A stretch of 64,000 nt of DNA from Candidatus Yanofskybacteria bacterium RIFCSPLOWO2_01_FULL_39_28. Lineage in GTDB: Bacteria > Patescibacteriota > Minisyncoccia > 2-02-FULL-40-12 > GWA2-44-9. The notes beneath the pieces were generated by a model that was given only the letters and a program-made list of their open reading frames with translations, did no database searches and had not been told where the DNA came from. The position numbers were made by a program, and so were the translations under genes. This document shows, piece by piece, positions 1 through 64,000 of the stretch. Each line of letters starts with the position of its first letter. Position 1 is the first letter of the stretch. The stretch is from positions 13,921-77,920 of the forward strand of contig MGKE01000002.1 of the NCBI GenBank assembly GCA_001794635.1, given 5' to 3'.

Positions 1-1
1 A

Positions 2-928
2 TATTTGTCCGTTATTTTGCCCATATTTAATGAAGAAAAATCCCTTCCAGAACTAATGAGGGATCTTTATTCTGTCTGCGATTCTTTAAACAAGAATTAC
101 GAAATAATTTTTGTTGACGACTGTTCCAGCGACAGAACCCTGGAGATTTTAAATCAATACGCCGACAAAGATCAAAGAATTAAAATTATCCGTTTTTCAA
201 GAAACTTTAGACACCAAGCGGCTATAAGCGCCGGACTGGATGCTTCAAGAGGCGAGCTTGTCGTGACAATGGACAGTGATCTTCAGCATCCGCCGCAGGT
301 AATCTCAGAATTTATTAAGCAAGCGAATAATGGTTACGATGTTGTTATCGCTGAACGTGTTGCTAATGAAAAGAGGTCATTTCTAAGGGAGTTTATAGGT
401 AGGGTTATATATAGATTTCTAAGTGTTACAACTGGGCTTGAATTTAAAAATGCCGGCGATTTTGTATTATACAAAAGGCGGGTCGTTAACGTGATTAAAA
501 GTCTGCCCGAAAGAGAAAAGTTTTTCAGGGGTTTGGCTCAATGGGTTGGTTTTAAGAAAAAATATATTCCTTATATTGTAAGAGCGAGAAAGTTTGGTCG
601 CGGCACTTCCGTCAAGGGATTAGCTAGATTTATATTAAATGGAGTTACATCATTTTCGGCTTTTCCTCTTCGGATTTCTTTTTGGGTGGGGTTATTGATT
701 TTTTTGATCAGTATTGGCTACGGCGTTTCCGTTATCATAGAGAAAATTCTTTATCCGGAGAATTTGATAGAAGGTCTAACCTCGTTAACCATTGTTGTTC
801 TGGCCCTAGGCAGTGTTCAATTGATGGTTATCGGTGTTGTGGGCGAGTATTTGTATAAGATGTTTAATGAAATAAAAGGAAGACCAGTGTATATAATCGC
901 AGAGACGAAGAACCTAGACAATCTCTAA
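2..928 (+). CDS. GT2 polyprenyl-phosphate sugar transferase (GtrB/ArnC/DPM1-like); 5' end lies outside the window
   Basis: GT-A motifs ILPIFNEE, FVDDCSSD and TMDSDLQHPP, followed by two C-terminal TM helices (FPLRISFWVGLLIFLISIGYGV; LTIVVLALGSVQLMVIGVVGEYL). The frame stays open back to base 2. Confidence 0.85.
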   Translation, partial: YLSVILPIFNEEKSLPELMRDLYSVCDSLNKNYEIIFVDDCSSDRTLEILNQYADKDQRIKIIRFSRNFRHQAAISAGLDASRGELVVTMDSDLQHPPQVISEFIKQANNGYDVVIAERVANEKRSFLREFIGRVIYRFLSVTTGLEFKNAGDFVLYKRRVVNVIKSLPEREKFFRGLAQWVGFKKKYIPYIVRARKFGRGTSVKGLARFILNGVTSFSAFPLRISFWVGLLIFLISIGYGVSVIIEKILYPENLIEGLTSLTIVVLALGSVQLMVIGVVGEYLYKMFNEIKGRPVYIIAETKNLDNL

Positions 929-999
929 TCTCTAAACCCTATTTTAGATTTTGAAATTGTTTAGAGATTAGAAATTAGGATTTAGAGATTATTTTTATT

Positions 1000-1758
1000 A
1001 TGTTAAAAATTATTGCTGACGATCTGGGTTTACATAAGTCCGTTAATGACGGCATTATTTTTTTACTCAAGGAGGGCAAAATTGATGGCGCTTCCCTTAT
1101 GCCCAATGGAGAAGCATTTGAAGACGCGGTTAGGCAATACTCGGAAGCTAAAATTCCAAGTGAAAAAATCGGGATACATTTGAATCTGGTTGAACAAAAA
1201 TCAGTTTTTTCAGGAAGGTTAATGCCTAAAAATCATAAAATTTTATTTATTAAATATATTCTAGGGCTAGTTAAAAAAGACTATATTCAAAAAGAATTTG
1301 AAGCTCAATTTAAAAAAGTTATTCAAGCAGGGATTAAACCGTTTTTTATTAATGGCAATCAGCATCTTCACCTTTTGCCGGGAATTATGGATATAACAAT
1401 TAAACTGGCTAAAGAATACGGAATTAAATATATTAGAATAGTAAATGAGCCAGTATCTTTAAGGAAGTGTAAGCTTTTCCGGCAGTTCCAACTGATGTTT
1501 TTGAATTTTTTGTCAAAACTTGCCGAAAATAAAATAAAAAAAGCCGGCTTGAAATGCAATGATTATTTTATCGGTTTTATTAATGCGGGCAATTTGAGGG
1601 AAGCCGATATAAAACAAGCTTGTGAATTGGCAAAAATACATCCCGATAAAATAGTTGAGCTAGGCAGTCATCCCGGCTACGAAGATGAGAGTTTACGAAG
1701 ACAATATAAACACTGGGGTAATTATAATTGGCAAAAAGAACTGGATTTATTGAAATGA
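1000..1758 (+). CDS. YdjC/ChbG/HpnK-family carbohydrate deacetylase
   Basis: N-terminal IIADDLGLHKSVNDGI motif and a length of about 250 aa, both typical of the YdjC family. Confidence 0.8.
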   Translation: MLKIIADDLGLHKSVNDGIIFLLKEGKIDGASLMPNGEAFEDAVRQYSEAKIPSEKIGIHLNLVEQKSVFSGRLMPKNHKILFIKYILGLVKKDYIQKEFEAQFKKVIQAGIKPFFINGNQHLHLLPGIMDITIKLAKEYGIKYIRIVNEPVSLRKCKLFRQFQLMFLNFLSKLAENKIKKAGLKCNDYFIGFINAGNLREADIKQACELAKIHPDKIVELGSHPGYEDESLRRQYKHWGNYNWQKELDLLK

Positions 1759-3533
1759 TTGTTTCTAAAAGACAAGTTGTTGGATTAGCCATACTTTTTT
1801 CCGCAACAGTTATACTAGCGGTGTTGCCGTTTTGGTATATTGTTCATACTGCCGGCGATTCTTGGCAAGGGATTCTTCCGGCCGGTTACGTTGCTGACAG
1901 CGATTTTTATATACTCCGGATGGTTAAGGGGGCCGACAATTTTCCTTTCGGAAATAATCCGTTCATTATAGAGCAGGCCAAAGATTCAAATCCGGCTTTA
2001 TCTGTCGCCGATTATATCGGATCAATTCCGTATAAAGCCGGATTGAGCATCTTGGGCTCTGTAATTTTTAATGCCATATTTTGGAATCTTGTTTTTGTCT
2101 TCTTGCTTTGGCTACTCTTGAGACAGTTGGGTATAAAAAGCAATTGGTCTTTTTATTTGATTCCGGTGATTTACTTCAATGTGTATGGATCAATGATCCG
2201 ACCGGTTGTAGCTGAAATAGTTTTGCCCTTTTTTGTGTTTTTTCTCTTGATGTTTTTGGTTTGGCTTAAAAAATTCACCAAGCTGAATAGTTTTATTTTT
2301 GCAGTCAGTATTGCTGGTACTTTATATATCTATCCTTATTCGTGGCAGGTTGCTTTTGCGGCTTTGGCGTTTTGTTTTTTGTGGATGTTAAAAAATCAGA
2401 AGTGGTCTGAAGCCAAACTTTTGATTGTAATAATTGGCGGATCTCTGGTTATAGGTTTTCCGGCAGTTTTTTCTATTTATAGCATAACAACTAATCCTTT
2501 ATTTCCTAAATTGCTGGAGTATGTCGGATCTATAAAAACTCATTTGCCTTCGGCACTATCTTTTCAATTGGGACGCTGGATAGTTATAAATTCATTTTTA
2601 TGGTTTATTGCTGTGCGTTTCGTGTCAAAATTAAAAGATGATAAAAACTTTCAGTTTCCCAGGGTTTTTATAATGTCTGTCGGATTCGGTATATTGGCGG
2701 TTTTGATGAGTCCAGTTATAACCGGAAGAGACGGGGCCATTGGCGATCACGTCGGTCGCGAATTATTTTTTTGGCTCTCAATTTCAACAACAACTTTGGC
2801 CTATTTTTTATTTAGCCGTAATGGCTTTTATCAATTAAAATTTTGGAAAAAAGCCGCAATCTTTTTACTTTTAGTTCTTAATTTTATGCCAGTTCTGAAA
2901 CATTCTAAGCGTTCAATTATTCAGCCGTTTAATGCCGATGAAGCCAGGATAGTTGCCGCTCAAGATTATGCCAAACCGATAGAGTGGCTTGATAAGTATG
3001 ACAATAGTCCCAGTGTGGTTTGGGCAGATGGTGATATTAGCAATTATATTCCGACTCATTCTAAATTTTATACATTAGGTTATATAGATGCGATTTATCA
3101 ATATTGGGTTAATAAGTCGGAAATTCAAGAACGCGTCTTATTGTCCATATATTTTCAAGAGATAACTCCAGAGGCGCTTGATAACACAACTCTTACGGGG
3201 AATCGTTATATGCGTCAATTTACTGATTTAGGGTGGAAACTGCGTGTTTGCGGGGTGTTAAATTTTTTAAGGTTTAGTAGTAAATGTTATCCAAAAACAT
3301 CCGGTTTGACTTTTGATGAGCTTGTCTCACAGAAAAATGAAGAACTTCAAAATTTACTAGAAAAAAATAATACCGAAGTCAGGCCATATATCAGCGAACT
3401 GCTTAAAAAATACAACGTTAATTACGCTATCAAAGATCTTGTGGGCGGTAACAAAAATTTTAATATTCAACAATTTAAAAATGCTGAAGAAATATATAAC
3501 GACGGCCGCTTCGTGATCTATGGGTTTAAATAG
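1755..3533 (+). CDS. Polytopic membrane protein with a soluble C-terminal domain; putative GT-C-type glycosyltransferase
   Basis: About 12 hydrophobic segments. An acidic motif, VADSDFYILRM, follows TM1 directly and resembles the first-loop motif of ArnT/PMT/STT3 enzymes. I prefer the ATG at 1755, which makes an ATGA overlap with the upstream stop, over the track start at 1728. Confidence 0.55.
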   Translation: MIVSKRQVVGLAILFSATVILAVLPFWYIVHTAGDSWQGILPAGYVADSDFYILRMVKGADNFPFGNNPFIIEQAKDSNPALSVADYIGSIPYKAGLSILGSVIFNAIFWNLVFVFLLWLLLRQLGIKSNWSFYLIPVIYFNVYGSMIRPVVAEIVLPFFVFFLLMFLVWLKKFTKLNSFIFAVSIAGTLYIYPYSWQVAFAALAFCFLWMLKNQKWSEAKLLIVIIGGSLVIGFPAVFSIYSITTNPLFPKLLEYVGSIKTHLPSALSFQLGRWIVINSFLWFIAVRFVSKLKDDKNFQFPRVFIMSVGFGILAVLMSPVITGRDGAIGDHVGRELFFWLSISTTTLAYFLFSRNGFYQLKFWKKAAIFLLLVLNFMPVLKHSKRSIIQPFNADEARIVAAQDYAKPIEWLDKYDNSPSVVWADGDISNYIPTHSKFYTLGYIDAIYQYWVNKSEIQERVLLSIYFQEITPEALDNTTLTGNRYMRQFTDLGWKLRVCGVLNFLRFSSKCYPKTSGLTFDELVSQKNEELQNLLEKNNTEVRPYISELLKKYNVNYAIKDLVGGNKNFNIQQFKNAEEIYNDGRFVIYGFK

Positions 3534-3602
3534 AGATCTTGTCAGTGCTTAATAATCATGGTATTTATCTCGTATAGACCTTTTAAAATAAGGACGTAAA
3601 TT

Positions 3603-4607
3603 GTGGAGTTTGACCGAAAACGATTGAAGATCTTGCCTCTGGTTGAAAGAGAGAACAAGATGACTTTAGCCGATGTGAAGCGATTAGAAGATTCTATATG
3701 CACAAAAGATCTCAACCCCATTACTAAAATGGACATAGAAATATTAGCCGAACGGCTTATCCAGAGACGCCATCGGGGCCGGCAGGTTATTTGGCTAATG
3801 GGTGCTCATGTCCTGCGTCGGGGCAATTCAAGGTATATAATTGATCTAATGAAACAGGGGTTTCTTACTCATATTGCCTCAAATATGGCAGTTGCTATCC
3901 ACGACTTTGAATTAAGCCATATTGGTGCCACCCTTGAAGATGTTGAATTTTATATCAAAGACGGCCGATTCGGCAACTGGGAAGAGACGGGCCAATATCT
4001 TAACGAAGCTATTTTTACAGGATACAAAGATGGCATTGGTTTGGGCAGGGCGATTGGCCGGATGATAAATTCTTCTAGTAGCCAGGAAATGCCGCATCGG
4101 GAAATCAGTATATTTAACACTGCTTATGAACTTGATATTCCGATCACGGTTCACAAGGGTATCGGCTATGATATTACTGACCAGCATCCGGCTGCTAATT
4201 TTGAAGCAATAGGCAAAACTTCAGGTCTGGATTTTCTTGAGTTTGCTTCTGCCATTTTTCAACTTGAAGATGGCGTGTTCCTCAATCTTGGCTCTTCAGT
4301 TATGGGACCGGAGGTTTATCTTAAAGCATTATCAATGGCTCGCAATGTTGCTGGCCAAGAGGGGAGAGAAATAAAACGCTTTACAACTGCTGTTTTTGAT
4401 ATGGTGTCATTGGGTAATTGGAAAGAAGAACCATCACTGGTTGACTATAAAAAACCGGGGGCCATGTCCGATAGTCGTTATTATTTTCGTCCACTAAAAA
4501 GCGTTCTGGTCAGAACCGTTAAAGACGGCGGCGAAAGTTTTTACATCCAAGGTGACTTTAGTTTAACTGTACCGCTTCTCTGTCAACATTTGAAAGGAGT
4601 GGCATAA
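3603..4607 (+). CDS. Conserved protein with possible deoxyhypusine-synthase-like fold; function unknown
   Basis: GTG start 8 nt after AAGGA. MGAHVLRRGNSRYIIDLMKQGFLTHIASN and the C-terminal GDFSLTVPLL loosely recall DHS-family motifs (SG.R..I..L..., DA.L.FPLL). The assignment is weak. Confidence 0.4.
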   Translation: MEFDRKRLKILPLVERENKMTLADVKRLEDSICTKDLNPITKMDIEILAERLIQRRHRGRQVIWLMGAHVLRRGNSRYIIDLMKQGFLTHIASNMAVAIHDFELSHIGATLEDVEFYIKDGRFGNWEETGQYLNEAIFTGYKDGIGLGRAIGRMINSSSSQEMPHREISIFNTAYELDIPITVHKGIGYDITDQHPAANFEAIGKTSGLDFLEFASAIFQLEDGVFLNLGSSVMGPEVYLKALSMARNVAGQEGREIKRFTTAVFDMVSLGNWKEEPSLVDYKKPGAMSDSRYYFRPLKSVLVRTVKDGGESFYIQGDFSLTVPLLCQHLKGVA

Positions 4608-4611
4608 AAAT

Positions 4612-4655
4612 AAATCCCTCACCAGTTTTTTTAAAAAACTGGTGAGGGATTTTTA
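4612..4655. terminator. Bidirectional intrinsic terminator between convergent genes
   Basis: Perfect 19-bp stem, AAATCCCTCACCAGTTTTT / AAAAACTGGTGAGGGATTT, with a 3-nt loop. A/T runs flank both sides. Confidence 0.8.
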
Positions 4656-4659
4656 AGTT

Positions 4660-5883
4660 CTATATGAAGTTAGCTCTTTTTGGCCGTTTCAAACTTTCTA
4701 AACTAATTATTTCTTGGTTAAATCCCTCATCATTCATACGAGATATTTTGTCCAAATATCCATTTTCTTTATCGGGGTGACAGGTTTTGCGACATTCAGT
4801 AATATCCAGATCATTTAAAACAAATTTGAGGTGTTCTCTCCGACGTTCGCCAAACCAAATTTCTTTTACTGATTGAGTATTAATGTTGCCTAAAGTAAAT
4901 CTTTCGTCGGTCCAATAAGCAGAACAGCTAATCCATTTACCGTCAGACTGAATGTATGACCAAAGGGTCGGTGTTGCTCTGCAAGTGCAATAACCACGTT
5001 CTTCGGCCTCATATTCCTCAAATCGGCTAAAACGGAAAATAACCTCAAAATCATTATGATTATATCTATTCATTAATTCTTTGCCAGTTTCCGTAATTTC
5101 ATTCATTAGATTCCTGTAACTCATGTCACCATAAAGTTTTGCCGTCTCTTGGCTATACAGATGCTGTGAGTAGGGTTTAAACGAAACATAATCCAATCCG
5201 CAGCCAATTGCATACTGAATAAGCTGTTCCATTTCCCGCCAGTTTGTCGGCACGACTGTATTGCCTCGCTGATGATCAATCGTTTCTTTGACTAGAACAG
5301 TCATGTTGGCGCCGATATCGCAGTCTTTAACTCCAAGGCGATGCTTTATTTGAACTGCCTTATCCAAATTATGCCAAATTAAATCCCAATGTTTTGGTGT
5401 TGGTGTTCTGTGGATCTTGGCGTAACTTTCTGAAGTGCCGGCATTGATACTGACCTGAATATAGCCGTTAACCAGTGGGATAATTTCTCTAGCTAGTTTT
5501 TCGGTCAGGCCGGTGCCATTGGTGAGCATGCCGATATCAATTCCAGCTTTTCTTGTTTCAGCAAATATTTTCGCGAGATCTTTATGAAGAGTTGGTTCGC
5601 CTTCGCCGGCATACTGAATGGCTTTAATACCCAACCCATCCGGGTCTTCAACTCTTAACTGCTTCATCTCTCTTAAACGGGCGATAAGCAGGTTTGTATC
5701 TAGCGACCGATTCGGATAACCAAGCATTTCTGGGGCGCAGAATGTGCATCTATGATTACACATTCCCACCGGAGAAATTTCAATATAAACCGGCTGGACA
5801 GAAAAAGGATCCTGTCGCCAGCGTCTTAACCAGGCGGGATGACTAACAATTTTTGGATTTTCAATCCAGTCTTTTCTGTTCAT
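4660..5883 (-). CDS. Radical SAM enzyme with a Cys-rich C-terminal (SPASM/twitch-like) domain
   Basis: CNHRCTFC (CX3CX2C) near the N-terminus. The C-terminal part carries extra cysteines (CTCRATP..., ISCSAYW, ECRKTCHPD). Confidence 0.8.
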   Translation of the reverse strand: MNRKDWIENPKIVSHPAWLRRWRQDPFSVQPVYIEISPVGMCNHRCTFCAPEMLGYPNRSLDTNLLIARLREMKQLRVEDPDGLGIKAIQYAGEGEPTLHKDLAKIFAETRKAGIDIGMLTNGTGLTEKLAREIIPLVNGYIQVSINAGTSESYAKIHRTPTPKHWDLIWHNLDKAVQIKHRLGVKDCDIGANMTVLVKETIDHQRGNTVVPTNWREMEQLIQYAIGCGLDYVSFKPYSQHLYSQETAKLYGDMSYRNLMNEITETGKELMNRYNHNDFEVIFRFSRFEEYEAEERGYCTCRATPTLWSYIQSDGKWISCSAYWTDERFTLGNINTQSVKEIWFGERRREHLKFVLNDLDITECRKTCHPDKENGYLDKISRMNDEGFNQEIISLESLKRPKRANFI

Positions 5884-6038
5884 TAACGACTCTCAAGGAA
5901 CTAGATTATTGGCCCAAGGTTAATATAAAAAAAACAAGTTGTCTAGGGACTGGTTTTGAAAATACTAGTCTATTGATTTTTTCGCTATTTATTTATAGAT
6001 TGACTTAGATTCTTAATAATCTGAAAGCGGAGGAAATT

Positions 6039-6437
6039 ATGGCCATTGAAATTAAAAACTCAAAAGGGCAAACTCTTTTTGTTCATTTGGGTGAGAGTTT
6101 GGTTAATGCCGATTTTAGTAATAAGGATTTAAAACACGCTGTTTTAAGTAAAATGAATTGTTCGGGAGCTAATTTTGACGGAGCTGATCTTGAATTTGCT
6201 CATTGCCGGGGAACAAATTTTACCGGGGCAAGTTTCAAAAATGCTTATATGGTTTACGGACAGTTTCATGAGGCTAATTTCACCGAAGCTGATTTTGAGG
6301 GTGTAAACATTGAGCGGGCAAAATTTATTGATGCCAATTTAACTAATGCCATAAATTGGCACAAACGGGAGCGAGACTATCAAGCTAAATTTATGGGTGC
6401 AACAATGCCAGATGGAAGAAAGGTGGAGGAAGAATAA
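6039..6437 (+). CDS. Pentapeptide-repeat protein
   Basis: Repeating A(D/N)Lxx-type pentads (ANFDGADLEFAHCRGTNFTGASFKNAYM...). GGAGGA lies upstream of the ATG. Confidence 0.85.
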   Translation: MAIEIKNSKGQTLFVHLGESLVNADFSNKDLKHAVLSKMNCSGANFDGADLEFAHCRGTNFTGASFKNAYMVYGQFHEANFTEADFEGVNIERAKFIDANLTNAINWHKRERDYQAKFMGATMPDGRKVEEE

Positions 6438-6964
6438 TGATTGTTTATGATAGGCAAACGAGCGAAAAATTGTTCGAAATTCCAGCTGATAAGTTATCTG
6501 GGTTGGACATGCGTCAGTTCAATCTTCGTTATGCGGATCTTAGCGACCAAAACTTGAGTGATTGTAACTTTGAAGGTTCTGATTTAGAAGGCGCACAGTT
6601 TACAAACTCTAACTTATGCAACGCAAATTTGACTAAGACCAATCTGGCCGAGGCCATATTTACCAGAGCTGACCTTTCTTACGCCAGGTTCGTTGGCTCC
6701 AGAATGGTTATAACCGCTTTTTCTTATGCAACCCTGAATGAAGCTGACTTATCTGAAATTATAATTGATGGCATGGTTAATTTTCGTTGGATTAAGGCCC
6801 ATAAGTCAAAGTTCAGAAATATCGTGAATTTAAACGGTGCTAATTTTTTTGAAGCAGATTTGACGGATACTGATTTTGAGGGTTCTGATTTTATGCAAGT
6901 AAGCGAGAGTGATAGGACAGGCGCAATTTTAAAAGGCACATTATTTGAACATTTGATGCAATAA
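6437..6964 (+). CDS. Pentapeptide-repeat protein (second of a coupled pair)
   Basis: Pentad repeats (ADLSDQNLSDCNFEGSDLEGAQFTNSNLCNANLTKTNLAEAIFTRADLSYARF). TAATG overlap with the upstream gene. Confidence 0.85.
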   Translation: MIVYDRQTSEKLFEIPADKLSGLDMRQFNLRYADLSDQNLSDCNFEGSDLEGAQFTNSNLCNANLTKTNLAEAIFTRADLSYARFVGSRMVITAFSYATLNEADLSEIIIDGMVNFRWIKAHKSKFRNIVNLNGANFFEADLTDTDFEGSDFMQVSESDRTGAILKGTLFEHLMQ

Positions 6965-6965
6965 A

Positions 6966-6990
6966 ATAAATCCCCGAGTAGGGGATTTTT
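6966..6990. terminator. Bidirectional intrinsic terminator
   Basis: AAATCCCC-GAGTA-GGGGATTT hairpin followed by TTT. It sits between convergent genes. Confidence 0.7.
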
Positions 6991-7000
6991 AGTTGAATTT

Positions 7001-8695
7001 TTAACCAGAATAGTCGGCTTTAACATTATCCATCGGACTGGTTCTAAAAACATCAGGGAAAAAGGTCCGAAGAGCAGTAGGTGTTTTCCAGACAATAGAG
7101 CCATCTTTGATACTGTTTAAAATCTGTCTTTCTATATAAGCGGGGTTACTGTAAAATTCACGGTAGAATTTTTTATACCATTCTGTAAAAACTTCCGGGG
7201 TTAAGTCTGGATTCGGATGACGGTATACGCCAGCCGCTTTGTGGATATTATAGTGGTCCCATCTCTCAGATACTATATAACCTTTTCTTTTCCATCGAGC
7301 ATAAGCTTGTGTATCAGGAAATGGCGTGTAAACTGTTACTTTGGCATAATCTGGCATCAGGGCTTTAGCAAACTCAATTGTTTTTTGCATAGATTGGAGT
7401 GTTTCTTTTTCAGCACCAAAAATAAAAAAGCCAACGACTTCTATGCCAACTTCTCTAAAAATATTCATTACATCCAAACTTTTTTGGATGGGCAATGACT
7501 TCCTCATTGAATCAAGTGTATCTTGGTCCCCACTCTCAAAACCGGCTCCGGTTTGATATAGGCCGGCTCTTTTAAAAAGTTCTAAGAATTTCTTGGTACA
7601 GCGATCCGCCCGGACACCATTGCCAAGGTTAATGTCAAAATGCAAACCAGCGCTAAGCATTTTTTCGGCAATGATTTCTCCTCTTCTTACGTCAGTCAGA
7701 AATTGGTCATCAGTAATTCTTAATTCTTTTATTCCATAACGCTTATAATATTTAAGTTCTTCAATGACACGATCTGGACTTAAAACTCTGTAATCGTCTT
7801 CAGCAGAACAGAAATCACAGGCGAAAGGACAACCACGGCTTGTCTCAAATTGAATAAAAGGATGGCTTTTGACTATAATTCTTGGGTTATGATAATTTAG
7901 AGAATTTTTATAAAGTTCTAAGTCTTGATGGGGCAGATCATTTAACTGTTTGCTAGTCATTAGTGGGCGAGGCAAACTCGTTTGAACAAAAGGATCCAGT
8001 GAAATTACAGCATTTTGTTGGATAAAGTAAGCTTCTTCTCCAAGGGCTAGTCGTTTTAAGATTTCATTAACAGTAATTGTCATCCAGCGTCTGTTATCAT
8101 CTCTGTAAGCAATGCCCCGTATATCTTTATAGGGTCTGCCTTGGCAAATTTCGCCAAATGTTAATTCGCCTTCACCAAGGGCTACAACATCACACATGGA
8201 GTCAACTAAACTTTCTTTATATAAAGCTGTAGCATGAACTCCGCCATGAATCACTACTACTTCTGGTCCAAGAATCTGCTTGGCAATAATACCGATTAAT
8301 TTAGCCTCATAGTATATCGGAGTTGTTACAGTACAGCAAACAAATTTAGGTTTTTCGTTCAATAAAAATCGTATAAATTCTATCCAGCAAAAAGCATTTT
8401 TATCACTCATTACACCCATGTCACAAACTACCGTTTCAAACCCAGGAATAAGCTCTTTGACATAACCGGAAAGCCATAGCGAGTATTGAATAAGATATAC
8501 TTGAGTTGCGGCATTTATTCTTGTACCGGTATAGGCTCGGAACATGCTGGGCTGGACAATAAAAGCAGCTTTTTTGTCATTAAGACGAGGGAAATTTCCG
8601 GTAAGTTTTATAGTTTTAAGGTTTAAAGCGGGTGCTGAAGGTGCGAGATTAACTTTCGTAGTCAGAGACGATAATGGTATAAAATTTTCTTCCAT
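7001..8695 (-). CDS. Cobalamin-binding-domain (class B) radical SAM enzyme
   Basis: FETSRGCPFACDFCSAED cluster motif, preceded by a Rossmann-like region of about 250 aa (PEVVVIHGGVHATA) typical of B12-binding rSAM proteins. Confidence 0.8.
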   Translation of the reverse strand: MEENFIPLSSLTTKVNLAPSAPALNLKTIKLTGNFPRLNDKKAAFIVQPSMFRAYTGTRINAATQVYLIQYSLWLSGYVKELIPGFETVVCDMGVMSDKNAFCWIEFIRFLLNEKPKFVCCTVTTPIYYEAKLIGIIAKQILGPEVVVIHGGVHATALYKESLVDSMCDVVALGEGELTFGEICQGRPYKDIRGIAYRDDNRRWMTITVNEILKRLALGEEAYFIQQNAVISLDPFVQTSLPRPLMTSKQLNDLPHQDLELYKNSLNYHNPRIIVKSHPFIQFETSRGCPFACDFCSAEDDYRVLSPDRVIEELKYYKRYGIKELRITDDQFLTDVRRGEIIAEKMLSAGLHFDINLGNGVRADRCTKKFLELFKRAGLYQTGAGFESGDQDTLDSMRKSLPIQKSLDVMNIFREVGIEVVGFFIFGAEKETLQSMQKTIEFAKALMPDYAKVTVYTPFPDTQAYARWKRKGYIVSERWDHYNIHKAAGVYRHPNPDLTPEVFTEWYKKFYREFYSNPAYIERQILNSIKDGSIVWKTPTALRTFFPDVFRTSPMDNVKADYSG

Positions 8696-8758
8696 TTCTA
8701 ACCTTTTTATTAACGAACTATAAATAATAAAGTACTAAAAAAATTACTACCAGTCAAA

Positions 8759-8784
8759 CAAAAAGCGCAGAATATTTCTGCGCT
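8759..8784 (-). terminator. Intrinsic terminator at the stop codon of 8783..9298
   Basis: AGCGCAGAA-TAT-TTCTGCGCT hairpin followed by TTTTT on the minus strand. Confidence 0.65.
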
Positions 8785-9298
8785 AAGAATTAGTCCAAAA
8801 TATCATAGTAGCAATTAAAGTTACTACAAATCCTATTGGTTCAGCAAGTTTATAACATAAATTTAACTGTGCTGGATATTTAACGGGCCAGCCAATTGGT
8901 ACTATTTTGTACCATAAGCTGGCAGGAAATGGACACATAATCCACTTAAGTGGTGGGTGAGTGGAATAGTGTCGTCCATCTTGCTTGAGACCGGGAATAA
9001 ATGCATCTGCAAGCATATGAAGTAAAACCGCCCAAAATGGCAACATTGAGTTAGATAAGTAGCTTAAGCTAATCCCAAATGGAAATGCGAATACGCTATG
9101 AAGTAGTCTGACTCTTGCAGTAATGTCGGGTGGCTGTCTTTTAAACTTTTGATCGTATATTTCAAAAACCTTATCGCTGTCAATCAGTACTCCTCCCGTT
9201 GTGGTGATTGCTATTATTTCTGGTGATACATCTAGGCCGCTAAATTTTGCCCCAGCCAATAAGGCCGATGTCATACCCAAGTGGCACATTGGACCCAT
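8783..9298 (-). CDS. Small integral membrane protein, possibly a DUF457/YdjM-like metal-dependent hydrolase
   Basis: Several TM segments with scattered His/Asp (CHLGM, DSDK, LLHMLADAF). TAATG overlap with the upstream GT gene. Confidence 0.4.
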   Translation of the reverse strand: MGPMCHLGMTSALLAGAKFSGLDVSPEIIAITTTGGVLIDSDKVFEIYDQKFKRQPPDITARVRLLHSVFAFPFGISLSYLSNSMLPFWAVLLHMLADAFIPGLKQDGRHYSTHPPLKWIMCPFPASLWYKIVPIGWPVKYPAQLNLCYKLAEPIGFVVTLIATMIFWTNS

Positions 9299-11139
9299 TA
9301 GGACCTGCCATTGGTGGGTAACGCAACCCTTGATCCTTCGATATTAATCTTCCAGAATAGAGTTGACATGGTTTCTAGTACTTCGTTAACGCTCTCCGGT
9401 CTGAATGCTTTTGAACCTTCAACCCGTTTAATTTTCCAAGGTACCTCTAGATAATCAGCGCCGGACTTTATAAGGTAAATTAGTATCTCAGCCATGTAGG
9501 CGAAATTATCGCAACTCATGGGTACAGCTCTAAGATAATCAGTCGGAATGATGCAAATTCCGTTGTAATATCTGATATTCAAGCCAAACAGTTTATTACA
9601 CAGAAGGGTAAATGTCCTGGATGTAGTTTGTCTTTCCGGTGGACGGACTTCCTGATTGGATATATAAGGAATAACAATATCAGCTTTTCCAATATTAGAT
9701 ATGACTTCAGCTACTGAATCTTCGTCAAACTCTCCATCACCAGGGATCATCATCGTATAATATTTTTTAGCTTCGCTTACTCCTTGGCGATACTTGAATC
9801 CTAGTCCGACATAGGCATCATTGTGGATGTGGCGAACATGAGTGTCACTTTGGGCTATGTTAGCCGCAATGTCAGGAGTGCTATCATGTGAATTATCGGG
9901 GCAGAGGTTGGTAATAGCCAAGATTTCGTAGTCAGGTATGTCTGCTTTATTGATTGCCCAAGTGGCACGCTCATAAGCAGAAAGAAGTTTAGTTGCTTCG
10001 TTGTAGGCGGGCATGATTACTGTCAGTGAAACTTGGTCTTTCTTTTTCTTGCTCCTTCTTTTTTTCTTTGAGACTTTATCAGAAACAGTATCTGCTATTG
10101 ACACCATTGCGATAACTTTAGTCGTTATTGAGTTTAGAACTTTAACTACTTTAAAAATATTAAATGCATCTTGAACGCCAGGGCTCCAATCAGCAAGGTG
10201 TCCATTGTCGGAAATTTTAGGTGGACAGAAATGTCTGTCCACCGATTTACCCAGATAAACAATAACTTGATGCAGAACTTGAACTGCATTGCCACTGGCG
10301 AATTGATAAATGGCGTTTAAGTCAGGAGATTCGTTGGGCACGGGGAGAGTAAAGTTTGATTGATTAATTATTTTTTGACCTGAAGCCACTCTTTCTTCCT
10401 TGATGTTTACTCTCCAAAACAGCGAAGCAAGAGAGCCGAATATTCCCAAAGCATCCGCTATGTTTCGGTATCGTTCGAGATTGGTGTTAGATTTTACCGT
10501 ATACGGTAATTCAAGGTAGGATACTCCGGATTTGGCCAAATAAATAGAAGTTTCAGCTAGGCAAGTCGTGTCGCTTGATCGCAGGGGAATTTTCGTAAGA
10601 AGTTCACGTTTGGCAGTTAAGATGCCGGTATAGCTTTTTAGGTTCAAGGCAAACAGAAGGTTGCATAAAAAGGAATAACCCCTAGAGACATAGCGTATTT
10701 CTGAAGATTCGGCGTCTGTATTGCCAGAGTAAGTAAAAATTGCATCTGCTTGGCCCAGATAAAGCATAAGACTGGCAAGAGAGCTTTCTTCTACTGAGCG
10801 GTAAGGGGGGATAACCATTACATAGTCTTTGACTGCCTTATTTATGCCTTGCCGATATTGCAAACCTAATCCGACAAAGACGGGATTATGTATGTGGGCT
10901 ACATTTGGGTCTTCAATAAGTAAGTCTTTTATAACCTGAAGTGTAGCCTCATCACTTTTTCCTTCGGGCGAGGTCTGGCTTACGATCAGGATCTCATATT
11001 CATTAATGTCGGCTATACTTACTGATTTAATAATAGACGTATAAGTTCTTTGCAGGTCTGTTGGTTGTTCAGGGTCAATCGGTAAAATAATTGATAATGA
11101 GTTAGATTTTACAGTCGTTTCTTGTTCAGTCATTTCCAC
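9298..11139 (-). CDS. Tandem-domain GT2 glycosyltransferase; the N-terminal domain is degenerate
   Basis: Two GT-A-like halves joined by a Lys/Arg-rich linker (SKKKRRSKKKKD). The C-terminal half (LTVIMPAYNE...MMIPGDGEFDED) is paralogous to 11608..12336. In the N-terminal half IPPYRSVEE replaces the acidic motif. Confidence 0.75.
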   Translation of the reverse strand: MEMTEQETTVKSNSLSIILPIDPEQPTDLQRTYTSIIKSVSIADINEYEILIVSQTSPEGKSDEATLQVIKDLLIEDPNVAHIHNPVFVGLGLQYRQGINKAVKDYVMVIPPYRSVEESSLASLMLYLGQADAIFTYSGNTDAESSEIRYVSRGYSFLCNLLFALNLKSYTGILTAKRELLTKIPLRSSDTTCLAETSIYLAKSGVSYLELPYTVKSNTNLERYRNIADALGIFGSLASLFWRVNIKEERVASGQKIINQSNFTLPVPNESPDLNAIYQFASGNAVQVLHQVIVYLGKSVDRHFCPPKISDNGHLADWSPGVQDAFNIFKVVKVLNSITTKVIAMVSIADTVSDKVSKKKRRSKKKKDQVSLTVIMPAYNEATKLLSAYERATWAINKADIPDYEILAITNLCPDNSHDSTPDIAANIAQSDTHVRHIHNDAYVGLGFKYRQGVSEAKKYYTMMIPGDGEFDEDSVAEVISNIGKADIVIPYISNQEVRPPERQTTSRTFTLLCNKLFGLNIRYYNGICIIPTDYLRAVPMSCDNFAYMAEILIYLIKSGADYLEVPWKIKRVEGSKAFRPESVNEVLETMSTLFWKINIEGSRVALPTNGRS

Positions 11140-11162
11140 CTCGTTGTCAAATAACTGATGTA

Positions 11163-11191
11163 TTTATACAAGATAATAATGCTCTAGTCAA
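11163..11191 (-). promoter_or_regulatory. Sigma70-like promoter for 9298..11139
   Basis: On the minus strand, TTGACT-N17-TATAAA lies about 25 nt upstream of GAGGTGGAA-ATG. Confidence 0.5.
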
Positions 11192-11205
11192 CCTGATTTT
11201 AAGGG

Positions 11206-11580
11206 CATGGTGTTAATCAAAATCCTCACAAGAGCTTGATTTCTGGGGCACGGCGTAAATTTCTGCTGAAATTTCGCCTTTTACTCGGTTCAGCCAACCT
11301 CCGTAAATCCCCATAAATCAACTCTTATGATGATTTTGTTTTCTGTTGTTAGTATAAATTCAGATAGTCGGCATAGCAGGTATTTTGAGGGATTTTTTAT
11401 TGGGTACAAATGAGTGAAGCCTTTGGCCTATGAGGGGATTTACGGACCGCGACGGCGGGAGTAAAAGATGAAATTTTAGCAAAAATTTACATCGTGCCCC
11501 TCATAGGCTAAGGCTGAACGATTTTATGTCGTGCCCGAAAAATACCTGCTATGCCGACTAGATGGTAATTAGCACCATAC
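11206..11580 (+). repeat. Foldback repeat element, copy 1 (candidate structured ncRNA or MITE)
   Basis: ORF-free. Positions 11209-11335 match 51494-51620 at 125 of 127 positions. Termini pair (GGTGTTAAT / ATTAGCACC), helices are nested, and the 3' half is a diverged inverted copy of the 5' half. Confidence 0.8.
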
Positions 11581-11607
11581 GTTTTTAAGAAACAATTTTT
11601 ATGGCTT

Positions 11608-12336
11608 TTATAGAGGTTTTCTTTTTATTCTTATGTCCCAAAATAATTCTAGAAATGTTAATAGGGCACTGACTATATTGTTGCCTTGAAAAGAATTGGT
11701 TTTTCTATTCGGCTGAGGTCTCAAGGGCATCGGGACTTCAACGTAAGTTTTAGCCAGACCTGATTTGGTGGCTCGGATAATAATGTCGGCGGAATAAACA
11801 AGATTATCTACTTTCATGGGGAGTTTCCGTAGGATATCGGTTTTGTGAAGATTGGTGCCATTATAATGTTTTAGATTTAAGCCGGAAATAAAATTACATA
11901 TTATATTAAATACTTTTGCTATTATTCTTCGTTTCAAGGGCCTAACTTCCGGATTGGATGTGGAGGCAACTATAATATCGGCTTGTCCCATTTTCTCAAG
12001 GACATTAATTATTGCTTGTTCTTCAGTTTCGTTGTCTCCGGGAATCATCATGTAATATTCTCCGCCAGCTTCTTTTGCGCCTTGTTTGTATTTAAAGCCT
12101 AAATTGACACAAGAATCATTGTGTATGTGCCTAATTTTAGAATTTTCTCTGGCCAATTGGGCGGCAATTGCTGGAGTGCCGTCATCTGTGCCGTCAGGTC
12201 TAAGGCAGTCTATAATTAAAATTTCATAGCTGATAACTCCGGTCTTGTTTAAGACCTTTATTATTACGTCAATGGTCGGCCGGATATTTTCCGCTTCCAT
12301 GTAAACCGGCACCATAATCGTAAGTTTAATATCCAC
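11608..12336 (-). CDS. GT2 glycosyltransferase
   Basis: LTIMVPVYMEAENI, ILIIDC...DGTDDGT and MMIPGDNETEEQ. Paralogous to the C-terminal half of 9298..11139. Confidence 0.8.
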   Translation of the reverse strand: MDIKLTIMVPVYMEAENIRPTIDVIIKVLNKTGVISYEILIIDCLRPDGTDDGTPAIAAQLARENSKIRHIHNDSCVNLGFKYKQGAKEAGGEYYMMIPGDNETEEQAIINVLEKMGQADIIVASTSNPEVRPLKRRIIAKVFNIICNFISGLNLKHYNGTNLHKTDILRKLPMKVDNLVYSADIIIRATKSGLAKTYVEVPMPLRPQPNRKTNSFQGNNIVSALLTFLELFWDIRIKRKPL

Positions 12337-12818
12337 TATTTTAATAAATCAGTTGAATGAATTGGCAGGGATTTAATAAACACCAACTTGCCGCCCAATT
12401 TTTCAATTTCCAGCTTATCTTGCCAGAGACCGCTGTTTTTATTTTTTAGTCTTTTTTTTGAATCGCTTCCACGCACATAAAAATCAGGCAATATCGCTTT
12501 CATTACTTTCTGTGGACCGGGGGCATTAGACAGAATGACATAGTCCACAGTTTGGAGTTCTGCCAGCCAGGAAGTTCTTGTTTTTTGCTTAAACACAAGC
12601 GGTCTTTTTTTAACCTCACTTTTGTTAATGAATTTATCGTTAACAACGGAAACCATCAAAACATCACCATATTTTTTGGCCTCTTTTAAATAGTGAATAT
12701 GGCCCCAATGAATGAAATCAAAAGCACCGTGAGCCAAAACTATTTTTTTATTTTGTGATTTAAATTTTTTGGCTAAACGTCCAAGTTCTTTCAGGGTTTT
12801 TACTTTAAAATTGTTCAC
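12336..12818 (-). CDS. Cytidylyltransferase-like nucleotidyltransferase (HldE domain II / TagD-like)
   Basis: HGAFDFIHWGH (HxGH motif). Paralogous to the N-terminal domain of 15321..16850. Confidence 0.8.
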   Translation of the reverse strand: MNNFKVKTLKELGRLAKKFKSQNKKIVLAHGAFDFIHWGHIHYLKEAKKYGDVLMVSVVNDKFINKSEVKKRPLVFKQKTRTSWLAELQTVDYVILSNAPGPQKVMKAILPDFYVRGSDSKKRLKNKNSGLWQDKLEIEKLGGKLVFIKSLPIHSTDLLK

Positions 12819-12858
12819 TTTTATTATTTACATTAGTAACTTTAAACAAAATACCGAG

Positions 12859-12913
12859 CATTGTCAAAAGATTTGATTTGTGACATATTTAATCAAATTG
12901 TTTTTTGACAATG
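12859..12913. promoter_or_regulatory. Long palindrome in a divergent promoter region (candidate operator)
   Basis: CATTGTCAAAAGATTTGATT - N12 - AATCAAATTGTTTTTTGACAATG. Each arm contains a TTGACA hexamer. The left-arm hexamer forms TTGACA-N17-TAAAGT for the minus-strand gene. Confidence 0.5.
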
Positions 12914-12924
12914 AGGTGAATTAA

Positions 12925-14865
12925 GTGTCGGGATTAAAGACAAAGCTCAAAATATTATTTGGCATGCGTGATGATGGAGACATGACCGAACCAATGAATT
13001 TAATGCTTTTGTCATCGTTGGCTAAAAAGAACGGTTGTTTAACTGACATTTGGGTAATGGAGAGGGACGATCTAAGGGATACAATTCAAAAAATAAAACC
13101 AGATATTATTGCCTTTTCCGGCATTACCGGTTCGCATAAATATTATGTCCAGGCCGCTCATAACATTAAAGAAATTAATCCGAAAATCAAAGTTATTGTC
13201 GGTGGGCCTCATTTTACTTTTTTCCCGGGTGAGATTTTGAGGCATGAGTGCATAGATTTTTTGTGTGTTGGCGAGGGGGACGATGCTTGGGTAGAATGGA
13301 CTTTGGCCTTTGCTAATAACGGCGATACAAACAATATTCCCAACATTGTGAGCAAGGAAAATGCGCAAAGAGTTCTGACTAACCCTCAATCTGGCAACTT
13401 AATTCTAATCGGCGGTTTAAAGAATGAGGGTTTGAAATCTGTCGGCAATAGCGTTGGCATGGTGGATTATGTTCTAAATCCGGCATTTATGCGTGGAAGA
13501 AAAACTAATCTTGATGATTTACCGTTTCTGGACAGGGGACTGGTTTACGATAATACCGAATTCAAATATCGCTATAAACGCACCATTATGGCTTCTCGCG
13601 GCTGTCCTTTCCGGTGTACTTATTGTTTTGAGCATCAGTGGAATGAAATGTATCGCGGGGTTAAAAATTCAGGAAGTATCCGCCAATTATACGGCGTTGA
13701 TCGTTTGATTTCTGAACTTGAAGAATTTGTTGGACAATACGACACAAGATTTATTAAGTTTTATGACGATGTTTTTCCTCCGTTTCCTAATCCCGCAGAA
13801 AGGGAGTGGCATCAGCAGTTTTGCGAAGAATATCCAAAAAGGATAGGTCTTCCGTTCCACGTTTTAACTCGGTGTGATCTGGTTGTTAATCTTTTGGACA
13901 ATCACAAGTTGGATATTCTTAGAGATTGGAAAAAAGCGGGAATGGCTTCAGTTACGATGTCAATAGAATCCGGTAATCCGTTTATAAGAGATCATGTCAT
14001 TATTCGTGATATGACAGGAAATGATATCAATCGGGCGTTCAAACATGCTTGGGATGTTGGTCTGACCACTTTTCCCAACACCATTCTTGGTATTCCGGCC
14101 CCCCTCTTGCCTAAAGTTGATGACGCGCGTTTTGACGACAAAATGAGAGAAGTCGGTCGTCAGTGCAAGATTTTAAAAGAAATAAATCATCGCAAGATTG
14201 ATCTTCAAGAGGTTCAGAAAATTGCTGAACAGTGGTTTACCGACAAATACGAACGTCGCAGATATATTCTGAACTTTTTAAAATCCGTCGGTTTACGAGA
14301 AGATTTCAAGTCATACGACAGAGAATCCGTTAAGTTTACGTTGGCCCAGAGACCTGGCTTTCCTGAATTTCCTATTTTAGCCCCCTATCCTAAGACCAAG
14401 GCGACCGAATGGGCCATTGCCATAGGTGCTTTTGACGGTAATTTTGAGAAACTTCACGCCAGTTACCAAGAAGTGTCTTATCTTGATTGTTATGATGACG
14501 AATACAAAAAAGTGATGCATAATTTTGAGCTGTTGGGCAGTTTTTTGTCTCTTTTTGCCGGAAGCCGTAACCGCTTTATGCAATGGCTGAACCCATATAT
14601 GCAGATGCTATGTCTTAACTATCTGGCCGAAATCACCAATTCAAAAGCAGTCAGGTTCTATGGCTGGCTTTATACAACTTCCAAGGCCTACATGCATTTA
14701 ACCAGGATATATCCGATGAGATATAGCTCATGGGAAAAGTGGCGTTTTTTCAAACAAATGACAGGACTTGACTTCTGGAAGCAGTTTAAGGAGAGAAAAA
14801 AGACTAAAACAATTTTACGTTCAGAGCGGCCGGGCCAGACTCTTGGCGGTCCGCCATCTTTGTAG
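12925..14865 (+). CDS. Cobalamin-binding-domain (class B) radical SAM enzyme
   Basis: MASRGCPFRCTYC cluster motif after a B12-type domain (PDIIAFSGITGSHKYY...KVIVGGPHFTFFP). GTG start 7 nt after GAGGTG. Confidence 0.8.
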   Translation: MSGLKTKLKILFGMRDDGDMTEPMNLMLLSSLAKKNGCLTDIWVMERDDLRDTIQKIKPDIIAFSGITGSHKYYVQAAHNIKEINPKIKVIVGGPHFTFFPGEILRHECIDFLCVGEGDDAWVEWTLAFANNGDTNNIPNIVSKENAQRVLTNPQSGNLILIGGLKNEGLKSVGNSVGMVDYVLNPAFMRGRKTNLDDLPFLDRGLVYDNTEFKYRYKRTIMASRGCPFRCTYCFEHQWNEMYRGVKNSGSIRQLYGVDRLISELEEFVGQYDTRFIKFYDDVFPPFPNPAEREWHQQFCEEYPKRIGLPFHVLTRCDLVVNLLDNHKLDILRDWKKAGMASVTMSIESGNPFIRDHVIIRDMTGNDINRAFKHAWDVGLTTFPNTILGIPAPLLPKVDDARFDDKMREVGRQCKILKEINHRKIDLQEVQKIAEQWFTDKYERRRYILNFLKSVGLREDFKSYDRESVKFTLAQRPGFPEFPILAPYPKTKATEWAIAIGAFDGNFEKLHASYQEVSYLDCYDDEYKKVMHNFELLGSFLSLFAGSRNRFMQWLNPYMQMLCLNYLAEITNSKAVRFYGWLYTTSKAYMHLTRIYPMRYSSWEKWRFFKQMTGLDFWKQFKERKKTKTILRSERPGQTLGGPPSL

Positions 14866-14886
14866 AATATGCAACGATTAAATATG

Positions 14887-14909
14887 CCCGTATATCAATA
14901 CGGGTTTTT
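14887..14909 (+). terminator. Intrinsic terminator
   Basis: CCCGTAT-ATCA-ATACGGG followed by TTTTT. Confidence 0.7.
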
Positions 14910-14912
14910 AAT

Positions 14913-15311
14913 TTGTTAGTTATTTATTATAATAATCTCATGCTTATTATAGTATCTATTCTAGCTTCGTTTAGCCTTTTTGTTTTAAATCTTGTTTTGG
15001 GGATGTATTATGGTTTTGGCACCAGGCATTATTGGTTTCCTGAAACATTACATTTTCTAGGAGGATTTTTTGTGGCCATGTTTTTCTCTAATTTTTCAAT
15101 ATCTAGGGGACAGATATTGATAGGGTTAGGCGCTGTAACACTTGTTTGGGAACTTTTTGAATTTTTAATTGCAAAAATTCCATCGTGGAATAATTATATT
15201 AAGAAAAAGTTTAGACTCAAAAGAGTTGATTTTAAATTTGTGGATACAACGTTTGATGTATTTTTAAATTTCGCTGGGGCATTGATATTTATATATTTAA
15301 TGTTTAAATAG
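14913..15311 (+). CDS. Small membrane protein of unknown function
   Basis: Four hydrophobic segments and no recognisable motif. The start codon (TTG at 14913 or ATG at 14940) is uncertain. Confidence 0.45.
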   Translation: MLVIYYNNLMLIIVSILASFSLFVLNLVLGMYYGFGTRHYWFPETLHFLGGFFVAMFFSNFSISRGQILIGLGAVTLVWELFEFLIAKIPSWNNYIKKKFRLKRVDFKFVDTTFDVFLNFAGALIFIYLMFK

Positions 15312-15320
15312 TTCCTAGCT

Positions 15321-16850
15321 ATGTCTAGTTATAGAACAAAAATTAAACCTGCTTCTGAACTGGCAAAGTTAATCAAAAGGTTCAAGGTTCAGGGCAAAAA
15401 AGTCGTTTTAAGCCATGGCTCTTTTGATGTTATTCACCACGGTCACTTTTATTATTTAAATGAAGCCAAGAAACACGGAGACATACACGTTGTTTCTGTG
15501 GTCTCTGATCTCTTTATCAAGAAAGGCCTCGCTCGGCCGATTTTTAATCAAAAAATGAGACTTGGATCTATTGCTTCGCTTAACTCTGTTGATTACGTAG
15601 TGCTTTGCGATAATACCGGGCCTTGGGATCTTATTAAACAACTTAAGCCAGATATTTATGTAAAAGGGGAAGACTCGATGGCCCAGTTGGAAAATCCTAA
15701 AAGCGGTGTTAGTAAGGATAAACGAACGATTGAATCGGTTGGCGGAACTTTTTCTCTCACCAAGGCCATTCCCATACACTCTATAGATATTTCTAACAGT
15801 TTTAATAGGGGCTTGAGTCAAGAGGCGGCTAGTTTCGTTAATTCTTTTAGAAAAAAATACAATGTAGCCGATATGATTATAGAAGTAGAGAAGCTTAAAA
15901 AAATGAAAGTTTTAGTCATAGGCGAGACTATTATTGACGAGTATCGTTATGTAGCTCCTCTGGGTAAGCCGGCTAAATCCCATGTTATCTCAGCCCAGTA
16001 TCTTCAAAAAGAAGAATTTGCCGGCGGTATTTCGGCTTGCGCTAACCATATTGCCAGTATTGTGGGTCAGGTTGATATGGTGACTTATCTGGGGAGCAAG
16101 AATTCAAAAGAAAACTTTATAAGAAAAAAGCTCAAGTCAAACGTGAGACCATACTTTTTTTATTGTCCTGATCAGCCGACCATTGTTAAGCGTCGTTTTG
16201 TGGACCACGCTTATTTTTCTAAATTTTTTGAAGAATACGAATTTAACAAGAATTATCTCCCACTGGATGTAGAAAAAAGGGTCGCTAGTTTTTTAAACAG
16301 TAAATCCAAGCATTATGACTTGGTGCTGGTAGTTGATTACGGCCACGGCTTTCTATCCAAAAAATTGATTGATATCATCATCTCTAAAGCCAAATTTTTG
16401 GCCGTTAATACTCAGACCAATAGTGGCAATGCCGGGTTTAACTATATTACGAAATACCCCAAAGCGGATTATGTTTGCGTTGATGAGACAGAAGCGCGTT
16501 TGGCTTTGCAGGATGAAACCGGAAACATAGATGCTATTTTGAAAAAACTTCATAGGAACCTTAAAACCAAATACATGATTATTACCATGGCTAGACGCGG
16601 AGCTATCGGTTATGACGGCAACGGCAGTTTAAAGGTTGTTCCGTCTTTGGCCACTCAAATTACTGATACCGTTGGATCAGGCGACGCTTTTTTATCAATA
16701 TCAGCGCCTTGCGCGGCCGCCGGCTTTCCAGCCGAATTCGTTTCTTTCCTGGGCAGTATTGCCAGCGCCATCGCCGTTGATATTATTGGCAATAAAACAT
16801 CGGTTGAAAGAGAAGAAATTTTTCGGCGGATCGGATATCTATTAGAGTAG
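15321..16850 (+). CDS. Bifunctional nucleotidyltransferase / PfkB-family sugar kinase (HldE-like, with inverted domain order)
   Basis: N-terminal HGSFDVIHHGH (HxGH nucleotidyltransferase). C-terminal PfkB kinase signature DTVGSGDAF. Confidence 0.8.
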   Translation: MSSYRTKIKPASELAKLIKRFKVQGKKVVLSHGSFDVIHHGHFYYLNEAKKHGDIHVVSVVSDLFIKKGLARPIFNQKMRLGSIASLNSVDYVVLCDNTGPWDLIKQLKPDIYVKGEDSMAQLENPKSGVSKDKRTIESVGGTFSLTKAIPIHSIDISNSFNRGLSQEAASFVNSFRKKYNVADMIIEVEKLKKMKVLVIGETIIDEYRYVAPLGKPAKSHVISAQYLQKEEFAGGISACANHIASIVGQVDMVTYLGSKNSKENFIRKKLKSNVRPYFFYCPDQPTIVKRRFVDHAYFSKFFEEYEFNKNYLPLDVEKRVASFLNSKSKHYDLVLVVDYGHGFLSKKLIDIIISKAKFLAVNTQTNSGNAGFNYITKYPKADYVCVDETEARLALQDETGNIDAILKKLHRNLKTKYMIITMARRGAIGYDGNGSLKVVPSLATQITDTVGSGDAFLSISAPCAAAGFPAEFVSFLGSIASAIAVDIIGNKTSVEREEIFRRIGYLLE

Positions 16851-16870
16851 ATAAATCATAAACCACTCTT

Positions 16871-16899
16871 TTGACAGAAGCTATTTTCTCTAGTATATT
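16871..16899 (+). promoter_or_regulatory. Sigma70-like promoter for the fused E1 gene
   Basis: TTGACA-N17-TATATT, about 40 nt upstream of GGGAG-N8-ATG. Confidence 0.55.
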
Positions 16900-16939
16900 T
16901 AGACGCAAAACTTGTACTTTGAAATCAGGGAGTTGAAGA

Positions 16940-18943
16940 ATGAACATTGGTCAGTTATCAGAACTAAGCACATTAAAGAAGCTGTATTATGAGATGCTCC
17001 GAATTCGGAGAGTTGAAGAAACAGTATCCGAACTTTATAAAGAAGGCCATATCAAAGCTCCGGTCCATCTTTCAATCGGCCAAGAGGCGGTTGCGGTTGG
17101 GGTTATGTCGGCCCTTGAAAAAAGCGACAAGATTGTCTCAACTCATCGTTGTCACGGGCATTACTTGGCTAAAGGCGGGGATATGAGCAAGATGTTCGCG
17201 GAGCTTTTAGGTAAATCTGATGGCTGCTGTTGCGGCAAAGGTGGCACAATGCATCTGTTTGATGATGAAGCTGGTCATGTTATTTCGGCGCCGCTAGTTG
17301 GAGCCAGTATTGCCTTTGCTGTCGGTCTGGGTCTGGCTTTTAAGATCAAGAATGAGAAAAAAGTTTCTGTGGCATTTTTCGGTGATGGCGCGATTGAAGA
17401 AGGAATTTTTTGGGAAAGCTTGAATTTTGCCTCTGTTCACCATTTACCAGTTTTATTTGTCTGTGAAAACAACCTTTACGCTACTCACTCCCCAATTCTA
17501 AAGCGTCAGCCGGCAGCGGAGATTGTTTCACGAGTCGGTTCTCATGGTGTCAAAACCTTTCGTGTTGCCAACGGCAATGATGTTTTGGCTGTTTCAGATA
17601 CAGCTCATCAGGCAATTAAGCTTGTTCGTAATGGTCAGCCATGTTTCATGGAAGCCGTTACTTATCGCTGGCGGGAACATTGGGGCGTAGGCGAAGATTG
17701 GCATTTAGGTTATCGGACCTTGGAAGAGGGCAAGTATTGGATAGATAACTGTCCTTTAAAGACATTAAACCGACTGCTTGTTGATAAAGCTGTTTCAAAA
17801 AATGAAATCAGCAGATTGGAAGAAAAGGTTAAACAGGAAATTGATCAAGCTGTAGATTTTGCTTTTGAAAGCAAGCCGCCGTCTGCTAACGAATTGCTTT
17901 CAGATGTCAGCGTCAGTCCTTCTTTTGTTTCTAAAGATAATATTAAATCGGATAGGAAGTTGGGTTACAAAGAAGCCGCCGCTGAAGGATTGCTTCAAGC
18001 TATGGAACTAGATGATGATGTTATTTTAATGGGCGAGGGGGTGGATAATATCACTGGAGTTTATGGCCACGTTCTGCCAGCTTATCAAAAATTCGGTTCG
18101 GTTAGGGTAATTGATACACCTCTTTCAGAAAACGGTCTTACCGGTATTGCTGTGGGAGCGGCTCTTGGAGGAATGCGCCCGATTATAATTCATCAAAGAA
18201 ATGATTTTATGCTTTTAGCCATGGATCAAATGTTCAACCAAGCTGCTAAGTTGAGATACGCTTCTGGCGGCAAGCATAAGATATCAATAACGATCCTGAG
18301 TTTTGTAGCCAGAAAACCAGGAGAAGGAGTCCAGCACTCACAAAGTCTGCATTCCATATTTGCTCATTTCCCCGGGGTTAAGGTTGGTATGCCGACTTCG
18401 CCGGCGGATGCTAAGGGTATGATTTTGATGGCTATTTTTGACGAAGACCCGGTGATTATTTTGGAACATCGTTCTTTGTTTGATAAAGTCGGACCTGTGC
18501 CGGCTGGATTTTACGTCACTCCTTATTCCGCTAATTTAGAATCAATAGGTAAAGATTTGACCATAGTTTGTTTGTCAGCGGTTATTGAACAAGTTAAAGA
18601 AGGGGTTGATATGGTAAATAATAAATATCAAATATCAGGTCAAAAAATTTGTCCGGATATCATTGATCTAAGGTGGGTTAGACCTTACGATTCCGACTTG
18701 ATTATAAATTCAGTCAGAAAAACCGGACGCTTATTGGTGGTAGATACCGGTTGGAAGCATTTTAGTGTTTCCTCTGAAATTATTGCTGCTGTTTGTGAGG
18801 ACTCTCATTCTTATTTGAAAAAACCGCCAAAACGTATTGCTATGACCGAAGCGCCGTGTCCCGCTTCTCATTTTATTGAAAAATATTATCATCCCGAAAC
18901 CGGGGGAATAGTAAAAAACATAATGGAGCTTTGTGGCGAATAA
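16940..18943 (+). CDS. Fused ThDP-dependent dehydrogenase E1 alpha-beta (acetoin/pyruvate dehydrogenase E1-like)
   Basis: The alpha part carries the ThDP motif GDGAIEEG...CENN. The beta part carries the transketolase-like pyrimidine-binding and C-terminal regions (DTPLSENGLTGIAVGAALGG...). Confidence 0.85.
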   Translation: MNIGQLSELSTLKKLYYEMLRIRRVEETVSELYKEGHIKAPVHLSIGQEAVAVGVMSALEKSDKIVSTHRCHGHYLAKGGDMSKMFAELLGKSDGCCCGKGGTMHLFDDEAGHVISAPLVGASIAFAVGLGLAFKIKNEKKVSVAFFGDGAIEEGIFWESLNFASVHHLPVLFVCENNLYATHSPILKRQPAAEIVSRVGSHGVKTFRVANGNDVLAVSDTAHQAIKLVRNGQPCFMEAVTYRWREHWGVGEDWHLGYRTLEEGKYWIDNCPLKTLNRLLVDKAVSKNEISRLEEKVKQEIDQAVDFAFESKPPSANELLSDVSVSPSFVSKDNIKSDRKLGYKEAAAEGLLQAMELDDDVILMGEGVDNITGVYGHVLPAYQKFGSVRVIDTPLSENGLTGIAVGAALGGMRPIIIHQRNDFMLLAMDQMFNQAAKLRYASGGKHKISITILSFVARKPGEGVQHSQSLHSIFAHFPGVKVGMPTSPADAKGMILMAIFDEDPVIILEHRSLFDKVGPVPAGFYVTPYSANLESIGKDLTIVCLSAVIEQVKEGVDMVNNKYQISGQKICPDIIDLRWVRPYDSDLIINSVRKTGRLLVVDTGWKHFSVSSEIIAAVCEDSHSYLKKPPKRIAMTEAPCPASHFIEKYYHPETGGIVKNIMELCGE

Positions 18944-18952
18944 TTTTTAGTT

Positions 18953-18990
18953 AAAGTCTTCAGTATTAACGCTGAAGACTTTTTGTTTTT
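18953..18990 (+). terminator. Intrinsic terminator
   Basis: AAAGTCTTCAG-TATTAACG-CTGAAGACTTT followed by TTGTTTTT. Confidence 0.75.
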
Positions 18991-19041
18991 AATGACGTTG
19001 TTTTTTTGGTTACTTTTTGCTAATCTCACGGTAATAATTAA

Positions 19042-20091
19042 ATGAGAATTCTATACGTAAGTAAAACTAGATTGGATTATTCCCTCAATTCCGTTTGGAT
19101 AAAAGGACTAAAAGAAAACGGTGTTGAAGTTTTATGTTTTAAACTGCCATCTAGCGGTGTGACCGGATATTTAAGAGCTTTGAGCTTTGTCCGCAAAGAA
19201 AAAGCTGGCTCGGATGCTCTGATTGTCGGTTATGATAGTTCTCTTCTGGCTGTTTTTTTACATCCTTTTTATTGGAAAAAAATGATCTATTGTGCAGTAC
19301 TGCCGGTGTATGAGCGGTTGGTCACCTCTCGTAAATTAGTCGGATGTTGGTCTCCCAAGAGTATTTATTATTGGCTTATTGATTTTCTGGCTTATTATTC
19401 AGCTGATTTATCAATGATAGAAAGCGATAATCAAATAGATTATATCAGCAGGCATTATTTTGTTTCAAAAAATAAATTTGTCCGATCTTGGATCGGGGCA
19501 GATGAAAATAATTTTTTTCGCGACTCCGACATACCAAAACTGCCGATTTTTACCGTTTTGTTTAGGGGAATTTTAATGCCGGAAGCGGGAGCTGAATATG
19601 TTGTCCAGGCGGCCAAAATTTTGGAAAAAGAAAAAATAAATTTTATTATGATATCTGGCGGAATGCTTTTAGCCGAAATTAAAAAACTTATAAAAAAGGT
19701 AAAGCCAAAAAATTTAGAAATTAAATCGGAACTCTTATCTTATGAAGAACTTAGAACAACAATGCAGAAATGCCACTTAAGTTTGGGCCAATTGTCTGAC
19801 CACTCTCGTTTAAAAAGGACTGTTCCGCACAAATCCTATGAGTCATTAGCGATGCGTTTGCCATATCTTACTGCGTCAAACGCTGCTATTTTTGAGTTGG
19901 TTAAAACAGGGGAGACCTGTATTTCTTGTGAACCGGCTAACGCAAAATCACTAGCTGATAAAATACTTTGGGCAAAGAATAATTACCAAGAACTTGAAAA
20001 AATAGCCGAGAACGGTTATCAATTTTATCAAAAAGAACTTAAATCTAAAATTTTAGCCCAAAAGTTATTGGACAAAATAAGCACAATTTAA
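19042..20091 (+). CDS. Putative GT-B-fold glycosyltransferase
   Basis: MRILYVS... start and a two-lobed layout, with a C-terminal lobe resembling GT1/GT4 proteins (FTVLFRGILMPEAGAEYVVQAA). No strong motif, so the assignment is tentative. Confidence 0.45.
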   Translation: MRILYVSKTRLDYSLNSVWIKGLKENGVEVLCFKLPSSGVTGYLRALSFVRKEKAGSDALIVGYDSSLLAVFLHPFYWKKMIYCAVLPVYERLVTSRKLVGCWSPKSIYYWLIDFLAYYSADLSMIESDNQIDYISRHYFVSKNKFVRSWIGADENNFFRDSDIPKLPIFTVLFRGILMPEAGAEYVVQAAKILEKEKINFIMISGGMLLAEIKKLIKKVKPKNLEIKSELLSYEELRTTMQKCHLSLGQLSDHSRLKRTVPHKSYESLAMRLPYLTASNAAIFELVKTGETCISCEPANAKSLADKILWAKNNYQELEKIAENGYQFYQKELKSKILAQKLLDKISTI

Positions 20092-20160
20092 ACTGTTGTC
20101 TTGTTAGTTCGTTTTTGCTAAGTTAATTAAAAGTTAAACCAGTTTCGGAGTTCTTTAAAA

Positions 20161-21741
20161 ATGGCAGGACAGGAATTAAAAATATTAAGACCCGATTCGG
20201 TGGCCAGATCGCCAGCGTTGCAAAAAATTGTTGCCGAACCCAGATTTATATTACTATATGCTCCCCAGCGCCATGATCCGACTTATGGCACAGTTAAGCC
20301 AGAAGTGTCTTTGGGCAATTTATATCTTGCCGCCGCTCTTCGTAATAATAATTTTGAAGTTGACGTTCTTGACTGTTGTATCGGCGGTAAAAAACATACC
20401 ATGGAAGAGGCCTTTGAAAACACGACCCCTCTTTCCAATGGAATGATAAGAGTTGGCCTTTCCCCCGAAACAATTATTAAAGAATGCCAGCATTATGATG
20501 TTATTGGCATAAGTTCTATTTTTACTCCGCAAACTTATATGGTTGAAGAAGCGGTTAGATTTCTTAGAAAATCTTATTCGGAAAAATTGATTATTATGGG
20601 CGGTATTAATGCTCGAACCCAACTAAAAAGATATTTTGATGCCGGAGCTGATCTGATTTGTCTTTCAGAGGCCGAAGATACAATAGTTGATATTGGTAAT
20701 AGTCTTAGAAGAGGAAGCCGGGACTTTTCAAATATATCCGGAATTGCGTTTAAGTATGAGGGAAAAATTCAAATTAATCCGATGGGAATGATTAATGATA
20801 ATCTGGATAAACTACCCATTCCAGCCAGAGACTTGTTGCCAAATGAGCGTATCTGGGAAATTAACCGACCTCATGGCGGCGTTACAAAACTTGGGGATTT
20901 GTACAAACCCCAGCCCTATGTCTCAATGCAGACATCGCGAGGTTGTCCTTATACGTGCAAGTTTTGCCATATTTCTTCAGAAGTAACCGGCTCATTGATG
21001 GGTAACATTGGAAAATTCCGATATCAAACCGTAGAACGGGTAGAAAGAGAAATTATTGCAATTTTGGAACTTGGTGCGAACTATATTTACATTGAAGACG
21101 ATTCTCTTTTGGCCAGAAAGAAGCGAGCGCTGGATATTTTTAAAATGCTTATAAAATATGGAATCAGATTAGGCGACGTTAATGGGGTAAATTTATCCCA
21201 TCTTCACAAAAACGACGGCACTGGCCACTTGGTAATAGATGTTGAGATGTTAGAAACAATGGCCGAAGCTGGTTTTAACCGATTGTCATTTCCCGTTGAA
21301 TCGGGGTCGCAAGAAATGATAGATGAATGGGCTTCGGAAAAAATCAGCCATACCAAATATGATATAGCCGCATTAATAAAAAAAGCTAATTCTTTGGGAA
21401 TCGAAGTTTCTAGTTGCTACTTGATTGGTTATCCGAATGAAACTTACGAACAATTGGTAGAAACCCTGAAAGCGGCCAAAATGCATCTGGATGCTGGATC
21501 TATGTATGTTAATTTTACTATGGTTACCCCTTTTCCCGGAACGGCGCTTTATGAGATTTGTATTCAGAACGATCTTCTTTTGCCGGGGATTGATATTGCT
21601 GATTTAAATTGGATGGAGCCATCAATGAAAACAAAAATTGATCCATGGTTCTTAAAATTTATTTCCAGAAAAGCCTATGAATATATCAATAGACCAGAAA
21701 GACTCCAGGTCGTCCGTTCAATGGTCCCGAAAACAGATTAA
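20161..21741 (+). CDS. Cobalamin-binding-domain (class B) radical SAM enzyme
   Basis: MQTSRGCPYTCKFC after a B12-type domain (YDVIGISSIF...LIIMGGINARTQ). Confidence 0.85.
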   Translation: MAGQELKILRPDSVARSPALQKIVAEPRFILLYAPQRHDPTYGTVKPEVSLGNLYLAAALRNNNFEVDVLDCCIGGKKHTMEEAFENTTPLSNGMIRVGLSPETIIKECQHYDVIGISSIFTPQTYMVEEAVRFLRKSYSEKLIIMGGINARTQLKRYFDAGADLICLSEAEDTIVDIGNSLRRGSRDFSNISGIAFKYEGKIQINPMGMINDNLDKLPIPARDLLPNERIWEINRPHGGVTKLGDLYKPQPYVSMQTSRGCPYTCKFCHISSEVTGSLMGNIGKFRYQTVERVEREIIAILELGANYIYIEDDSLLARKKRALDIFKMLIKYGIRLGDVNGVNLSHLHKNDGTGHLVIDVEMLETMAEAGFNRLSFPVESGSQEMIDEWASEKISHTKYDIAALIKKANSLGIEVSSCYLIGYPNETYEQLVETLKAAKMHLDAGSMYVNFTMVTPFPGTALYEICIQNDLLLPGIDIADLNWMEPSMKTKIDPWFLKFISRKAYEYINRPERLQVVRSMVPKTD

Positions 21742-21743
21742 AG

Positions 21744-22961
21744 TTAAACCTCTCTCGCAGAGAGGTTTTTATATAGTTCAATATATTGGTCAGCCATTTT
21801 TTCAATAGTAAAACTGGCTTGTATTTTATTTATAGAGTATTGTCTCATTTTTTCTATTTCTTCCGGAGACAAGTTTAATAAATATTCCAGACCGGTTTTT
21901 AGGTCGTCTGAATCTTTATATTTTGCGATATATCCGTTTACTTTGTGTTCAACCAATTCTGGAATACCACCTGTTTCAAAAGCCACAATTGGCAGTCCGC
22001 AGGCCATAGCTTCAAGAACGACCAGGGGGCAGTTATCAGCTATTGATGGGTATAGGAGAATATCGGCAGCAGAGTAGTATTTGGCTAATAAATGCTCATC
22101 GCTTATAAAACTGACCATTTGAGTGTTTTTATTAGTTTGGCTAGTATCACCGCCTAAATCAATAAAAAAGGTGTCAGAGGGGCTTTTAAGCGTTTTAATG
22201 GCCTCTTGGGCGTAGTTTCCACCTTTCCAGGGGTTAGATTGGCCTCTTTTGGCCACTATAAGGATGATTTTTTTGTCAGCTGGAAGGTTAAGTTCTTGGC
22301 GGCATTTTTGTTTGTCATGGGGTCTAAAAACAGAGTTATCTATGCCGTTATAAATTACCGACAGATCTTTATCTTTGAGGATGCTCCGGCTTACTTTTTC
22401 AGCCAGCCATTTTGAGGGGGTTACTATGTGGAATTTAGAATTTTTATAAATTTTAGCTTTTTTATTTTCCAAATACTTTTCATTATGCCAGGCAATAGGC
22501 GGATAAATATCTAAACTTGGGCAAGTAAAAAATCCATTTTCTTTTAAAGTTCCGTCAAATGAGTGGGCGCAATGAGCGGTAACCGGCCACATGTCATGGA
22601 GTGTCCAGACAATCGGCTTGAGTTTTGAAATTTCTGACAAAGCGCCGGGGTTAAAATAATTAGTATGAAGATTGTGGCAATGTATAATATCCGCTTCCTT
22701 GAATTCGGGCATTTTTAAGATGTGGTTTGATGGGAAAAAATCCAAATCATTGGCTAAATAATAAGTTAGCTTGGTTAATATTCTTCTACGCAAGTTGTTG
22801 TCAGGACGGATAAGGACAACTTCTTTGTCGTTCTTGGCGTATTTGCGAGAAACCAAAAGCGAGGTCTGGTGGCCTAATTTTTTTAATTCATTTTTTAATC
22901 GGTAAGAAACTTTACCGGCCCCACCTTTAGTATCCGCGGTATTGATTTGGAGAATGTTCAT
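21744..22961 (-). CDS. GT4-family (GT-B) glycosyltransferase
   Basis: MNILQINTADTKGGAGKV start. C-terminal EAMACGLPIVAFETGGIPELV matches the E-x7-E region of retaining GT4 enzymes. Confidence 0.85.
   Translation of the reverse strand: MNILQINTADTKGGAGKVSYRLKNELKKLGHQTSLLVSRKYAKNDKEVVLIRPDNNLRRRILTKLTYYLANDLDFFPSNHILKMPEFKEADIIHCHNLHTNYFNPGALSEISKLKPIVWTLHDMWPVTAHCAHSFDGTLKENGFFTCPSLDIYPPIAWHNEKYLENKKAKIYKNSKFHIVTPSKWLAEKVSRSILKDKDLSVIYNGIDNSVFRPHDKQKCRQELNLPADKKIILIVAKRGQSNPWKGGNYAQEAIKTLKSPSDTFFIDLGGDTSQTNKNTQMVSFISDEHLLAKYYSAADILLYPSIADNCPLVVLEAMACGLPIVAFETGGIPELVEHKVNGYIAKYKDSDDLKTGLEYLLNLSPEEIEKMRQYSINKIQASFTIEKMADQYIELYKNLSAREV
21746..21770. terminator. Bidirectional intrinsic terminator between convergent genes
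   Basis: AAACCTCTCT-CGC-AGAGAGGTTT followed by TT. It overlaps the last codons of the minus-strand GT4 gene. Confidence 0.7.
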
Positions 22962-22996
22962 GTAAACAGACTGCGTTATTGCGGCAGTATTTTATA

Positions 22997-24757
22997 TTAT
23001 AGCTTAAGAAGATAATCACCAATAATGAGTGCGTCAAGATTTGTAGACTTCGAAGTCCTTACAGCATCTTCCGGGGTTTCAATAATCGGTTCACCATTGT
23101 CGTTAAAAGAAGTGTTCAAAACAACGGGAACCCCAGTTAGTTTTTGAAATTCTTTTATAAGTGAATAAACTTTGGGGTTTTGGTTTATATTTATAGTTTG
23201 TACACGAGCGGTATTGTCTACATGGGTGACTGCTGGAATATTGTCTTTTTTTACTTTTGCTATGAGCAACATAAACGGACTTGGATAATCAAGTTCAAAA
23301 TATTCACCGGCGTTTTCTTCCAGGCAAATTGGGGCAAAAGGGCGGAATGATTCCCGGTGTTTCACTTGCGCGTTCAGCTTATCCTTCATTCCGGCCGGAA
23401 TGGGGGAGCAGAGAATGCTTCTGTTACCAAGAGCTCTGGGACCATATTCGCTTTTACCCTGGAACCAACCGATAATTTTTTCTTCAGCTAATAATTTGGC
23501 TGCAGTTTGAAAAGGGTTATCTAATTTTTCATAACGATGGCCCTTGAGAGCATTTAAAATCTCAGCATCGGAGTATTCTTTACCGGTATAGGCATTATTC
23601 ATTTGCCACTTGCGCGGGAGTTTTTTAACCTGATGGGCTACCCACAAAGCTGCGCCTAACGGCAATCCTGAGTCCCCCGATGCCGGTTGGATGAAGATAT
23701 TCTCAAAAGGAGTTTGATCCAGTATTTTTTTATTGGCAACACTGTTTAGACCGACACCGCCGGCGATGCACAGATTTTTTGATTTGGTGATATTGTGCAG
23801 ATACAGAGCGTAATCTATCATGGTCTTTTCAAGATTGTGCTGAGCCCAATAAGCAAGTTCGGTGTAAAAATTGTCAGGGAATTTAAAATTTTTAGCGGCT
23901 CGTGAATGTTCAAAGAAAATTTTTGGGATTTGAGTAAAATATTTTGTTTTTTCGTAATCTCCTGCTTTTTTAGAAAAAGAATGAGCCAGTAATTTTAAAT
24001 GTTTAATGAGGGATGATTTTCTGGAGATAGAGCTTTTTTTAAAGACATACTTTAGGCCCAATGAAGGATGGGGTTCAAAATGAGTTGGAAAAACATAACG
24101 AGAGTCACCTACTTTTTTAATAAAATGTTTCTCTGGAATTTCAGAGATAAACTTACCCTGGCCATAAGGAGCCAGACCCATTGTTTTGCCTTCCTCATGT
24201 TTACCAAAGCCGAGAAAATAGGTAACTTGTGAATAAAAATTACCGACACCGGAAAAATCCATAAGCCAGCCGGTCCATTGATTGATTGGCGCGTAATTGC
24301 GAGTGATTTGATGCAAACCATTCTCATCGCCTTGATAAAACGTCTCGGTCTCTACGCCGATTAGTTCCGTTTCTAATTTGGCTTTTTGGCCGGCGCTATC
24401 AACTATCATGACCGCCGCATCTTCAAAGGGGGAGCAAAAGAAGGCGCTGGCGGCGTGAGCGTCATGATGATTGACGAACATGACTTTATCGGCAACCTTA
24501 TCCCACCAACCCTGCCGTTTGAGCTCCTTTATCAAGGGTTCGGTGGTTATATCCATTTGTTCTATGGCAACAACATCAATCTCTCCAATTTCTTTAAGAC
24601 CAGCAGTGGAAAGGCAATAATCAACTGACTCTTTGGGAAATGCCCGTGAGTATTTTTTTCGGTCTAAGCGCTCCTGAGATATGGCGATGACTTTACTATC
24701 TATCAACAAAGCGGCGCCGGTATCGTGGCCTAAAATTTTTAAACCTAAAATATTCAT
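22997..24757 (-). CDS. NodU/CmcH-family carbamoyltransferase
   Basis: MNILGLKILGHDTGAALL...ISQERLDRKK, FVNHHDAHAASAF and a C-terminal LNTSFN motif. Confidence 0.85.
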   Translation of the reverse strand: MNILGLKILGHDTGAALLIDSKVIAISQERLDRKKYSRAFPKESVDYCLSTAGLKEIGEIDVVAIEQMDITTEPLIKELKRQGWWDKVADKVMFVNHHDAHAASAFFCSPFEDAAVMIVDSAGQKAKLETELIGVETETFYQGDENGLHQITRNYAPINQWTGWLMDFSGVGNFYSQVTYFLGFGKHEEGKTMGLAPYGQGKFISEIPEKHFIKKVGDSRYVFPTHFEPHPSLGLKYVFKKSSISRKSSLIKHLKLLAHSFSKKAGDYEKTKYFTQIPKIFFEHSRAAKNFKFPDNFYTELAYWAQHNLEKTMIDYALYLHNITKSKNLCIAGGVGLNSVANKKILDQTPFENIFIQPASGDSGLPLGAALWVAHQVKKLPRKWQMNNAYTGKEYSDAEILNALKGHRYEKLDNPFQTAAKLLAEEKIIGWFQGKSEYGPRALGNRSILCSPIPAGMKDKLNAQVKHRESFRPFAPICLEENAGEYFELDYPSPFMLLIAKVKKDNIPAVTHVDNTARVQTININQNPKVYSLIKEFQKLTGVPVVLNTSFNDNGEPIIETPEDAVRTSKSTNLDALIIGDYLLKL

Positions 24758-25482
24758 GCTATTTTAGCGTGGATAAAATAATAATTTCTAGGTATGGGTG
24801 GGAATATCCTTCTCTTTAAAAATTTATAAACTTTTATCGGATTAATAAGTTTCTTAAAAGTGGTTGAGTTAAAGCCAACTCCATTTTTTTTAGAGTTAAA
24901 AATAACCGGCGAGTTATAAGCAAAAACGTCTATGATTTTGAGGCCGTTTTGTTCTATCATACCTTTGAAATCATCTACACTTGTTGATTCTGTGTGTTCT
25001 TGTAACAATATAGAGCCCGTTGGTTTTAAAAATTTACGTATATCTCGGTAGAATTTTTTATGAATGTTAAACTGCGGATCGTATAAAGTTATATCTTTTT
25101 TATATTCTTCTTCGTTTTTGGCAAGAACATGAGGAGGGTTACCAACAACTAAATCCCATTTTTCTGTTTCGGGTATGGCATCTAAACAGTCAGAAAGATA
25201 TGCAGCAACTTTTGATTCTAAACCATTTTTACTAATTGTTTCGTTTAAAACCTTAATCGCTTCTGGATTTATATCCGCTACGGTTAATTTGTCACAAAGA
25301 TTATTAGCTAACAGAGAAAAGCCGATAAATCCAGGTCCAGAGCAGAATTCAAATACATGATCAATGTGGCCAAATTTTTCTTTAACAACCGGAATAAACT
25401 GCTGTCCGAATCTAATTCCTCCGCCATGCAAGTTCTCCTTGTATACAACTTCTATATCATTGTATTTGATATATTTTTTCAT
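24754..25482 (-). CDS. Class I SAM-dependent methyltransferase with an NPPH motif (N-methyltransferase type)
   Basis: Motif I EFCSGPGFIG and motif IV VVGNPPHV. ATGA overlaps on both sides. Confidence 0.75.
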   Translation of the reverse strand: MKKYIKYNDIEVVYKENLHGGGIRFGQQFIPVVKEKFGHIDHVFEFCSGPGFIGFSLLANNLCDKLTVADINPEAIKVLNETISKNGLESKVAAYLSDCLDAIPETEKWDLVVGNPPHVLAKNEEEYKKDITLYDPQFNIHKKFYRDIRKFLKPTGSILLQEHTESTSVDDFKGMIEQNGLKIIDVFAYNSPVIFNSKKNGVGFNSTTFKKLINPIKVYKFLKRRIFPPIPRNYYFIHAKIA

Positions 25483-26375
25483 AGCCCCTTTATATCATTA
25501 AAATTTATCATCGGAAAGACATCTAGAAAACTATCCGGAGTTGCGTTGTAAATTTTAAGATTAGGATTGGTCTTTAGCGCCTTAGCATTGAATAAACGAT
25601 AATTTCTAAATAACTGCAAAGTATTTGCCATATTTTGTTCGTAATTTGAGTTAATAAGTTTTGGTCTTAAATATTTTTTAAGAACTTCCTCGCTGGCAGT
25701 GTCTAATTTGGAAGTTTCGTCTTCGTGGCTATGAATATACCCAAGCGATTTACTGGGACCAAGAGGTTGAGCTAAAAAACTATGTTCACAGCCAAGCAGA
25801 TAAATTTCATTAAAACCCATCCAAACAGCGGTCATCAGGCACATTAAAATTGAATTTTTAGGATTAGGAACATATCGGTTCAGATTTATGTTGAATGGTA
25901 GTTTATTGGTAAATATTCCTTGAGTACCAACATAATAAATCCGATGATTTTTAAATAGGCCATATTTTTCAACAAACGGTTTAGCCCCAATATTAAGAAT
26001 CATCACGGTTTCTATGGGTATGTAGCGATCTTTTTCTTTAAAACTATCAGTCCAATATTCTGGTCCGTCCTCGGTAAAGTAGTCAGACTCGCTGATTATG
26101 TGGAATTTTGGTGATAAAGCTCTGTTTTGAGGATTTCTTTCAAATTCATTGACTACAAAAGTATATTCTTTATTTAATTTTGAAAGATCGGTATTGGCCA
26201 TAGACGGTCCAGCGCCAATAAGAAAACAGCGTTGGCCGGCATATTTGTTTTTAAGTTCTAAATTTTTTGAAAGAATCTTTTGGTTTTGCAGGCTATAAAT
26301 ACGGGGAGCTATGTAGTTCCGATAAAAATAGCTGGGAATATAATTGATTTTCTTGATCATATTGTTTAATATCAT
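25479..26375 (-). CDS. DUF115 / MptE-like protein (Maf-type putative nonulosonate transferase)
   Basis: CFLIGAGPSM and IYLLGCEHSF resemble the MAF_flag10/DUF115 signature. It is adjacent to the nonulosonate genes. Confidence 0.5.
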   Translation of the reverse strand: MILNNMIKKINYIPSYFYRNYIAPRIYSLQNQKILSKNLELKNKYAGQRCFLIGAGPSMANTDLSKLNKEYTFVVNEFERNPQNRALSPKFHIISESDYFTEDGPEYWTDSFKEKDRYIPIETVMILNIGAKPFVEKYGLFKNHRIYYVGTQGIFTNKLPFNINLNRYVPNPKNSILMCLMTAVWMGFNEIYLLGCEHSFLAQPLGPSKSLGYIHSHEDETSKLDTASEEVLKKYLRPKLINSNYEQNMANTLQLFRNYRLFNAKALKTNPNLKIYNATPDSFLDVFPMINFNDIKGL

Positions 26376-26418
26376 TATTATGTTACCACGGGGTGTTTAA
26401 AAGACAAGTTGACACTTT

Positions 26419-27510
26419 TTGACACCATTTGATACCATTAAATATATGATACCCAGAAATAACAAAAAAATAAATCCCGTTAGAAGTAGCCGTGCCGCGG
26501 TCCTCCGGACTCGTGTCTCTGGCGTGAGCGAGACTTCTAACGGGATAAAAGTTTTGGTTGTCGGTGGAGCCGGATATATTGGAGGAGCAGTGACAGAACT
26601 TTTGATTGCAAAAAAGATTCCTTTCAGTGTCTACGACGCGCTGGTTTACGAACATCAATACCTTAAGCCGGTTGATTTTATCTATGGCGACATAAGGGAT
26701 TATAAAAAACTCAAACAGGTTTTGCCAAAATACACCCACGTTATTTGGTTGGCTGCTCTTGTCGGCGATCCCGGTTGCCAAATAGATGAATGGATGACAA
26801 GAGCCGTCAATGTAGAACCGATTAAGTGGCTTGTTAAAAATTACAAAGGCCGAATATTGTTTGCTTCAACCTGTTCTGTTTATGGTAAAAGCGACAAAAT
26901 GCTTGATGAGTCGTCGCCCTTGAATCCGCTATCATTTTACGCAAAAAGCAAAATTGAGGCAGAATCATATTTAGTCAAACATCCTAATACCTTAATATAT
27001 CGCATTGGCACTGCTTTTGGTCTTTCGGACAAGCATTCAAGAGTTCGTTTAGACTTGGCAGTAAATATGTTAAGTTTTAAAGCCGTCAATGAAGGCAAAT
27101 TGACTTATTTTGGAGGAACACAGTGGAGACCTTTTATTCACGTTAAAGATATTGCTATGGCCTTTGTGAACGGCATCAATAACAAGGCAAAAGGAATTCA
27201 CAATCTTAATAGAGAAAATATTAGTATTGGGGACTTGGCTAAAAAAATAGGCAAACTGACAAAATGTAAAATACAAGCAACCGAACACCCGTTTCAAGAC
27301 GAGCGTAACTATCATGTCAGCGCAGATAAAGCTAGAAAAGCCGGACTTCTTAAGGGATTGAAATACAACCTAGAGCATGGCATACAAGACATATCGTCAT
27401 TGGCTAGTTTTTCAAGAGTATCACCGGAAGAATCTACGGTTCATTTTAATGATAAGCACTTAGCTGGCTTGATGAAGGATAATAAAAAAATATGGAAAAA
27501 GCGGATTTAA
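26419..27510 (+). CDS. NAD-dependent sugar epimerase/dehydratase with an atypical N-terminal extension containing a palindromic element
   Basis: Rossmann motif VLVVGGAGYIGG, with STCSVYG and YAKSK catalytic motifs. About 40 residues precede the Rossmann strand and include the element at 26474-26546. The true start is uncertain (TTG 26419, ATG 26446 or TTG 26554). Confidence 0.7.
   Translation: MTPFDTIKYMIPRNNKKINPVRSSRAAVLRTRVSGVSETSNGIKVLVVGGAGYIGGAVTELLIAKKIPFSVYDALVYEHQYLKPVDFIYGDIRDYKKLKQVLPKYTHVIWLAALVGDPGCQIDEWMTRAVNVEPIKWLVKNYKGRILFASTCSVYGKSDKMLDESSPLNPLSFYAKSKIEAESYLVKHPNTLIYRIGTAFGLSDKHSRVRLDLAVNMLSFKAVNEGKLTYFGGTQWRPFIHVKDIAMAFVNGINNKAKGIHNLNRENISIGDLAKKIGKLTKCKIQATEHPFQDERNYHVSADKARKAGLLKGLKYNLEHGIQDISSLASFSRVSPEESTVHFNDKHLAGLMKDNKKIWKKRI
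26474..26546 (+). repeat. GC-rich palindromic element, copy A, about 73 nt, read in frame
   Basis: 14-bp outer stem ATCCCGTTAGAAGT / ACTTCTAACGGGAT enclosing two small hairpins (GGTCC-TCC-GGACT; CTCGTGTC-TCT-GGCGTGAG). Homologous to the reverse complement of 34353-34425. Confidence 0.8.
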
Positions 27511-27974
27511 AAAAACCTCGTTCAATTGAATATCCAGTTTTTGCCGATGACCGGGGAACTTTCGCGCCGTTTATTAACGGCTTAGAAGAAATTGCGCCCT
27601 TTCAACAAGCTCAGGGCAAGCCAAAACCTCTTATAATCAAGAGAATGTATTATGTTTGTAACGACAGCAAGGGGATTGTCCGCGGATTTCATTACCACGA
27701 AAAGGAGTGGAAATTTTTTGTCATCGTTTCCGGTTCAGCTAAGTTCGTTGCTTTAGACCCTAAAAAACCTGCTGAAAAATTCCAATTTGTAAGTTCAGTG
27801 AGAAAAAATAATTTAATAATTATTCCGCCATTTTATGCCAATGGCTGGGTTTCTCTTTCTGATAATACTATTCTAGTCTGCGCTTCAACCTCTACCACCC
27901 AAGAATCCCTTAAAGACGACAAGCGTTTTGATCCCTATAAATGGGGTGATGTTTGGTCAGTAAAAGCAAGATAA
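27492..27974 (+). CDS. Cupin-fold sugar epimerase/ketoisomerase (RmlC / WxcM / FdtA-like)
   Basis: VFADDRGTFAPF and RGFHYHEKEWKFFVIVSG cupin motifs. Confidence 0.6.
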   Translation: MEKADLKKPRSIEYPVFADDRGTFAPFINGLEEIAPFQQAQGKPKPLIIKRMYYVCNDSKGIVRGFHYHEKEWKFFVIVSGSAKFVALDPKKPAEKFQFVSSVRKNNLIIIPPFYANGWVSLSDNTILVCASTSTTQESLKDDKRFDPYKWGDVWSVKAR

Positions 27975-27996
27975 AAGACCCTCTCGGGTCTTTTTA
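27972..27996. terminator. Bidirectional intrinsic terminator between convergent genes
   Basis: AAAGACCC-TCTC-GGGTCTTT followed by TT. Confidence 0.7.
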
Positions 27997-28440
27997 AATT
28001 GGTGTTAATTGGTAATAGAAATTTTCTTCATCCTCAGATATTTTCTTAAAACCATTTCGTTCAAATATTTTTACTGAAGCCAAGTTGTGTTTCCTTACCT
28101 CGGCGTGGATTGGCTTGTCCGTTCTCAATTGTTCTATTGATTGGCCAAGTAGAAGGGTACCGATGCCATTACCGTGCATTGAAGAAGAAACGGCGATTGA
28201 GTTTAAGTAATGATCACCCTCCGAATCAAAGCGGCAATAACCGATAACTTTTCCATCAATTTCAGCCACAAAACAGAAATTGTTTTGGGGTTTAGAATAT
28301 TTATTCTCAAACCAAGCGACATGCTTTGCTAGCGGAATTGCTTCTGGATTAGCCGCAACGGCTAAAGATGCCGGCTCATTCCGAATCTCCCAAATCTGTT
28401 CAGCATCACTAAATTGTGCCGGCCTGATGATTGGGTCCAT
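27994..28440 (-). CDS. GNAT-family N-acetyltransferase (PseH-like position)
   Basis: Acetyl-CoA-binding-type region, VSSSMHGNGIGTLLL, in a 148-aa protein at the end of the nonulosonate operon. Confidence 0.75.
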   Translation of the reverse strand: MDPIIRPAQFSDAEQIWEIRNEPASLAVAANPEAIPLAKHVAWFENKYSKPQNNFCFVAEIDGKVIGYCRFDSEGDHYLNSIAVSSSMHGNGIGTLLLGQSIEQLRTDKPIHAEVRKHNLASVKIFERNGFKKISEDEENFYYQLTPI

Positions 28441-28442
28441 AC

Positions 28443-28524
28443 CCTAGCCACTAGCCATTAGTGCCTAGCGACTAGTATAATACAAATTTGACCAATTACT
28501 AGTGGCTAGTCGCTAGTGGCTATA
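28443..28524. repeat. CTAG-rich nested inverted repeat
   Basis: TAGCCACTAG and CTAGCGACTAG units pair with CTAGTCGCTAG and CTAGTGGCTA downstream, with 7 CTAG tetramers in about 80 bp. It spans the gap between the GNAT and synthase genes and the last codons of the synthase. Confidence 0.6.
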
Positions 28525-29576
28525 TGTTTTAATTTAAGCGGTGTGCCTTTTTCAAGATCAACCCCGGATCTTTTACCGATAACCCGATTATAATATTTAG
28601 GTTCAAGGCCGTGTCCTGGGCGAATTGAACGAATATTCTGCGGGGTGAACTTTTGCCCTTTTCTGATATCCTCAACAACAAAAAGTGATTTTCTGAAGAC
28701 AATATTTTCAGATTCTTTTACCCCGGCTCCATAAGATGGATTTCCTAGGGCGGATTCGGTATTTCTAACAGAATTAACAAGGTTTTTAAATTCATCCGGT
28801 TCAAGAGAAAAAGCAGCATCCGGTCCACCTTCTTTTCTAGATAAAATAATATGCTTCTCAATTATAGAAGCGCCAAGGGCGACAGAACTGATCGGGACAG
28901 TAACCCCGGGACTATGGTCAGAAATACCGACAACTGTTCTGAATTTTTTTATTAAGTCGGGGATGGTTTTTAGATTCATCTCTTTATATTCAGCCGGATA
29001 TGAGCTTATACAATGTAAAATAGCGACTGATGGGCAGCCATTTTCTTTTAGTGTTTTAATGGCCAGCTTAAGTTCCGGCAAAGACGACATGCCTCGGGAA
29101 ATAATTACGGGCTTCTTTGTTTGGCCAATTTTTTTTAAGAGGGGAATATCAACAACTTCAAATGATGCTACCTTATAGATAGACATATTTATTTTTTCTA
29201 AAAAATCTACGGCAGTATTGTCAAAGGGGGTTGAGAAACAGATTAATCCTCTTGATTCGGCGTATTTTTTGAGTTTCGGCTGCCATCCCCAAGGCATATA
29301 GGCCTTTCTATATAAATCGTAAAGAGTTTGTCCTTTCCAGGCGTCATTTACTTTTATTTGGAAATATTCCTTGTTTGAGTTTATGGTTATCGTGTCTGGG
29401 GTATAGGTTTGCAATTTTATTGCATCTACGCCGGCTTTGGCCGTTGCGTCAATTATCTTATATGCTTTTTTTATATCGTGTCCATGATTAGCTGATATCT
29501 CGGCAATTATAAAAACAGGATGACCAGGTCCAATCCTTCTGATTTTACCTTTTATTTTTATAACTAAATCAACCAT
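28506..29576 (-). CDS. Nonulosonic acid synthase (PseI/NeuB/LegI family) with a C-terminal SAF domain
   Basis: FIIAEISANHGHDIKKAYKIIDATAKAGVDAIKLQTY, ISDHSPG and a C-terminal antifreeze-like domain (VVEDIRKGQKFTPQNIRSIRPG). Confidence 0.85.
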   Translation of the reverse strand: MVDLVIKIKGKIRRIGPGHPVFIIAEISANHGHDIKKAYKIIDATAKAGVDAIKLQTYTPDTITINSNKEYFQIKVNDAWKGQTLYDLYRKAYMPWGWQPKLKKYAESRGLICFSTPFDNTAVDFLEKINMSIYKVASFEVVDIPLLKKIGQTKKPVIISRGMSSLPELKLAIKTLKENGCPSVAILHCISSYPAEYKEMNLKTIPDLIKKFRTVVGISDHSPGVTVPISSVALGASIIEKHIILSRKEGGPDAAFSLEPDEFKNLVNSVRNTESALGNPSYGAGVKESENIVFRKSLFVVEDIRKGQKFTPQNIRSIRPGHGLEPKYYNRVIGKRSGVDLEKGTPLKLKHIATSD

Positions 29577-30160
29577 GTTCTAATTTTATAGTTACCCGAT
29601 TTTAATGCTCTTATACCTCTTTGCTCGTTAGCAATTATACTTTTCATTTTTAGACTTTTTAGTTCTCTATTAATTTTATTTTCTAACTTATTATTAAACT
29701 TTATAACTACTTTTTCTGCTGAAGTTAATAGGATGTTTTTACCGAGTCCTTTAAATTCTGAAAGATAATTCATCATTGTTTTTATTCGTGGCAGGTGGTA
29801 GCTATTAGATACTAGTATGACTTTGTTTGAATTTTTTGTTAAAAAGTTTTTTATCCAAACAAGTTCAGCATATGTTGACGGAGTTTTGTTTTCTTCCAGT
29901 ATTTCTTTTTGAGATAAACCAAGCTTAACAAGTTCACTTTTCATTACTTTTGCTACGGGCGGGACCCCAGGAATATCTTTATAAATTCCCTTTCCTCCGG
30001 AAACTATCAGTACCACCTTATTCTTTTCGGATAATTTTTTATAAAGATAGTAACCCGCGAGCACTCTTACATAATTAAACCGACCGGTTTTAAAGCTTCC
30101 ATTCGGATTCTTTCTTAATAATCCACCCAATATTATTATTGTGTATTTTTTGCTTAACAT
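29564..30160 (-). CDS. DUF218 (YdcF/ElyC-like) protein
   Basis: IIILGG, LIVSGGKG, EENKTPSTYAE and ILVSNSYHLPR follow the DUF218 pattern. Confidence 0.6.
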   Translation of the reverse strand: MLSKKYTIIILGGLLRKNPNGSFKTGRFNYVRVLAGYYLYKKLSEKNKVVLIVSGGKGIYKDIPGVPPVAKVMKSELVKLGLSQKEILEENKTPSTYAELVWIKNFLTKNSNKVILVSNSYHLPRIKTMMNYLSEFKGLGKNILLTSAEKVVIKFNNKLENKINRELKSLKMKSIIANEQRGIRALKSGNYKIRTWLI

Positions 30161-30162
30161 TT

Positions 30163-30921
30163 TTATAAAATTCTGACAGCAATCCCTGCTTTATCCATTC
30201 TTTCCTTAATGCTATTGGCGGTATGTCCGGAATAATGAAACATGCTGGCAAGGGAAGCGGCGTGCGCTTTTCCAATCTTGACCACATCTATGATATCTTG
30301 AACTTTTCCTGCTCCACCGCAAGCAATGACCGGAATTTTTACGGCGGACGCAACCTCTTTTACCAGTTTCAAATCATAGCCCCCCATAGTGCCGTCCTGA
30401 TCAATGGAAGTTAAAAATATTTCACCGGCTCCTAGTTGTTCAATTTCTTTGGCCCAATCAAGGGCCACCTTGCCAATATTTGTTCTACCTCTGTTTTTGA
30501 AAACGTAGTGATCTTTGCCTATTTTTTTTGCGTCTATGGAAATGACAATGCATTGACTGCCGAACTTTTTAGCCGCTTCTGTTATAAATCCGGGATTTTC
30601 AATTGCGGCTGTGTTAATACATACTTTGTCGGCTCCGATTTTGAGTAGATTGGTAATATCCTGAATGTTTTTAATGCCACCCCCGATAGTCACAGGCATA
30701 AAACACTCAAGCATAAGTTTGCGGACTGTTTCCAAATCTGATTTTCTATTTTCTTCTGTGGCGGCAAGGTCAATAAACACAAGTTCATCTACATTTCTAC
30801 TGTCGTATACTTTTGCAAACTGAACCGGATTTCCAAGAGTTCTCATCTCGCCGAATTTGATTGTTTTAACAATGTGCATGCCATTATAAAGCATGCACGG
30901 GATAACTCTAGTTTTTAGCAT
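30163..30921 (-). CDS. HisF-like cyclase subunit (WbuZ/PseA-associated imidazole glycerol phosphate synthase homologue)
   Basis: RVIPCMLY..., DELVFIDL, TIGGGI and ACGGAG motifs of the HisF (beta/alpha)8 barrel. Confidence 0.85.
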   Translation of the reverse strand: MLKTRVIPCMLYNGMHIVKTIKFGEMRTLGNPVQFAKVYDSRNVDELVFIDLAATEENRKSDLETVRKLMLECFMPVTIGGGIKNIQDITNLLKIGADKVCINTAAIENPGFITEAAKKFGSQCIVISIDAKKIGKDHYVFKNRGRTNIGKVALDWAKEIEQLGAGEIFLTSIDQDGTMGGYDLKLVKEVASAVKIPVIACGGAGKVQDIIDVVKIGKAHAASLASMFHYSGHTANSIKERMDKAGIAVRIL

Positions 30922-31534
30922 GAGTATAAGATAAAAAATTATCCAAAACTTTTAGGCCGGCCAATTGGCTTTTTTCTGGGTGAAATTGAGTGGCAAAGAT
31001 ATTATCTTTTTGGATGCTTGAAGAGAATACCTGATCATAATTGCAGGTTGAGGTGACTATTGATTTATCAGCTGGTTTTAAAAAATAACTATGAACAAAA
31101 TAAAAATTATTATCAGGAAGATCGGAAAATAATTTGTTGCTCTTCGTTTTTATATTATTCCAGCCAATGTGCGGCAGATTGGTTGATTTTAATTTAATAG
31201 TTTCACCCTTAATCCATCCGAGTCCATCATGTTTTCCAAATTCATACCCGGTATCTGCTAACAATTGCATTCCAATACAAATACCTAAAAAGGGAACTCT
31301 TTTTTTAAGCACACTTTTACTTAAAATATCAATAAGGCCAAGTTTTTTTAAATTACTAATTCCTTCTCCGAAGGCTCCAACACCCGGAAGAACAATATAT
31401 TGAGCAGAACCAATATCGTTTTTTGTGCTTGATATCTTCACTCTTGCCCCCAATTTTTCAAATGCCTTTTTAACAGATGCCACATTGCCCATTTTATAAT
31501 CAACTATCACTACCTTTTTAAGACTAGTTGTCAT
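30908..31534 (-). CDS. HisH-like glutamine amidotransferase subunit (WbuY-like)
   Basis: Class I GATase triad context: LPGVGAFG, GICIGMQLL and QFHPEKS. Confidence 0.85.
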   Translation of the reverse strand: MTTSLKKVVIVDYKMGNVASVKKAFEKLGARVKISSTKNDIGSAQYIVLPGVGAFGEGISNLKKLGLIDILSKSVLKKRVPFLGICIGMQLLADTGYEFGKHDGLGWIKGETIKLKSTNLPHIGWNNIKTKSNKLFSDLPDNNFYFVHSYFLKPADKSIVTSTCNYDQVFSSSIQKDNIFATQFHPEKSQLAGLKVLDNFLSYTHAKN

Positions 31535-32678
31535 AATTATTTTTAACTAAATTTCCGGCTATATCGCGAATTGGGTTACCTTTTTTATCAAGTCGGAATA
31601 TTTTTTTATTTGTAAACTGGTCAAAGACAACATCTATTTCTTTTTTGGTCAGACTGGAATATTCCATGAACATTTTTACGCCGTAATAAGGATATTTGCC
31701 GTCATATTTTTTTACAAGTTCAAGTCCTTCTTCGCGGTTGATTCGGCCATTTCTTATATCCAAACAAGCGTGGTCAGTTGCTCGACAAAAGCCGTATTTT
31801 AAGAATTTAAGATAATCATGAACACCCTGGTTTGCCTCATCAAGGTTTTCATAATTTGTATATGTGCCTTCAATCGGCCCGTCATTTTTAACATTAAAGC
31901 CGTATTTTTTTATCACTAATTCTGTTTGTTTTCTGGCGTCCCATTTAAAGAAATAGCCCAAGAATAAACCGGTGACACCGACCTCTTTCAAATCCTTGTC
32001 GCTCGGATATTGATAAATAGTAAGATCTTCTTTGGTAATACCGTTAACGCCAAGCATGTCGTTGGTCCTGTTTCCCAAAAGTCCGCCTAATTCTTCAAGC
32101 CAGCGGCGGTCTAGATAATTTTTTTTGGTTGATAAAACCGGGCCGCCGTATTCAAGCTGAACATTCTCGCCCCAGATTATTAAGGGTATTTTGAATTTCA
32201 CTGCTATTTGTACGGGAATTGTGAAAATACCAAGGTGATTGGGCCATTCATTGTCGCCAACCCGCTTAAATGACTCTATGACCATCTTTTTATAAACTTC
32301 GGGATCTTTCTTAAAATACATAAAATCACCGAACTGTCTTATGTTCTCTATATTTTTTTTACCCAGTTCGGTTGTATATGTAGCCTCAAAACACACCAGC
32401 AATGGATGCATTTTATATACAGTCTTCATTACGTGAGCCTGATAATGGCTGTCCTTGCCTCCCGAAACAGGTATTATACAGTCGTAATAGCCGTCTTTAG
32501 AGCGATACTTATTTAAAGTTTTTTCAAACTGTTTTTGTCTAGCTTTCCAGTCAATCCCTTTAATTTTTGCATGCTTTAATTCAGATGACCGGCAGGCATC
32601 GCAAACACCATCCTTATCAAAAAACAAGTCTGGCTTAGTGTTGGGCATTACACATTTTTTACAGTAGATTAATTTCAT
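31524..32678 (-). CDS. N-acetyl sugar amidotransferase (PP-loop ATPase, WbuX/PseA-like)
   Basis: N-terminal zinc-ribbon CKKCVMP...CDAC and PP-loop IPVSGGKDS. Sits directly upstream of the HisH/HisF homologues. Confidence 0.8.
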   Translation of the reverse strand: MKLIYCKKCVMPNTKPDLFFDKDGVCDACRSSELKHAKIKGIDWKARQKQFEKTLNKYRSKDGYYDCIIPVSGGKDSHYQAHVMKTVYKMHPLLVCFEATYTTELGKKNIENIRQFGDFMYFKKDPEVYKKMVIESFKRVGDNEWPNHLGIFTIPVQIAVKFKIPLIIWGENVQLEYGGPVLSTKKNYLDRRWLEELGGLLGNRTNDMLGVNGITKEDLTIYQYPSDKDLKEVGVTGLFLGYFFKWDARKQTELVIKKYGFNVKNDGPIEGTYTNYENLDEANQGVHDYLKFLKYGFCRATDHACLDIRNGRINREEGLELVKKYDGKYPYYGVKMFMEYSSLTKKEIDVVFDQFTNKKIFRLDKKGNPIRDIAGNLVKNNYDN

Positions 32679-34531
32679 TTTGGTAAATGTATTCTTGTTT
32701 CTTTTTTTAGCAAAGTAATTAATTTTTTGTCAGTTTTGTATTTATCGGACAGTTGTCCGTTTATTGTTGGAATATCAGGATTTTTATCAAGAACTTCGTA
32801 GATGTTTTTTATGTTCGGCTCTTTTGAACCGAGTTTGTCGAATAATGCTTTTAACATATCAAGATCTTCTTGAAAATCTAAGGTCAAGCGGTAACTTCTC
32901 ATCCATTCCTTAGGCAGTTCTACGGAGTCAACTTGGAAGATATCTTTGTTAGTTAGCATGTACCAAGTCATGTATTCGGAATGTTTAGCATCGCCAAGAT
33001 AAGCAATAACTTTTTTGAGAGTATTTGTGTTATATATCTCACTAATGAGACCGGTTACATATTCTTTTGGTCCGGTATAATCGTTGCCCTTCTCAAAATG
33101 TTTTTGAAGTAAAAATTCTGCCATCTCATAGGAAACTATCGGACAATCACCGGTAATTCGTATTATTACATCAAGGTTATATTTTTCAGCTACGCCTAAG
33201 TAGCGGAGCATGACATCCTCGGGGTCTCCGGCAAAGAAGCGGATTTTATGTTTTAAGGCATATTTTTTTAGAATCTGATCCTCTTCAATAGTTGAAGTTG
33301 CTAAAATTATCTCATCGGCTGATTTAATTTTTTTGGCGTTCAAAATACATCTTTCAATTGAGGCCAGTCCCTGAATAAGCAAGATGGCTTTATGTTTCAA
33401 TCTGGTTGATTTCATTCGGCAAGCAATGATTACCCCAACCCCGGCTTTTTTTAGACCGCCTTTTGTTATTGGCTTGCCGGGCTTTATATCATTTTTGAGT
33501 ACATATTTTTTCTTCATATATTCTTTAATTTCGGCCACGGTTAATCCTTCTTGTCCGGTTCTTCTAAATTCAAAATTTTTAAAATTAATTACGTCACCAG
33601 CCCGCATGGCGACAGCGGCAATCGGTTTTTCAATCGTTGTTTTGAGATAGTTTGCTTCTTTGTCGGGAATCAACTTGGTTCCCAATATTTTTTCGCATTC
33701 TTTGAGGTTGTATAATAGATGAGAACATTCATCTGGTTCAATTGCCGATTGAAAGTCATATTTTGTTTTATTTCGGTCCAGACAGACATGTTTCTCAATA
33801 TGTCCGGCTCCAGCCAATACTGCGTAAACAGGCACGTCAAAAGCAAGGGGGGATCTGCCATCTACGTGGTCAGCATATGATACTGTGTATTCTGGGAATT
33901 CTTTTCTTAAAATTTGTATTTTACTTATGGTCAGGTCTTCTTTATCTGTTGGATAGGCCTGGAAACCTGCCTGGAGTATAATCTCATTTTTGGTGAAATA
34001 ATTTGATCTAAAGTCGTCCAGTGTTTTTCTTATATTATCAATCTCGCATCCGGCAATATTTAATATAACTTTAATCTTTTTGTCTCCGATTGTTTCAGAA
34101 AGAGACTTCAACACTTTTAAATTGCCTAATACCGATGATTGAAGTTTTATCCCGGTAACTAGCGATATATTATCTTTGAGTACCTCAACACTATAAAGAT
34201 CAAAAACATCTATCCAAACATCAAAACCTTTTTCTTTTGTGTGAACGAATATTTTTTTCCAATTTTGTTTATCAATAAAAAATTTTACGTAAACCTTATA
34301 ATATTCGTAATCTTTTAAGGCAATCTCGTTGTATTTGAACACTTGAAACTTCACCCCGTACGAAGTCGCGCTCGCGCCTTTGGCGCGAGTCCTTCGGACC
34401 GTGGCGCGGCTACTTCGTACGGGGTTAATACCGTTATTGTCGGTACGGGGCAGGGTATTTATTAGGTCATAAATGTATTTCTTTGACCCACCGTGAGAGT
34501 TAGCTAGTTCATAAAGTAAATAAGTTCTCAT
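32675..34531 (-). CDS. Fusion of a NeuB-like synthase domain (plus SAF) with an SpsF/NeuA-type cytidylyltransferase domain; the synthase domain carries a palindromic insertion
   Basis: N-terminal YELANSHGGS...GVKFQVF and SAF-like AMRAGDVINFKNFEFRRTG. C-terminal GVIIACRMKSTRLKHKAIL (CTP_transf_3-like). Residues INPVRSSRATVRRTRAKGASATSY are encoded by the element at 34353-34425. Confidence 0.7.
   Translation of the reverse strand: MRTYLLYELANSHGGSKKYIYDLINTLPRTDNNGINPVRSSRATVRRTRAKGASATSYGVKFQVFKYNEIALKDYEYYKVYVKFFIDKQNWKKIFVHTKEKGFDVWIDVFDLYSVEVLKDNISLVTGIKLQSSVLGNLKVLKSLSETIGDKKIKVILNIAGCEIDNIRKTLDDFRSNYFTKNEIILQAGFQAYPTDKEDLTISKIQILRKEFPEYTVSYADHVDGRSPLAFDVPVYAVLAGAGHIEKHVCLDRNKTKYDFQSAIEPDECSHLLYNLKECEKILGTKLIPDKEANYLKTTIEKPIAAVAMRAGDVINFKNFEFRRTGQEGLTVAEIKEYMKKKYVLKNDIKPGKPITKGGLKKAGVGVIIACRMKSTRLKHKAILLIQGLASIERCILNAKKIKSADEIILATSTIEEDQILKKYALKHKIRFFAGDPEDVMLRYLGVAEKYNLDVIIRITGDCPIVSYEMAEFLLQKHFEKGNDYTGPKEYVTGLISEIYNTNTLKKVIAYLGDAKHSEYMTWYMLTNKDIFQVDSVELPKEWMRSYRLTLDFQEDLDMLKALFDKLGSKEPNIKNIYEVLDKNPDIPTINGQLSDKYKTDKKLITLLKKETRIHLPK
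34353..34425 (-). repeat. GC-rich palindromic element, copy B, about 73 nt, read in frame
   Basis: Outer stem ACCCCGTACGAAGT / ACTTCGTACGGGGT (minus-strand sense) enclosing GGTCC-GAA-GGACT and CTCGCGCC-AAA-GGCGCGAG. Same orientation and reading frame relative to its host gene as copy A. Confidence 0.8.
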
Positions 34532-35664
34532 GATTTAAAGAATTCCTTTATTTTGTTGCAGACGTATTTTATTTGGCCACTTTTCAATGTTACGTAAAGA
34601 GGGAGAGTGATACAGGTGTTATGGTAAGTGTCTGCGTTTTTAAGAGTTAAGCTACGGTAACCATTTTGTTGATAGTAGGGATGTGAATATACAGATGGAT
34701 AATGGAAGTTTACGCCAACACCATTTTGCTTAAGAAAATTAGCCAGAGCATTTCTTTTTGATGATTCTTTGGTTCTGATTATAAAGATATGATTTGCCGA
34801 CTGGACATTTTTGATTATGGCCGGAGTGGCGATTTCTTTTACATTGGCCAGTTCTTTCTTGTAAGTATCAAAGACACGTTGCCTTGCTTTAATAAACTTG
34901 TCCAGTTTTTTAAGCTGGCTTATACCTAAAGCCGCTTGAATATCGGTAATTCTGTAGTTATAACCTAAGTCAGTCATAACATTAAAACCATTTTTGTCTT
35001 TATTTATGCCGTGTGTTCTAAGATGAGCTAGTTTTTTATACAATTCGTAGTTGTTTGTCAGAATAGCTCCGCCTTCGCCAGTAGTGATTGATTTAACCGG
35101 ATGAAAACTGAAAATCGACATATCGCCGATACTGCCTATTTTTTTATTTTTATAAGAAGCGCCTAAGGCGTGGCAAGCATCTTCAATTACAAACAAGCCG
35201 TGTTTTTTAGCTATACTTGATATTTTGTCCATTTCGCAAGGATGTCCGGCGAAGTGAACAGGGACGATGGCTTTGGTTTTTGGTGTAATCAATTCTTCAA
35301 TTTTGTTTTCGTCAATATTGTGGTTGTCCAATCTTATATCGCAAAAAACCGGCTTTGCGCCAACAGCCACAAGCATATTGGAAGTGGCAACAAACGTGTT
35401 GGGTGTTGTTATAACTTCATCGCCATGTTTTAAGCCGATTGCCAAATATGCTAAATGAAGAGCAGCGGTTCCGTTTGAAACAGCCACGGCATATTTTGCA
35501 TTGCAATATTTTGCTAATGACTCCTCAAACTGTTTTACTGCCGGACCTTGGGTCAGCCAATCAGAACGAAGAACCTTAACAACGGCTTTAATGTCGGCAT
35601 TATCAATTGCCTGTCGTCCGTAGGGGATGAAGTCATTTTTGTTTTTAGACCCTTTTTCCATCAT
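34528..35664 (-). CDS. DegT/PseC-type PLP-dependent sugar aminotransferase
   Basis: IPYGRQAI...LRSDWLTQGP start and the Schiff-base lysine context FSFHPVKSITTGEGG. Confidence 0.85.
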   Translation of the reverse strand: MMEKGSKNKNDFIPYGRQAIDNADIKAVVKVLRSDWLTQGPAVKQFEESLAKYCNAKYAVAVSNGTAALHLAYLAIGLKHGDEVITTPNTFVATSNMLVAVGAKPVFCDIRLDNHNIDENKIEELITPKTKAIVPVHFAGHPCEMDKISSIAKKHGLFVIEDACHALGASYKNKKIGSIGDMSIFSFHPVKSITTGEGGAILTNNYELYKKLAHLRTHGINKDKNGFNVMTDLGYNYRITDIQAALGISQLKKLDKFIKARQRVFDTYKKELANVKEIATPAIIKNVQSANHIFIIRTKESSKRNALANFLKQNGVGVNFHYPSVYSHPYYQQNGYRSLTLKNADTYHNTCITLPLYVTLKSGQIKYVCNKIKEFFKS

Positions 35665-36737
35665 ATATTTTTTATATCCTTTCCAGTGAAAGAATCAAGC
35701 ACGTTTTTAAAATCTTTATAATAAGGCGAGTTTGGATCGGTTACTTCGTAGTGCATTTGTTTTTTATTGGACACGAAAGGTCTTAAGTGTCTACGGTATA
35801 GTGTTTTTAAAACAGGAAAGGCGGTTGTGGTTTTGGCTCTTAATGATTTAAATATAGCAAGATTTGTGGTCGGTTTGTTATTTGTTCCCAGAGCTTTTTG
35901 TTCATCAGCCATGGCTAGTTGCAAGTATTCCCAAAAAGCTTTTTTTACAACATCTTGTGCTTGTATATCATTTATATTATCCATCTCAGTAATTTTTTTT
36001 GAGATGTGGCTTTTGAATGTTTCGTAGTTATTATGGAACTCTTTTTCGGTCAGCCAGTCTATCATAAGATTTGCGTGATATTGCCGATCGTGGATTTGTC
36101 TTATTACTCCCAGGCAGTCCATTAATTTAACTTTTCCGGATACTGCGCAATAGCACACTTGAAACAATTCACTCCAGGTAGTTATTATGGGCAAAGGAAC
36201 GACCCATATTTTTTTCAGATGATCAATACGATTTACCGAGAAGGTAATAACGTAACATTTTTTCATAAAATCAAATAATCTTTGGGCAGCCGTTTCCGAC
36301 TCCAGCGAATGATTGGGATAATCTGCCAATCTTTTTATTTCTCCATATGGTCCGCTGGTTTTGAGACGGAAAGATACGCCGTAGCCACCGGCTGCTATAT
36401 AGTCTGGATTTTTATCTAAAAATTCAGCGCCCCTGGTTAGGGTTGAAGGTATTTCATAGTCGTCATCGCCGTTGATGACAGCATATTTTTCTTTTACTAA
36501 AGACAGTGTTTTGTCTGTAACTTCTAAACCTGGCGGGTACCAATTATAATGGACTTCCAGCCCATCTTTTATTTTATCTATAAATGAAGTTATTTTTTTG
36601 ACATTTTCAGGATTGCTGGAGTCGGATAAATAAACAGGATGCGGTGACTTCATTTTTGCATAATAACTGAGCGTCCTAATAAGGAAGTCGGGGCGATCCA
36701 TGGTGGATATTAGTATGGCTACTTTGGGGCTGGTCAT
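35661..36737 (-). CDS. GT-A-like glycosyltransferase-domain protein, paralogue 1 of 3
   Basis: VAILISTMDRPDF and NGDDDYEIP (DxD). I prefer the ATG at 36737 over the track TTG at 36764 by alignment with paralogue N-termini (MSTRVAIIIPTMNRP, MAKVAIIIPTMNRP). Confidence 0.6.
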   Translation of the reverse strand: MTSPKVAILISTMDRPDFLIRTLSYYAKMKSPHPVYLSDSSNPENVKKITSFIDKIKDGLEVHYNWYPPGLEVTDKTLSLVKEKYAVINGDDDYEIPSTLTRGAEFLDKNPDYIAAGGYGVSFRLKTSGPYGEIKRLADYPNHSLESETAAQRLFDFMKKCYVITFSVNRIDHLKKIWVVPLPIITTWSELFQVCYCAVSGKVKLMDCLGVIRQIHDRQYHANLMIDWLTEKEFHNNYETFKSHISKKITEMDNINDIQAQDVVKKAFWEYLQLAMADEQKALGTNNKPTTNLAIFKSLRAKTTTAFPVLKTLYRRHLRPFVSNKKQMHYEVTDPNSPYYKDFKNVLDSFTGKDIKNI

Positions 36738-36748
36738 GGTATTTAAGG

Positions 36749-36787
36749 TATCAATTAGTATCAAGTGGTGTCAATAGGTGTTATCAA
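36749..36787. promoter_or_regulatory. Four phased direct repeats, T(A/G)TCAA, in a divergent intergenic region
   Basis: Hexamers start at 36749, 36759, 36769 and 36782, a spacing of 10, 10 and 13 nt. They read TTGATA/TTGACA on the minus strand. Confidence 0.35.
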
Positions 36788-36836
36788 CTGATAATATGGA
36801 CATTATTATTCCTTAATTATATATTAAAAACCATCT

Positions 36837-37967
36837 ATGAGCACAAGAGTCGCCATTATAATCCCCACCATGAACCGCCCCGATTTTATATTGAGGCAGC
36901 TTAGATTTTACGAACTAATGAACAGTCCTCATCCGGTTTATTTATCTGATTCTAGTAATGAAGAAAACGCCAGTAAATTAAAAGATGGACTCAAGGAAAT
37001 TAAAAAATTTGATGTTATTTATCAATGGGTTCCTCCGGGGAGAGATAATCTCTATTTATTACTGCCTCTAGTAAAAGAAAAATACTGCATCCAGATGGGA
37101 GATGACGACATTATGATTCCAGAAACAATATCGGAGTGTGCCGACTTTCTTGAATCTCATCCTGGTTACTCAACTTGCTCAGGCAAACAAGTGAATATCC
37201 GTTTTCAGAAAGAGGATTACAATAAACCCTATGGTATTATTGAGCGTCAAACACAGCCATTGGGCAGATCGCTTGAGAACGATAATATGCTCGCAAGGAT
37301 TAAAGAATTCTGGCTTGACTTAACACTCGTTAATTCTAAGGTTTCTTTCAATAATATAGCTTTTATTTGTTTTGTGGTTAGAAGCGTTGAATTAGAAAAA
37401 TCAATTAGAAATATCACCAAGCATTTCTCTTTAACCGAACATATAATGGAGTTTTTATTAGTATCAATACTGGTGATTTCGGGAAAATTTAAAGTACTTG
37501 ATAAATTAATGTATGTAATGCAGGTAAGCGGTAATCGCTATCTTTTTGATTATGACGGCACTACCAGTAATTTTTTAGTATCGCCTGATTTTTATGAAAA
37601 ATGGAAAATTTGCGAAAAAGAATTTTCAGAATTTGTTCAAAAACAAGGAAAATCAGAAAAAGAAAGTTTAAAAATTGTGAAGTGGATCTTTGTCCTTTAT
37701 CTTACTCGTCATTTTCTTCAAGAAAGTGAAGATTGGGCCTCTTTAGGCCTGAAAATAGATCAACCTCAACCCAATCTTGCCGGGAAAACTATTCAGTCAA
37801 GACAAAGTCTGTTTAAAAAAGCAAGATCTTTTGCTTCACGCTCAAAGCTTCTTAGAAGATTGTATTATAAACATCATGTCTCAATTGACGTTACCAAACC
37901 GGAATCAAAATATTATAATGATTTCAAGCTAGTTAAAGACTTCTTAGAAAAAAACGCCAATGGCTAA
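36837..37967 (+). CDS. GT-A-like glycosyltransferase-domain protein, paralogue 2 of 3
   Basis: VAIIIPTMNRPDF and MGDDDIMIP. The C-terminal KPESKYYNDFKLVKDFLE is shared with the other paralogues. Confidence 0.6.
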   Translation: MSTRVAIIIPTMNRPDFILRQLRFYELMNSPHPVYLSDSSNEENASKLKDGLKEIKKFDVIYQWVPPGRDNLYLLLPLVKEKYCIQMGDDDIMIPETISECADFLESHPGYSTCSGKQVNIRFQKEDYNKPYGIIERQTQPLGRSLENDNMLARIKEFWLDLTLVNSKVSFNNIAFICFVVRSVELEKSIRNITKHFSLTEHIMEFLLVSILVISGKFKVLDKLMYVMQVSGNRYLFDYDGTTSNFLVSPDFYEKWKICEKEFSEFVQKQGKSEKESLKIVKWIFVLYLTRHFLQESEDWASLGLKIDQPQPNLAGKTIQSRQSLFKKARSFASRSKLLRRLYYKHHVSIDVTKPESKYYNDFKLVKDFLEKNANG

Positions 37968-39063
37968 AGTCGCTATTATAATTCCTACCATGAACCGTCC
38001 CGACTTTATGTTGAGGCAGCTTGAGTTTTATGAACTAATGAATAGCCCGCACCCGGTTTACATTTTAGACAGCAGCAATCCGGAGAATGCCGAAAAACTA
38101 AAGAACGGCGTAGAAAAATATAAAAATTTAAATGTAGTTTATAAATGGTTTCCACCCGGTAATGATTATGAATATCAACTATTGCCTCTGGTAAAAGAAA
38201 AGTATTGTATACAAATTGGAGACGATGATCTTATTTTCCCCAGTACGATTTCTGAGTGTGCAGATTTTTTAGAATCTTATCCCGATTATGCTACCTGCGC
38301 AGGTAAGCAGGTAAATGTTAGATTTAGAAAACATGATCGTATTAAACCCTACGGTATTATTGAGCATCAAACACGGCCATTAGGCAGATCGATTGAAGAT
38401 GAAAATATGCTTGTAAGGGCAAAAAACTTCTGGCTTGATCAGACTTTTCTCGGTCTTTCTGTTAGAAGGATTGAGACAGAAAGAGCGATCCGTAATATTA
38501 CGAAAAACTTTTTTATGATGGGTGATATGACAGAATTTTTGATAATGTCTGTTCTGATAACTTCCGGAAAATCTAAATCACTTGATAAATTAGGACAGGT
38601 TATGCAATTAAGCGACCTCCGATCTTTTGATCACGGCCTTGTTGAAGATTTTTTATTGTATTCGCATATCGTTGAAGAATGGAAAATTTGCCTAGATGGA
38701 TTTTCTGAAATTCTGACGGAAAAAGGATTATCAAAAAAAGAAAGCCAAGATGCTATTAAGGGTATATTCATTGTTTTTCTTTACCAACAATATACCACAG
38801 AAAGATTTTGGCTAGCCATTGGCAACAAAAAATCCTCATTTGCATGGCCTGACCAGTTAAAGCAAGATCTGTCAAATACTTTTTCAAAACAAGGGACGAA
38901 GGGATTATTTAAAAAGATTAGGCACAGGGCTTCTCATTTGCCATTTCTTAGAAGTATCTACTACAAATTTAACCCTCCTGATTATGTTGATAAACCAGAA
39001 TCAAAATACTTTGATGATTTCAAAGTAGTTAAGGACTTTCTGGAGGGAAGAGCTAATAAATAA
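37960..39063 (+). CDS. GT-A-like glycosyltransferase-domain protein, paralogue 3 of 3
   Basis: VAIIIPTMNRPDF and IGDDDLIFP. The 5' region is about 85% identical in nucleotide sequence to paralogue 2. There is an 8-nt overlap with paralogue 2. Confidence 0.6.
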   Translation: MAKVAIIIPTMNRPDFMLRQLEFYELMNSPHPVYILDSSNPENAEKLKNGVEKYKNLNVVYKWFPPGNDYEYQLLPLVKEKYCIQIGDDDLIFPSTISECADFLESYPDYATCAGKQVNVRFRKHDRIKPYGIIEHQTRPLGRSIEDENMLVRAKNFWLDQTFLGLSVRRIETERAIRNITKNFFMMGDMTEFLIMSVLITSGKSKSLDKLGQVMQLSDLRSFDHGLVEDFLLYSHIVEEWKICLDGFSEILTEKGLSKKESQDAIKGIFIVFLYQQYTTERFWLAIGNKKSSFAWPDQLKQDLSNTFSKQGTKGLFKKIRHRASHLPFLRSIYYKFNPPDYVDKPESKYFDDFKVVKDFLEGRANK

Positions 39064-39065
39064 AA

Positions 39066-39089
39066 AACACACCATTATTGAGGTGTGTT
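39066..39089. terminator. Bidirectional intrinsic terminator between convergent genes
   Basis: AACACACC-ATTATTGA-GGTGTGTT with A/T-rich flanks. Confidence 0.6.
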
Positions 39090-40046
39090 GAATATATCAT
39101 ATCGTTGACTTGTCTCGTTCCTGTGAGATAAATACCACTCTATTGTATCTTTTATCCCTTGTTCTAGGGTGATTTGCGGTTCAAAACCCAATGATCTGGC
39201 GCGGGAAATGTCTAATATTCTTTGGGGGTCACCGCCGAACTTGGATGTGCCCCACTCAATTCTGGGTTTATTAGGGACATTTTCAACAATCGTTTCAACC
39301 AATGACTTGATGGAGATTCCGATGCCGCTGCCTAAATTTACAGGTTGGCTTGGATTTTTTTCAGCTATTAAGAGCATGCCTCTGGCTATATCTTGGACAT
39401 GAATAAAATCCCTAATCGTTGAGCCGTCACCCCAGACGGTCATTGGATTTTCGGTAAGCGCTCGTTTTATTAGAGAAGGCACTACCATAGCATTTTCGGA
39501 ATCAAAATTATCGTAGGGGCCGTAAATATTAGCAGGTCTTATAATAGTCACATTCCAGTTGTGTTCTCTGCGAAGAGCATTGGCATACCATTCACCGAAG
39601 AGTTTTGTCCGACCGGCAAAATCTGCGGGCGGTGGAGGCGTGTGTTCCGTATCGTCTTCGTTTAGAACTGGAGCCGGATAGTATACCCCAACTGAACTAG
39701 TGTATAAAAATCCAGCTACTTTTGCCTCCCTTGCCGCATCAAACAAGTGCGTATTGAATAAAACCATTGGGCGCATAATAGAAGCCGGATAGTTTTTGAC
39801 AATTTCCGGAGAGCCTTTAGCGCAGAGAAGATTAAATACATAATCCATATCTTTACAGACTTTTAGGCAGTTATCATAATTAGTCAGGTCGGTTTGGTGA
39901 AAATCTGCTTTTGGATGTGAGCGAGACTCGTCATCCATTGAAGCGATTCTTAAATGTGCGCCCTTAGCATCAAGCAGTTTACATAATTGGATGCCAACCA
40001 TACCGGTTCCACCGGCTATTAAAACATTTTTGTCTTTAAAAAACAT
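39075..40046 (-). CDS. Fcl-family NAD(P)-dependent sugar epimerase/reductase
   Basis: VLIAGGTGMVG, then NIYGPYDNFDSENAMVVPSLI and TVWGDGSTIRDFIHVQD, which parallel GDP-fucose synthase motifs. Confidence 0.7.
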   Translation of the reverse strand: MFFKDKNVLIAGGTGMVGIQLCKLLDAKGAHLRIASMDDESRSHPKADFHQTDLTNYDNCLKVCKDMDYVFNLLCAKGSPEIVKNYPASIMRPMVLFNTHLFDAAREAKVAGFLYTSSVGVYYPAPVLNEDDTEHTPPPPADFAGRTKLFGEWYANALRREHNWNVTIIRPANIYGPYDNFDSENAMVVPSLIKRALTENPMTVWGDGSTIRDFIHVQDIARGMLLIAEKNPSQPVNLGSGIGISIKSLVETIVENVPNKPRIEWGTSKFGGDPQRILDISRARSLGFEPQITLEQGIKDTIEWYLSHRNETSQRYDIFNTPQ

Positions 40047-40111
40047 TTCGGACTCCTTATAAAAGTTCTGAATATAGGATACATTAAATTATTAAAAAGT
40101 CTAGCTTAAAA

Positions 40112-40136
40112 TTAAAACACCGCTTTTAGCGGTGTT
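40112..40136 (-). terminator. Intrinsic terminator after 40176..42329
   Basis: On the minus strand, AACACCGC-TAAA-GCGGTGTT is followed by TTAATTTT. Confidence 0.6.
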
Positions 40137-40175
40137 ATTGTGCTTTTAACTTTTTATTTTTAACTTTTAACTTGT

Positions 40176-42329
40176 TTAGTGGTGTCCTGCCAGATCTGGT
40201 ATTGGATTTTTGTTTCCGTACAGGTAAGCGCCTCGGCGATTGCACCACCAGACCATCTTTTCATACCACTCTTCCCATGAGTCCCATCTGGCGTTGGTGT
40301 TAGCCGAATCAGTTTTCGTAGTTCTATCAATTGTGTAGCTGTATGTTCCTTGTTTAAGCTCCAACTTTTGTTCTATGAGAGCTGCCCTATAAATTTCCCA
40401 AACATTGTAAGATAAAGATAACTCTAAGTCACTTGTCTGGAACGGTAATTTAATCAAAGATCCGTTTAGACTCATAGCGTCCAAAAGTGGTCCATTTGAA
40501 TGATCAGAACCTGTTAAATTAACCATCATTTCTTGAGCTTCTTCATATAGTTGTCTAAACTTATCTTCTCTGCAGATTTTAATAAATGCATATTCATCCG
40601 GTGGCCACAGAATGTCAAGACACTCCTTTGAATGGTAGAATTCTTCTTGCGTGCCATTTTGGATACCTCTTGAAAATTCATGGAAGAAATCCAGGATTTC
40701 AGCAAAAACCGGAAACTTATCTGAATGTTGAGAGTTTTCCATAAACGTTTCAAATATTCTGCGATAAGGAATTCCATAAACTTCATGCAAGATCATAATC
40801 GGTATCTGGAGGAGTTTGTTGAAATATATCAGTCCTACCATATAGCAAAACGATCGGGTTTTAACCCATGCTTCTCTGGGCATGGTGTTAGTTGCTATGA
40901 CAAGTTCTTGGTATTCCTCAATGCCACTGATAGATGCATTTTTCTTGCCGTGGATATTGGTTATCGGTGTTCTAACCGTTTCCATTCCGTACTCTTCTTG
41001 ATATTCGGGATCGCCCATTTCTGCGTTAGGTAATATGGAAAGATTATTAAACTGAATTCTGTCGTGCTGTCCATCTTCTATGATCTCAGAAACTCCATTC
41101 AATACGCTTTCATATGTTTCCATTGGCATACCTAAGATGTAGTCCGTCATTGTATATACACCTTTAGCTCTTAGTTCCTTCTGAATTCCTTGGTAATCTT
41201 CCGTTTTCATATTTTCTCTTCGAACAGCCTTTAGGGTATCAAAATTTTTTGACTGGATTGACATTACTGTAGCTTTGTTAAGTCCGGCTTTTTCCAGAAT
41301 TTCAAGGGCTACAAATGAGTGGGGCTTGGGATTTTTTGCATTTTGAACAGATATTCCCTCCGGAAAACCAGTAGCCAGTTTAGCGTCAGCTAATGTTTGC
41401 GCAATTTGCACGTCCTGTTTGGGAAGACCAAAATTAGCATTGGCAATAAAAATATAAGGAACTCTTTTATTTGCGAACCACCAAGCTTCTTGCATAACCC
41501 GATCAATTGGGAAGAGGCTTACTTTGTCCTCTATGGCTCCGCCCCAATCGCAGTAAGTACATTGGTAGGGACATCCCCGGTCAGTTTCCCACATAGCAAT
41601 CCATTTTTGATCAGGATACGCCGTTAGGAGTGCATCAAATGTTCCGCTTAGATATGGAGAGGGGACACCCGATAAGTCATGCATTCGTTCAAGTTTAGGA
41701 TTGTGGCGGAAGATTCCCTCATTGTCTATATAACTTATTGAAGGCAGATTAGATTTATTGGCAAGCCCGTCAATGGCTACTTGTTCTAAAATATGGCGGA
41801 ACACTCTTTCACCTTCACCATGAACAGCGATGTCTATGTAAGGATGATTCCTGTGAAATTTTTCGGTCATGCCCATTCTTTTACGTTTTAATTCATCTGG
41901 CCTGGGATCAGTTTTTTTGATTCTCTGGAATTGTTTTTTACTATCTGGAACATGAGGACCGCCGACAATCACTAATCTGTCCGGGTACCGTCTTTTAAAT
42001 TCTCTGGCTATGGCCATAGAATTTTCAAAGTTCCAGACGTATAAACTGATGGCTAGTAAATCGGCATCACTTAGCTTTTCAAGCGCTTCCTCAATTGGCA
42101 TAAAAGTATACAACGACAAAAGAAACCTGAAATAATCAGGATAGGATAAGTATGTCTGGGCATAAATCTGATTCATGCCCACTGAAAGAGGAAAATAGCA
42201 TTGTTCAGAAAAGCTATTATTTAACTGTATTAGTCCAATATTTATTTTCTTTGCCGGTGGTTTTACGGCGATTGGCAAAGGCGGACTTTCATTCGGCTGG
42301 ATAACTTTGAGCATTTTCGGCTCTGACAT
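40176..42329 (-). CDS. Cobalamin-binding-domain (class B) radical SAM enzyme with a long C-terminal extension
   Basis: WETDRGCPYQCTYCDWG after a B12-type domain (LLAISLYVWNF...LVIVGGPHVP). The C-terminal extension is about 250 aa. Confidence 0.8.
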   Translation of the reverse strand: MSEPKMLKVIQPNESPPLPIAVKPPAKKINIGLIQLNNSFSEQCYFPLSVGMNQIYAQTYLSYPDYFRFLLSLYTFMPIEEALEKLSDADLLAISLYVWNFENSMAIAREFKRRYPDRLVIVGGPHVPDSKKQFQRIKKTDPRPDELKRKRMGMTEKFHRNHPYIDIAVHGEGERVFRHILEQVAIDGLANKSNLPSISYIDNEGIFRHNPKLERMHDLSGVPSPYLSGTFDALLTAYPDQKWIAMWETDRGCPYQCTYCDWGGAIEDKVSLFPIDRVMQEAWWFANKRVPYIFIANANFGLPKQDVQIAQTLADAKLATGFPEGISVQNAKNPKPHSFVALEILEKAGLNKATVMSIQSKNFDTLKAVRRENMKTEDYQGIQKELRAKGVYTMTDYILGMPMETYESVLNGVSEIIEDGQHDRIQFNNLSILPNAEMGDPEYQEEYGMETVRTPITNIHGKKNASISGIEEYQELVIATNTMPREAWVKTRSFCYMVGLIYFNKLLQIPIMILHEVYGIPYRRIFETFMENSQHSDKFPVFAEILDFFHEFSRGIQNGTQEEFYHSKECLDILWPPDEYAFIKICREDKFRQLYEEAQEMMVNLTGSDHSNGPLLDAMSLNGSLIKLPFQTSDLELSLSYNVWEIYRAALIEQKLELKQGTYSYTIDRTTKTDSANTNARWDSWEEWYEKMVWWCNRRGAYLYGNKNPIPDLAGHH

Positions 42330-42360
42330 ATAACCTCATTTTTAACGAGCTTTGCTGATT

Positions 42361-42389
42361 TTTATAACATAATATTTATAGCATGTAAA
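42361..42389 (-). promoter_or_regulatory. Sigma70-like promoter for 40176..42329
   Basis: On the minus strand, TTTACA-N17-TATAAA, followed by the AATCAGCAAAGCTCGTTAAAAATGAGG leader. Confidence 0.45.
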
Positions 42390-42422
42390 CAAAACCCCTA
42401 AGAGGAATTAACCTCTTAGGGG
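42386..42422 (-). terminator. Intrinsic terminator at the stop codon of the PhyH gene 42408..43121
   Basis: On the minus strand, CCCCTAAGAGG-TTAATT-CCTCTTAGGGG is followed by TTTTGTTT. Confidence 0.8.
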
Positions 42423-43121
42423 CTGGGGTTTTCTGTTGGCGCTTTGCGCTTTTGAAGTATACGTTTGTCCGTGAACAATGCATAAAATTCCCATGTTAAG
42501 CCTAGATCGGGTAGGGGAATTGTTAGCGTGTGAACCATGGATTAAGTTGCCATGCTGGATATACAAGTCACCCTGATTCATTAACAGATCTACTTTTCTA
42601 TTAATAAATTCTGTTGGAATTTCGCATTTGTTGCCGAGATTTTCGTTTGGGGCATAGGTTGAATGTGGCTCATGTTCTAATATCGGAAGTTTGTGGGAAC
42701 CCGGGTAAGCATATAGACACCCGTTTTCCCGATCAGCATCTTCTAGGGCAACTATTGCCGAAACACCCATTCCGTAGGGGTATCGAGTGTAATGATTGTC
42801 TTGATGTGGATTCCAACCTTTGGTGAACGGAGAACCTGGTATTCTGAAATGAATTTGGCAGCCGAGCCAATCAATGGGCATATTATTGTGCAAGGTCTCA
42901 ACTACATCAGCGATTCTGCCATCAGTTATGAAATTCTTAATCTCTGGCGATTCGTGATCGGGACTCATCCTGACTTTATATGTCAGATCCGCCGTTTTCA
43001 AAGCCAGCTCTATAAGTTTTTTACATTCATCTGGCCCAAATAGTTTTTTAACAATTAAATAGCCATTGTCGTTGTAAGAATTAATATCTTGGCTAGTTAA
43101 AATTATTTTTTTTGGGAACAT
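42408..43121 (-). CDS. PhyH-family Fe(II)/2-oxoglutarate dioxygenase
   Basis: GYLIVKKLF start, the HxD motif in WNPHQDNHY and a distal His in GNLIHGSHAN. TAATG overlap with the upstream rSAM gene. Confidence 0.85.
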   Translation of the reverse strand: MFPKKIILTSQDINSYNDNGYLIVKKLFGPDECKKLIELALKTADLTYKVRMSPDHESPEIKNFITDGRIADVVETLHNNMPIDWLGCQIHFRIPGSPFTKGWNPHQDNHYTRYPYGMGVSAIVALEDADRENGCLYAYPGSHKLPILEHEPHSTYAPNENLGNKCEIPTEFINRKVDLLMNQGDLYIQHGNLIHGSHANNSPTRSRLNMGILCIVHGQTYTSKAQSANRKPQPLRG

Positions 43122-44989
43122 TAGATTCCCCCTATCATTTGCTGCAGGTCTTCAACAATTGTATCAAGTCCCATGACTGGAAATCTTTTTCTCCAGTAGT
43201 CATTTCCTTGCCAATGTTCTACGGCCAGATTTAATCTGTAATTTGCTTGTTCTCTGTTGCCGCGCTTATATTCCAAGAGAGCGAAATATAAGTTTCCCAA
43301 AGCATTCTCTTTATGTGTTTTATCGCACATATTAATAAATAACTTGTGCAGCATTTCTATTTTAATTGGATTTTCAAGATGCCACATTTTTTCATAATTT
43401 ATTCTGTAATCCATGGCAAACCAAATATCTATCAACTCTTTTCTTGTGGGTATTTTATCTTGATCGCCGACAAGGTGGTCAACAAACGGCAGGGCTTGTT
43501 CTTTTTCGTGTCTGGATCTCAGGGCTTGTTTACCGGTTGAATTGACGATTGGCCTTTCCGTGCCGTTAATTAAGTCTTGTTTTGAAATTTCACCGCGAAC
43601 TACGGCATGGTTTGTTATTTCTACGCCAGGAATGAGATTGAGTGGGGAAACTGTATACCAGTCAAAATCCATCTGCTTAGCCAGATTGATGGTGTCCCAT
43701 ATCATTCTTATTGATTCACCGGGGAAGTTTCTTTCCGGTTCTGGTGGAAAACCAACCATTAATAATCCTTTAGCAAAGATTTTAGGGTGTTTTTTCATTA
43801 TCTCGCCGGCTCTAAGGTAATGATGTACACCGCTTGGTTTGGGAATGTTCTTTAAAACCACAGGATTGCCCGATTCAATTCCAAAACTTAAAGCGCTGCA
43901 TCCTGATTTTTCAGCCGCATCGGCTATTTCCTCGGTCAAAGCAGAAGCAATAACTCCGTTTGAAGCATCCCAATTGAAACCCAAGTTTAACCTTGCCATT
44001 TCATTGAAGATTTCAATGATCGGACCGTTTAATAGATCATCATCCAGGGCCATGAAATAAGTAATACCCCGATCTCTTAATTGTTTTAATTCCTCTATGA
44101 CCCTATCCTTATCTCTTCTTAAAACGACTCCCGGGCCGTTAAATTTTTCCACCGAACAGAATCGGCATCTGGCTCGGCACCCCCTGTTAAAAAGCACCGT
44201 CCCTGCTCGTGTGTCTGGCTTGAATAGCCAATAAAATGTTCCGATTCTTCCCAGTTTACTGTATCTCTCAATTGGCAGGTCGTGATAATTAGGCGCAATA
44301 CTTAAAGTTTCAAACTTCGGTTCAGCCCGTTGAGTGACGGCAACATATTTACCGTCGTAAATAGTTGCTATTTGGGTAAGATTCTCTGGACTCATTTGGC
44401 CATTGGCGACATCCAAAAAATCACCGAAGCTATCGTTACCTTCATATAATCCAACAAAATCTATGTCCTGACTGTCCTCCAAAACTAGTTGTCCGGGAGA
44501 AGACTTAATATCCGTTGAAGCCATTGTAGAATGCACTCCGCCGGCTATAACAAGGATGTTTGGGTTAAGTTCTTTAATAAATTTTGCAATACGAACCATT
44601 GAACGATGATAGATTGTGAACATGCAAGTAACTCCAATGACCTCAGGATTAAACTCAATCACTTTATCTCTTAACCATTCTTCCCACAGATTAAATTTGA
44701 AATTTTGAGGTTCAGATTTAAAGTTATCCTGAATCATAAAATTAAGATCAATTAGATCGGTAACATAACCTCTCAATTCTAAGCAAGCTGATATGACTCC
44801 TAACCCATAGGGCTGGTAAACAGGATATCTGTTATCAGAAGCCACTTCGGCGTCCCAATCTTCTTCTGGAACGTTTGGCGGTTCTATGAGCAGAATTCTC
44901 TTGCAACCGTTTGGTAGTTTTTGCTTCAACTTCTCAGTTATTAGAATCTGTGATTCTGTTGATCGTTTTAGCATTAAATCTATGGACAT
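43121..44989 (-). CDS. Cobalamin-binding-domain (class B) radical SAM enzyme with a helical-repeat-like C-terminal tail
   Basis: LFNRGCRARCRFC after a B12-type domain (PEVIGVTCMFT...ILVIAGGVHSTMA). GGGGGG Shine-Dalgarno upstream. Confidence 0.85.
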   Translation of the reverse strand: MSIDLMLKRSTESQILITEKLKQKLPNGCKRILLIEPPNVPEEDWDAEVASDNRYPVYQPYGLGVISACLELRGYVTDLIDLNFMIQDNFKSEPQNFKFNLWEEWLRDKVIEFNPEVIGVTCMFTIYHRSMVRIAKFIKELNPNILVIAGGVHSTMASTDIKSSPGQLVLEDSQDIDFVGLYEGNDSFGDFLDVANGQMSPENLTQIATIYDGKYVAVTQRAEPKFETLSIAPNYHDLPIERYSKLGRIGTFYWLFKPDTRAGTVLFNRGCRARCRFCSVEKFNGPGVVLRRDKDRVIEELKQLRDRGITYFMALDDDLLNGPIIEIFNEMARLNLGFNWDASNGVIASALTEEIADAAEKSGCSALSFGIESGNPVVLKNIPKPSGVHHYLRAGEIMKKHPKIFAKGLLMVGFPPEPERNFPGESIRMIWDTINLAKQMDFDWYTVSPLNLIPGVEITNHAVVRGEISKQDLINGTERPIVNSTGKQALRSRHEKEQALPFVDHLVGDQDKIPTRKELIDIWFAMDYRINYEKMWHLENPIKIEMLHKLFINMCDKTHKENALGNLYFALLEYKRGNREQANYRLNLAVEHWQGNDYWRKRFPVMGLDTIVEDLQQMIGGI

Positions 44990-45028
44990 TAATTACCCCC
45001 CTGTTTTTAATGAACTAAGATTGAAATT

Positions 45029-45057
45029 ATAATATAATATTACGTAAAAATGTCCAA
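45029..45057 (-). promoter_or_regulatory. Sigma70-like promoter for 43121..44989
   Basis: On the minus strand, TTGGAC-N17-TATTAT, followed by the AGTTCATTAAAAACAGGGGGG leader. Confidence 0.45.
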
Positions 45058-45062
45058 TTATA

Positions 45063-45089
45063 ATAAAAAGGCCCCATTGTGTTGGGGCA
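45063..45089 (-). terminator. Intrinsic terminator after the PhyH gene 45098..45838
   Basis: On the minus strand, GCCCCA-ACACAA-TGGGGC is followed by CTTTTTATT. Confidence 0.7.
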
Positions 45090-45097
45090 GGATTGAT

Positions 45098-45838
45098 CTA
45101 AAGCTCATATCGCAAAGGTCTTACCGAAATTTCTTTTCTTTCAGCGGTTTTTCCTGGCAAGAAGTTCGGCTGTTGGCTTATTCCTTTTGCGCCGTAAGGC
45201 ATAAGGACCATTGGACGGTCGCGATCTGAACTTTTATTGGGGTACGAACCATGAGCGACATTTCCGTGAAGGATTAATAACGATCCCTTTTTCATGGGTA
45301 TATCAACCCGCTCATAATTAAGCGGCAAGTTTTTGGATAGATCATGTCCGGGGTTTTGACCCGTTGTCTGTTCGTGCCAGCTTTTAAATAATTCAGCGGG
45401 CAGGAGCGGTTCTAAATGAGAGCCTGGATATATAAACATACAACCATTTTCTTTATCTTGGTCTGCGAGAGGAATGTTCGCGGTTACATACATGCCGTGA
45501 GGCGCCCGAGCATAAGCGTTATCCTGATGAGGATTCCATGCTTGTGATGATCCGGCTTTCTTGAAAAGAAAAATACATTGGAGGCCGATGGTTTCAGCGT
45601 CTAGAAGGGCGTCCAAAATCATGATAATCTTGTAGTAACACATAAGGTGCCTGATTCGGTAGTCTTCTCTGTCCAGGTTCATTATCCCTTTATACTCGGG
45701 ATCTATTTTTGGTGCATATTCGTTAAATATTGCATATATTCTATCGCACTGTTCATTGTTTAATATCTCAGGAATTATTAAGTAGCCGTTTTTTCTGTAG
45801 GAAACAATCTGGTCTCTGGTAAGAAGAAAGTTTTCCAT
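45098..45838 (-). CDS. PhyH-family Fe(II)/2-oxoglutarate dioxygenase (paralogue)
   Basis: GYLIIPEIL, WNPHQDNAY (HxD) and GNVAHGSYPN. Confidence 0.85.
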   Translation of the reverse strand: MENFLLTRDQIVSYRKNGYLIIPEILNNEQCDRIYAIFNEYAPKIDPEYKGIMNLDREDYRIRHLMCYYKIIMILDALLDAETIGLQCIFLFKKAGSSQAWNPHQDNAYARAPHGMYVTANIPLADQDKENGCMFIYPGSHLEPLLPAELFKSWHEQTTGQNPGHDLSKNLPLNYERVDIPMKKGSLLILHGNVAHGSYPNKSSDRDRPMVLMPYGAKGISQQPNFLPGKTAERKEISVRPLRYEL

Positions 45839-45885
45839 TTTTACCTCATTTTTTATGTGCTAGTTAATAAATTGCACTATTTTTT

Positions 45886-46695
45886 TCAAATTTGCAAGTC
45901 TTTCAATTCTTTAAGCACTTCTTCAGCAATCTCAAGTGTGCTTTTATTAAAGCCAGTTGATACACTTCTAATTTTATCGGTGTTCATTCGGTGAACGTTA
46001 TGAATAAAACTGCCGAATTTTGGCTGACTGCCTAATGCTTCGGCGATTTCTCTCAGAGTGGCATTTTGTGTGGAACCGGCGTTAAATATTCCGGTGATGT
46101 TTTGGGTCAAAGCTAGTTCTATAAATTCTTTTATTTGAGACATACTAACAAGATTAAAACTAGATTCAGGGCTTAAGGTAAGGGGGCTTGGATCGTGGCA
46201 CAGGATTTTCATTATGTTAGTGGCTGGTCTTGTTGTAGGGCCGACTATTGAGACGCAACGTAGAATGAGTGGCGATTTGGAATTCTGGAGTACCACTTGT
46301 TCTGCTAATAACTTGAATAGTCCATAAAGATAATAGGTATGATGAACTGGGCAAGAGGTCTCTGGAAAATTTGGTACATCCGTTTCTTTACTTTCGCGAT
46401 ATGGGTCTGGATAAACTGCTGGCGATGAAATGTAAACGAATAAGCCGTGGGGGATTTGAGTTAATTGTTTCGTTAGCTCAATATTTGACTGGTAGTAAGG
46501 CCATAAGTCATTCGGCGGTATAACATTGCGGGTATCGGCGGCGCAGTGAACTATGGCATCGTAATAGTTTTGGCCATGACGATTTATTTCGTTTTTCAAG
46601 TTAGCCCGGTAAAAAGGCTTGCCTCGTAATCCACCCAGTAAATATTGGCCCAAACCGGATGATGTTCCGGTTACAAGGAACTTTGGTTTTGTCAT
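45886..46695 (-). CDS. NAD(P)-binding Rossmann protein (atypical extended SDR), paralogue A
   Basis: FLVTGTSSGLGQYL glycine-rich motif. About 60% identical to 47805..48596. Confidence 0.6.
   Translation of the reverse strand: MTKPKFLVTGTSSGLGQYLLGGLRGKPFYRANLKNEINRHGQNYYDAIVHCAADTRNVIPPNDLWPYYQSNIELTKQLTQIPHGLFVYISSPAVYPDPYRESKETDVPNFPETSCPVHHTYYLYGLFKLLAEQVVLQNSKSPLILRCVSIVGPTTRPATNIMKILCHDPSPLTLSPESSFNLVSMSQIKEFIELALTQNITGIFNAGSTQNATLREIAEALGSQPKFGSFIHNVHRMNTDKIRSVSTGFNKSTLEIAEEVLKELKDLQI
46082..46169. repeat. 88-bp tract identical to 48001..48088
   Basis: Base-by-base comparison found no differences across 88 bp, while the flanking paralogous sequence is clearly diverged. Confidence 0.85.
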
Positions 46696-46769
46696 CTGAA
46701 CCCTTTTTAAAGGAGCTTTGGTGTTTTTATAACATGGTTTTTTGGTTTAGGCAAATAAAAACCAGCATC

Positions 46770-47726
46770 TTATTGCGGGTTGTAATTTTGGCGATACCAG
46801 TCAATGGTTTTTAAGATTCCTTCGGTCAAACCAATGCGAGCTTTCCAATCAAGAAGTTTACGTGCTTTTTCAACATCTATGCTAATACGCGAGCCTATAG
46901 TCGGTTTTTCAAGATCGTATACGACTTTAATGTTTTTACCGAAGCAGGCGATTATGGTTTGTACCAATTCATTGACTGAATAGGTTCTTCCAAGACCAAC
47001 ATTAAATATCTCAAAGTTATTTTTTTGGAAATCAATAGCTTTTTTAATAAATTCAACCTGGTCATCAATATATAGTAAATCTCTAGTTTCGGTACCCGAT
47101 CCCCAAACAGTGATGTCGTGCTCTGCTTGCATTACTTTTACGATTGTAGCGGCAAGAACATGGCCGCGAGTTAAATCAAATTTATCATGCGGACCATAAA
47201 TATTCGTATGCCGTACGACGGTGTATTTGGTTGAACCTAAGCAGGCATAATAACAGCACTGTTCCTCTCCTGAAATCTTCATTTCCGCCGATCTGGCATA
47301 TGTCGGATGGATTCTTTTTATATCAATGCCGTCTTCGGTTAAAGGAGTGTCGCTTGAGGGATACATTATCGTACAACTCAGAAAAACAAAATGCCTTGCC
47401 TTATTGAGGTGGGCTGCCTCAATCAAATTAGAATTGATTAAGCCGTTTGCTTCAGCATTAGCTCTGGCGCTTTCTTCTTTGGAGAATACTCCTATACCGG
47501 AGATCTGGCCCGCAGCATTAATAATTATGTCCATGTCTTTTGTTGTTCGTAATGCTGTTTCCTCATTTTTTAAATCGGCTTGCACTATTCTGGAATTGGA
47601 AATCTGGGGTTTATTTTTCAAATAAGTTCCGTAAACCTCGTAATTGTTGAATGAACTAAAGTATTCAAATAAGTTGCGGCCAATAAATCCGCTTGCTCCG
47701 CAGATCATTATTCTGGTTTTTTTCAT
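46770..47726 (-). CDS. Fcl-family NAD(P)-dependent sugar epimerase/reductase
   Basis: IMICGASGFIGRNL, NIYGPHDKFDLTRGHVLAATI and TVWGSGTETRDLLYIDD. Confidence 0.7.
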   Translation of the reverse strand: MKKTRIMICGASGFIGRNLFEYFSSFNNYEVYGTYLKNKPQISNSRIVQADLKNEETALRTTKDMDIIINAAGQISGIGVFSKEESARANAEANGLINSNLIEAAHLNKARHFVFLSCTIMYPSSDTPLTEDGIDIKRIHPTYARSAEMKISGEEQCCYYACLGSTKYTVVRHTNIYGPHDKFDLTRGHVLAATIVKVMQAEHDITVWGSGTETRDLLYIDDQVEFIKKAIDFQKNNFEIFNVGLGRTYSVNELVQTIIACFGKNIKVVYDLEKPTIGSRISIDVEKARKLLDWKARIGLTEGILKTIDWYRQNYNPQ

Positions 47727-47763
47727 TTTGATGTCTTTTGTGATGTAAATGAACTTGGTAAAG

Positions 47764-47792
47764 ATGATAAACTAAAAAAAATCTTAAGTCAA
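47764..47792 (-). promoter_or_regulatory. Sigma70-like promoter for 46770..47726
   Basis: On the minus strand, TTGACT-N17-TATCAT. The leader contains AAGTTCATTTACA. Confidence 0.5.
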
Positions 47793-47818
47793 CAAAAAAG
47801 AGGCTTATACCTCTTTTG
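47793..47818 (-). terminator. Intrinsic terminator at the stop codon of 47805..48596
   Basis: On the minus strand, AAAAGAGG-TATAAG-CCTCTTTT is followed by TT. Confidence 0.6.
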
Positions 47819-48596
47819 TTGATAATCTTTCAGCTTCAATTTTTGCTATTTCAAGAGTGCTTTTGTTGAAATCTATAGAAATTTCTCTGATCTTTCTGGT
47901 ATCCATCTGGGGTACATTAAAGGTGAAATTACCGAATTTTGGTTGGCTACCCACGGCTTTGGCTATTTCTCCAAGTGTCGCGTTTTGGGTGGAACCGGCA
48001 TTAAATATTCCGGTGATGTTTTGGGTCAAAGCTAGTTCTATAAATTCTTTTATTTGAGACATACTAACAAGATTAAAACTAGATTCAGTGCTTAAGGTGA
48101 GTTGGGTTGGGTCATTTCGGAGTATTCTGGCAATGTTTGTCGGCCTGCTTGTCGGCCCGACAATTGTTACGCAGCGAAGAATCAGGGATGAGCGTGTGTT
48201 CTGGCTGACCATTTTTTCGGTTAGAAGTTTGAATAGTCCATAAAGTCCGTAGAGGGGCGGGTCGTGGGGCAGGGTAATAATATCGGATTCGGAATTTAAT
48301 CGGTACAGGTCAGGATATACAGCGGACGAAGAGATGAATACGAATAAGTGGTGAGGAATTTGGAGCAATTGTTTCGTAAGTTCTATGTGCGACTGATAAT
48401 ATGTCAATAATTCATCTGACGTGATACTGTTTCTGGCATCAGTTGCGCAATGGATAATACAATCATAGAAAGTATTTTTGTGGCGGACTATTTCCAGGGG
48501 ATCTATTCTTTGGAAAGGTACGGCTCCAAGCTCTTTGACCAAATAGCGGCCAAGGCCGGATGAAGTTCCAGAAATAAGAATTTTAGCCTTGTTCAT
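47805..48596 (-). CDS. NAD(P)-binding Rossmann protein (atypical extended SDR), paralogue B
   Basis: ILISGTSSGLGRYL. Shares the 88-bp identical tract with 45886..46695. Confidence 0.6.
   Translation of the reverse strand: MNKAKILISGTSSGLGRYLVKELGAVPFQRIDPLEIVRHKNTFYDCIIHCATDARNSITSDELLTYYQSHIELTKQLLQIPHHLFVFISSSAVYPDLYRLNSESDIITLPHDPPLYGLYGLFKLLTEKMVSQNTRSSLILRCVTIVGPTSRPTNIARILRNDPTQLTLSTESSFNLVSMSQIKEFIELALTQNITGIFNAGSTQNATLGEIAKAVGSQPKFGNFTFNVPQMDTRKIREISIDFNKSTLEIAKIEAERLSTKEV
48001..48088. repeat. 88-bp tract identical to 46082..46169
   Basis: See the partner feature at 46082..46169. The tract encodes SSFNLVSMSQIKEFIELALTQNITGIFNAG. Confidence 0.85.
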
Positions 48597-48597
48597 C

Positions 48598-49404
48598 TTA
48601 CAACCCTCTTGTTATTCCTCCGTCAATATCATAAATGTGTCCGGTTTGAAAATTTGCTTTATCAGATGCAAGATAGACAACGAGGTCGGCCACGTTTTCT
48701 AGCGTACCCATTCTGCACAGGGGCGACTTTTGGAATTCTTCATAACGCATTAAATGCTCAGCTGCTTCGTAGGTAATTTCTGATCTTTGAGCTCTATCAG
48801 CTACATTTTGTCTCCATATTCCTCCATCCAAAGTGCTTGGGCAGATTGCATTTACCAGAATATTGGCATTGCCCAATTTTGTGGCAAGTTGTTTGGTTAA
48901 GATGTTCAGCGCTGCTTTAAATGAGACATAGTGAGGATTGAAATTGCCGGGTTGATGGGAGGACAAGCTGGAAATATTTATAATCCTTCCTTGTTTTGAA
49001 GCCGTTAAGTATGGTAATGACGCTCTGATAAATCGGACGGCGCTCATAAAAGTTAGATTGTAACAACTTAGCCAGTCTTCGTCGGATAGATCGGTGAAAT
49101 CGCCAAATTTTTCTAAGTGGCCGGCGTTATTGACCAGGATATCCAGTTTGCCTATTGCGGCAACGGGACCAAGTTCAAAAAAACTGTTTATTTTATCGTT
49201 ATCTGTAACATCAACCGGACAGGCCCATGTTTGCACACGGTATTTGTCTGATATTTCCTTCATGGTTTTTATTACAGCTTTTTCGTGACGGCCGTTAATT
49301 ATGACTTCAACACCTTCTTGGGCCAGAGCCAGTGCGATAGCTTTGCCTAGTCCATGGGTTGAACCAGTGACAAGAGCTAGTCGTCCTCTAAGGTTTAAAT
49401 CCAT
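48598..49404 (-). CDS. Classical short-chain dehydrogenase/reductase (FabG-like)
   Basis: LVTGSTHGLGKAIA, NNAG and YVSFKAAL (YxxxK). Confidence 0.85.
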   Translation of the reverse strand: MDLNLRGRLALVTGSTHGLGKAIALALAQEGVEVIINGRHEKAVIKTMKEISDKYRVQTWACPVDVTDNDKINSFFELGPVAAIGKLDILVNNAGHLEKFGDFTDLSDEDWLSCYNLTFMSAVRFIRASLPYLTASKQGRIINISSLSSHQPGNFNPHYVSFKAALNILTKQLATKLGNANILVNAICPSTLDGGIWRQNVADRAQRSEITYEAAEHLMRYEEFQKSPLCRMGTLENVADLVVYLASDKANFQTGHIYDIDGGITRGL

Positions 49405-49435
49405 ACGGACTCCTTGTAAATGAACTTTGCTGATT

Positions 49436-49464
49436 ACGATAAAATAAATTATTTATCAAGTCAA
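49436..49464 (-). promoter_or_regulatory. Sigma70-like promoter for 48598..49404
   Basis: On the minus strand, TTGACT-N17-TATCGT, followed by AATCAGCAAAGTTCATTTACAAGGAG. Confidence 0.5.
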
Positions 49465-49465
49465 G

Positions 49466-49500
49466 GCAAAATAATAACCTCACAATTATTGTGAGGTTAT
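49466..49500 (-). terminator. Intrinsic terminator at the stop codon of 49497..50456
   Basis: Perfect 13-bp stem, ATAACCTCACAAT / ATTGTGAGGTTAT, followed by ATTATTTTG on the minus strand. Confidence 0.7.
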
Positions 49501-50456
49501 GTCCTGACTGTTTTTCGGCAATGTTCCAGAAGATATTCAACGCTTTCTTCAATAGTATAACGCGGTTGCCAGCCGGTTTGGGCGGTGAATTTTGATGTGT
49601 CCGGTATTTGTAAAGTTACGTCAGCTGGTCTTAATAATTCCTTGTTCAAGCGCGATGGAATTGGACAGGAAGCTTTTTGTTTCAAGATTTCAAGAAATTC
49701 CCCCACAGTCATAGTCGTTGAACCGCCGATATTATATACTTCTCCAGGTATGCATTTTTCTATGGCCACCCAATAAGCTTCCATAGCGTCACGGCTGTCT
49801 ATAAGAGTTCTGACAGAATCAAGGTTTCCATGCACAAGCTCTTTTTGAAGTCCGGCTTCAATGCGAGCTACTTGGAGAGCGAATGCGGTAGCAAAGAGAT
49901 CGCTTCGCCGCGGGTTAATATAAGTGAACATCCTTGTTGTTATGATGGGAATGCCAAAACTTCGGTAATATACATAACCCAAATGATCTTGAAAAGTTTT
50001 AGAGACAGCGTATGGGCTGGATGGCTTTATCGGACAATCTTCTTTGATCGGTACATTCTTCGGATCAACTTGGCCATATACTTCCGATGTGCTGCAAAGC
50101 TGTATTCTTGGTGTTATTCCGGCAGTTCTTACCGCTTCCAAAAAGTTTGCTGTACCCATGACATTGTTTTCTATCACAGCTAATGGAATATCAAAGGATT
50201 CTCTAACATTGGCATGAGAAGCAAGGTGGAAAATGTAATCAGGATTTATCGCGTTTAAGACTTTGAGTATTGAGCTAAAGTCCTTCAAATCACATGCATG
50301 AACATGAACTTCGTTTTTTGTTTGAGAAAGATTTCTGGACGTGTGCCATCGGCCAGCGCCGTGAATTTCGCATTCGGGGTGATTCGCGACAATGAAATCT
50401 GTAAGATAACTGGCTCCAGAACCGTGGATGCCGGTTATTAATATTTTTTTACCCAT
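49497..50456 (-). CDS. gmd: GDP-mannose 4,6-dehydratase-like enzyme
   Basis: ILITGIHGSGASYL, STSEVYG, PYAVSK and NPRRSDLFATAFALQVARIEAGLQKELVHGNLDSVRTLIDSRD parallel Gmd motifs (HESPRRG..FVTRKI..A.I..G......GNLDA.RDW). The substrate could instead be a GDP-heptose. Confidence 0.65.
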   Translation of the reverse strand: MGKKILITGIHGSGASYLTDFIVANHPECEIHGAGRWHTSRNLSQTKNEVHVHACDLKDFSSILKVLNAINPDYIFHLASHANVRESFDIPLAVIENNVMGTANFLEAVRTAGITPRIQLCSTSEVYGQVDPKNVPIKEDCPIKPSSPYAVSKTFQDHLGYVYYRSFGIPIITTRMFTYINPRRSDLFATAFALQVARIEAGLQKELVHGNLDSVRTLIDSRDAMEAYWVAIEKCIPGEVYNIGGSTTMTVGEFLEILKQKASCPIPSRLNKELLRPADVTLQIPDTSKFTAQTGWQPRYTIEESVEYLLEHCRKTVRT

Positions 50457-51412
50457 TATACATCCCCCTCTTCGGATAAAATTTGGCGGATTTTGTAATA
50501 ATGATTAATTGTTCTTTTTAATCCAGTTTCTAAGTCAGTTTTTGCTTTGAAGCCGAACTCAGTGGCATTAGTAATATCTAAAGATTGACGTAGTTGGCCG
50601 ACCGGTTTAGATGTATCCCAATTGATTGCGCCTTTGTATCCAAGGATTTGGCAGATTGTGTTGGCCAACTCTTTGATGGTCGTTTCTTTGCCAGTTCCTA
50701 TGTTAATTGGTTTTGTCTCATTGTAATTTTCAGTTGCCAGAACTACAGCTTCAGCTGCGTCTTCAACGTAAAGGAATTCGCGACTTGGCGTTCCATCGCC
50801 CCAGACATCTATGTTCTGGCTGTTGGTTTCAAGAGCGTTTACTATCTTAACGATAAGCGCTCCGGTTACATGGGACTTTGTCGGATCAAAGCTGTTTCCT
50901 GGGCCATATAAATTAGAAAGCATAAGGTGAACAGAATTAAAACCGTATTGTTTGCGGTAAGCTTCGCCTTGAACAATAAGCGCTCTTTTAGCTATGGCAT
51001 AAGGCGCATTTAATTCCTCCGGATAGCCATCCCAAAGACTTTGTTCTTTTAATGGCATTGGAGCGTTTTTGGGATATTCGCATATACTGCCAATTATTAC
51101 GAACTTTTTGACTCCGGCTTGGTAAGCAGCTTTCATAAGGTTTATTCCCATGGAAGCGTTATCGTCAAAAATTTCTGCTGAATGGGCAGGATTATGTCCT
51201 ATACCGTAACCATTAACGGCGCAATGTATAACGAAATCATGGTTTGGCATTATTTCTTGGCAAACCTCTAGGCGCCGCAGATCATTGTTTTTAGAACGGG
51301 GGATAGTGATATCTTTTTCCAAAACCCCATGTTTTATTAATCTGTTCTTCACGTGCTGGCCTAAAAATCCAGCTCCGCCGGTTAGTAAAACACGAGCACC
51401 GCTTATGCTCAT
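50456..51412 (-). CDS. GDP-L-fucose synthase / GDP-L-colitose synthase-like epimerase-reductase
   Basis: VLLTGGAGFLG, PYAIAKRAL, SNLYGPGNSFDPTKSHVTGALI and DVWGDGTPSREFLYVEDAA closely follow Fcl motifs. I chose the ATG at 51412 because the track start at 51514 runs into the foldback repeat and crosses the promoter. Confidence 0.75.
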   Translation of the reverse strand: MSISGARVLLTGGAGFLGQHVKNRLIKHGVLEKDITIPRSKNNDLRRLEVCQEIMPNHDFVIHCAVNGYGIGHNPAHSAEIFDDNASMGINLMKAAYQAGVKKFVIIGSICEYPKNAPMPLKEQSLWDGYPEELNAPYAIAKRALIVQGEAYRKQYGFNSVHLMLSNLYGPGNSFDPTKSHVTGALIVKIVNALETNSQNIDVWGDGTPSREFLYVEDAAEAVVLATENYNETKPINIGTGKETTIKELANTICQILGYKGAINWDTSKPVGQLRQSLDITNATEFGFKAKTDLETGLKRTINHYYKIRQILSEEGDV

Positions 51413-51449
51413 AACTAATCCCCTTCTATTTACAAAGAACCTTGGTGAA

Positions 51450-51477
51450 ATTATATATAAAAAACGTGATAAGTCAA
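51450..51477 (-). promoter_or_regulatory. Near-consensus sigma70 promoter for 50456..51412
   Basis: On the minus strand, TTGACT-N16-TATAAT lies about 37 nt upstream of GGGGATTAGTT-ATG. Confidence 0.6.
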
Positions 51478-51490
51478 CCGAATAATCGCG

Positions 51491-51784
51491 CGTGGTGCTA
51501 ATCAAAATCCTCACAAGAGCTTGATTTCTGGGGCACGGCGTAAATTTCTGCTGAAATTTCGCCTTTTACTCGGTTCAGCCAACCTCCGTAAATCCCCATA
51601 AATCAACTCTTATGAGGATTTAGTCTTTACCTGTGTCTATATCAATTAATCTGGTCAGTATAGTAGGTATTTTGAGGGATTTACGGACCGCGACGGCGGG
51701 AGTAAAAGACAAAATTCTAGCAAGAATTTATGTCGTGCCCGAAAAATACCTGCTATGCTGACCAGATGGTAATTAGCACTATAT
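51491..51784 (+). repeat. Foldback repeat element, copy 2 (candidate structured ncRNA or MITE)
   Basis: Positions 51494-51620 match 11209-11335 at 125 of 127 positions. Termini pair (GGTGCTAAT / ATTAGCACT). About 81 nt shorter than copy 1. Confidence 0.8.
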
Positions 51785-51798
51785 GCTACTATCAATTA

Positions 51799-51821
51799 AA
51801 AAGAGCCCAAAGGGCTCTTTT
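51799..51821. terminator. Bidirectional intrinsic terminator at the stop codon of 51820..52755
   Basis: AAAGAGCCC-AAA-GGGCTCTTT with T runs on both strands. Confidence 0.75.
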
Positions 51822-52755
51822 ATAAATTCGTATAGCTATTGTTCCTGACTATTCGATAGCCTTTAATAAGTTCTTCAATTCCTTCCTGTAGGGAAACTCG
51901 TGGTTTAAAACCCATTGCTTCAATCTTAGCATTGCTGACTATGTAATTTCGTTTATCGGGGTCTTCGCCAACCTCGGCCTCGGTAAAATAGAAGTCAGGC
52001 ACCTTCTTTTTTATTTCCTGACAGAGTTCTAGTTTGGATAAATTAGCATCGCTTAAGCCGACATTATAGGCGTTATTTTTCATAGAATCAAAATTGTTTA
52101 TACAATGCAGGAAGGCCCTTACAACGTCTCGGACATGAATATAGTTTCTCTTGAAATTAGCTTGAAACAACACAATAAAGCGATCATTAACTGCTCTATA
52201 TACAAAGTCGTTGACGAGAAGGTCTAGGCGCATTCTGGGGCTTATCCCAAATACAGTTGCCAGGCGCAAAGATATTGAATTACCACTGTTAAGAATTTCT
52301 TTTTCGGCCTCAACTTTCAAACGGCCATACAAAGATACTGGTTTTAATGGTGATTCTTCTGTGCAAAAAATACCTTCTTGGCCTATACCGTACCCGCTAT
52401 TCGTGTTAGGAAAAAGCAGGGGCTGATTTCTTGTTCTTGCGGTTAGAATAGTTTTGACCGGGTCAAGATTTATTGTTTTAGCTGCGAAGGGGTCTCTATC
52501 ACAAGCTGGAGCGCCGACTATACAGGCGAGATGAATAATAATGTCTGACTGCCTGACCAGACTTGCCAAAAGGTCTTTGTTTCTGACGTCTTCATTAATA
52601 ACTCTCAACGACTGACTATGGCAGCAGTCAAGCAATGTATTTTGTTTATACAGGAAATTGTCTAGAACAATAACTTCGTGGTTAGCCTGTAAAAGTGTCG
52701 GTACAAGAACGGATCCAATATAACCAGCTCCGCCAGTGACAAGAATTCTGGACAT
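51820..52755 (-). CDS. NAD-dependent sugar epimerase/dehydratase
   Basis: ILVTGGAGYIGSVL and YGRLK (YxxxK). TAATG overlap with the upstream dehydratase gene. Confidence 0.75.
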   Translation of the reverse strand: MSRILVTGGAGYIGSVLVPTLLQANHEVIVLDNFLYKQNTLLDCCHSQSLRVINEDVRNKDLLASLVRQSDIIIHLACIVGAPACDRDPFAAKTINLDPVKTILTARTRNQPLLFPNTNSGYGIGQEGIFCTEESPLKPVSLYGRLKVEAEKEILNSGNSISLRLATVFGISPRMRLDLLVNDFVYRAVNDRFIVLFQANFKRNYIHVRDVVRAFLHCINNFDSMKNNAYNVGLSDANLSKLELCQEIKKKVPDFYFTEAEVGEDPDKRNYIVSNAKIEAMGFKPRVSLQEGIEELIKGYRIVRNNSYTNL

Positions 52756-53945
52756 TACTTTTCTCCTTTTCTGAAATCCAGAGCTGCTTTTATGGTCGCA
52801 TTACAAATACATTCAACATCAGCTTCGTTTAGTTTCGGATAATTTGGCAGGAAAAATCCGCATTCATAAAATCTTGTTGCGTTTTTGCCGTTAAACTTCT
52901 CATATTCTTTAAACCAATATGGCTGCAGTCCCTGATTGCCGGAAGTAAAAGGCCTTGTCTCAATCCCGTTTTCTTCAAGGGCAGAAGTAATAAAGTTTCT
53001 TTCGGCCTCATTCTCGGCTAAGGCGCAGAAGTGAATACTGCAAACAGTAGAAGCTTTATCAAATGTTTGGAGTCCAAAGTAATTTTGGAGCAGTGTTTTA
53101 TAAAGAAGGTGGTTAGCAAATCTTCGTTCAATAAGCCAGTCCATTCGGTCAATCTGTCTCAAACCTATAAAAGCATGATCGTCTGACAATCTGAAGTTAT
53201 ATCCGGCATAAGGGAACACAAAACCTGTCCCGATGTCCTTTATTTTGTACATATCCAAATATCTCTTGCGTGCTTCAGGGCTAAGGCCGTTTATCCAGCC
53301 ATGGCTTCTTAACATGAAAATAATTTCATTTAGTTCTGGATCGTCAGTTGAAACCATTCCGCCTTCAACAGTAGAAAACTGATGGCCGAAGTAAGTGGAA
53401 ATACTGGCCATATCGCCAAAGGTGCCGACTTTACGGCCACAATAGGACGAACCCATTGCTGCGCAAGCATCTTCAAGAAGGAAGAAACCGTATTCTTCTT
53501 TAAGTTCCATGACTCTGTCCATATGCGACGGAACGCCTAAAACCTGAACCAGCATTACAGTTGACGGCGAATACTCACACAGCAATTCTTCAAGGTGAGT
53601 AATATCCAATCCAAAGTTATCCTTGTCAGATTCGCACATAATTGGTTCGTATCCTAGCTGCATAAAAGGAGCAACACTGGTAACCCAAGCGGCGCTTGGA
53701 ACAATGACTCTTGTGTTTTTAAGACGTTCGGATTCATAAAGCGTTGCGGCCATTAAGAGATTAGCCGATGAGCCAGAATTACAAGCTACCGAATACCTTC
53801 TTCCTAACCAGTTTGACCATTTACTCTCATATTCTTTGACTAGGGACCCCATGGTTAGTCTCGGATTGGTCATAAGCCATTTTCCACGGGCAATGTTATC
53901 TTCGGCCGTAATCGTGTCGGCTACGAGAGGGTACTTATAAGTCAT
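52755..53945 (-). CDS. colD: PLP/PMP-dependent sugar 3-dehydratase of the ColD / E1 type (DegT fold, Lys replaced by His)
   Basis: N-terminal PLVADTITAEDNIARGKWLMTNPRLTMGSLVKEYE. STYFGHQFSTVEGG aligns with FSFHPVKSITTGEGG of the aminotransferase at 34528..35664, placing His188 (codon 53382-53384) where the lysine would be. The 396-aa length and the Gmd/Fcl neighbours favour ColD over CDP-type E1. Confidence 0.7.
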   Translation of the reverse strand: MTYKYPLVADTITAEDNIARGKWLMTNPRLTMGSLVKEYESKWSNWLGRRYSVACNSGSSANLLMAATLYESERLKNTRVIVPSAAWVTSVAPFMQLGYEPIMCESDKDNFGLDITHLEELLCEYSPSTVMLVQVLGVPSHMDRVMELKEEYGFFLLEDACAAMGSSYCGRKVGTFGDMASISTYFGHQFSTVEGGMVSTDDPELNEIIFMLRSHGWINGLSPEARKRYLDMYKIKDIGTGFVFPYAGYNFRLSDDHAFIGLRQIDRMDWLIERRFANHLLYKTLLQNYFGLQTFDKASTVCSIHFCALAENEAERNFITSALEENGIETRPFTSGNQGLQPYWFKEYEKFNGKNATRFYECGFFLPNYPKLNEADVECICNATIKAALDFRKGEK

Positions 53946-54049
53946 TTCTCAATTCTCCTGGTTTTTAAAAAACTCATGTAAACAACATAATCTAAAATTA
54001 AATTTAGTCAATCTTTACTAATAATAAAAAACCATCATAATCATGATGG

Positions 54050-55099
54050 TTAAAATGGGCCCTTGAACTTATTTTCGTAAGTATGAAATTTTTCGTTTGA
54101 CAGATCAGTCTTTGAAAGACCCAACATTTTCTCTGTTTCCCTGATGATTGTTACGGCGTTGGGATAGAAAAGATTTTCTAATGGCCTCGTTGTTGGACAC
54201 GGCGTCCAGGCAAATCCAATGCGTGAAGCTGGCTTCTTTAGTTGATTAAAACATTGGTTAGAAACTCTTGCCGCCACTTCAGCGCTGAATCCGCAATTAA
54301 GCCAGTCGTAGTCGGCTATAATACAATGTCCGGTTTTGTTTACAGAATTAATTATGGTCTGATCATCCAATGGCGAGATTGTCCTTGGATCTATAATTTC
54401 CATGCTTATACCTTTTTTTGCTAGAACATTGGCCGCATCATGAGCTTCTACATTAATCCAAGAAGTGGCTACTACGGTTATGTCTTTACCCTCTCTTAAA
54501 ACTCGGCTTTGTCCGATGGGTATTGTGTAAGGTAATTCGGGAACGTGACCCTCGGTCCAATAGAGCCATCGGTGCAGAAGACAAACGACTATATTGTTAT
54601 CTCTTATTGCTGAGATCATCAGACCCTTCATATCGTAAGGGGTAGACGGCATTATTACTTTTAATCCAGGAATATGGGCAAATATGCTCTGCATACTTTT
54701 AGAGTGTTGAAATCCTTGTCCCCAGCCCCTGCCAATCATAGCGATTATTACTAAAGGTGCGGAAAGTTTACCATTGCTTCCATATCTAAGAGAGTTGCCG
54801 ATATTGACTAGCTGATTTAGCGTAAGAAGCAAAAACTCAACTCTAATGTGAATGTTGATAGGTACTAATCCGGTAGCGCTTGCCCCTATGCCAAAGCCCA
54901 ATGACGAATCTTCAGAGAGGGGGGTGCTGAAACATCTATTTGGTCCGAATTTCTCTACCAATCCTGCCGTAGTGCCGACAATTCGTTTATGATCGGCAAC
55001 ATCAAGACCGTAAACAAAAACTCTATCATCTCTGGTCATTTCTTGGGTAATTGCCTCGTTTACGGCTTTTTCGTAAGAAATAATCCTACTCTCCATCAT
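54050..55099 (-). CDS. ThDP-dependent dehydrogenase E1 beta subunit
   Basis: Transketolase-like pyrimidine-binding region (FSTPLSEDSSLGFGIGASATG) and C-terminal domain. Confidence 0.85.
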   Translation of the reverse strand: MMESRIISYEKAVNEAITQEMTRDDRVFVYGLDVADHKRIVGTTAGLVEKFGPNRCFSTPLSEDSSLGFGIGASATGLVPINIHIRVEFLLLTLNQLVNIGNSLRYGSNGKLSAPLVIIAMIGRGWGQGFQHSKSMQSIFAHIPGLKVIMPSTPYDMKGLMISAIRDNNIVVCLLHRWLYWTEGHVPELPYTIPIGQSRVLREGKDITVVATSWINVEAHDAANVLAKKGISMEIIDPRTISPLDDQTIINSVNKTGHCIIADYDWLNCGFSAEVAARVSNQCFNQLKKPASRIGFAWTPCPTTRPLENLFYPNAVTIIRETEKMLGLSKTDLSNEKFHTYENKFKGPF

Positions 55100-56042
55100 A
55101 AACTCCTTTATAAAGCTCTTCTGGTTCGGGATATGGCGCCGCTTTTGCTAAATCAACGGCTGTTTTTATTTGAGCCATTACTTCGTTTTCAACATCTTCA
55201 ACTTCTTTCTTAAAACCGGCTTCTATTAATTTCTGTTTCTGAATTTTAATAGGATCTTTTTTATACCATTCCAAAAATTCATTTTTATCGCGATAGTTGG
55301 AATTAAAATCCTCGTTAACGCCGACATGTTCCAAATATCTATAATATTTTAACGACAGGAAAACAGGACCCGATTCTAAGTATTTAATAGAAGACCTGGT
55401 GATATTGTGTATTTTTTCAACATCTGTTCCGTCATATTCTTGTATGTACTGGAACCGATATTGCCTCATGATATTTGTCAGATTTTTATATCCACGTCGT
55501 ATTGCAGTTGATGCATGGATTGCCAAACCATTATCTTCACAAACAAATATTACCGGCAGTTGCCAGAGACAGGCCATATTTACACTCTCCCAAAAAGCGC
55601 CTTCATCGGTTGCCCCATCGCCAAAAAATACAACATTAATCTTATCATCATCTAAAATTTTACTTGAGAAAGCTGCTCCCAGGGCAAGGGGAATACTTGT
55701 AGCAACTACAGCAGAGGTCATCATTACGCCCTTGTCCGGATTAGCCAGGTGCATTGAACCGGCTTTACCTCCGCCAGGGCCGGTAACTTTACCGTAAAGT
55801 TCAGCAAAAAACCCATTAACATCTTCGGTCCGGGCAAGATATATGGCATGGCTTCTATATGTACCCCAGACTTGGGCTTTGTCACCGATGGCGGTCAAAA
55901 CTCCGACAGCAATTGCTTCTTCGCCCATGGACATATGCATTGGCGTTTTCATTTCATCTTTAGGATACTCTCGGCAGATTTCTGCCTCAGCTTCCCTGAT
56001 AAGATACATTTTTTTGTAAAGGTTCAGAAGCAAATTCGGCAT
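55086..56042 (-). CDS. ThDP-dependent dehydrogenase E1 alpha subunit
   Basis: ThDP motif FGDGATDEGAFWESVNMACLWQLPVIFVCEDNGLAI. Overlaps the beta gene by 14 nt. Confidence 0.85.
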   Translation of the reverse strand: MPNLLLNLYKKMYLIREAEAEICREYPKDEMKTPMHMSMGEEAIAVGVLTAIGDKAQVWGTYRSHAIYLARTEDVNGFFAELYGKVTGPGGGKAGSMHLANPDKGVMMTSAVVATSIPLALGAAFSSKILDDDKINVVFFGDGATDEGAFWESVNMACLWQLPVIFVCEDNGLAIHASTAIRRGYKNLTNIMRQYRFQYIQEYDGTDVEKIHNITRSSIKYLESGPVFLSLKYYRYLEHVGVNEDFNSNYRDKNEFLEWYKKDPIKIQKQKLIEAGFKKEVEDVENEVMAQIKTAVDLAKAAPYPEPEELYKGVYDGE

Positions 56043-56087
56043 AATTAACCCCCTTTGCTTTTCTGATAGAATAGATAATTTTTTCGT

Positions 56088-56726
56088 TTATGTCAAAATT
56101 TTTAAGAGCTGCTGAAAATTTGTTGATATGTGATCAGGTTTTAATGAGGTAAGCAATTTTTTATTGTGGAAACCCCAAGTAACGGCTACTGTTTTAAGTC
56201 TAACTTTTTTAGCCGCTTTAATGTCTCCAACCGTATCAGTAACGAAGAAAGTTTTTTCAGGCGCAACATGATACTGGTTAAGAATCTCTTTTATCATAGC
56301 TTCTTTGGAATTGGTAGAATCAGCTAATATTAAGCCAAAACAACCTTCTATTCCGTTTTCTTTTAGAATATTCTTAATGTTTCCTTGTTTGCCGTAAGAG
56401 GCAATCGTCAGTATGTATTTTGCGCTTATTTTTTTAACAAATTCAGTAGTTTCGGGAAAAAGTTTAGCTTTTGTTTTTTTATCATAATAATATTTGTCGT
56501 AATTAGCGCTTCGGAATTCTTTGAAAATTAAATATGTTTCTTCGTTATTTATAAAATCCTTGAAGCCCTGGTGAACATTGCCAATAAAAAGTTTCCTGTA
56601 TTGATCAGGTTTAAAGGGCAGACCTATATGATTCATACTGTTTTTTATAAGCGGATAAAAAGTATCAAAAGTATCGGCCAAAACGCCATCAAAATCAAAA
56701 ATTATAAGATTTTTATTTTTCTTCAT
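56088..56726 (-). CDS. HAD-superfamily phosphatase
   Basis: LIIFDFDGVLADT (DxDxT motif I). I prefer the ATG at 56726 over the track start at 56774. Confidence 0.8.
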   Translation of the reverse strand: MKKNKNLIIFDFDGVLADTFDTFYPLIKNSMNHIGLPFKPDQYRKLFIGNVHQGFKDFINNEETYLIFKEFRSANYDKYYYDKKTKAKLFPETTEFVKKISAKYILTIASYGKQGNIKNILKENGIEGCFGLILADSTNSKEAMIKEILNQYHVAPEKTFFVTDTVGDIKAAKKVRLKTVAVTWGFHNKKLLTSLKPDHISTNFQQLLKILT

Positions 56727-57462
56727 AATGCCGACCCAAAAGAAAAACACAGACGTTGTTGAATTTACACTCAACTTCTTTGAGTTCTTCTATACTCATG
56801 GCATAAGGCGGTAGATATTTTCTAGATTCTTGTGTGCCGCCGGATACCATAGAACCGCTAGTCAATATGGCAAGTTCAAAATGATTTGTATTTATAGACC
56901 TTATATCCTTTAGGTTGTTAATCAGTTTTATGCAGGCCTTTTTGGTGCCGAGATTATTTATTTTGCCGAAATCTTTTTTGGCCAACCTAATTCTTGATTT
57001 ATCAACTGTCATTTCTTTCCTGTCCTCGTATCCTTTTTGGGCTCGGCCGTATTTATCTTCAAGCCGGAAAAGATCATGTTTCATGGGCGGAGTCTCAAAT
57101 TCTAAAACCTTTGTTCCAGCCGAAGATAAGCTTTGAGTGGAGTGGAATGTGCCGGGCGCTATTATAACTGTATCCAAAGGATGAAGTTCAATGGATTCAT
57201 TCAAAGAGGAAAACAAGGCTCGGCCTTCCAGAACAACCAAAGCGGTTTTTTTGGCTGGATGGCAATGCATTGAGGTAGATCTTTGATGACTGATAGACAG
57301 ATGCCATATTTCAGCCTCTGGATTTTTAAACATCAAATACTCGCAACCCCAAGGTTTGTTAACTATAACATTATCAAAATTTGCTTTAATTGGAGTTGGT
57401 TTATATGGTTGGAGAGAGAAGTATTTTTTATCTAACTCGGTTGGCCCAATTCTTTTTATCAT
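56713..57462 (-). CDS. Cupin-domain protein (type II phosphomannose-isomerase-like cupin) with an uncharacterised C-terminal half
   Basis: VNKPWGCEYLMF and SMHCHPAKKTALVVLEG cupin motifs. Confidence 0.55.
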   Translation of the reverse strand: MIKRIGPTELDKKYFSLQPYKPTPIKANFDNVIVNKPWGCEYLMFKNPEAEIWHLSISHQRSTSMHCHPAKKTALVVLEGRALFSSLNESIELHPLDTVIIAPGTFHSTQSLSSAGTKVLEFETPPMKHDLFRLEDKYGRAQKGYEDRKEMTVDKSRIRLAKKDFGKINNLGTKKACIKLINNLKDIRSINTNHFELAILTSGSMVSGGTQESRKYLPPYAMSIEELKEVECKFNNVCVFLLGRHYEEK

Positions 57463-57476
57463 ATTATAACTATAAA

Positions 57477-58022
57477 CTATTTAAATTTGGAAAATATCGC
57501 CTTCATTAAATCAGTCACATCTCTTGGGTGTCTGGCAGTAACAATATTGCCGTCAATAACCGCTGGTTTATCGGTATAAATAGCCCCGGCGTTATTGATA
57601 TCGTCTTTTATGCCAATATAGCCGGCAATCTTTTTACCCCTTACTATTCCAGCTGAAATCAATACCCATGGACCATGGCAGAAAGCCGCTACGATCTTTT
57701 TTTGTTTATTCATTTTGCGTATAAATTCTAATATTTCTGGAACTTGTCTCATTCTGTCCGGTGCCTCAAATCCGCCCGGTATTAATACCAAATCATAACT
57801 ATCAGGATTTAATTTTTTAGCGTCAACAAGAGTACCATAGTAGCGGACAATTAGTTCAAGAGGGAAGTTAAGCCGGCCCAAGACTGGTTTGGCGTCTTTT
57901 GTGGCAATATCAACCACAAAACCTTCCTCCTTTAAGCGGATTACGGGATAAATAACTTCTTCGTCTTCAAACCCTTCGGCGGTTATGACCACTGCTTTTA
58001 GTTGTTTGTTGTTTTTAGACAT
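57477..58022 (-). CDS. DJ-1/PfpI-family protein
   Basis: Nucleophile-elbow motif AAFCHGPWVL and the LIPGG region. I prefer the ATG at 58022 over the track start at 58064. Confidence 0.8.
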   Translation of the reverse strand: MSKNNKQLKAVVITAEGFEDEEVIYPVIRLKEEGFVVDIATKDAKPVLGRLNFPLELIVRYYGTLVDAKKLNPDSYDLVLIPGGFEAPDRMRQVPEILEFIRKMNKQKKIVAAFCHGPWVLISAGIVRGKKIAGYIGIKDDINNAGAIYTDKPAVIDGNIVTARHPRDVTDLMKAIFSKFK

Positions 58023-58080
58023 GACAAAAATATAGCAGATATTTGATAAAAGTAAAACCGCCAAATAATGGCGGTGATTA

Positions 58081-58986
58081 CTACTTACTACTTACTACTT
58101 TTTTGACGTATTCACATATTCTTTCTGATGACGGTGGGGGATTGTCCAGATGCGCTGCAAACCCAGAAGTTCTTTCTTCAAGGCCGATGACACGGGCCTT
58201 TTTATCCGTTTGATGCATTAATTCATAGGCAATGCATTTTGAATAGCCATCTTCAAAATCCATATCTACAATTAAGGCGCCGCAGCGAGACATTCTTATT
58301 GCGTTTAAGGCGTCAGGTTGTATTAGCAAGGGTTTAAGCCAGACGAGGTGGATTAAATTGCAAACAATTCCTTGTTTTTCAAGTATTCTTATTGCTTCCA
58401 GAGCGCTTAGGCGGGTTACAGAAATGGCTAAGATTGTAATATCAGCATCGGGCTTAATGATGTTTTCCATTTCATAATCTATCGCAAAACATTTTTTACA
58501 CTCGCTGACATATAACGGCCCATAATGGGTTCTGGAGTACTCCCAGGCAGATTCATACTCTTTAGGCGTTACCGGCGCGCAAACGGGGAATTTTGGCACT
58601 CTCGTTATAATGCCATGATGTGCTCCGCCAGCAACTGGTCCGGCGCCAAGTTCATGAGCTATAGATCTGATAAAAATTCTAATTTTATATCCCCACATTT
58701 CTTCTGCTTTTGCCCCAAAATTAATAAAATCGGTAGAATTATACCACATAAAACCTTGATAGCGGCAAATAAATATCGGATCTCGTCCGGCTAAAGCATA
58801 ACCGACAGCAATACCGCAACCACAAGTATCGTCCATTGAGAGTTCTACAAGATTAGGATGGCCAGGCAATTCAGGAATTGTTCCTCCGACCCAACCAACA
58901 GCCGAAAGACACTGACCCATTACCACGCCATTATTTTCGCTCAGATGTTTTCTTGTGATTTCACGAATCGTTTCAGCGGAAGTCAT
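58081..58986 (-). CDS. Divergent ThDP-enzyme E1 beta-like subunit
   Basis: Pyrimidine-binding-type region (SMDDTCGCGIAVGYALAG) and C-terminal domain. The ATG at 58986 makes an ATGA overlap with the alpha-gene stop. Confidence 0.65.
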   Translation of the reverse strand: MTSAETIREITRKHLSENNGVVMGQCLSAVGWVGGTIPELPGHPNLVELSMDDTCGCGIAVGYALAGRDPIFICRYQGFMWYNSTDFINFGAKAEEMWGYKIRIFIRSIAHELGAGPVAGGAHHGIITRVPKFPVCAPVTPKEYESAWEYSRTHYGPLYVSECKKCFAIDYEMENIIKPDADITILAISVTRLSALEAIRILEKQGIVCNLIHLVWLKPLLIQPDALNAIRMSRCGALIVDMDFEDGYSKCIAYELMHQTDKKARVIGLEERTSGFAAHLDNPPPSSERICEYVKKVVSSK

Positions 58987-59933
58987 ACACGCTCCTTTAT
59001 TGGGGACAAGACATCTTCCCATAAATTTTCAATGTAATGAGCTGTGGAATTTTCAATCATTTCAACTTCTGATTTTAAGCCGAGGAATATCAATTGAGTT
59101 TTAACCAGTTCATATCTGTTCCACTCGGGTGGACCATCGCAACCAGGACCTTCGTGCCAAAGTTCGCGGCAGTAATGAATATTTAAAAACGCCGGAAGCT
59201 TATCCTTTAATTTAGTAACGCAATCCATTATAAACCAAGGGTCGTCAGGCACATCATAAGCCGGCATGCCTTTGGCTTTGGCTTCGTCAGACATGGTCCA
59301 GCTTCGACGAACCTTAACTTCGGTTAAAATAGAAAGGTTATTATCCATGCAAACAAACAATGTCGGAGCTTTTTTACTTGCTGCTTCGCCTAGAGCCCCA
59401 AGGACATAACCTTCTTCTGCGCTGGCATCTCCCATGACGATCAAGGTCTTAAGACCTGAACCAAGGGCATATCCTACGCCGATTTTTACTTGTGTACCCA
59501 TGTGGCCGTCATGACCGAACATGCCAGTTTCGGGAGAATGAATTGATGCTGATCCGCCCATGCCGCCGGCGCAACCGATCGGAAGACCAAGGAGTTCGTC
59601 TCTTAACTTTTCCGGCGAAGCCCCGTAGCAAAGATATAAGTCGTGGCATCTGTGCTGTCCAAAACGTGGAACAAAAGAAGGCCAAGTCATGGTATCCGGG
59701 AAAGACAACGATATAGCCGAGGTGGCAGATTCTTGTCCGAGAGAAAGATAGGTAAAAATTCTGGGTATCTTCTTTCCACTGATTGCTCTTTTGACATTGA
59801 GTTCAAAGTTGCGGCAGAGGCATATTCTACGAAACAGTTCCAGCGATACTTCTTTAGAAAAAGTTTTGGCAAGATCTTTTGGTCCCTTGAATTTGGCTAA
59901 ACGCATTTCAACTCCTTTTAAAACAACTTGCAA
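58983..59933 (-). CDS. Divergent ThDP-enzyme E1 alpha-like subunit
   Basis: ThDP motif MGDASAEEGYVLGALGEAASKKAPTLFVCMDNNLSI. Confidence 0.7.
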   Translation of the reverse strand: MQVVLKGVEMRLAKFKGPKDLAKTFSKEVSLELFRRICLCRNFELNVKRAISGKKIPRIFTYLSLGQESATSAISLSFPDTMTWPSFVPRFGQHRCHDLYLCYGASPEKLRDELLGLPIGCAGGMGGSASIHSPETGMFGHDGHMGTQVKIGVGYALGSGLKTLIVMGDASAEEGYVLGALGEAASKKAPTLFVCMDNNLSILTEVKVRRSWTMSDEAKAKGMPAYDVPDDPWFIMDCVTKLKDKLPAFLNIHYCRELWHEGPGCDGPPEWNRYELVKTQLIFLGLKSEVEMIENSTAHYIENLWEDVLSPIKERV

Positions 59934-59976
59934 AAAAATACTACAAAAATCTGGTCATGTCCAGTTTAGACGTTTT

Positions 59977-60960
59977 TTATGGAGCATAGTATATTATCTG
60001 GCTGCCCTGATATTCTATGTTGACGGGGACATATAAAAATTTTTTAAGTTTTTCCCTTATTTTTTTATGACGTTCCGGAGGTGCAAAAAATAGCATAAAT
60101 CCACCTCCTCCTGCGCCGAGAAGTTTACCGCCAATAGCCCCAGCTCTTAGACCGGTCTCATACATATTGTCTATTTTATTCGTACTTACGACTGGAGCCA
60201 GAGAACGTTTTAATTTCCAACCTTCATCAAGAAGTTTACCGAAGTCATTTAAATTATTACCGTCTTTTAAAATATTAACGCCTTCAGGAACCATAGCGGC
60301 CATTGTTTGAAGTTCGCTATTTCTGTCCTTAAAATTTTTTAATTTTTTTGCTTCTATTTCTGATGCTTTCCTTGAAAAATCTGTAAAAAACAAAAGTAAA
60401 TGATTTTGAAACTCATTAAATTTTTCAGTAGAAATCGTTATCGGCGTCACAGATATTTTGGATAATCCACCGAATTCTATTTTATTAAATCCCCCAAACG
60501 AAGCAATTGTCTGATCTTGTGAACCAACATTTTCCTTGATCAGGTTTTGTTCAACATGTATTGCGTCTAAGGCAAGTTGTCGCTTGGTGGTCATCTTGCC
60601 GTTTAAAGCATAAAGGGCGTGTAATAGTCCTACGGTAAAAGAGGAGCTTGAACCAAGGCCGGACATGGCTGGCAGATCACCGTTGTGATGTATCTCTATT
60701 CCTTGTTTAATTCCGGCATATCTCATGCTTTCTCTGACTGATGGATGATCTATTTCATTGATGTGTTTAACTTTTTCCTGTTCAGAATAAATGATCCGGT
60801 GCTTATATTTAAAAAACGGCGGCAAGAACCGGCAGTTAATATAACAATATTTATTAATAGAAGCCGAAAGGACCGCTCCGCCATTTTGCTTATACCAAAC
60901 CGGATGGTCTGTTCCACCACCGAAAAAAGAAATACGATAAGGTGTTCTAGTGATTATCAT
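59977..60960 (-). CDS. GHMP-family sugar kinase (HddA-like heptose-7-phosphate kinase type)
   Basis: TRTPYRISFFGGGTDHPVWYKQNGGAVLSASINKYCYI and the GHMP motif PAMSGLGSSSSFTVG. Confidence 0.75.
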   Translation of the reverse strand: MIITRTPYRISFFGGGTDHPVWYKQNGGAVLSASINKYCYINCRFLPPFFKYKHRIIYSEQEKVKHINEIDHPSVRESMRYAGIKQGIEIHHNGDLPAMSGLGSSSSFTVGLLHALYALNGKMTTKRQLALDAIHVEQNLIKENVGSQDQTIASFGGFNKIEFGGLSKISVTPITISTEKFNEFQNHLLLFFTDFSRKASEIEAKKLKNFKDRNSELQTMAAMVPEGVNILKDGNNLNDFGKLLDEGWKLKRSLAPVVSTNKIDNMYETGLRAGAIGGKLLGAGGGGFMLFFAPPERHKKIREKLKKFLYVPVNIEYQGSQIIYYAP

Positions 60961-62909
60961 GTCTTAACTAATACTCTTAAATTATCCGAGCGAACTAACC
61001 AGCCATACCCTCTGTATAGGTCTTCTTCGGTTATTTCGCGCAAGACAATGGCCATATAGCTTAAAACTTCGCATTCTGACGACCAGCGCCTACTGGAACC
61101 ATAAGTTTTAAATTTGGCGGTGGCCGCTTTTTCAATATCTCGGGATTCTAGTAACTTGTTTAAAATAGGATCTTTAGTATAGCGAAAATTTTCGTTGACT
61201 GCCTCCGGTTCGCTATCCATAGTGATTGCTCTTCCGTTTGTTCCGGGAATTACGATCCAACCGTCTTCGACTTCAGTTATACTATTTATGTAATGGACTA
61301 CAAGGGGGGGGTCAATTTTTCTTCGGGGGGTGTATTCTGATTCTCCGAGTCCGGGGATAGTTTCCACAAAGCTTCTATTGTAATTTGTTTTATATGTGTA
61401 AATTTCTTTTATATTTAAATTTTTTAATGTCTTAAACAAGTTAGTTGCTCCCATTCTCGCCGGATATACTTCTGATAACAATATCCACAAGTTCCATAAT
61501 AAAGTAAGGATCAGAGCGCTAATCATAACTGGTAAAAGGCCATCATATTTTAAAAATACGTTAAATGAATATCCTATGAATAGAAATAAAACTGCAAAAA
61601 TTAATGCATAGGTTTTGGAAGCTTGAGGCGCTTCCGTAAGCTCTGCCCACCACAGAGGAGAGGTTGAAATAATTAATACCAACAGATCAAAGGGTATAAT
61701 ATATAATTGTTGTTGGGATATTCTCAGTATTAACAGCGCCAAAAGTGATGACAAAAATAAAATTAAGTGGATTGGAATAAACTGCCACAAAAATCGGGGA
61801 ACCCATGGCCAACCACCACCTCGAGTGTTACGGGCAACTTTGACGCCTATTTTGACAAAATAATCCAGATACGATCTAAAATGGGTTTTTCTTTGGGTAT
61901 GCATGGCATAATACAAATATTTGCGGATGTTGTATTTAACATTGGGCATGGTCAGTATAAAAAACATGATTGAAAATCCGATAAAAACCGGTAACACATA
62001 ATTTATACTCAAAGAATTTAAAGCCAACAAAACCATGGCAATCAGCCAGACAGACCCGATTGCATATGTCCGCAGTTTATTCCTTGCGTGGTCAAGGTAG
62101 TGATTTAAGCTCAAAGCCTTTTGGTTCTTGATTATATTTCTCAAAAATGGGGGACCTTCATTGTTGTACATTTTTTTTACAATTTTTTTATAAAACAAAA
62201 GGGCGGTGCTTATAGCTCCCACAACAAGGCCAATAACTATAAAATCCCAGATTATGAATTTTTGAAGGGGAAGCGACAAATAAAGATTTCCGTAGTCGTA
62301 TTTGCCGATTAGAAAGTCATGTTCAGCGTAAAAAAGAGCTACCCCAAAAGACATAAGTAATTTGCCTGAAGAACCGGATGAAAACATCATGCAACACAAT
62401 GAAATCCCCGCCAGCGCCAAATAGATAACGGAAAAATTGAAAGTTGAATTTTGAACAAAATAGATCGCTAGCAGAAAAAATATGCCGGCAATGTTTGCGT
62501 GTCCTCCATATAAAGCAATTTGCCACGGCCAAAAGGAAAATAAATAAAGCAGAGAAATAAAAAGACCGACGTTTGATCCCCAATAATTTGCGCCTATCAG
62601 ATAAATTAAAACACTGGAAATAGAAATGGAAACTCCTCCTAAAACTGTATACGGATGATCGGATTCATTGTCTCTCATTATTCTTTGAAACAGGACGATA
62701 AGAATAATACTCATATCCTTCATAGATGTTTTCATGCCGTACTTATGCATGTCTGATAACCAGCTCCACTTATAAGATTGGGCAGCGGTATGAGCCATTA
62801 TCTCATTGTCAGTATCTGGTGTGGCATAAAGTATTCCTCTTGTACTTAAAGCAAAAACGGCCCCAAAAGCTGTTGCAAAGCCAAGCGCTAAATAAAAATT
62901 AAAATCCAT
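60957..62909 (-). CDS. Large polytopic membrane protein with a soluble C-terminal domain; putative GT-C-type transferase or polymerase
   Basis: More than 12 hydrophobic segments. The acidic stretch ATPDTDNEIMAH follows TM1. The C-terminal domain of about 170 aa is hydrophilic. Confidence 0.45.
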   Translation of the reverse strand: MDFNFYLALGFATAFGAVFALSTRGILYATPDTDNEIMAHTAAQSYKWSWLSDMHKYGMKTSMKDMSIILIVLFQRIMRDNESDHPYTVLGGVSISISSVLIYLIGANYWGSNVGLFISLLYLFSFWPWQIALYGGHANIAGIFFLLAIYFVQNSTFNFSVIYLALAGISLCCMMFSSGSSGKLLMSFGVALFYAEHDFLIGKYDYGNLYLSLPLQKFIIWDFIVIGLVVGAISTALLFYKKIVKKMYNNEGPPFLRNIIKNQKALSLNHYLDHARNKLRTYAIGSVWLIAMVLLALNSLSINYVLPVFIGFSIMFFILTMPNVKYNIRKYLYYAMHTQRKTHFRSYLDYFVKIGVKVARNTRGGGWPWVPRFLWQFIPIHLILFLSSLLALLILRISQQQLYIIPFDLLVLIISTSPLWWAELTEAPQASKTYALIFAVLFLFIGYSFNVFLKYDGLLPVMISALILTLLWNLWILLSEVYPARMGATNLFKTLKNLNIKEIYTYKTNYNRSFVETIPGLGESEYTPRRKIDPPLVVHYINSITEVEDGWIVIPGTNGRAITMDSEPEAVNENFRYTKDPILNKLLESRDIEKAATAKFKTYGSSRRWSSECEVLSYMAIVLREITEEDLYRGYGWLVRSDNLRVLVKT

Positions 62910-62910
62910 T

Positions 62911-64000
62911 TTAATTTATATTGTATGATTTAGAAAAATAAGAATCCTTATTGGCCAAAAGTTCAGATGGAGTGCCGGATTCTATAATCTCTCCGTGATC
63001 AACGGCATATAGTTTATCAGCGTGTTGAACCGTTGAGAGGCGGTGGGCGATAACGACAAGAGTTGTTTTGCCCCGCAAATCTTTTATTGAATTTTGAATC
63101 ATTGCCTCCGAGTCGCTGTCTAAGGAGCTAGTTGCTTCGTCCAAAATCAAAATCTCAGGTTTTCTAATAAGAGTTCTGGCTAAGGCAATTCTCTGGCGCT
63201 GGCCGCCGGAAAGCTTGATTCCTCTTTCACCGACTTTGGTTTGGAAACCTTCCGGCAGAGTCTCAATGAAATCATAAATATTAGCCATTTTTGATGCTTC
63301 AATAACGCGTCCATGGTCAATTGATTTATCATAAAATTTGATGTTGTTTTCTATCGTGTCATTTATAAGAAATATGTCCTGAGCCACATAACCAATATTC
63401 TCTCTCCAATTTTTTAGATTTATTTTACTTGCATTTTGATTATCAATTAATATTTCACCTGAACCCGGATTGAAAAGTCTTAGCATGAGATCAACCAAGG
63501 TGGTTTTTCCTCCGCCCGATGGACCGATTATGCCGACCATTTCCGTTTTTTTAATTTCCAGGTTCAGATTGTTTAAAATATTTGTTTCCTGATTGTAAGC
63601 AAACGAAACATTTTTAAATTCTATCTTATTCTTGAAGGAAAATTTGTTAATATCGCCGTCTACCTCCTGGTTATTTGCCGCCTCTTGCCAGTAATCAAGC
63701 ATAATCTGCAGATAGGGTACAACACCGTTAACGGCATTTATCTTTCCCTGGATAGACTGGATGAAAGTGAACATTTTTTGAACCAGATAAACAATAGCGG
63801 CAAAAGCAGCAATATTAAATACCGATGAATTGTAGTTGAGCAAAAACAAAGCCGCAACAAAAGTAATGCCGACCGGTTCCATCAAAGAGCCGACGACGGT
63901 GTGATATATGGCTGATTTAACTCGGCGGCGTTCTAAATCTTTAAAGTCGTTTTTGGCAAGTTGAGTAACCTTATCTTCGGCATTAAGACTTTTTACAATC
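62911..64000 (-). CDS. ABC exporter, fused permease-ATPase (MsbA-like); N-terminal part lies outside the window
   Basis: Walker A GPSGGGKTT, signature LSGGQRQR and Walker B ILILDEATS. The minus-strand frame stays open from 63885 to the window end at 64000. Confidence 0.85.
   Translation of the reverse strand, partial: IVKSLNAEDKVTQLAKNDFKDLERRRVKSAIYHTVVGSLMEPVGITFVAALFLLNYNSSVFNIAAFAAIVYLVQKMFTFIQSIQGKINAVNGVVPYLQIMLDYWQEAANNQEVDGDINKFSFKNKIEFKNVSFAYNQETNILNNLNLEIKKTEMVGIIGPSGGGKTTLVDLMLRLFNPGSGEILIDNQNASKINLKNWRENIGYVAQDIFLINDTIENNIKFYDKSIDHGRVIEASKMANIYDFIETLPEGFQTKVGERGIKLSGGQRQRIALARTLIRKPEILILDEATSSLDSDSEAMIQNSIKDLRGKTTLVVIAHRLSTVQHADKLYAVDHGEIIESGTPSELLANKDSYFSKSYNIN

Follow-up and report, generated by a model that had tools for sequence, protein, structure and literature searches.

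The two large ORF-free elements in a 64-kb stretch of a Candidatus Yanofskybacteria genome (hereafter the window) belong to a previously uncatalogued, multi-copy repeat of ultra-small (CPR) bacteria, its hosts being Candidatus Yanofskybacteria and related Parcubacteria. The evolving unit of this repeat is a core of 65-66 nt that forms a three-way junction, and not the whole element of about 375 bp for which the original prediction had taken it; four such cores are present in the window, and each element consists of two of them placed back to back as an inverted doublet. Copying has spread the core to new genomic sites, where it comes to occupy the apex of a long hairpin close to a gene boundary; it also nests inside its own older copies and is gained or lost between close relatives. 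Our preferred reading, held with modest confidence, is that the window elements are composites of a non-autonomous, structure-dependent mobile repeat that is REPIN-like in kind without being a member of the REPINs.

When ORFs of 120 aa or longer are considered, copies 1 and 2 (Table 1) fill the only gaps of more than 400 nt in the window (11133-11608 and 51412-51820), where the original prediction had placed them. Their first 127 nt (11209-11335 versus 51494-51620) are as similar as had been claimed, differing at exactly two positions (11213, T/C; 11331, T/G), and a direct-repeat search between the copies returned 138 nt at 96% identity. On the + strand copy 1 folds with -159.9 kcal/mol compared to -92 +/- 5 for shuffled sequences, and copy 2 with -126.2 compared to -67 +/- 4.5 (z-scores for both strands are given in Table 1). 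All helices listed in the prediction are present in these folds, and the 3' domain is indeed a diverged, inverted form of the 5' domain, with arms of 42-48 nt that are complementary at 79-86%. A pattern search and a covariance model agree that the 64 kb contain no cores other than these four; a 19-bit covariance-model match at 59247-59314, inside coding sequence, is probably due to chance.

Table 1. Positions of the elements, their parts and adjacent signals in the window.
Feature	Position	Strand	Basis
Copy 1 composite: two cores back to back and one nested shell	11206-11580	.	folding z -13.2 (+), -11.7 (-)
Terminal helix, 5' arm GGTGTTAAT, pairs with 11568-11576	11209-11217	.	predicted fold
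Terminal helix, 3' arm ATTAGCACC	11568-11576	.	predicted fold
5' domain: 25-bp outer helix (11221-11245 with 11312-11335) around core A	11221-11335	-	
Core A, GGGATTTACGGA..CGTGCCC on the - strand	11246-11311	-	covariance model 92.0 bits, E 1.6e-25; pattern match
Inter-domain spacer, poorly conserved	11336-11364	.	alignment of copy 1, copy 2 and L028
3'-domain outer helix, 5' arm, pairs with 11534-11560	11365-11391	+	27-nt arms, 93% complementary
3'-domain outer helix, 3' arm	11534-11560	+	pairing with 11365-11391
Shell, 5' half: remnant start GGGATTT, spacer, GAGTGAAGCC, stem GGCCTATGAG	11389-11434	+	missing from copy 2
Core B, intact, nested within the shell	11435-11499	+	covariance model 91.9 bits
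Shell, 3' half: stem CTCATAGGCT, GGCTGAACG, remnant core end ATTTTATGTCGTGCCC	11500-11536	+	
Promoter-like TTGACT-17-TATAAA, downstream glycosyltransferase gene, just outside the element	11163-11191	-	read by eye
Copy 2 composite: two cores, without nested shell	51491-51784	.	folding z -13.1 (+), -9.7 (-)
Core C, identical to core A	51531-51596	-	covariance model 92.0 bits
Copy 2 3'-domain outer helix, 5' arm, pairs with 51738-51767	51649-51678	+	30-nt arms, 87% complementary
Core D	51676-51740	+	covariance model 91.0 bits
Promoter-like TTGACT-16-TATAAT, 11/12 matches, between the element and the GDP-fucose synthase gene	51450-51477	-	promoter scan
Hairpin AAAAAGAGCCC-AAA-GGGCTCTTTT, terminator-like in both directions	51798-51821	.	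by eye; scanner silent

A homologue of the whole two-domain element with 81% identity is found in another species and context (L028). Like each window element it contains two inverted cores, and its arms show covariation with those of the window copies. The 5' domain is the best-conserved part, most aligned columns being identical in L028, where a helix change converts CAC/ATG into CAG/CTG. Other details of the original prediction hold in part. The terminal helix GGTGYTAAT/ATTAGCAC is present with 8-11 bp in the window copies but is not kept in L028, and solitary cores have locus-specific arms instead. The compensatory change reported for the 3' domain comprises one true double change (G-C to A-U), whereas two further changes, both C to T, result in U.G wobbles on the + strand of copy 2. 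The extra 81 nt of copy 1 amount to more than the additional helix they had been taken for: the interior of an outer core, whose surviving ends are GGGATTT (11389-11395) and ATTTTATGTCGTGCCC (11521-11536), has given way to a stem that bears another core, itself intact. The 3' remnant of this shell matches the 3' half of hairpin hp2 and the end of core D of copy 2, and the same two-level arrangement is present in L017 with a counterpart of core B in which hairpin hp1 is changed from CCGC/GCGG to CCAC/GTGG. Six other assemblies carry copy 1 in identical form, and three of them break within it; no strain-level empty site was found for the window loci, the six being identical there. In the flanks, the promoter at 11163-11191 is not listed by the scanner because its second hexamer ends in A, and its GGTTGACT is common to the flank of copy 2; the hairpin at 51798-51821 overlaps the stop codon of the upstream epimerase gene (- strand).

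The core reads GGGATTTACGGA-hp1-GAGTAAAAG-hp2-CGTGCCC. It consists of helix P1 (GGG/CCC), helix P2 (UUUAC/GUAAA) enclosing the 4-bp hairpin hp1 with its GACNG loop, and the 11-bp hairpin hp2 with a bulged A, joined in a three-way junction in which about 20 unpaired nucleotides are conserved. Across 29 distinct cores, 98.4% of the pair cells are in a paired state and 13 of the 23 core pairs have changed on both sides, values reached by none of 500 shuffles, so that the covariation originally claimed for the helices is now strongly supported by homologues. The junction sequence is also kept in cores that were found without the search pattern (L034, both cores of L035, and L002:1157). When 207 kb were scanned with the covariance model, 31 of 32 hits scored 72-96 bits, the remaining one being an insertion variant with 46 bits, and no decayed cores were detected. 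Such a pattern is suggestive of purifying selection, or else of rapid turnover with homogenisation, and it counts against a purely selfish repeat, which should leave wrecks. The long helices around the core are mostly locus-specific. Those adjoining it often carry UGAA/UGAA or CGAAG/CGAAG tandem G.A motifs, and the direct repeats GCGAAG or TGAA on either side of stems belong to the conserved parts of the element, forming symmetric G.A loops.

The original prediction had allowed that only two copies might exist, but an exact 21-base pattern is present in at least 17 stretches of another genome, the Yanofskybacteria MAG MGJK01, as well as in other Parcubacteria contigs. Within MGJK01 the copies fall into subfamilies whose hp1, hp2 and stem variants are common to several loci; a metagenome scan with a subfamily-specific pattern returned two loci. 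These subfamilies, the 98% identity over 127 nt at unrelated window loci and the three assembly breaks argue for recent copying. Three apparent copies (L004, L005 and L020) were discarded as chance pattern matches that lack the rest of the core. An apparent spread across phyla was withdrawn, as the "Saccharibacteria" contig L017, the only record with that label that was tested, carries an MreB of Yanofskybacteria type (94% identity); short contigs under the label "Gammaproteobacteria" or others were probably misbinned. Consistent with the original statement that the element belongs to no named RNA family, Rfam 15 gave no match on the whole window at gathering score, in 20 related loci no match fell on the elements, and at E-values up to 10 the element produced only chance-level snoRNA or sRNA matches of 10-22 bits. 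IMG/VR searched with the core pattern and phage and plasmid records searched with copy 1 by BLASTN yielded nothing. Searches of the literature on CPR repeats and RNA motifs turned up no description of the element, and a search for the core sequence gave only STAT3 oligonucleotides, which are irrelevant here.

Gain and loss are seen at homologous sites. Downstream of recA, one locus has a four-level nest (L012), another a variant core (L032), a third no element (L031) and a fourth a plain terminator (L033). Among genomes with MreB proteins at least 92% identical, L035 has a core both after mreB and before the glycosyltransferase gene GT4, L034 only before GT4, and L036 and L038 at neither site; L017 has a core after mreB, followed by a different gene on a short contig. 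A core of L035 lies between the arms of a perfect 26-bp inverted repeat, the proximal arm of which holds the last three codons and the stop codon of mreB; this duplicate of the flank is inverted, not direct. The outermost arms in L017 and L027 likewise start in or at a stop codon, and relatives without the core have no hairpin at the mreB-end position. Inverted duplication of the flank is thus supported by one clean case (L035) and two partial ones. Long hairpins overlapping gene ends also exist without cores (L016 and window 51798-51821), and with so few cases an order of hairpin first and core second is not separated from formation of the hairpin at insertion.

Cores nest up to four levels deep, with the innermost core alone intact, and in MGJK01 the shell types alternate regularly, which argues against random self-insertion, as that predicts no such pattern. 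The genes beside cores are housekeeping genes (UvrB, RuvA, ThrRS, MiaA, Mur ligase, FemAB and RecA). Neither a consistent gene association nor a transposase was found beside cores at the loci examined, and none of the 32 cores has a Tas, Cas, TnpB, IS110 or reverse transcriptase (RT) gene beside it. The window elements themselves adjoin genes for glycosyltransferases, radical-SAM enzymes and epimerases and, as originally stated, no transposase, RT or nuclease gene. Direct target-site duplications are absent from the three composite copies (the two window copies and L028).

The core has a clear polarity. The better-folding frame is the same in all 28 cores compared, with a mean advantage of 9.7 kcal/mol, and in this frame the transition mismatches of the enclosing helices are of G.U type in 26 cases and of A.C type in four. 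Mutation bias was rejected as the source of this asymmetry, since the skew at four-fold sites gives only about 1.3-fold; because the wobble bias is also present in arms that each occur at a single locus (L002, window copy 2 and L028), selection on the mobile unit alone is an insufficient explanation as well. Solitary cores between co-directional genes are antisense to both neighbours in 11 of 12 cases, L034 being a further sense case, and all 21 solitary cores lie closer to the gene 3' of the better-folding frame than to the other neighbour, be the boundary a stop or a start. Cores of our class (a) lie 16-162 nt past the stop codon of the upstream gene, and the outermost arm often starts at that stop. 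In L034 and L035 the better-folding strand of the core is placed after the -10 box of a glycosyltransferase gene and before its ATG. Neither strand, inside or beside the elements, offers a convincing promoter for an independent transcript. The 12 nt after the outermost stems contain 3.1-4.3 T in both frames (3.7 versus 4.3 between the frames, about four expected), so that U is not enriched, and no intrinsic terminators were called at the elements by the scanner.

REPINs and REP-BIMEs are mobilised by RAYT tyrosine transposases. Like the element described here they are short, non-coding and multi-copy, lie in intergenic regions at gene 3' ends, and often form inverted doublets that fold into a long hairpin, as well as more complex arrangements. 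A REP, however, is an imperfect palindrome of 20-40 nt with a GTAG or CGTC tag at one end (PMC3733652), whereas the present unit is a 65-nt three-way junction, not a simple palindrome, with the ends GGGATTTACGG and CGTGCCC; it lacks GTAG, has CGTC only in a few hp2 variants, sits at the apex of locus-specific arms and nests regularly, and no RAYT was identified for it in the 64-kb window and the 8-kb loci. MITEs such as Correia elements and the cyanobacterial Nezha are similarly non-autonomous foldback elements of a few hundred bp that are intergenic, strain-variable and assembly-breaking. The ordinary MITE that the original prediction had considered as an outcome is matched by the many copies and their variable presence between relatives, but not by the conserved part, which is the centre (apex) instead of the ends, and no direct target-site duplications, no clearly conserved terminal inverted repeats and no related transposase beside any core were found. 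The element therefore leans toward a mobile repeat, though not an ordinary MITE.

Insertion into hairpins has precedents. IS1397 and ISKpn1 target REP loops, and class C group II introns insert after terminators. They share with the core a preference for the apex or neighbourhood of pre-existing gene-end palindromes, but such insertion sequences are kilobases long and bring their own enzyme, whereas the core has 65 nt and encodes nothing. IS200/IS605-derived elements combine similar subterminal hairpins at both ends with a short motif for cleavage, TTAC for example, and a genomic TnpA gene; in the core, TTAC occurs three times, always within the paired P2 and hp2, and the two hairpins are unlike each other. 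The T-shaped terminal hairpin of parvovirus type is formed by single-stranded DNA and recognised by an HUH nuclease. It resembles the core in shape only, with two small hairpin arms atop a long stem, as our elements are chromosomal, internal and dispersed, without a Rep gene or sequence similarity. Integron attC sites were rejected because GTTAATC does not fit GTTRRRY and nesting would be unexpected. Template switching (quasipalindrome mutagenesis) has support as a way in which perfect inverted repeats arise in bacteria (PMC5941160). It accounts for flank-derived perfect arms and apparent compensatory changes without any RNA function, but leaves unexplained the delivery of cores to the apex and the one-strand wobble bias.

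For the REPIN-like mobile repeat that we favour, the absence of an encoded enzyme means that the element would be non-autonomous, and covarying stems with wobbles tolerated on one strand only mean that copying would act on a single folded strand. A new copy may arise when the core inserts into the loop of an existing hairpin, or when a template switch copies the core and snaps back on the flank, which would leave an inverted duplicate of the flank; in the window, the inverted doublet would have been moved or duplicated in one piece. To the host, a strong hairpin between transcription units is probably of little consequence. A bolder formulation, which we put forward tentatively and consider somewhat unlikely, is an undescribed class of CPR element, in which the 65-nt three-way junction, acting as a single strand (RNA or ssDNA), spreads to the tips of boundary hairpins, makes an inverted copy of the flank and is kept intact by selection, possibly because the folded strand is catalytic or because it is a recognition structure for an enzyme of the host or the element.

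The core might instead be a structured RNA with a function of its own (as a small RNA, protein-binding module or small self-cleaving ribozyme), made from the GGGAUUUACGG...CGUGCCC strand; this appears doubtful to us, although much of its anatomy would fit. Small ribozymes typically have such a size and architecture, and the conserved unpaired junction, retained even in pattern-independent cores, the double changes in covarying stems, the missing decayed copies and the strand bias beyond mutational asymmetry all speak for this reading; in L034 and L035 the relevant strand should be transcribed. The multi-copy, nested distribution would then be secondary, as ribozymes and ncRNAs ride on mobile DNA. 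Yet solitary cores mostly run antisense to the genes on either side, with no convincing promoter upstream and no excess of U past the outer stems. Each window element has one core per orientation, and presence varies between close relatives beside housekeeping genes; moreover, nesting within degenerate copies is unusual for RNA genes, and no Rfam family, ribozymes included, matches at E-values up to 10. Much of the positional evidence could be read in terms of cis-acting boundary devices of the host (terminators, insulators or RNase III sites) retained whatever their origin, much as has been suggested for REP/BIME elements. Class (a) cores lie past stop codons, an ordinary terminator takes their place in L033 where L012 and L032 have the element, all 21 solitary cores point toward the nearer gene, the two units of each composite face outward, one toward each neighbouring gene, and copy 2 sits between a terminator-like hairpin and the 11/12 promoter match. 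Nevertheless, we regard such a role as quite unlikely: without a U tract they are not canonical intrinsic terminators, a separate canonical hairpin already follows the gene in L016 and at copy 2, a terminator between the -10 box and the ATG in L034 and L035 would silence the gene, and relatives do without the element at the same loci.

Least probable by far is a guide-RNA array or the RNA part of a defence or transposon system (TIGR, CRISPR, omega or bridge RNA, retron ncRNA). TIGR-Tas systems are found in CPR bacteria and have hairpin units with box C/D-like motifs (PMC12045711), which the tandem G.A motifs near cores and the only Rfam near-matches, C/D snoRNAs at E of about 1, might recall. 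A TIGR array, however, is made of tandem repeat-spacer units beside a Tas (Nop-domain) gene (PMC12045711), whereas the copies described here are dispersed singly or nested, without tandem array or variable unpaired spacers, among glycosyltransferase, epimerase and housekeeping genes and with none of the genes of such systems beside the 32 cores. The omega, HEARO, retron-type RNA and CRISPR repeat models of Rfam do not match either.

With sizes of about 1 Mb, CPR genomes are very small and have hardly any DNA to spare, and to our knowledge few mobile elements or non-coding RNAs are known from these bacteria, which makes it notable that this repeat occupies the only large gaps in 64 kb. The repeat is either a compact parasite that spreads in an unusual way or an RNA or ssDNA structure that has a function and has so far escaped cataloguing. 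In practice it disrupts the metagenome assemblies of its hosts and can be used as a marker for recent genome change between close strains. If its arms are made from the target flank at insertion, the repeat would provide a mechanism for the birth of hairpins at gene ends.

Both elements lie where the original prediction placed them (see table); the window is densely packed (38.6% G+C), and apart from their gaps none between long ORFs exceeds 400 nt. Over the segment said to be nearly identical they differ at two of 127 positions, and all of the helices proposed are contained in the predicted folds of both elements. Both are far more stable than dinucleotide shuffles, with z-scores of −13.2 (copy 1) and −13.1 (copy 2) on the + strand and of −11.7 and −9.7, respectively, on the − strand. 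The two domains contain, in line with the inverted copy described, the same module in opposite orientation, and inspection of neighbouring genes revealed no transposase, reverse transcriptase or nuclease gene near the cores. Other details needed adjusting: the terminal helix exists but is short and not conserved in a homologue; in the helix that closes the 3′ domain, the copies differ by one true compensatory change and two wobble-forming ones; and the 81 extra nucleotides of copy 1 do add a helix but amount to more than that, being a nested unit that replaces the core interior.

Coordinates of the elements and of further features in the window and on comparison contigs
Sequence	Position	Strand	Feature
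Window	4612–4652		Perfect 20-bp hairpin, 1-nt loop, between convergent genes; arms contain GAGGGATTT/AAATCCCTC, the start motif of the core; probably a bidirectional terminator
Window	11186–11193 and 51470–51477	−	GGTTGACT, 14–15 nt past the end of both elements; −35 of promoter-like sites serving downstream genes; may be part of the element or a promoter feature common to both
Window	11206–11580		Copy 1 (cores A and B)
Window	11209–11335 and 51494–51620		Near-identical segment
Window	26461–26559		Hairpin with 27-nt arms (81% complementary) and 45-nt GC-rich apex, not a core; just upstream of an epimerase gene (likely true start ~26545)
Window	28444–28522		CTAGCCACTAG-type palindromic repeat cluster filling a 66-nt gap between two − strand genes
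Window	51491–51784		Copy 2 (cores C and D)
Window	51798–51821		Core-less long hairpin over a gene end
Window	59247–59314	−	Match to the covariance model (19.4 bits) in a coding region, many pairs broken; probably chance
L001	2620–2940		Example of the nests of up to four levels
L009	1545–1590		Extra palindrome in hp2 loop
L012	4070–5180		ORF-poor stretch (1.1 kb)
L016	2110–2160		Extra palindrome in hp2 loop
L018	4535–4570		Extra palindrome in hp2 loop
L031	3600–3655		Duplicated recA 3′ end
L038	~3010–3110		GC-rich apex

The true unit of the family is a core of 65 nt, laid out as GGGATTTACGGA–hp1–GAGTAAAAG–hp2–CGTGCCC (hp1 and hp2 being hairpins) and predicted to fold into a three-way junction. 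Stem P1 is GGG/CCC; P2 (UUUAC/GUAAA) surrounds a hairpin of 4 bp whose loop is GACNG; and hp2 has 11 bp, a bulged A and a loop of the AGCA type. A 21-base core pattern matches the window four times against zero expected matches, and a covariance model trained on 18 cores, run on the window with filters off, recovers exactly its four cores and a single further match (see table). In the window, each element is an inverted doublet from this repeat family, its cores facing outwards, one towards each neighbouring gene.

The window's proteins have identical counterparts in Rifle aquifer MAGs of Candidatus Yanofskybacteria. The alternative that only two copies exist does not hold, as the core pattern matches 22 stretches in the species-representative genome collection, 17 of them in another Yanofskybacteria MAG (MGJK01) and others spread over a second Yanofskybacteria MAG, a Paceibacterota MAG and three short contigs from other bins; three pattern matches missing the rest of the core were dropped as chance. 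The core-bearing contigs L007, L009 and L017 are labelled Saccharibacteria or Gammaproteobacteria. Because the MreB of the “Saccharibacteria” contig L017 is 94% identical to Yanofskybacteria MreB, we distrust such labels and regard mis-binning of these short contigs as probable. When metagenomes were scanned with the hp1 variant specific to the window, two loci came up: a solitary core (L027) and an entire two-domain element (L028; 81% identity) that lies between pnp and a znuB-like gene and whose orientation to the adjacent genes matches that seen in the window. As anticipated, nothing similar was present in Rfam 15; IMG/VR, phage and plasmid records likewise yielded nothing similar, and no description of the element was found in the literature.

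The structure of the core is constrained: among 29 distinct cores, standard pairs make up 98.4% of pair cells, and both-sided changes occur in 13 of 23 pairs (106 such cells compared to 33.5 in shuffles), values reached by none of 500 shuffles; sliding the partner columns lowers pairing to 40–56%. Covarying pairs comprise 4/4 in hp1 and 8/11 in hp2, and the long helices enclosing the cores covary too between the window and L028. The invariance of GGGATTTACGGA and GAGTAAAAG in pattern-found cores is imposed by the search pattern itself; cores retrieved in other ways (L034, both in L035, L002:1157) keep them wholly or nearly, and L032 and the second core of L028 carry a few changes there. The frame that starts with GGGATTT (G frame) folds better than its complement in 28/28 cores, by 9.7 kcal/mol on average with 30-nt flanks. 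Read in this frame, the enclosing helices show 26 transition mismatches of the G.U type and 4 of the A.C type; some of the mismatches counted share ancestry. UGAA/UGAA or CGAAG/CGAAG is frequent at helix junctions, giving tandem G.A pairs in the G frame only. As four-fold-site composition indicates a strand asymmetry of transitions of only ~1.3-fold, selection on a single-stranded form is the simpler explanation of this bias. Four-fold degenerate sites of all long window ORFs are pyrimidine-rich on the sense strand ((G−C)/(G+C) −0.28, (A−T)/(A+T) −0.15), and their G-versus-C skew is the reverse of the usual leading-strand pattern.

The reading with the best support, which we place slightly on the probable side, takes the elements as a repeat family that is non-autonomous, depends on structure and is copied to the tips of hairpins at gene boundaries. 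Near-identical segments are shared by unrelated loci, and MGJK01 holds subfamilies with common hp1, hp2 and stem variants over 3–5 loci each. In how it works the family resembles both REPINs and MITEs, but it lacks the GTAG/CGTC tag that defines the former and, of the traits that define the latter, shows no direct target duplication and apparently no conserved terminal repeats. In MGJK01 units are nested up to four levels deep, the outer shells retaining the core ends GGGATTTRCG and TTTATGNCGTGCC, lacking the 5′ half of hp2 and bearing the stem with the next unit at the hp1 position; copy 1 of the window has one shell, and L017 shows the same two-level arrangement. Two shell types alternate regularly, a pattern not expected from simple random self-insertion.

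A functional RNA, possibly catalytic, is a serious rival that we nevertheless consider unlikely. The junction is conserved, a covariance-model search found no decayed cores and one strand is consistently favoured, all of which argue for it; the placement of the cores conflicts with selection for the G-frame strand, since solitary cores are mostly antisense (11/12 of those between co-directional genes among the first 22 loci; L034, found later, is a second sense-oriented case) and read-through mRNA would thus carry the weaker-folding version. A host function at gene boundaries appears rather improbable and may coexist with either the repeat or the RNA reading. The genes beside cores are housekeeping genes (RecA, MreB, UvrB, RuvA, ThrRS, MiaA, Mur ligase, FemAB), the majority of cores lying 16–162 nt past a stop codon and a minority, in sense orientation, 9–110 nt ahead of a start codon, and the nearer gene is that on the G-frame 3′ side in 21/21 solitary cores with ORFs on both sides.

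The origin of the long arms is best seen downstream of mreB in L035, where a perfect 26-bp inverted repeat flanks the core. Its gene-side arm AGCAAAGAGATAACAGAAACAATTTT comprises the last three mreB codons with the stop codon, plus 13 nt of flank, and because the protein end (NVVAKR) is kept in relatives, this arm is the original, of which the far arm is an inverted duplicate. In L017 the outermost arms take in the contig's own mreB end (19/21 matches), those of L027 begin at the stop codon (22/23 matches), and the relatives that lack a core after mreB (L034, L036 and L038) have no hairpin at that site. This favours arms made along with insertion: a template switch, for example, would copy the core and then snap back on the nascent strand, leaving an inverted copy of the flank, and there is support for template switching as an origin of perfect inverted repeats (PMC5941160). 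Core-less long hairpins over gene ends also exist (L016 and two in the window, at 51798 and 4612), so a core might alternatively enter the loop of a pre-existing hairpin. Either route would render arms locus-specific and cores conserved, and would nest cores in the hairpins of older cores. The cores' hairpins are not canonical intrinsic terminators, which were ruled out because neither frame shows U enrichment beyond the outer stems; in copy 2 and L016 the upstream gene already has its own, separate terminator-like hairpin behind it.

Turnover is evident from related genomes. The site downstream of recA differs in each of four related species (four-level nest, variant core with extra arm, no core, plain terminator). 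Among genomes sharing at least 92% MreB identity, only L017 and L035 carry a core after mreB and only L034 and L035 one before GT4, and L036 and L038 have none in this region. The element is also a break point, three assemblies ending within it. After the nested element downstream of recA, the L012 stretch contains two direct repeats of ~47 nt (cctcgcgaaattaaYcctgagcta..gtcgaag..ctaatttcg) and matches nothing in Rfam at E up to 0.001. The duplicate in L031 (encoding EKEIVSKIKEAAVLEA*) lies ~90 nt past the real recA stop codon, is followed by ~1.6 kb without called genes and looks like the scar of an element integrated at the recA end. L038 has the same outer scaffold with a different GC-rich apex, and the window hairpin at 26461 may be a second kind of hairpin-tip module like that apex. 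Extra GC-rich perfect or near-perfect palindromes such as CCTGCCTGCCGGCAGGCAGG occupy hp2 loops at three loci (see table), so that in these genomes hairpin tips look like growth points, and hairpin loops seem to be hot spots for insertion.

Follow-up and report, generated by a model that had tools for sequence, protein, structure and literature searches.

The GC-rich palindrome at the 5' end of an epimerase gene of Candidatus Yanofskybacteria is most readily explained, with a probability of roughly 0.85, as a non-autonomous hairpin MITE that belongs to a family found across the CPR/Patescibacteria and that inserted between codons 9 and 10 of the gene. The window, by which we mean the whole stretch of 64,000 nucleotides analysed (contig MGKE01000002.1), holds two copies of the element, and the one in the epimerase gene is referred to here as copy 2. 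Alignment of filled and empty sites establishes, at the level of sequence, that a TAAA target was duplicated on insertion and that the 71-nt element and the 4 bp of duplicated target come to exactly 25 codons. The epimerase gene stays intact because the frame used across the element has no stop codon. Ribosomes would read through the hairpin, giving an Arg/Ser-rich, probably disordered segment of 25 residues ahead of the first Rossmann strand. A preliminary description of the window had asked whether the palindrome was an N-terminal extension or a structured leader; that it is a mobile element, inserted with duplication of its target site and one of a large family, had been missed.

An insertion at the 5' end of the epimerase gene

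The features at this locus are as follows.

26409..26438, + strand: promoter-like site TTGACA-18 nt-TGnTACCAT (10/12 hexamer matches plus the TG extension)
26446..27510, + strand: NAD-dependent sugar epimerase/dehydratase of the SDR family, host gene of copy 2 (Pfam PF01370, E = 1.7e-27; orthologue N-termini align to the ATG)
26471..26474, + strand: TAAA, left copy of the 4-bp target-site duplication (filled versus empty site)
26475..26545, + strand: 71-nt hairpin MITE, copy 2 (fold, empty-site alignment and class alignment)
26546..26549, + strand: TAAA, right copy of the 4-bp target-site duplication (filled versus empty site)

The palindrome lies at 26474-26546, where it had first been placed, and its two 14-nt arms, ATCCCGTTAGAAGT (26474-26487) and ACTTCTAACGGGAT (26533-26546), are fully complementary. 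With up to two mismatches allowed, the 14-mer arm occurs three times in the window versus 0.4 times expected, and none of 100 shuffles reached three. The boundaries of the mobile unit were refined to 26475-26545, 71 nt, the outermost A and T of the original palindrome each being the innermost base of a TAAA target-site copy rather than part of the element. Copy 2 consists of a 13-bp outer stem, which includes a terminal T/A pair, and three inner helices; its interior is GC-rich, while the GC content of the window is only 38.6%. In the reading frame of the host, copy 2 encodes ..NPVRSSRAAVLRTRVSGVSETSNG.., the peptide of the epimerase ORF across it is INPVRSSRAAVLRTRVSGVSETSNGI, and the tryptic peptide predicted from the element-encoded stretch is VSGVSETSNGIK.

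As the preliminary description pointed out, the N-terminus of the epimerase is atypical: the match to the Pfam Epimerase domain sets in at residue 45 if the ORF is numbered from TTG 26419, and at residue 36 if it is numbered from ATG 26446. A check of the sequence also bore out that there is no ATG between the element and the Rossmann motif, that neither ATG 26446 nor TTG 26419 is preceded by a Shine-Dalgarno sequence, and that TTGACA hexamers are present at 26409 and 26419. Two readings had been offered for this arrangement. In the first, the element is translated as an N-terminal tail. In the second, the transcript begins shortly before the element, the hairpin is part of the 5' UTR, and ribosomes initiate at TTG 26554, which would yield a protein beginning MVVGGAGYIGG. 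The missing Shine-Dalgarno sequences would suit a leader, as would the TTGACA at 26419 which, together with an ATATAT/TATATG box near 26443, could set a transcription start downstream of the ATG. Further, a distant homologue, P0063, begins MVLIVGG, so a short N-terminus is structurally possible. However, the best promoter-like match near the element is TTGACA (26409)-18 nt-TG-n-TACCAT, which ends at 26438 and is conserved in an element-free locus, L047. Transcription from this site would begin at about 26445, so that ATG 26446 may be leaderless, and a leaderless ATG would explain the lack of a Shine-Dalgarno sequence. Scans for tRNA and tmRNA genes and, around copy 2, for terminators found none.

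The orthologues decide between the two readings. When the ORF beginning at ATG 26446 was used as query in a homology search, it retrieved many epimerase orthologues of 324-329 aa that are 76-87% identical to the query and cover only about 90% of it. These proteins lack exactly the 25 element-encoded residues and begin at the corresponding upstream ATG. Element-free N-termini such as MISGNNKKIKVLVVGG, MVSRNNKKIKVLVVGG and MIRNSQKINVLVVGG share the pattern MxxxNxKKI-KVLVVGG, and the window protein reads MIPRNNKKI-[25 aa]-KVLVVGG. DNA of two element-free loci, L047 and L048, was aligned with the window. The filled site has exactly 75 nt, or 25 codons, more than the empty sites. Both empty sites read ...AAAAAAATAAAAGT..., with one ATAAAAG and a single TAAA, while the filled site reads ...AAAAAAATAAA[TCCCG...CGGGA]TAAAAGT..., i.e., the 71-nt element plus a duplicated TAAA, with the element lying between codon 9 (ATA) and codon 10 (AAA). 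In the loci compared the ATG at 26446 is invariant, and codons 2-9 show synonymous differences. The preliminary description had proposed a comparison with orthologous epimerase genes and held that a leader would be contradicted by element-free orthologues starting at the same upstream codon; they do start there, and the leader reading fails for that reason. The translated tail, by contrast, is supported by the exact 75-nt gap relative to the orthologues, the common ATG, the length in multiples of three and the avoidance of the stop-containing frame described below. Judged by the aligned orthologues, it is demonstrated that the gene keeps its ancestral start, ATG 26446, which settles the start codon and explains the odd N-terminus.

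The same site is occupied in a second lineage. P0024 (locus L046), an orthologue with 70% identity, carries a diverged copy there in the opposite orientation. The L046 copy is still 71 nt long and open despite considerable divergence, which argues for selection keeping the frame through the element, and argues in turn against a leader. Other observations point the same way: the element is not a conserved leader but inserted DNA flanked by a target-site duplication, most copies in the family are in mid-gene positions, and there is neither an Rfam match nor a strand asymmetry of the kind that a leader or riboswitch might show. We therefore regard a structured 5' leader as very improbable.

The copy in the NeuB-like gene

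Another copy, implied by the preliminary description, which calls copy 2 the second copy, is indeed present and related.

34354..34424, - strand: 71-nt hairpin MITE, copy 1 (GC-rich island scan and short-word BLAST; orthologues of 592-596 aa lack the copy)
32675..34531, - strand: 618-aa fusion of a NeuB-like synthase with a cytidylyltransferase, host of copy 1 (Pfam PF03102 and PF02348)

Copies 1 and 2 have opposite genomic orientations, but relative to their host genes they have the same orientation and the same frame. In the host frame copy 1 encodes ..NPVRSSRATVRRTRAKGASATSYG.., and the corresponding peptide of the fusion protein is INPVRSSRATVRRTRAKGASATSYGV. The flanks of copy 1 on the gene strand are TTAA and TGAA. 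Between the outer stems of the two copies there are three compensated differences, and pairing stays perfect.

Structure predictions were obtained for both host proteins. The AlphaFold model of the NeuB-like host, built with a 35-sequence alignment, has a mean pLDDT of 89.6. Its sole low-confidence segment, residues 32-54 with pLDDT below 50, closely matches the copy 1 stretch and sits between a helix (residues 17-26) and a strand (residues 58-64). In the epimerase model residues 1-31 are unstructured or of low confidence and the first strand is at residues 36-39; because this model has low confidence overall (mean pLDDT 57), its disordered N-terminus is weak evidence. The models suggest that the insert behaves as a tolerated disordered loop or tail.

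We considered whether the 25-residue Arg/Ser-rich segment might be a domesticated module with an acquired function, e.g., in targeting or interaction. That the two window copies are read in the same frame into similar peptides would fit such a role, and some sites bear elements in several lineages. But the peptide is wholly different from one orientation or subfamily to another, the segment is predicted to be disordered, and it is missing from most close orthologues. A Pfam search with the encoded peptides, in both frames and orientations, gave no match. A domesticated module is thus highly improbable. Copy 2 would instead be selfish or neutral, without a regulatory role in the epimerase gene.

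A family of in-frame elements in CPR genomes

The search for relatives was extended beyond the window in several ways. An exact-pattern scan of one genome per species matched 41 stretches. Matches with the full palindrome came from Saccharibacteria, Yanofskybacteria, Nomurabacteria, Sungiibacteria or other Patescibacteria MAGs, and from a few MAGs labelled only 'bacterium'; all genuine copies from named genomes were in CPR genomes. One Saccharibacteria MAG, binchicken_co341_27, has at least five copies. Matches in Pigmentiphaga, Phenylobacterium, Magnetospirillum and other GC-rich non-CPR genomes did not have the palindrome and were set aside as chance. Looser arm searches in the matched loci revealed further size classes, of 50, 101 and 125 nt, that have the same termini and unrelated interiors. 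Metagenome contigs were scanned for CCCGTTAGA-N(28-56)-TCTAACGGG, a pattern that requires perfect 9-nt arms and an interior of 28-56 nt, and gave at least 120 loci. The termini CCCGTTAGA and TCTAACGGG are common to all subfamilies. Ten loci on viral contigs also matched; these copies are mostly intergenic and do not obey the multiple-of-three rule described next, and the ten loci gave no lead to a vector.

Family statistics were compiled for 172 distinct copies among the matches listed, about 170 of them beyond the window. The copies in this sample are 48-75 nt long; lengths of 101-125 nt occur rarely elsewhere. Among the matches listed, length peaks at 50, 53, 59, 62, 65, 68, 71 and 74 nt, and adding the 4 bp of the duplication to any of these values gives a multiple of three. 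In all, 115 of the 172 copies among the matches listed have a length that, with 4 added, is a multiple of three, where one third would be expected (binomial p = 3e-19). Copies were taken to be inside long ORFs when 30 or more open codons flank them on either side; of such copies among the matches listed, 53 obey the rule and 2 break it (Fisher p = 1e-9). A perfect 4/4 flanking repeat is present in 100 of the 172 copies among the matches listed, and the 4-bp target in this sample reads T(88%)-N-N-A(85%); TTAA makes up 3 of the 100 perfect duplications among the matches listed. Frame use is as selective as length: among the matches listed, copies in ORFs are read as CCC GTT AGA (PVR...) 44 times and as CCG TTA GA. 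(PLE...) 26 times, and the frame with TAG/TAA in the arms is used 0 times.

Where the surrounding sequence is long enough, most copies are found within ORFs. The host ORFs are ordinary and often essential, and the inserts often fall within the Pfam domain match of the host. Hosts include UvrD/PcrA (two cases), GyrA (two cases), NusA, UvrA, HrcA, RtcB, the CCA-adding enzyme, a flavoprotein of the dihydrolipoamide dehydrogenase type, transporters and glycosyltransferases. One of the two GyrA hosts also contains an intein. The ladder of lengths, each 4 nt short of a multiple of three, and the breadth of essential hosts are the notable properties of the family. Only insertions that preserve the frame, lack stops and fall in tolerant loops or termini would survive selection. 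The element would persist in such places because the gene-dense CPR genomes presumably offer few other landing places.

Known mitochondrial bypass acts on GC-rich hairpins inserted into AT-rich genomes, and the target duplication puts an identical ATAAA on both sides of the strong hairpin. The element might therefore be left untranslated, either by bypass from duplicated AUA take-off and landing sites, as in T4 gene 60 and the mitochondrial byp elements, or by excision from the mRNA. If the element were skipped, its length and any internal stops would not be under selection. The 53 to 2 ratio in ORFs and the unused stop frame, both among the matches listed, argue against skipping. Bypass deals with an untranslatable gap; the gap in the epimerase gene is open and a multiple of three, and 53 of 55 ORF copies among the matches listed are likewise multiples of three. 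We find bypass or excision scarcely credible, and translation through the inserted MITE is preferred.

Pairing at the level of DNA or RNA

The sense strand of copy 2 is predicted to fold with -37.2 kcal/mol, compared with -21.2 +/- 3.1 for shuffled sequences (z = -5.2), and the antisense strand folds more weakly, with -31.6 kcal/mol. To these very stable folds are added compensatory changes that keep the inner helices. Covariation was tested with 28 copies of the 71-nt class and a model of four helices: the outer stem of 13 bp, a helix of 5 bp and two hairpins, of 4 and 7 bp. With this model 98.5% of cells are paired and 10 pairs have changed on both sides; none of 500 shuffles scored as high, and controls in which the model was slid fell to 30-44% paired. 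Given the level of pairing, the compensatory double changes and the failure of shuffles to match them, the structure is maintained.

The fold, the compensatory changes and the better pairing of the sense strand of copy 2 could all be taken to mean that the hairpin is a selected RNA-level structure within the coding region, acting in ribosome pausing, as an RNase site or in protection of the mRNA. The preliminary description had noted that the internal hairpin CTCGTGTC/GGCGTGAG pairs on the sense strand only with G:U wobbles, and had offered pairing at the RNA level as one of two explanations. Three G:U pairs are in fact needed there, but family-wide the strands are symmetric. Copies sit in ORFs in both orientations, and of 70 ORF copies among the matches listed, 34 have the more stable fold on the sense strand and 32 on the antisense strand (Wilcoxon p = 0.84), with 65 G:U pairs on the sense strand versus 77 on the antisense strand among the matches listed. 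Nor do the subfamilies have related interiors, only termini in common, and presence or absence varies among close orthologues. An Rfam search of the window gave no match at the gathering score, and the element itself gave only a chance isrC match (E = 5.3).

Compared with the consensus of the 71-nt class, the coding strand of copy 2 shows T for C at four alignment positions (19, 40, 42 and 51). These changes are in keeping with decay in a setting of 38.6% GC, and C-to-T decay, which had been offered before as the alternative, fits the G:U pairs of copy 2 better than RNA-level selection does and is their best explanation. A selected RNA structure is, on balance, unlikely. The covariation of the inner helices is not obviously required by a purely selfish transposon with inverted terminal repeats; palindrome-templated repair, or a need for the hairpin during transposition, are possible reasons for it.

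Site reuse and mobility

Copy 2 has the properties of a MITE. It is short (71 nt), contains no transposase gene and has perfect 13-bp terminal inverted repeats. Its target-site duplication is evident from the filled and empty sites, TAAA being single in L047 and L048. The element is multicopy and dispersed, with two copies in the window, and is polymorphic for presence, being absent from close orthologues.

Sites appear to be used repeatedly. In the epimerase gene two lineages have an element at this site, one in each orientation. In some orthologues the loop of the NeuB-like protein carries the 71-nt element; others have a member of a different CCCGTTAGAGG... subfamily, displaced by about 12 nt, a CCCCCACACC... 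palindrome, whose arms are different, at exactly that TTAA, or a 30-nt GC-rich insert. Likewise, UvrD genes of two Nomurabacteria have a 71-nt and a 50-nt element, respectively, with the same right-hand junction. Such reuse could result from a scarcity of tolerant sites, from a target hot spot, or from replacement of a resident element via the shared arms.

The duplication and the inverted termini suggest how the element might move. A DDE-type transposase acting in trans would make 4-bp staggered cuts at TNNA, and transposition would be by a cut-and-paste or a copy-in route. About 1.17 Mb of fetched loci were searched for a parent, i.e., for unpaired arms and for CCC...GGG inverted repeats 0.6-3.5 kb apart in all loci; no autonomous element or transposase with CCCGTTAGA/TCTAACGGG termini was found. 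What looked like long elements proved to be pairs of individual MITEs, in one case on either side of a HigBA-like module, and the two candidate regions inspected showed no transposase ORF.

Relation to known elements

The closest analogues are the Rickettsia palindromic elements (RPEs; Ogata et al. 2000), selfish palindromic DNA found in frame in protein-coding genes (PMC10969869). As outlined in that source, RPEs share with the CPR family the character of short palindromic repeats that lie in frame in unrelated, often essential genes, are translated and are tolerated by the fold (PMC10969869). The hosts differ, being CPR bacteria rather than Rickettsia, and so does the size, 50-74 nt (rarely 101-125) versus about 100-150 nt for RPEs as given there (PMC10969869). 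The 13-bp inverted termini, the 4-bp TNNA duplication and the ladder in which length plus 4 is a multiple of three also set the CPR family apart from RPEs as these are described, and the sequences may also be unrelated, RPEs being compared by description. Because the hosts are CPR bacteria, and because RPEs enter the comparison through their description, we file the family as an analogue of RPEs and not as a member. Selfish DNA inside protein-coding genes, formerly a Rickettsia curiosity, would then have a second, independent and much larger case, and the clear target duplications of the CPR family make its mechanism testable.

Bacterial MITEs such as Correia, RUP, ERIC and the Coxiella QMITEs (PMC10969869, PMC5896051) are similarly non-coding, multicopy and hairpin-forming, with inverted terminal repeats and target duplications, and are occasionally intragenic. 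Most of those families lie chiefly between genes, and for several of them the parent insertion sequence is known, whereas the CPR copies that lie in long enough sequence are mostly in ORFs. REPs, which are 20-40 bp and extragenic, have a GTAG/CGTC head, make no target duplication and are mobilised by RAYTs (PMC3733652). Like REPs and BIMEs, the CPR elements are GC-rich stem-loop palindromes in many copies; unlike them, they are intragenic and have duplications.

A further resemblance is to piggyBac, whose end is CCCTAGAAAGATAG and whose target is TTAA (PMC7351741), and to its bacterial relatives IS1380, whose transposases serve as the piggyBac outgroup (PMC10813416). The CCC...GGG termini of the CPR family, which read CCC(C/T)..., recall these elements, and piggyBac CCCTAGAAAGATAG resembles CCCGTTAGAAGTAG of the family, a similarity that could be due to chance. 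A 4-bp target duplication framed by T and A likewise recalls piggyBac, and the empty sites in close orthologues are intact, as seamless excision would leave them. In contrast to piggyBac, the target is TNNA and not strictly TTAA. We treat a relationship of the family to piggyBac/IS1380 as a lead offered by analogy.

In the literature on MITEs, palindromic or in-frame elements in CPR bacteria, or on the terminal sequence, coverage of which is incomplete, we found no description of the family. We give even odds to the wider proposal that the CPR/Patescibacteria harbour a large, apparently undescribed superfamily of GC-rich hairpin MITEs with CCCGTTAGA termini, a 4-bp TNNA duplication and size classes that, with the duplication added, always come to a multiple of three. 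By this proposal the elements can therefore lie in essential genes (gyrA, uvrD, nusA, uvrA) and settle again and again at the same tolerant sites, sometimes turned round and sometimes with a new interior; a transposase like those of piggyBac or IS1380, excising seamlessly, may move them. The greater interest of copy 2 is accordingly as an entry point to CPR-wide in-frame hairpin transposons rather than in the regulation of one epimerase gene. Mobile hairpins of this kind would alter proteins throughout a bacterial radiation that is very large and little understood. The insertions inflate apparent protein divergence and may mislead gene callers and domain searches; they also mark tolerant loops of essential enzymes and are possible strain markers.

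The best named homologues of both host genes in the window are from Candidatus Yanofskybacteria. An identical copy of a window protein was also seen on Rifle-type groundwater metagenome contigs, e.g., JGI 3300002502.

Insertions in host genes

The loop of the NeuB-like gene (window 32675-34531, minus strand) that holds the 71-nt hairpin MITE designated copy 1 is an insertion hot spot. Among three orthologues of this gene (L181, L182 and L183), one carries an element of a different CCCGTTAGAGG subfamily about 12 nt upstream of the copy 1 site, and another carries a palindrome with other arms (CCCCCACACCAAACGAACG...) at the TTAA that also flanks copy 1. The remaining orthologue has a GC-rich insert of 30 nt, encoding the peptide RLRQGFGGQA.

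Hairpin elements were also found in genes for UvrD/PcrA and GyrA, and at the 3' end of an epimerase gene orthologous to that of the window:

L018 2435-2505, 71-nt hairpin element in a Nomurabacteria UvrD/PcrA gene
L023 5174-5223, 50-nt hairpin element in a second Nomurabacteria UvrD/PcrA gene
L043 4405-7998, GyrA gene that holds a 71-nt MITE as well as an intein (Pfam Intein_splicing)
L046 2550-2621, further diverged hairpin copy of 72 nt, spanning the epimerase gene 3' end and the gap ahead of the next gene

The two UvrD/PcrA elements have unrelated interiors and a common right-hand junction, immediately before KLMTVHA, an arrangement suggesting that one site underwent replacement or re-insertion. 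The GyrA MITE lies within the C-terminal propeller region. In the window the epimerase gene overlaps the gene that follows it; in L046 a gap separates the two.

Copies on viral contigs and around a toxin-antitoxin pair

The hairpin copies on IMG/VR viral contigs (L176, L177 and L179) are mostly intergenic, and their lengths plus 4 are mostly not divisible by three. In several of these copies CCTCCTT adjoins one arm; the opposite strand reads AAGGAGG, which resembles a ribosome-binding site. On another locus, hairpin MITEs with identical TTTA flanks bracket a toxin-antitoxin pair, and the pair and its MITEs could be a composite mobile unit:

L095 2818-4232, HigB/HigA-like pair bracketed by hairpin MITEs

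Other repeats in the window

An intergenic repeat of about 300-375 nt, unrelated to the hairpin MITE, is present in two copies (window 11205-11580 and 51490-51785) that share blocks up to 96% identical. Its inverted arms are 27 nt long (TAGTCGGCATAGCAGGTATTTTGAGGG / CCCGAAAAATACCTGCTATGCCGACTA), the 11.2 kb copy contains two additional stretches, of 46 and 37 nt, in its interior, and no Rfam match was obtained at gathering score. The remaining repeats are:

4612-4652, perfect palindrome, 20+20 nt with a 1-nt gap, arms AAATCCCTCACCAGTTTTTT / AAAAAACTGGTGAGGGATTT
28445-28522, imperfect inverted repeat of 37 nt, built from words like TAGCCACTAG
36848-37147 / 37968-38267, tandem paralogous gene segments
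45926-46329 / 47845-48245, tandem paralogous gene segments

The perfect palindrome could be a bidirectional terminator. The imperfect repeat occupies the gap separating two minus-strand genes. Both pairs of paralogous segments lie within the sugar-biosynthesis cluster and show 70-77% identity.

Follow-up and report, generated by a model that had tools for sequence, protein, structure and literature searches.

The GC-rich palindromic segment lying in frame within a NeuB-like synthase gene of the window (the whole 64-kb stretch of DNA that was analysed) is very probably a copy of a non-autonomous, MITE-like foldback DNA transposon that circulates in Patescibacteria (CPR bacteria), a group of ultra-small bacteria from groundwater. 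The element is short (71 nt), has no coding capacity of its own, carries terminal inverted repeats, is flanked by a 4-bp duplication and is dispersed over 128 unique insertion sites, which belong to many genomes and genes. Its insertion adds 71 + 4 = 75 nt, which corresponds to 25 codons, and therefore never shifts the reading frame. An earlier note on this DNA had proposed an in-frame palindromic insertion element that behaves like the RPEs of Rickettsia, and the orthologues, the further copies and the host gene all speak in favour of this proposal.

Two copies in the window and their host genes

The features of the window used in the analysis are as follows.

34354..34424, minus strand: copy 1, 71-nt palindromic element (covariance-model score 95.1 bits)
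34425..34428, minus strand: TTAA, target-site duplication of copy 1, upstream in gene orientation (empty site in orthologue L147)
34350..34353, minus strand: TGAA in gene orientation, downstream target-site duplication of copy 1 (1 substitution from TTAA)
32675..34531, minus strand: host gene 1, NeuB-like synthase fused to cytidylyltransferase, 618 aa (Pfam PF03102 and PF02348)
26475..26545, plus strand: copy 2, 71-nt palindromic element, TCCCGTTAGAAGT terminal-repeat variant (covariance-model score 83.3 bits)
26471..26474, plus strand: TAAA, left target-site duplication of copy 2
26546..26549, plus strand: TAAA, right target-site duplication of copy 2
26446..27510, plus strand: host gene 2, NAD-dependent epimerase/dehydratase (Pfam PF01370 from residue 36)
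28506..29576, minus strand: paralogous synthase (pseudaminic acid synthase) without insert, internal control

Copy 1, which on the minus strand is in the modelled 'sense' orientation, is bounded by 13-nt terminal inverted repeats (CCCCGTACGAAGT / ACTTCGTACGGGG), within which come an inner stem of 5 bp and two hairpins. It had been described as a near-perfect GC-rich palindrome of about 73 nt with a 14-bp outer stem and two GC hairpins. The 14-nt arms ACCCCGTACGAAGT (34353-34366) and ACTTCGTACGGGGT (34412-34425), the hairpins between them and the predicted fold energy (-49 kcal/mol, z = -6.5) agree with that description; in size, however, the mobile unit is 71 nt, and the extra A/T belongs to the 4-bp flanking direct repeat. 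The second copy, reported at 26474-26546 with an orientation and reading frame that, seen from its host gene, match those of copy 1, was recovered as such and encodes NPVRSSRAAVLRTRVSGVSETSNG. Decay has gone further in this copy: its inner stem contains a G-A mismatch, hairpin 2 has three G·T pairs, and its arms carry paired differences (GTTAG/CTAAC and a T...A outer pair). These had been read as compensatory stem differences; the changes are indeed paired, but for the most part they reflect variation of the terminal inverted repeat between subfamilies, and the same variants recur in other genomes. The flanks of copy 2 are perfect (TAAA/TAAA), and those of copy 1 read TTAA/TGAA in gene orientation. 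When the covariance model was run with filters off, exactly these two copies were found in the 64-kb window, and the chance expectation for the element pattern (variable gap) in the window was 0.00 (100 shuffles). An apparent third copy at 41619 was rejected as a chance partial match. A cyanobacterial origin, which other repeats in the window had suggested, was also rejected, as HIP1 repeats are absent from the window and the contig belongs to a Candidatus Yanofskybacteria MAG.

The protein of host gene 1 reads ...TDNNG INPVRSSRATVRRTRAKGASATSYG VKFQVFKY, confirming the odd segment noticed earlier in the 618-aa fusion, and the insert comprises ~25 residues (roughly residues 35-60). Of the 55 orthologues closest to the NeuB/cytidylyltransferase fusion, approximately 45 are without the segment (orthologue length 590-600 aa), and orthologue L147 has an intact empty target, GGT A[TTAA]G TTT, with a single TTAA. 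Because of these orthologues and the intact TTAA target of L147, the segment is an insertion and not an ancestral loop. The paralogue at 28506-29576 reads AKAGVDAIKLQTY at the equivalent place with nothing in between, as had been observed before. In the AlphaFold2 model of host gene 1, the sole host protein modelled, pLDDT was 91 overall and fell below 50 only at residues 33-55, and the insert is predicted to form a disordered surface loop between helix α1 and strand β2. The surface loop for which the earlier note suggested a structure prediction was thus obtained in the model, but the insertion does not lie inside the barrel, as that note had it. The ORF is intact, an identical protein occurs on 15 contigs, and Foldseek matched the model to NeuB/PseI and cytidylyltransferase folds. 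Judged from the intact sequence and the confident predicted fold, host gene 1 appears to be functional and not the untranslated pseudogene that had been considered.

In host gene 2, copy 2 is located 9 codons past the start, directly before Rossmann strand β1 (KVLVVGGAGYIGG). Solved homologues of this protein align from query residue 35 onward to their residue 2-13, and the alignment with the best of them, 6vo6_A, starts from its residue 4. As read from these alignments, copy 2 occupies the N-terminal tail of the host gene 2 product.

The element family, its target sites and its frame rule

In collection scans, 128 unique elements with the 13-nt terminal inverted repeat CCCCGTTAGAAGT were found, spread over many Patescibacteria classes. 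All subfamilies (50, 52, 68, 71, 74, 77, 80 nt and longer) have the same 13-nt terminal repeats, CCCCGTTAGAAGT / ACTTCTAACGGGG, on different interiors, element length ranges from 46 to 161 nt across subfamilies, and the termini are [C/T]CCCG...CGGG[G/A] in all copies. The copies beyond the window, for which the earlier note had proposed a search, number 26 among species-representative genomes, from several Patescibacteria classes, and exceed 100 loci in metagenomes; all true matches are in Patescibacteria MAGs. Element-rich MAGs include CAYHQI01 (Saccharibacteria), JACPNJ01 (Yanofskybacteria) and GCA_001794285.1. Near-identical 71-mers occur in Saccharibacteria, Yanofsky-, Nomura-, Niyogi-, Harrison- and Sungiibacteria. 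With 1-3 exact-core matches per representative genome, the copy number per genome looks low, unlike classical MITE bursts. Nested copies and tandem copies are also present, the latter at a spacing of length + 4, and two loci (L050 and L056) that are orthologous by gapped alignment carry the element in opposite orientations, an orientation flip seen also between L050 and L141. Several copies are found where a contig ends, perhaps because the assembly broke at the repeat. On viral contigs the right-end 18-mer gave no match, and the 12 matches of the left-end 16-mer were dismissed as chance, since they were without a partner repeat; plasmids gave only chance GC-rich partial matches (E >= 0.6). 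The four translated frames, concatenated and compared with a 5.8-billion-protein set, gave 15 weak matches, in a search whose word indexing and E-value limits are unsuited to 25-aa inserts.

The 4-bp flanks are identical in 69 of the 128 unique elements, compared with a chance expectation of 1/256; the remaining pairs mostly have 1-2 mismatches, and ~20 differ at 3-4 positions. More than 10 different tetranucleotides occur among the matched flanks, including on near-identical elements (e.g., CAAG at L019, TCCA at L030 and CGGG at L025). Targets are mostly TNNA, with a symmetric extended consensus near G(0.48)|T(0.86)NNA|C, and the perfect duplications (n = 69) are led by TCAA/TTGA (33), TGAA/TTCA (9), TAAA/TTTA (8) and TCCA/TGGA (7). 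TTAA, the target of window copy 1, accounts for only two of the 69. Simple target duplication does not account for a subset of elements in which the right flank is always CGAG and the left flank does not match it, nor for one locus with inverted flanks (CTCG/CGAG).

The frame-neutral length is a property of the family, as (length + 4) mod 3 = 0 in 107 of the 128 elements. Copies in long ORFs all have (L+4) mod 3 = 0 and stop-free frames, and they make up 49 of the 99 evaluable 3n elements but none of the 17 others (Fisher p = 3.5e-5). Four of the six frames of the element contain no stop codon. Owing to the frame-neutral length together with the four stop-free frames, copies persist inside genes as 25 extra residues, which are rich in Arg, Ser, Ala and Gly. 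Host genes encode GyrA, LeuRS, IleRS, DnaE, UvrD, P-type ATPase, FAD oxidase and HrcA, and include essential ones. Copies occur in all four open frames, in both orientations relative to the host and also in intergenic DNA; the shared orientation and frame of the two window copies is the rarer configuration and not a family rule. From the sequences and the model, the element is predicted to be retained as an extra loop within working proteins.

The GC-rich interior is folded as an outer stem and two hairpins, and inside the element GTAG adjoins a GC palindrome (AAGTAGCCGCGCCGCGG). Across the family, 97.9% of cells are paired (98.4% in the outer stem), and double changes occur at 17 of 29 pairs, a result reached by 0 of 500 shuffles, with strong covariation in four helices. 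Mismatches of the G·T and A·C types numbered 42 and 30, respectively, without strand bias, and strand-specific RNA selection, finding no support in these counts, was rejected. Covariation in the two inner hairpins would not be needed by standard cut-and-paste transposition that recognises terminal repeats only.

Transposition model and alternative explanations

We propose that the MITE-like element is inserted in trans by a transposase that would recognise the terminal repeats and make 4-bp staggered cuts at the symmetric target. A piggyBac/IS1380-type enzyme can be taken as a lead only, from the CCC termini and the TTAA-like targets. The ~0.95 Mb of flanking DNA of element loci yielded neither an autonomous element nor a transposase with these terminal repeats, and no piggyBac- or IS1380-like transposase was seen near any copy. 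The search covered terminal-repeat pairs 600-4000 nt apart; the pairs obtained were rejected as separate small copies or chance matches, and the annotated ORFs between them code not for transposases but for HrcA, a methylase and a surface protein, the others being small and without annotation. The 3n-4 length rule and the stop-free frames may be the outcome of selection on the element lineage, acting in genomes that are ~90% coding. The foldback structure could be kept either by a need of the transposition machinery or by template switching within quasipalindromes, and a given copy is probably carried along neutrally and not as a functional module.

A broader reading, in which Patescibacteria harbour a superfamily of 'frame-neutral' transposons adapted to near-absent intergenic space, is tentative and somewhat doubtful. 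In this reading, several subfamilies of unrelated interior all keep the length 3n-4 and four stop-free frames of hydrophilic, disordered peptides, one and the same TTAA in a gene holds elements of different families depending on the lineage, and the putative mover may be a piggyBac/IS1380-like enzyme with seamless excision. If this superfamily is real, Patescibacteria would be the second known bacterial lineage after Rickettsia with systematic protein-coding palindromes and the first such lineage with a readable transposition signature; if seamless excision is true, the loop insertions in GyrA, DnaE, LeuRS and IleRS would be reversible.

A different mode of movement, which we consider unlikely, would be transfer of a hairpin element in single-stranded form by an HUH (Y1) transposase, as in elements of the REP/RAYT type or in IS200/IS605-derived 'PATEs'. 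Insertion beside a guide-specified tetranucleotide, with the same tetranucleotide at the element end, would then mimic a target duplication, and an empty site cannot separate the two models when both tetranucleotides are equal. The conserved covarying hairpins on both strands without strand bias (42 G·T vs 30 A·C), the predominance of TCAA among flanks and the subset with the constant CGAG right flank and a non-matching left flank are consistent with this mode, as is GTAG beside the GC palindrome (AAGTAGCCGCGCCGCGG), which resembles GTAG-tagged REPs (PMC3733652). However, more than 10 matched tetranucleotides on near-identical elements fit the duplication of any target and not guide-specified sites, and DDE enzymes are the ones that typically go with perfect 13-nt terminal inverted repeats and a symmetric target such as G|TNNA|C. 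REPs lie outside genes, and terminal inverted repeats are lacking in IS200/IS605 elements, whereas most copies of the present element are within genes; with varied matched tetranucleotides and 49 of the 99 evaluable 3n copies within long ORFs, the fixed guide-specified tetranucleotide, the lack of a target duplication and the extragenic position expected of REP/RAYT or PATE elements were not seen.

Three further explanations concern what the segment might do in place. The very stable predicted fold (-49 kcal/mol, z = -6.5) and the strong covariation in four helices could point to a structured RNA with a function of its own (a cis-regulatory hairpin, small RNA or ribozyme) and a chance position in coding sequence, but this is very improbable: Rfam gave no gathering-score match in the window and none even at E <= 1 on two consensus-copy loci, copies occur in both orientations relative to hosts, in four frames and also between genes, wobble pairs are not biased towards one strand, and the 4-bp flanking duplications and the same termini on unrelated interiors argue for mobility at the DNA level. 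We give even less credence to an intervening sequence that the mRNA loses or the ribosome skips, leaving a protein without the 25 residues. CPR genomes are known for insertions in rRNA genes, and these, together with the compact stable hairpin and its precise boundaries, would favour it; if the segment were removed, however, length and stop codons would be irrelevant, but the long-ORF copies are solely stop-free and of (L+4) mod 3 = 0 (49/99 vs 0/17), and no ribozyme or intron family was matched. The least credible are an ancestral or functional protein loop, as a peptide module under protein-level selection, and an assembly artefact. Although the peptide NPVRSSRA..TS.G is present in both window host proteins, orthologues lack the segment, conservation is at the DNA level across four reading frames and intergenic DNA, and the insert is disordered in the AlphaFold2 model; against an artefact, the element and its sequence variants were recovered by independent projects (Rifle, Hainich, NC groundwater and others).

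Relation to known mobile elements

No publication describing an equivalent of this element family was found, and there is none in Rfam or in a 2024 review of prokaryotic MITEs, which agrees with the earlier note, whose author knew of no described equivalent. RPEs are palindromic repeats that lie in frame in functional protein genes of Rickettsia (Ogata et al. 2000, 2002; PMC10969869, PMC3184786). RPEs and the present element have in common that they are in-frame palindromic repeats in unrelated functional protein genes of small-genome bacteria, that the extra peptide is judged compatible with the protein fold, and that a mobilising enzyme is known for neither. In contrast to RPEs, whose size is about 105-150 nt (about 105-146 nt in PMC3184786), our element is 71 nt and GC-rich, resides in an unrelated phylum (Patescibacteria), shows distinct 13-nt terminal inverted repeats, duplicates 4 bp of a defined target, keeps the length 3n-4 across several subfamilies and has a low copy number per genome. 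The resemblance is one of behaviour, and we file the element as RPE-like and not as an RPE. In-frame selfish DNA in working genes has had essentially one textbook case, the Rickettsia RPEs, whose mechanism was never resolved, and this element family behaves alike in a radiation that is very large, poorly understood and unrelated to Rickettsia. Because its terminal repeats, duplication, defined target and length + 4 rule are readable, the spread and tolerance of such elements can be tested. The elements inflate and diversify CPR proteins, essential enzymes included, and may mark recent DNA exchange between CPR classes.

Yeast mitochondrial GC clusters and the double-hairpin elements of fungal mtDNA are likewise short, GC-rich and mobile, with palindromic or double-hairpin form, in AT-rich, gene-dense genomes, and are occasionally in frame within coding sequence, but they belong to organelle genomes and have other sequences and different or unclear target duplications; we know of no terminal repeat that they have in common with the present element. 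Bacterial MITEs (Correia, ERIC, RUP and QMITE of Coxiella; PMC10969869, PMC5896051) are, like our element, short sequences without coding function that have terminal inverted repeats, duplicate their targets and are dispersed, sometimes nested and sometimes fused in frame with host ORFs. Most of them are mainly intergenic, and the genic ones usually disrupt or extend the gene (PMC10969869, PMC5896051), whereas about half of the evaluable 3n copies of our element (49/99) are in long ORFs, gene-internal and frame-neutral by length, and it is without a known parent insertion sequence. REP/BIME sequences with RAYT transposases (PMC3733652) also combine short GC-rich palindromes with GTAG beside a GC palindrome, but REPs are extragenic, 20-40 nt long and without long terminal inverted repeats or target duplications. 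With piggyBac/IS1380 transposons and their MITEs, whose piggyBac termini are CCC...GGG (PMC10813416), the element shares the CCC start and GGG end, the 4-bp length of a duplication at targets that resemble TTAA (TTAA itself at copy 1) and palindromic sub-terminal sequence beside the terminal repeats (PMC7351741, PMC10813416). This resemblance is a possible lead. TCAA and TAAA are reported variant piggyBac duplications (PMC7351741, PMC10813416), and our element, unlike piggyBac/IS1380, prefers TCAA/TTGA (G|TNNA|C) and is not strictly confined to TTAA.

Two palindromic copies in a nonulosonic acid gene cluster

The segment at 34353-34425 is a GC-rich palindrome (about 70% G+C vs 36-42% in the window), in which two GC hairpins lie within an outer stem of 14 nt, and its predicted fold energy is -49 kcal/mol compared with -27.5 ± 3.3 for shuffled sequences. 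The earlier note had described it as an in-frame insertion behaving like the Rickettsia palindromic elements (RPEs); the finding is real, and this interpretation is supported. As the note had read from the sequence, the 618-aa fusion protein carries an extra segment (...TDNNG-INPVRSSRATVRRTRAKGASATSYG-VKFQVFKY) that is absent at the corresponding position of its paralogue, and a second copy at 26474-26546 has differences paired between its arms and matches the first in orientation and in reading frame relative to the host gene. Across the element itself the two copies are about 80% identical.

34354-34424, - strand: copy 1, 71 nt, in host 1
32675-34531, - strand: host 1, 618-aa NeuB (PF03102) and cytidylyltransferase (PF02348) fusion by Pfam
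28506-29576: pseudaminic acid synthase ORF, paralogue of host 1, no segment
26475-26545, + strand: copy 2, 71 nt, in host 2
26446-27510, + strand: host 2, NAD-dependent epimerase

Both copies are located in a pseudaminic/nonulosonic acid gene cluster. Pattern searches of the window detected only these two (chance expectation 0.00), and a covariance model run without filters also returned exactly two, scoring 95 and 83 bits. Contig MGJN01000001.1 (GCA_001794285.1), of Rifle aquifer origin, matches the window, whose proteins carry the name Candidatus Yanofskybacteria. The identical 618-aa protein was found on 15 contigs, so the copy 1 allele is stable in that population.

Insertion site and position in the host proteins

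About 45 of the 55 closest host 1 orthologues with an N-terminus have no insert (they read ...EKN-TGIKFQVF...), and the orthologue at locus L147 retains an empty site, GGT GGT A[TTAA]G TTT, vs GGT A[TTAA] + 71 nt + [TGAA]G TTT in the window. The event therefore added 71 nt and a second 4-bp target copy, 75 nt or 25 codons in all, and the segment is an insertion rather than an ancestral loop. When host 1 was modelled with AlphaFold2 using 67 sequences, the mean pLDDT was 91 and the model matched structures of NeuB/PseI/SpsE and cytidylyltransferase; pLDDT fell below 50 only at residues 33-55, between helix 17-26 and strand 58-64, in agreement with the idea that the extra residues form a loop. 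A loop running from α to β in a TIM barrel is generally on the side away from the active site. Copy 2 has TAAA on both sides and lies 9 codons into its gene; solved epimerases align to host 2 from query residue 35, at their own residue 2-13 (residue 4 in the best match, 6vo6_A), and thus this insert is in the N-terminal tail before strand β1.

The α1-β2 loop of host 1 orthologues is a hot spot at which small palindromes insert. The TTAA used by copy 1 is also occupied by two other in-frame palindromic elements, of 62 nt (L144:1108-1169, orthologue P0002; CCCCCACACC...GGTGTGGGGG) and 68 nt (L145:434-501, P0016; CCCCCACACTCACTTTA...TAAAGTGAGTGTGGGGG), both flanked by TTAA/TAAA. They are a separate, AT-richer family, likewise with CCCC...GGGG ends, and a related insert (NPHTH...VSVG) is present at a different site in orthologue P0019. 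Two more independent inserts are found in this loop in other lineages: a 77-nt subfamily member two codons upstream in P0030 (L160:593-669; repeats TCCCGTTAGAGGT / ACCTCTAACGGGA), and a 33-nt GC hairpin encoding TRLRQGFGGQA in P0028 (L146).

Family members, frame rule and covariation

Further copies are widespread. In species-representative genomes the core GCCGNGCCNCGGTCCNNNGGACTCG matched 29 loci, of which 26 are true copies and 3 are chance matches in high-GC genomes; the true copies come from Saccharibacteria, Yanofsky-, Nomura-, Niyogi-, Harrison- and Sungiibacteria and unclassified Patescibacteria. In metagenomes, 111 loci, for the most part from groundwater, matched the right end GCGCGACTTCTAACGGGG. 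Of 27 genome copies, 25 are exactly 71 nt long, and the metagenome subfamilies share a 13-nt terminal repeat with differing interiors: a 74-nt form (the 71-nt form plus 3 nt) and forms of about 68, 50-52, 77 and 80 nt. Nested composites (125 = 71+50+4; 131 = 68+59+4; 152 = 71+77+4) and tandem arrays with a spacing of length+4 also occur. In head-to-tail arrays of the 50/52-nt and 74-nt subfamilies, only the 4-bp repeat separates the units (spacing 54, 56 or 78 nt), and all array loci are intergenic (L035:3677-3784, L041, L080, L093:6511-6614, L140, L076:462-613). An N6 DNA methylase ORF (L114:4784-6271) contains ...HPVRDSKLSNGA..., which resembles a minimal, roughly 30-nt element made of hardly more than two terminal repeats. 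Several contigs (L017, L024, L037, L045, L058) end inside or beside an element, and the repeat may break metagenome assemblies.

Among 128 elements, (length+4) mod 3 = 0 in 107, including every abundant subfamily (50, 68, 71, 74, 80 and 119 nt). Counting only elements with evaluable flanks and requiring a frame open for at least 40 codons on each side, 49 of 99 rule-obeying elements lie within long ORFs vs 0 of 17 others (Fisher p = 3.5e-5). The 52-nt form (+4 = 56) is confined to intergenic tandem arrays, variants with indels of ±1-2 nt (67, 69, 70, 73) are never deep within a long ORF, and stop codons occur in one phase per strand only (CCC CGT TAG). Copies within genes are most likely translated, because a copy that was excised at the RNA level would require neither such a length nor stop-free phases.

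Hosts identified by Pfam include GyrA, leucyl- and isoleucyl-tRNA synthetases, the DNA polymerase III alpha subunit, a UvrD-type helicase, a P-type ATPase and an FAD-linked oxidase, and one more copy lies within HrcA. Pfam also places an intein in the element-bearing GyrA (L030:4405-7998), a NUDIX domain inside the LeuRS (L027:3889-6966) and a histidine-phosphatase domain inside the IleRS (L043:3401-7003). The common orientation and frame noted earlier hold for the two window copies but not as a family rule: all four open frames are used by in-gene 71-nt copies, and 25 of 33 are antisense in phase C CCC GTT AGA (binomial p ~3e-4), encoding DPVRSRARAKGASPEDRGAATSNGV, the most hydrophilic of the four peptides, while both window copies have the rarer sense orientation. 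Peptide tolerance and mRNA hairpin strength are possible sources of this bias.

RNAalifold predicts an outer stem of 13 bp, an inner stem of 5 bp and two hairpins. Across 74 distinct sequences, 97.9% of cells are paired, with double changes at 17 of 29 pairs, a covariation level reached by 0 of 500 shuffles, and slid controls fall to 30-45% paired. Representatives of the 71-, 68-, 52-, 74- and 77-nt subfamilies and the two CCCCCACAC-type elements of L144/L145 likewise fold into an outer stem around one or two hairpins. Wobble-compatible mismatches are similar on the modelled and opposite strands (42 vs 30), so neither RNA strand is singled out, and what is constrained looks to be the palindrome at the DNA level. 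Template switching within quasipalindromes could produce the 'compensatory' changes without selection, because complementary pairs of hairpin loops occur across copies and the interior is inverted at an intergenic locus that is orthologous between lineages and has conserved flanks. At this locus (L050:1828-1898 vs L056:2579-2649 and L141:880-950), the 45-nt interior has opposite orientations between lineages, one hairpin loop (CCT) is not inverted, and the flanks are inverted (CTCG/CGAG), not direct, which suggests that the interior was inverted in place, between the terminal repeats, or that insertion took place more than once at this site.

Target duplication, relationships and other repeats

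Identical 4-bp flanks are present in 69 of 128 unique elements, with TCAA/TTGA (33), TGAA/TTCA (9), TAAA/TTTA (8) and TCCA/TGGA (7) the commonest targets and CAAG, CGAG, TTAA and others as the remainder. A symmetric consensus of G(0.48) | T(0.86) N N A(0.86) | C(0.48), approximately GTYRAC, emerges from the reconstructed targets. Terminal inverted repeats together with a symmetric target and a duplication that is constant in length but variable in sequence are the products expected of a dimeric cut-and-paste (DDE-type) transposase, which would be the inserter. In the loci collected, no transposase was found near any copy or between distant repeat pairs, and the viral contigs and plasmids searched contained no element copy. 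A subset (L018, L114, L037, L058, L110) has a constant right flank CGAG with a non-matching left flank (CTTG, TTTG), which is unexplained by simple target duplication.

The element behaves like the RPEs and has the anatomy of a MITE. With CCC ends and TTAA-like duplications of 4 bp it is reminiscent of piggyBac, of which IS1380 elements are the prokaryotic relatives; a relationship to these is a possible lead. Patescibacteria go unmentioned in a 2024 review of prokaryotic MITEs, which presents the RPEs as the foremost example of in-frame insertion. As the earlier note had stated, we know of no described equivalent: no Rfam family matches, and no account of this family in CPR bacteria was found in the literature searched. 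We consider the element a new family of frame-neutral palindromic mini-transposons in Patescibacteria that is, by inference, protein-coding.

Other repeats were also observed in the window. At 28445-28522, an imperfect palindrome of 37 nt with many TAGCCACTAG motifs extends across an intergenic gap into the 3' end of the synthase ORF 28506-29576, and a perfect 20-nt inverted repeat at 4612-4652 (AAATCCCTCACCAGTTTTTT / AAAAAACTGGTGAGGGATTT) looks like a terminator. An intergenic repeat of about 120-130 nt with 30-nt terminal inverted repeats (ATCTGGTCAGTATAGTAGGTATTTTGAGGG / CCCGAAAAATACCTGCTATGCTGACCAGAT), unrelated to the 71-nt element, occurs at 51649-51767 and about 11375-11560, and within the latter copy a palindromic insert of about 89 nt (TTGGCCTATGAGGGG...CCCCTCATAGGCTAA) is nested at 11423-11511.
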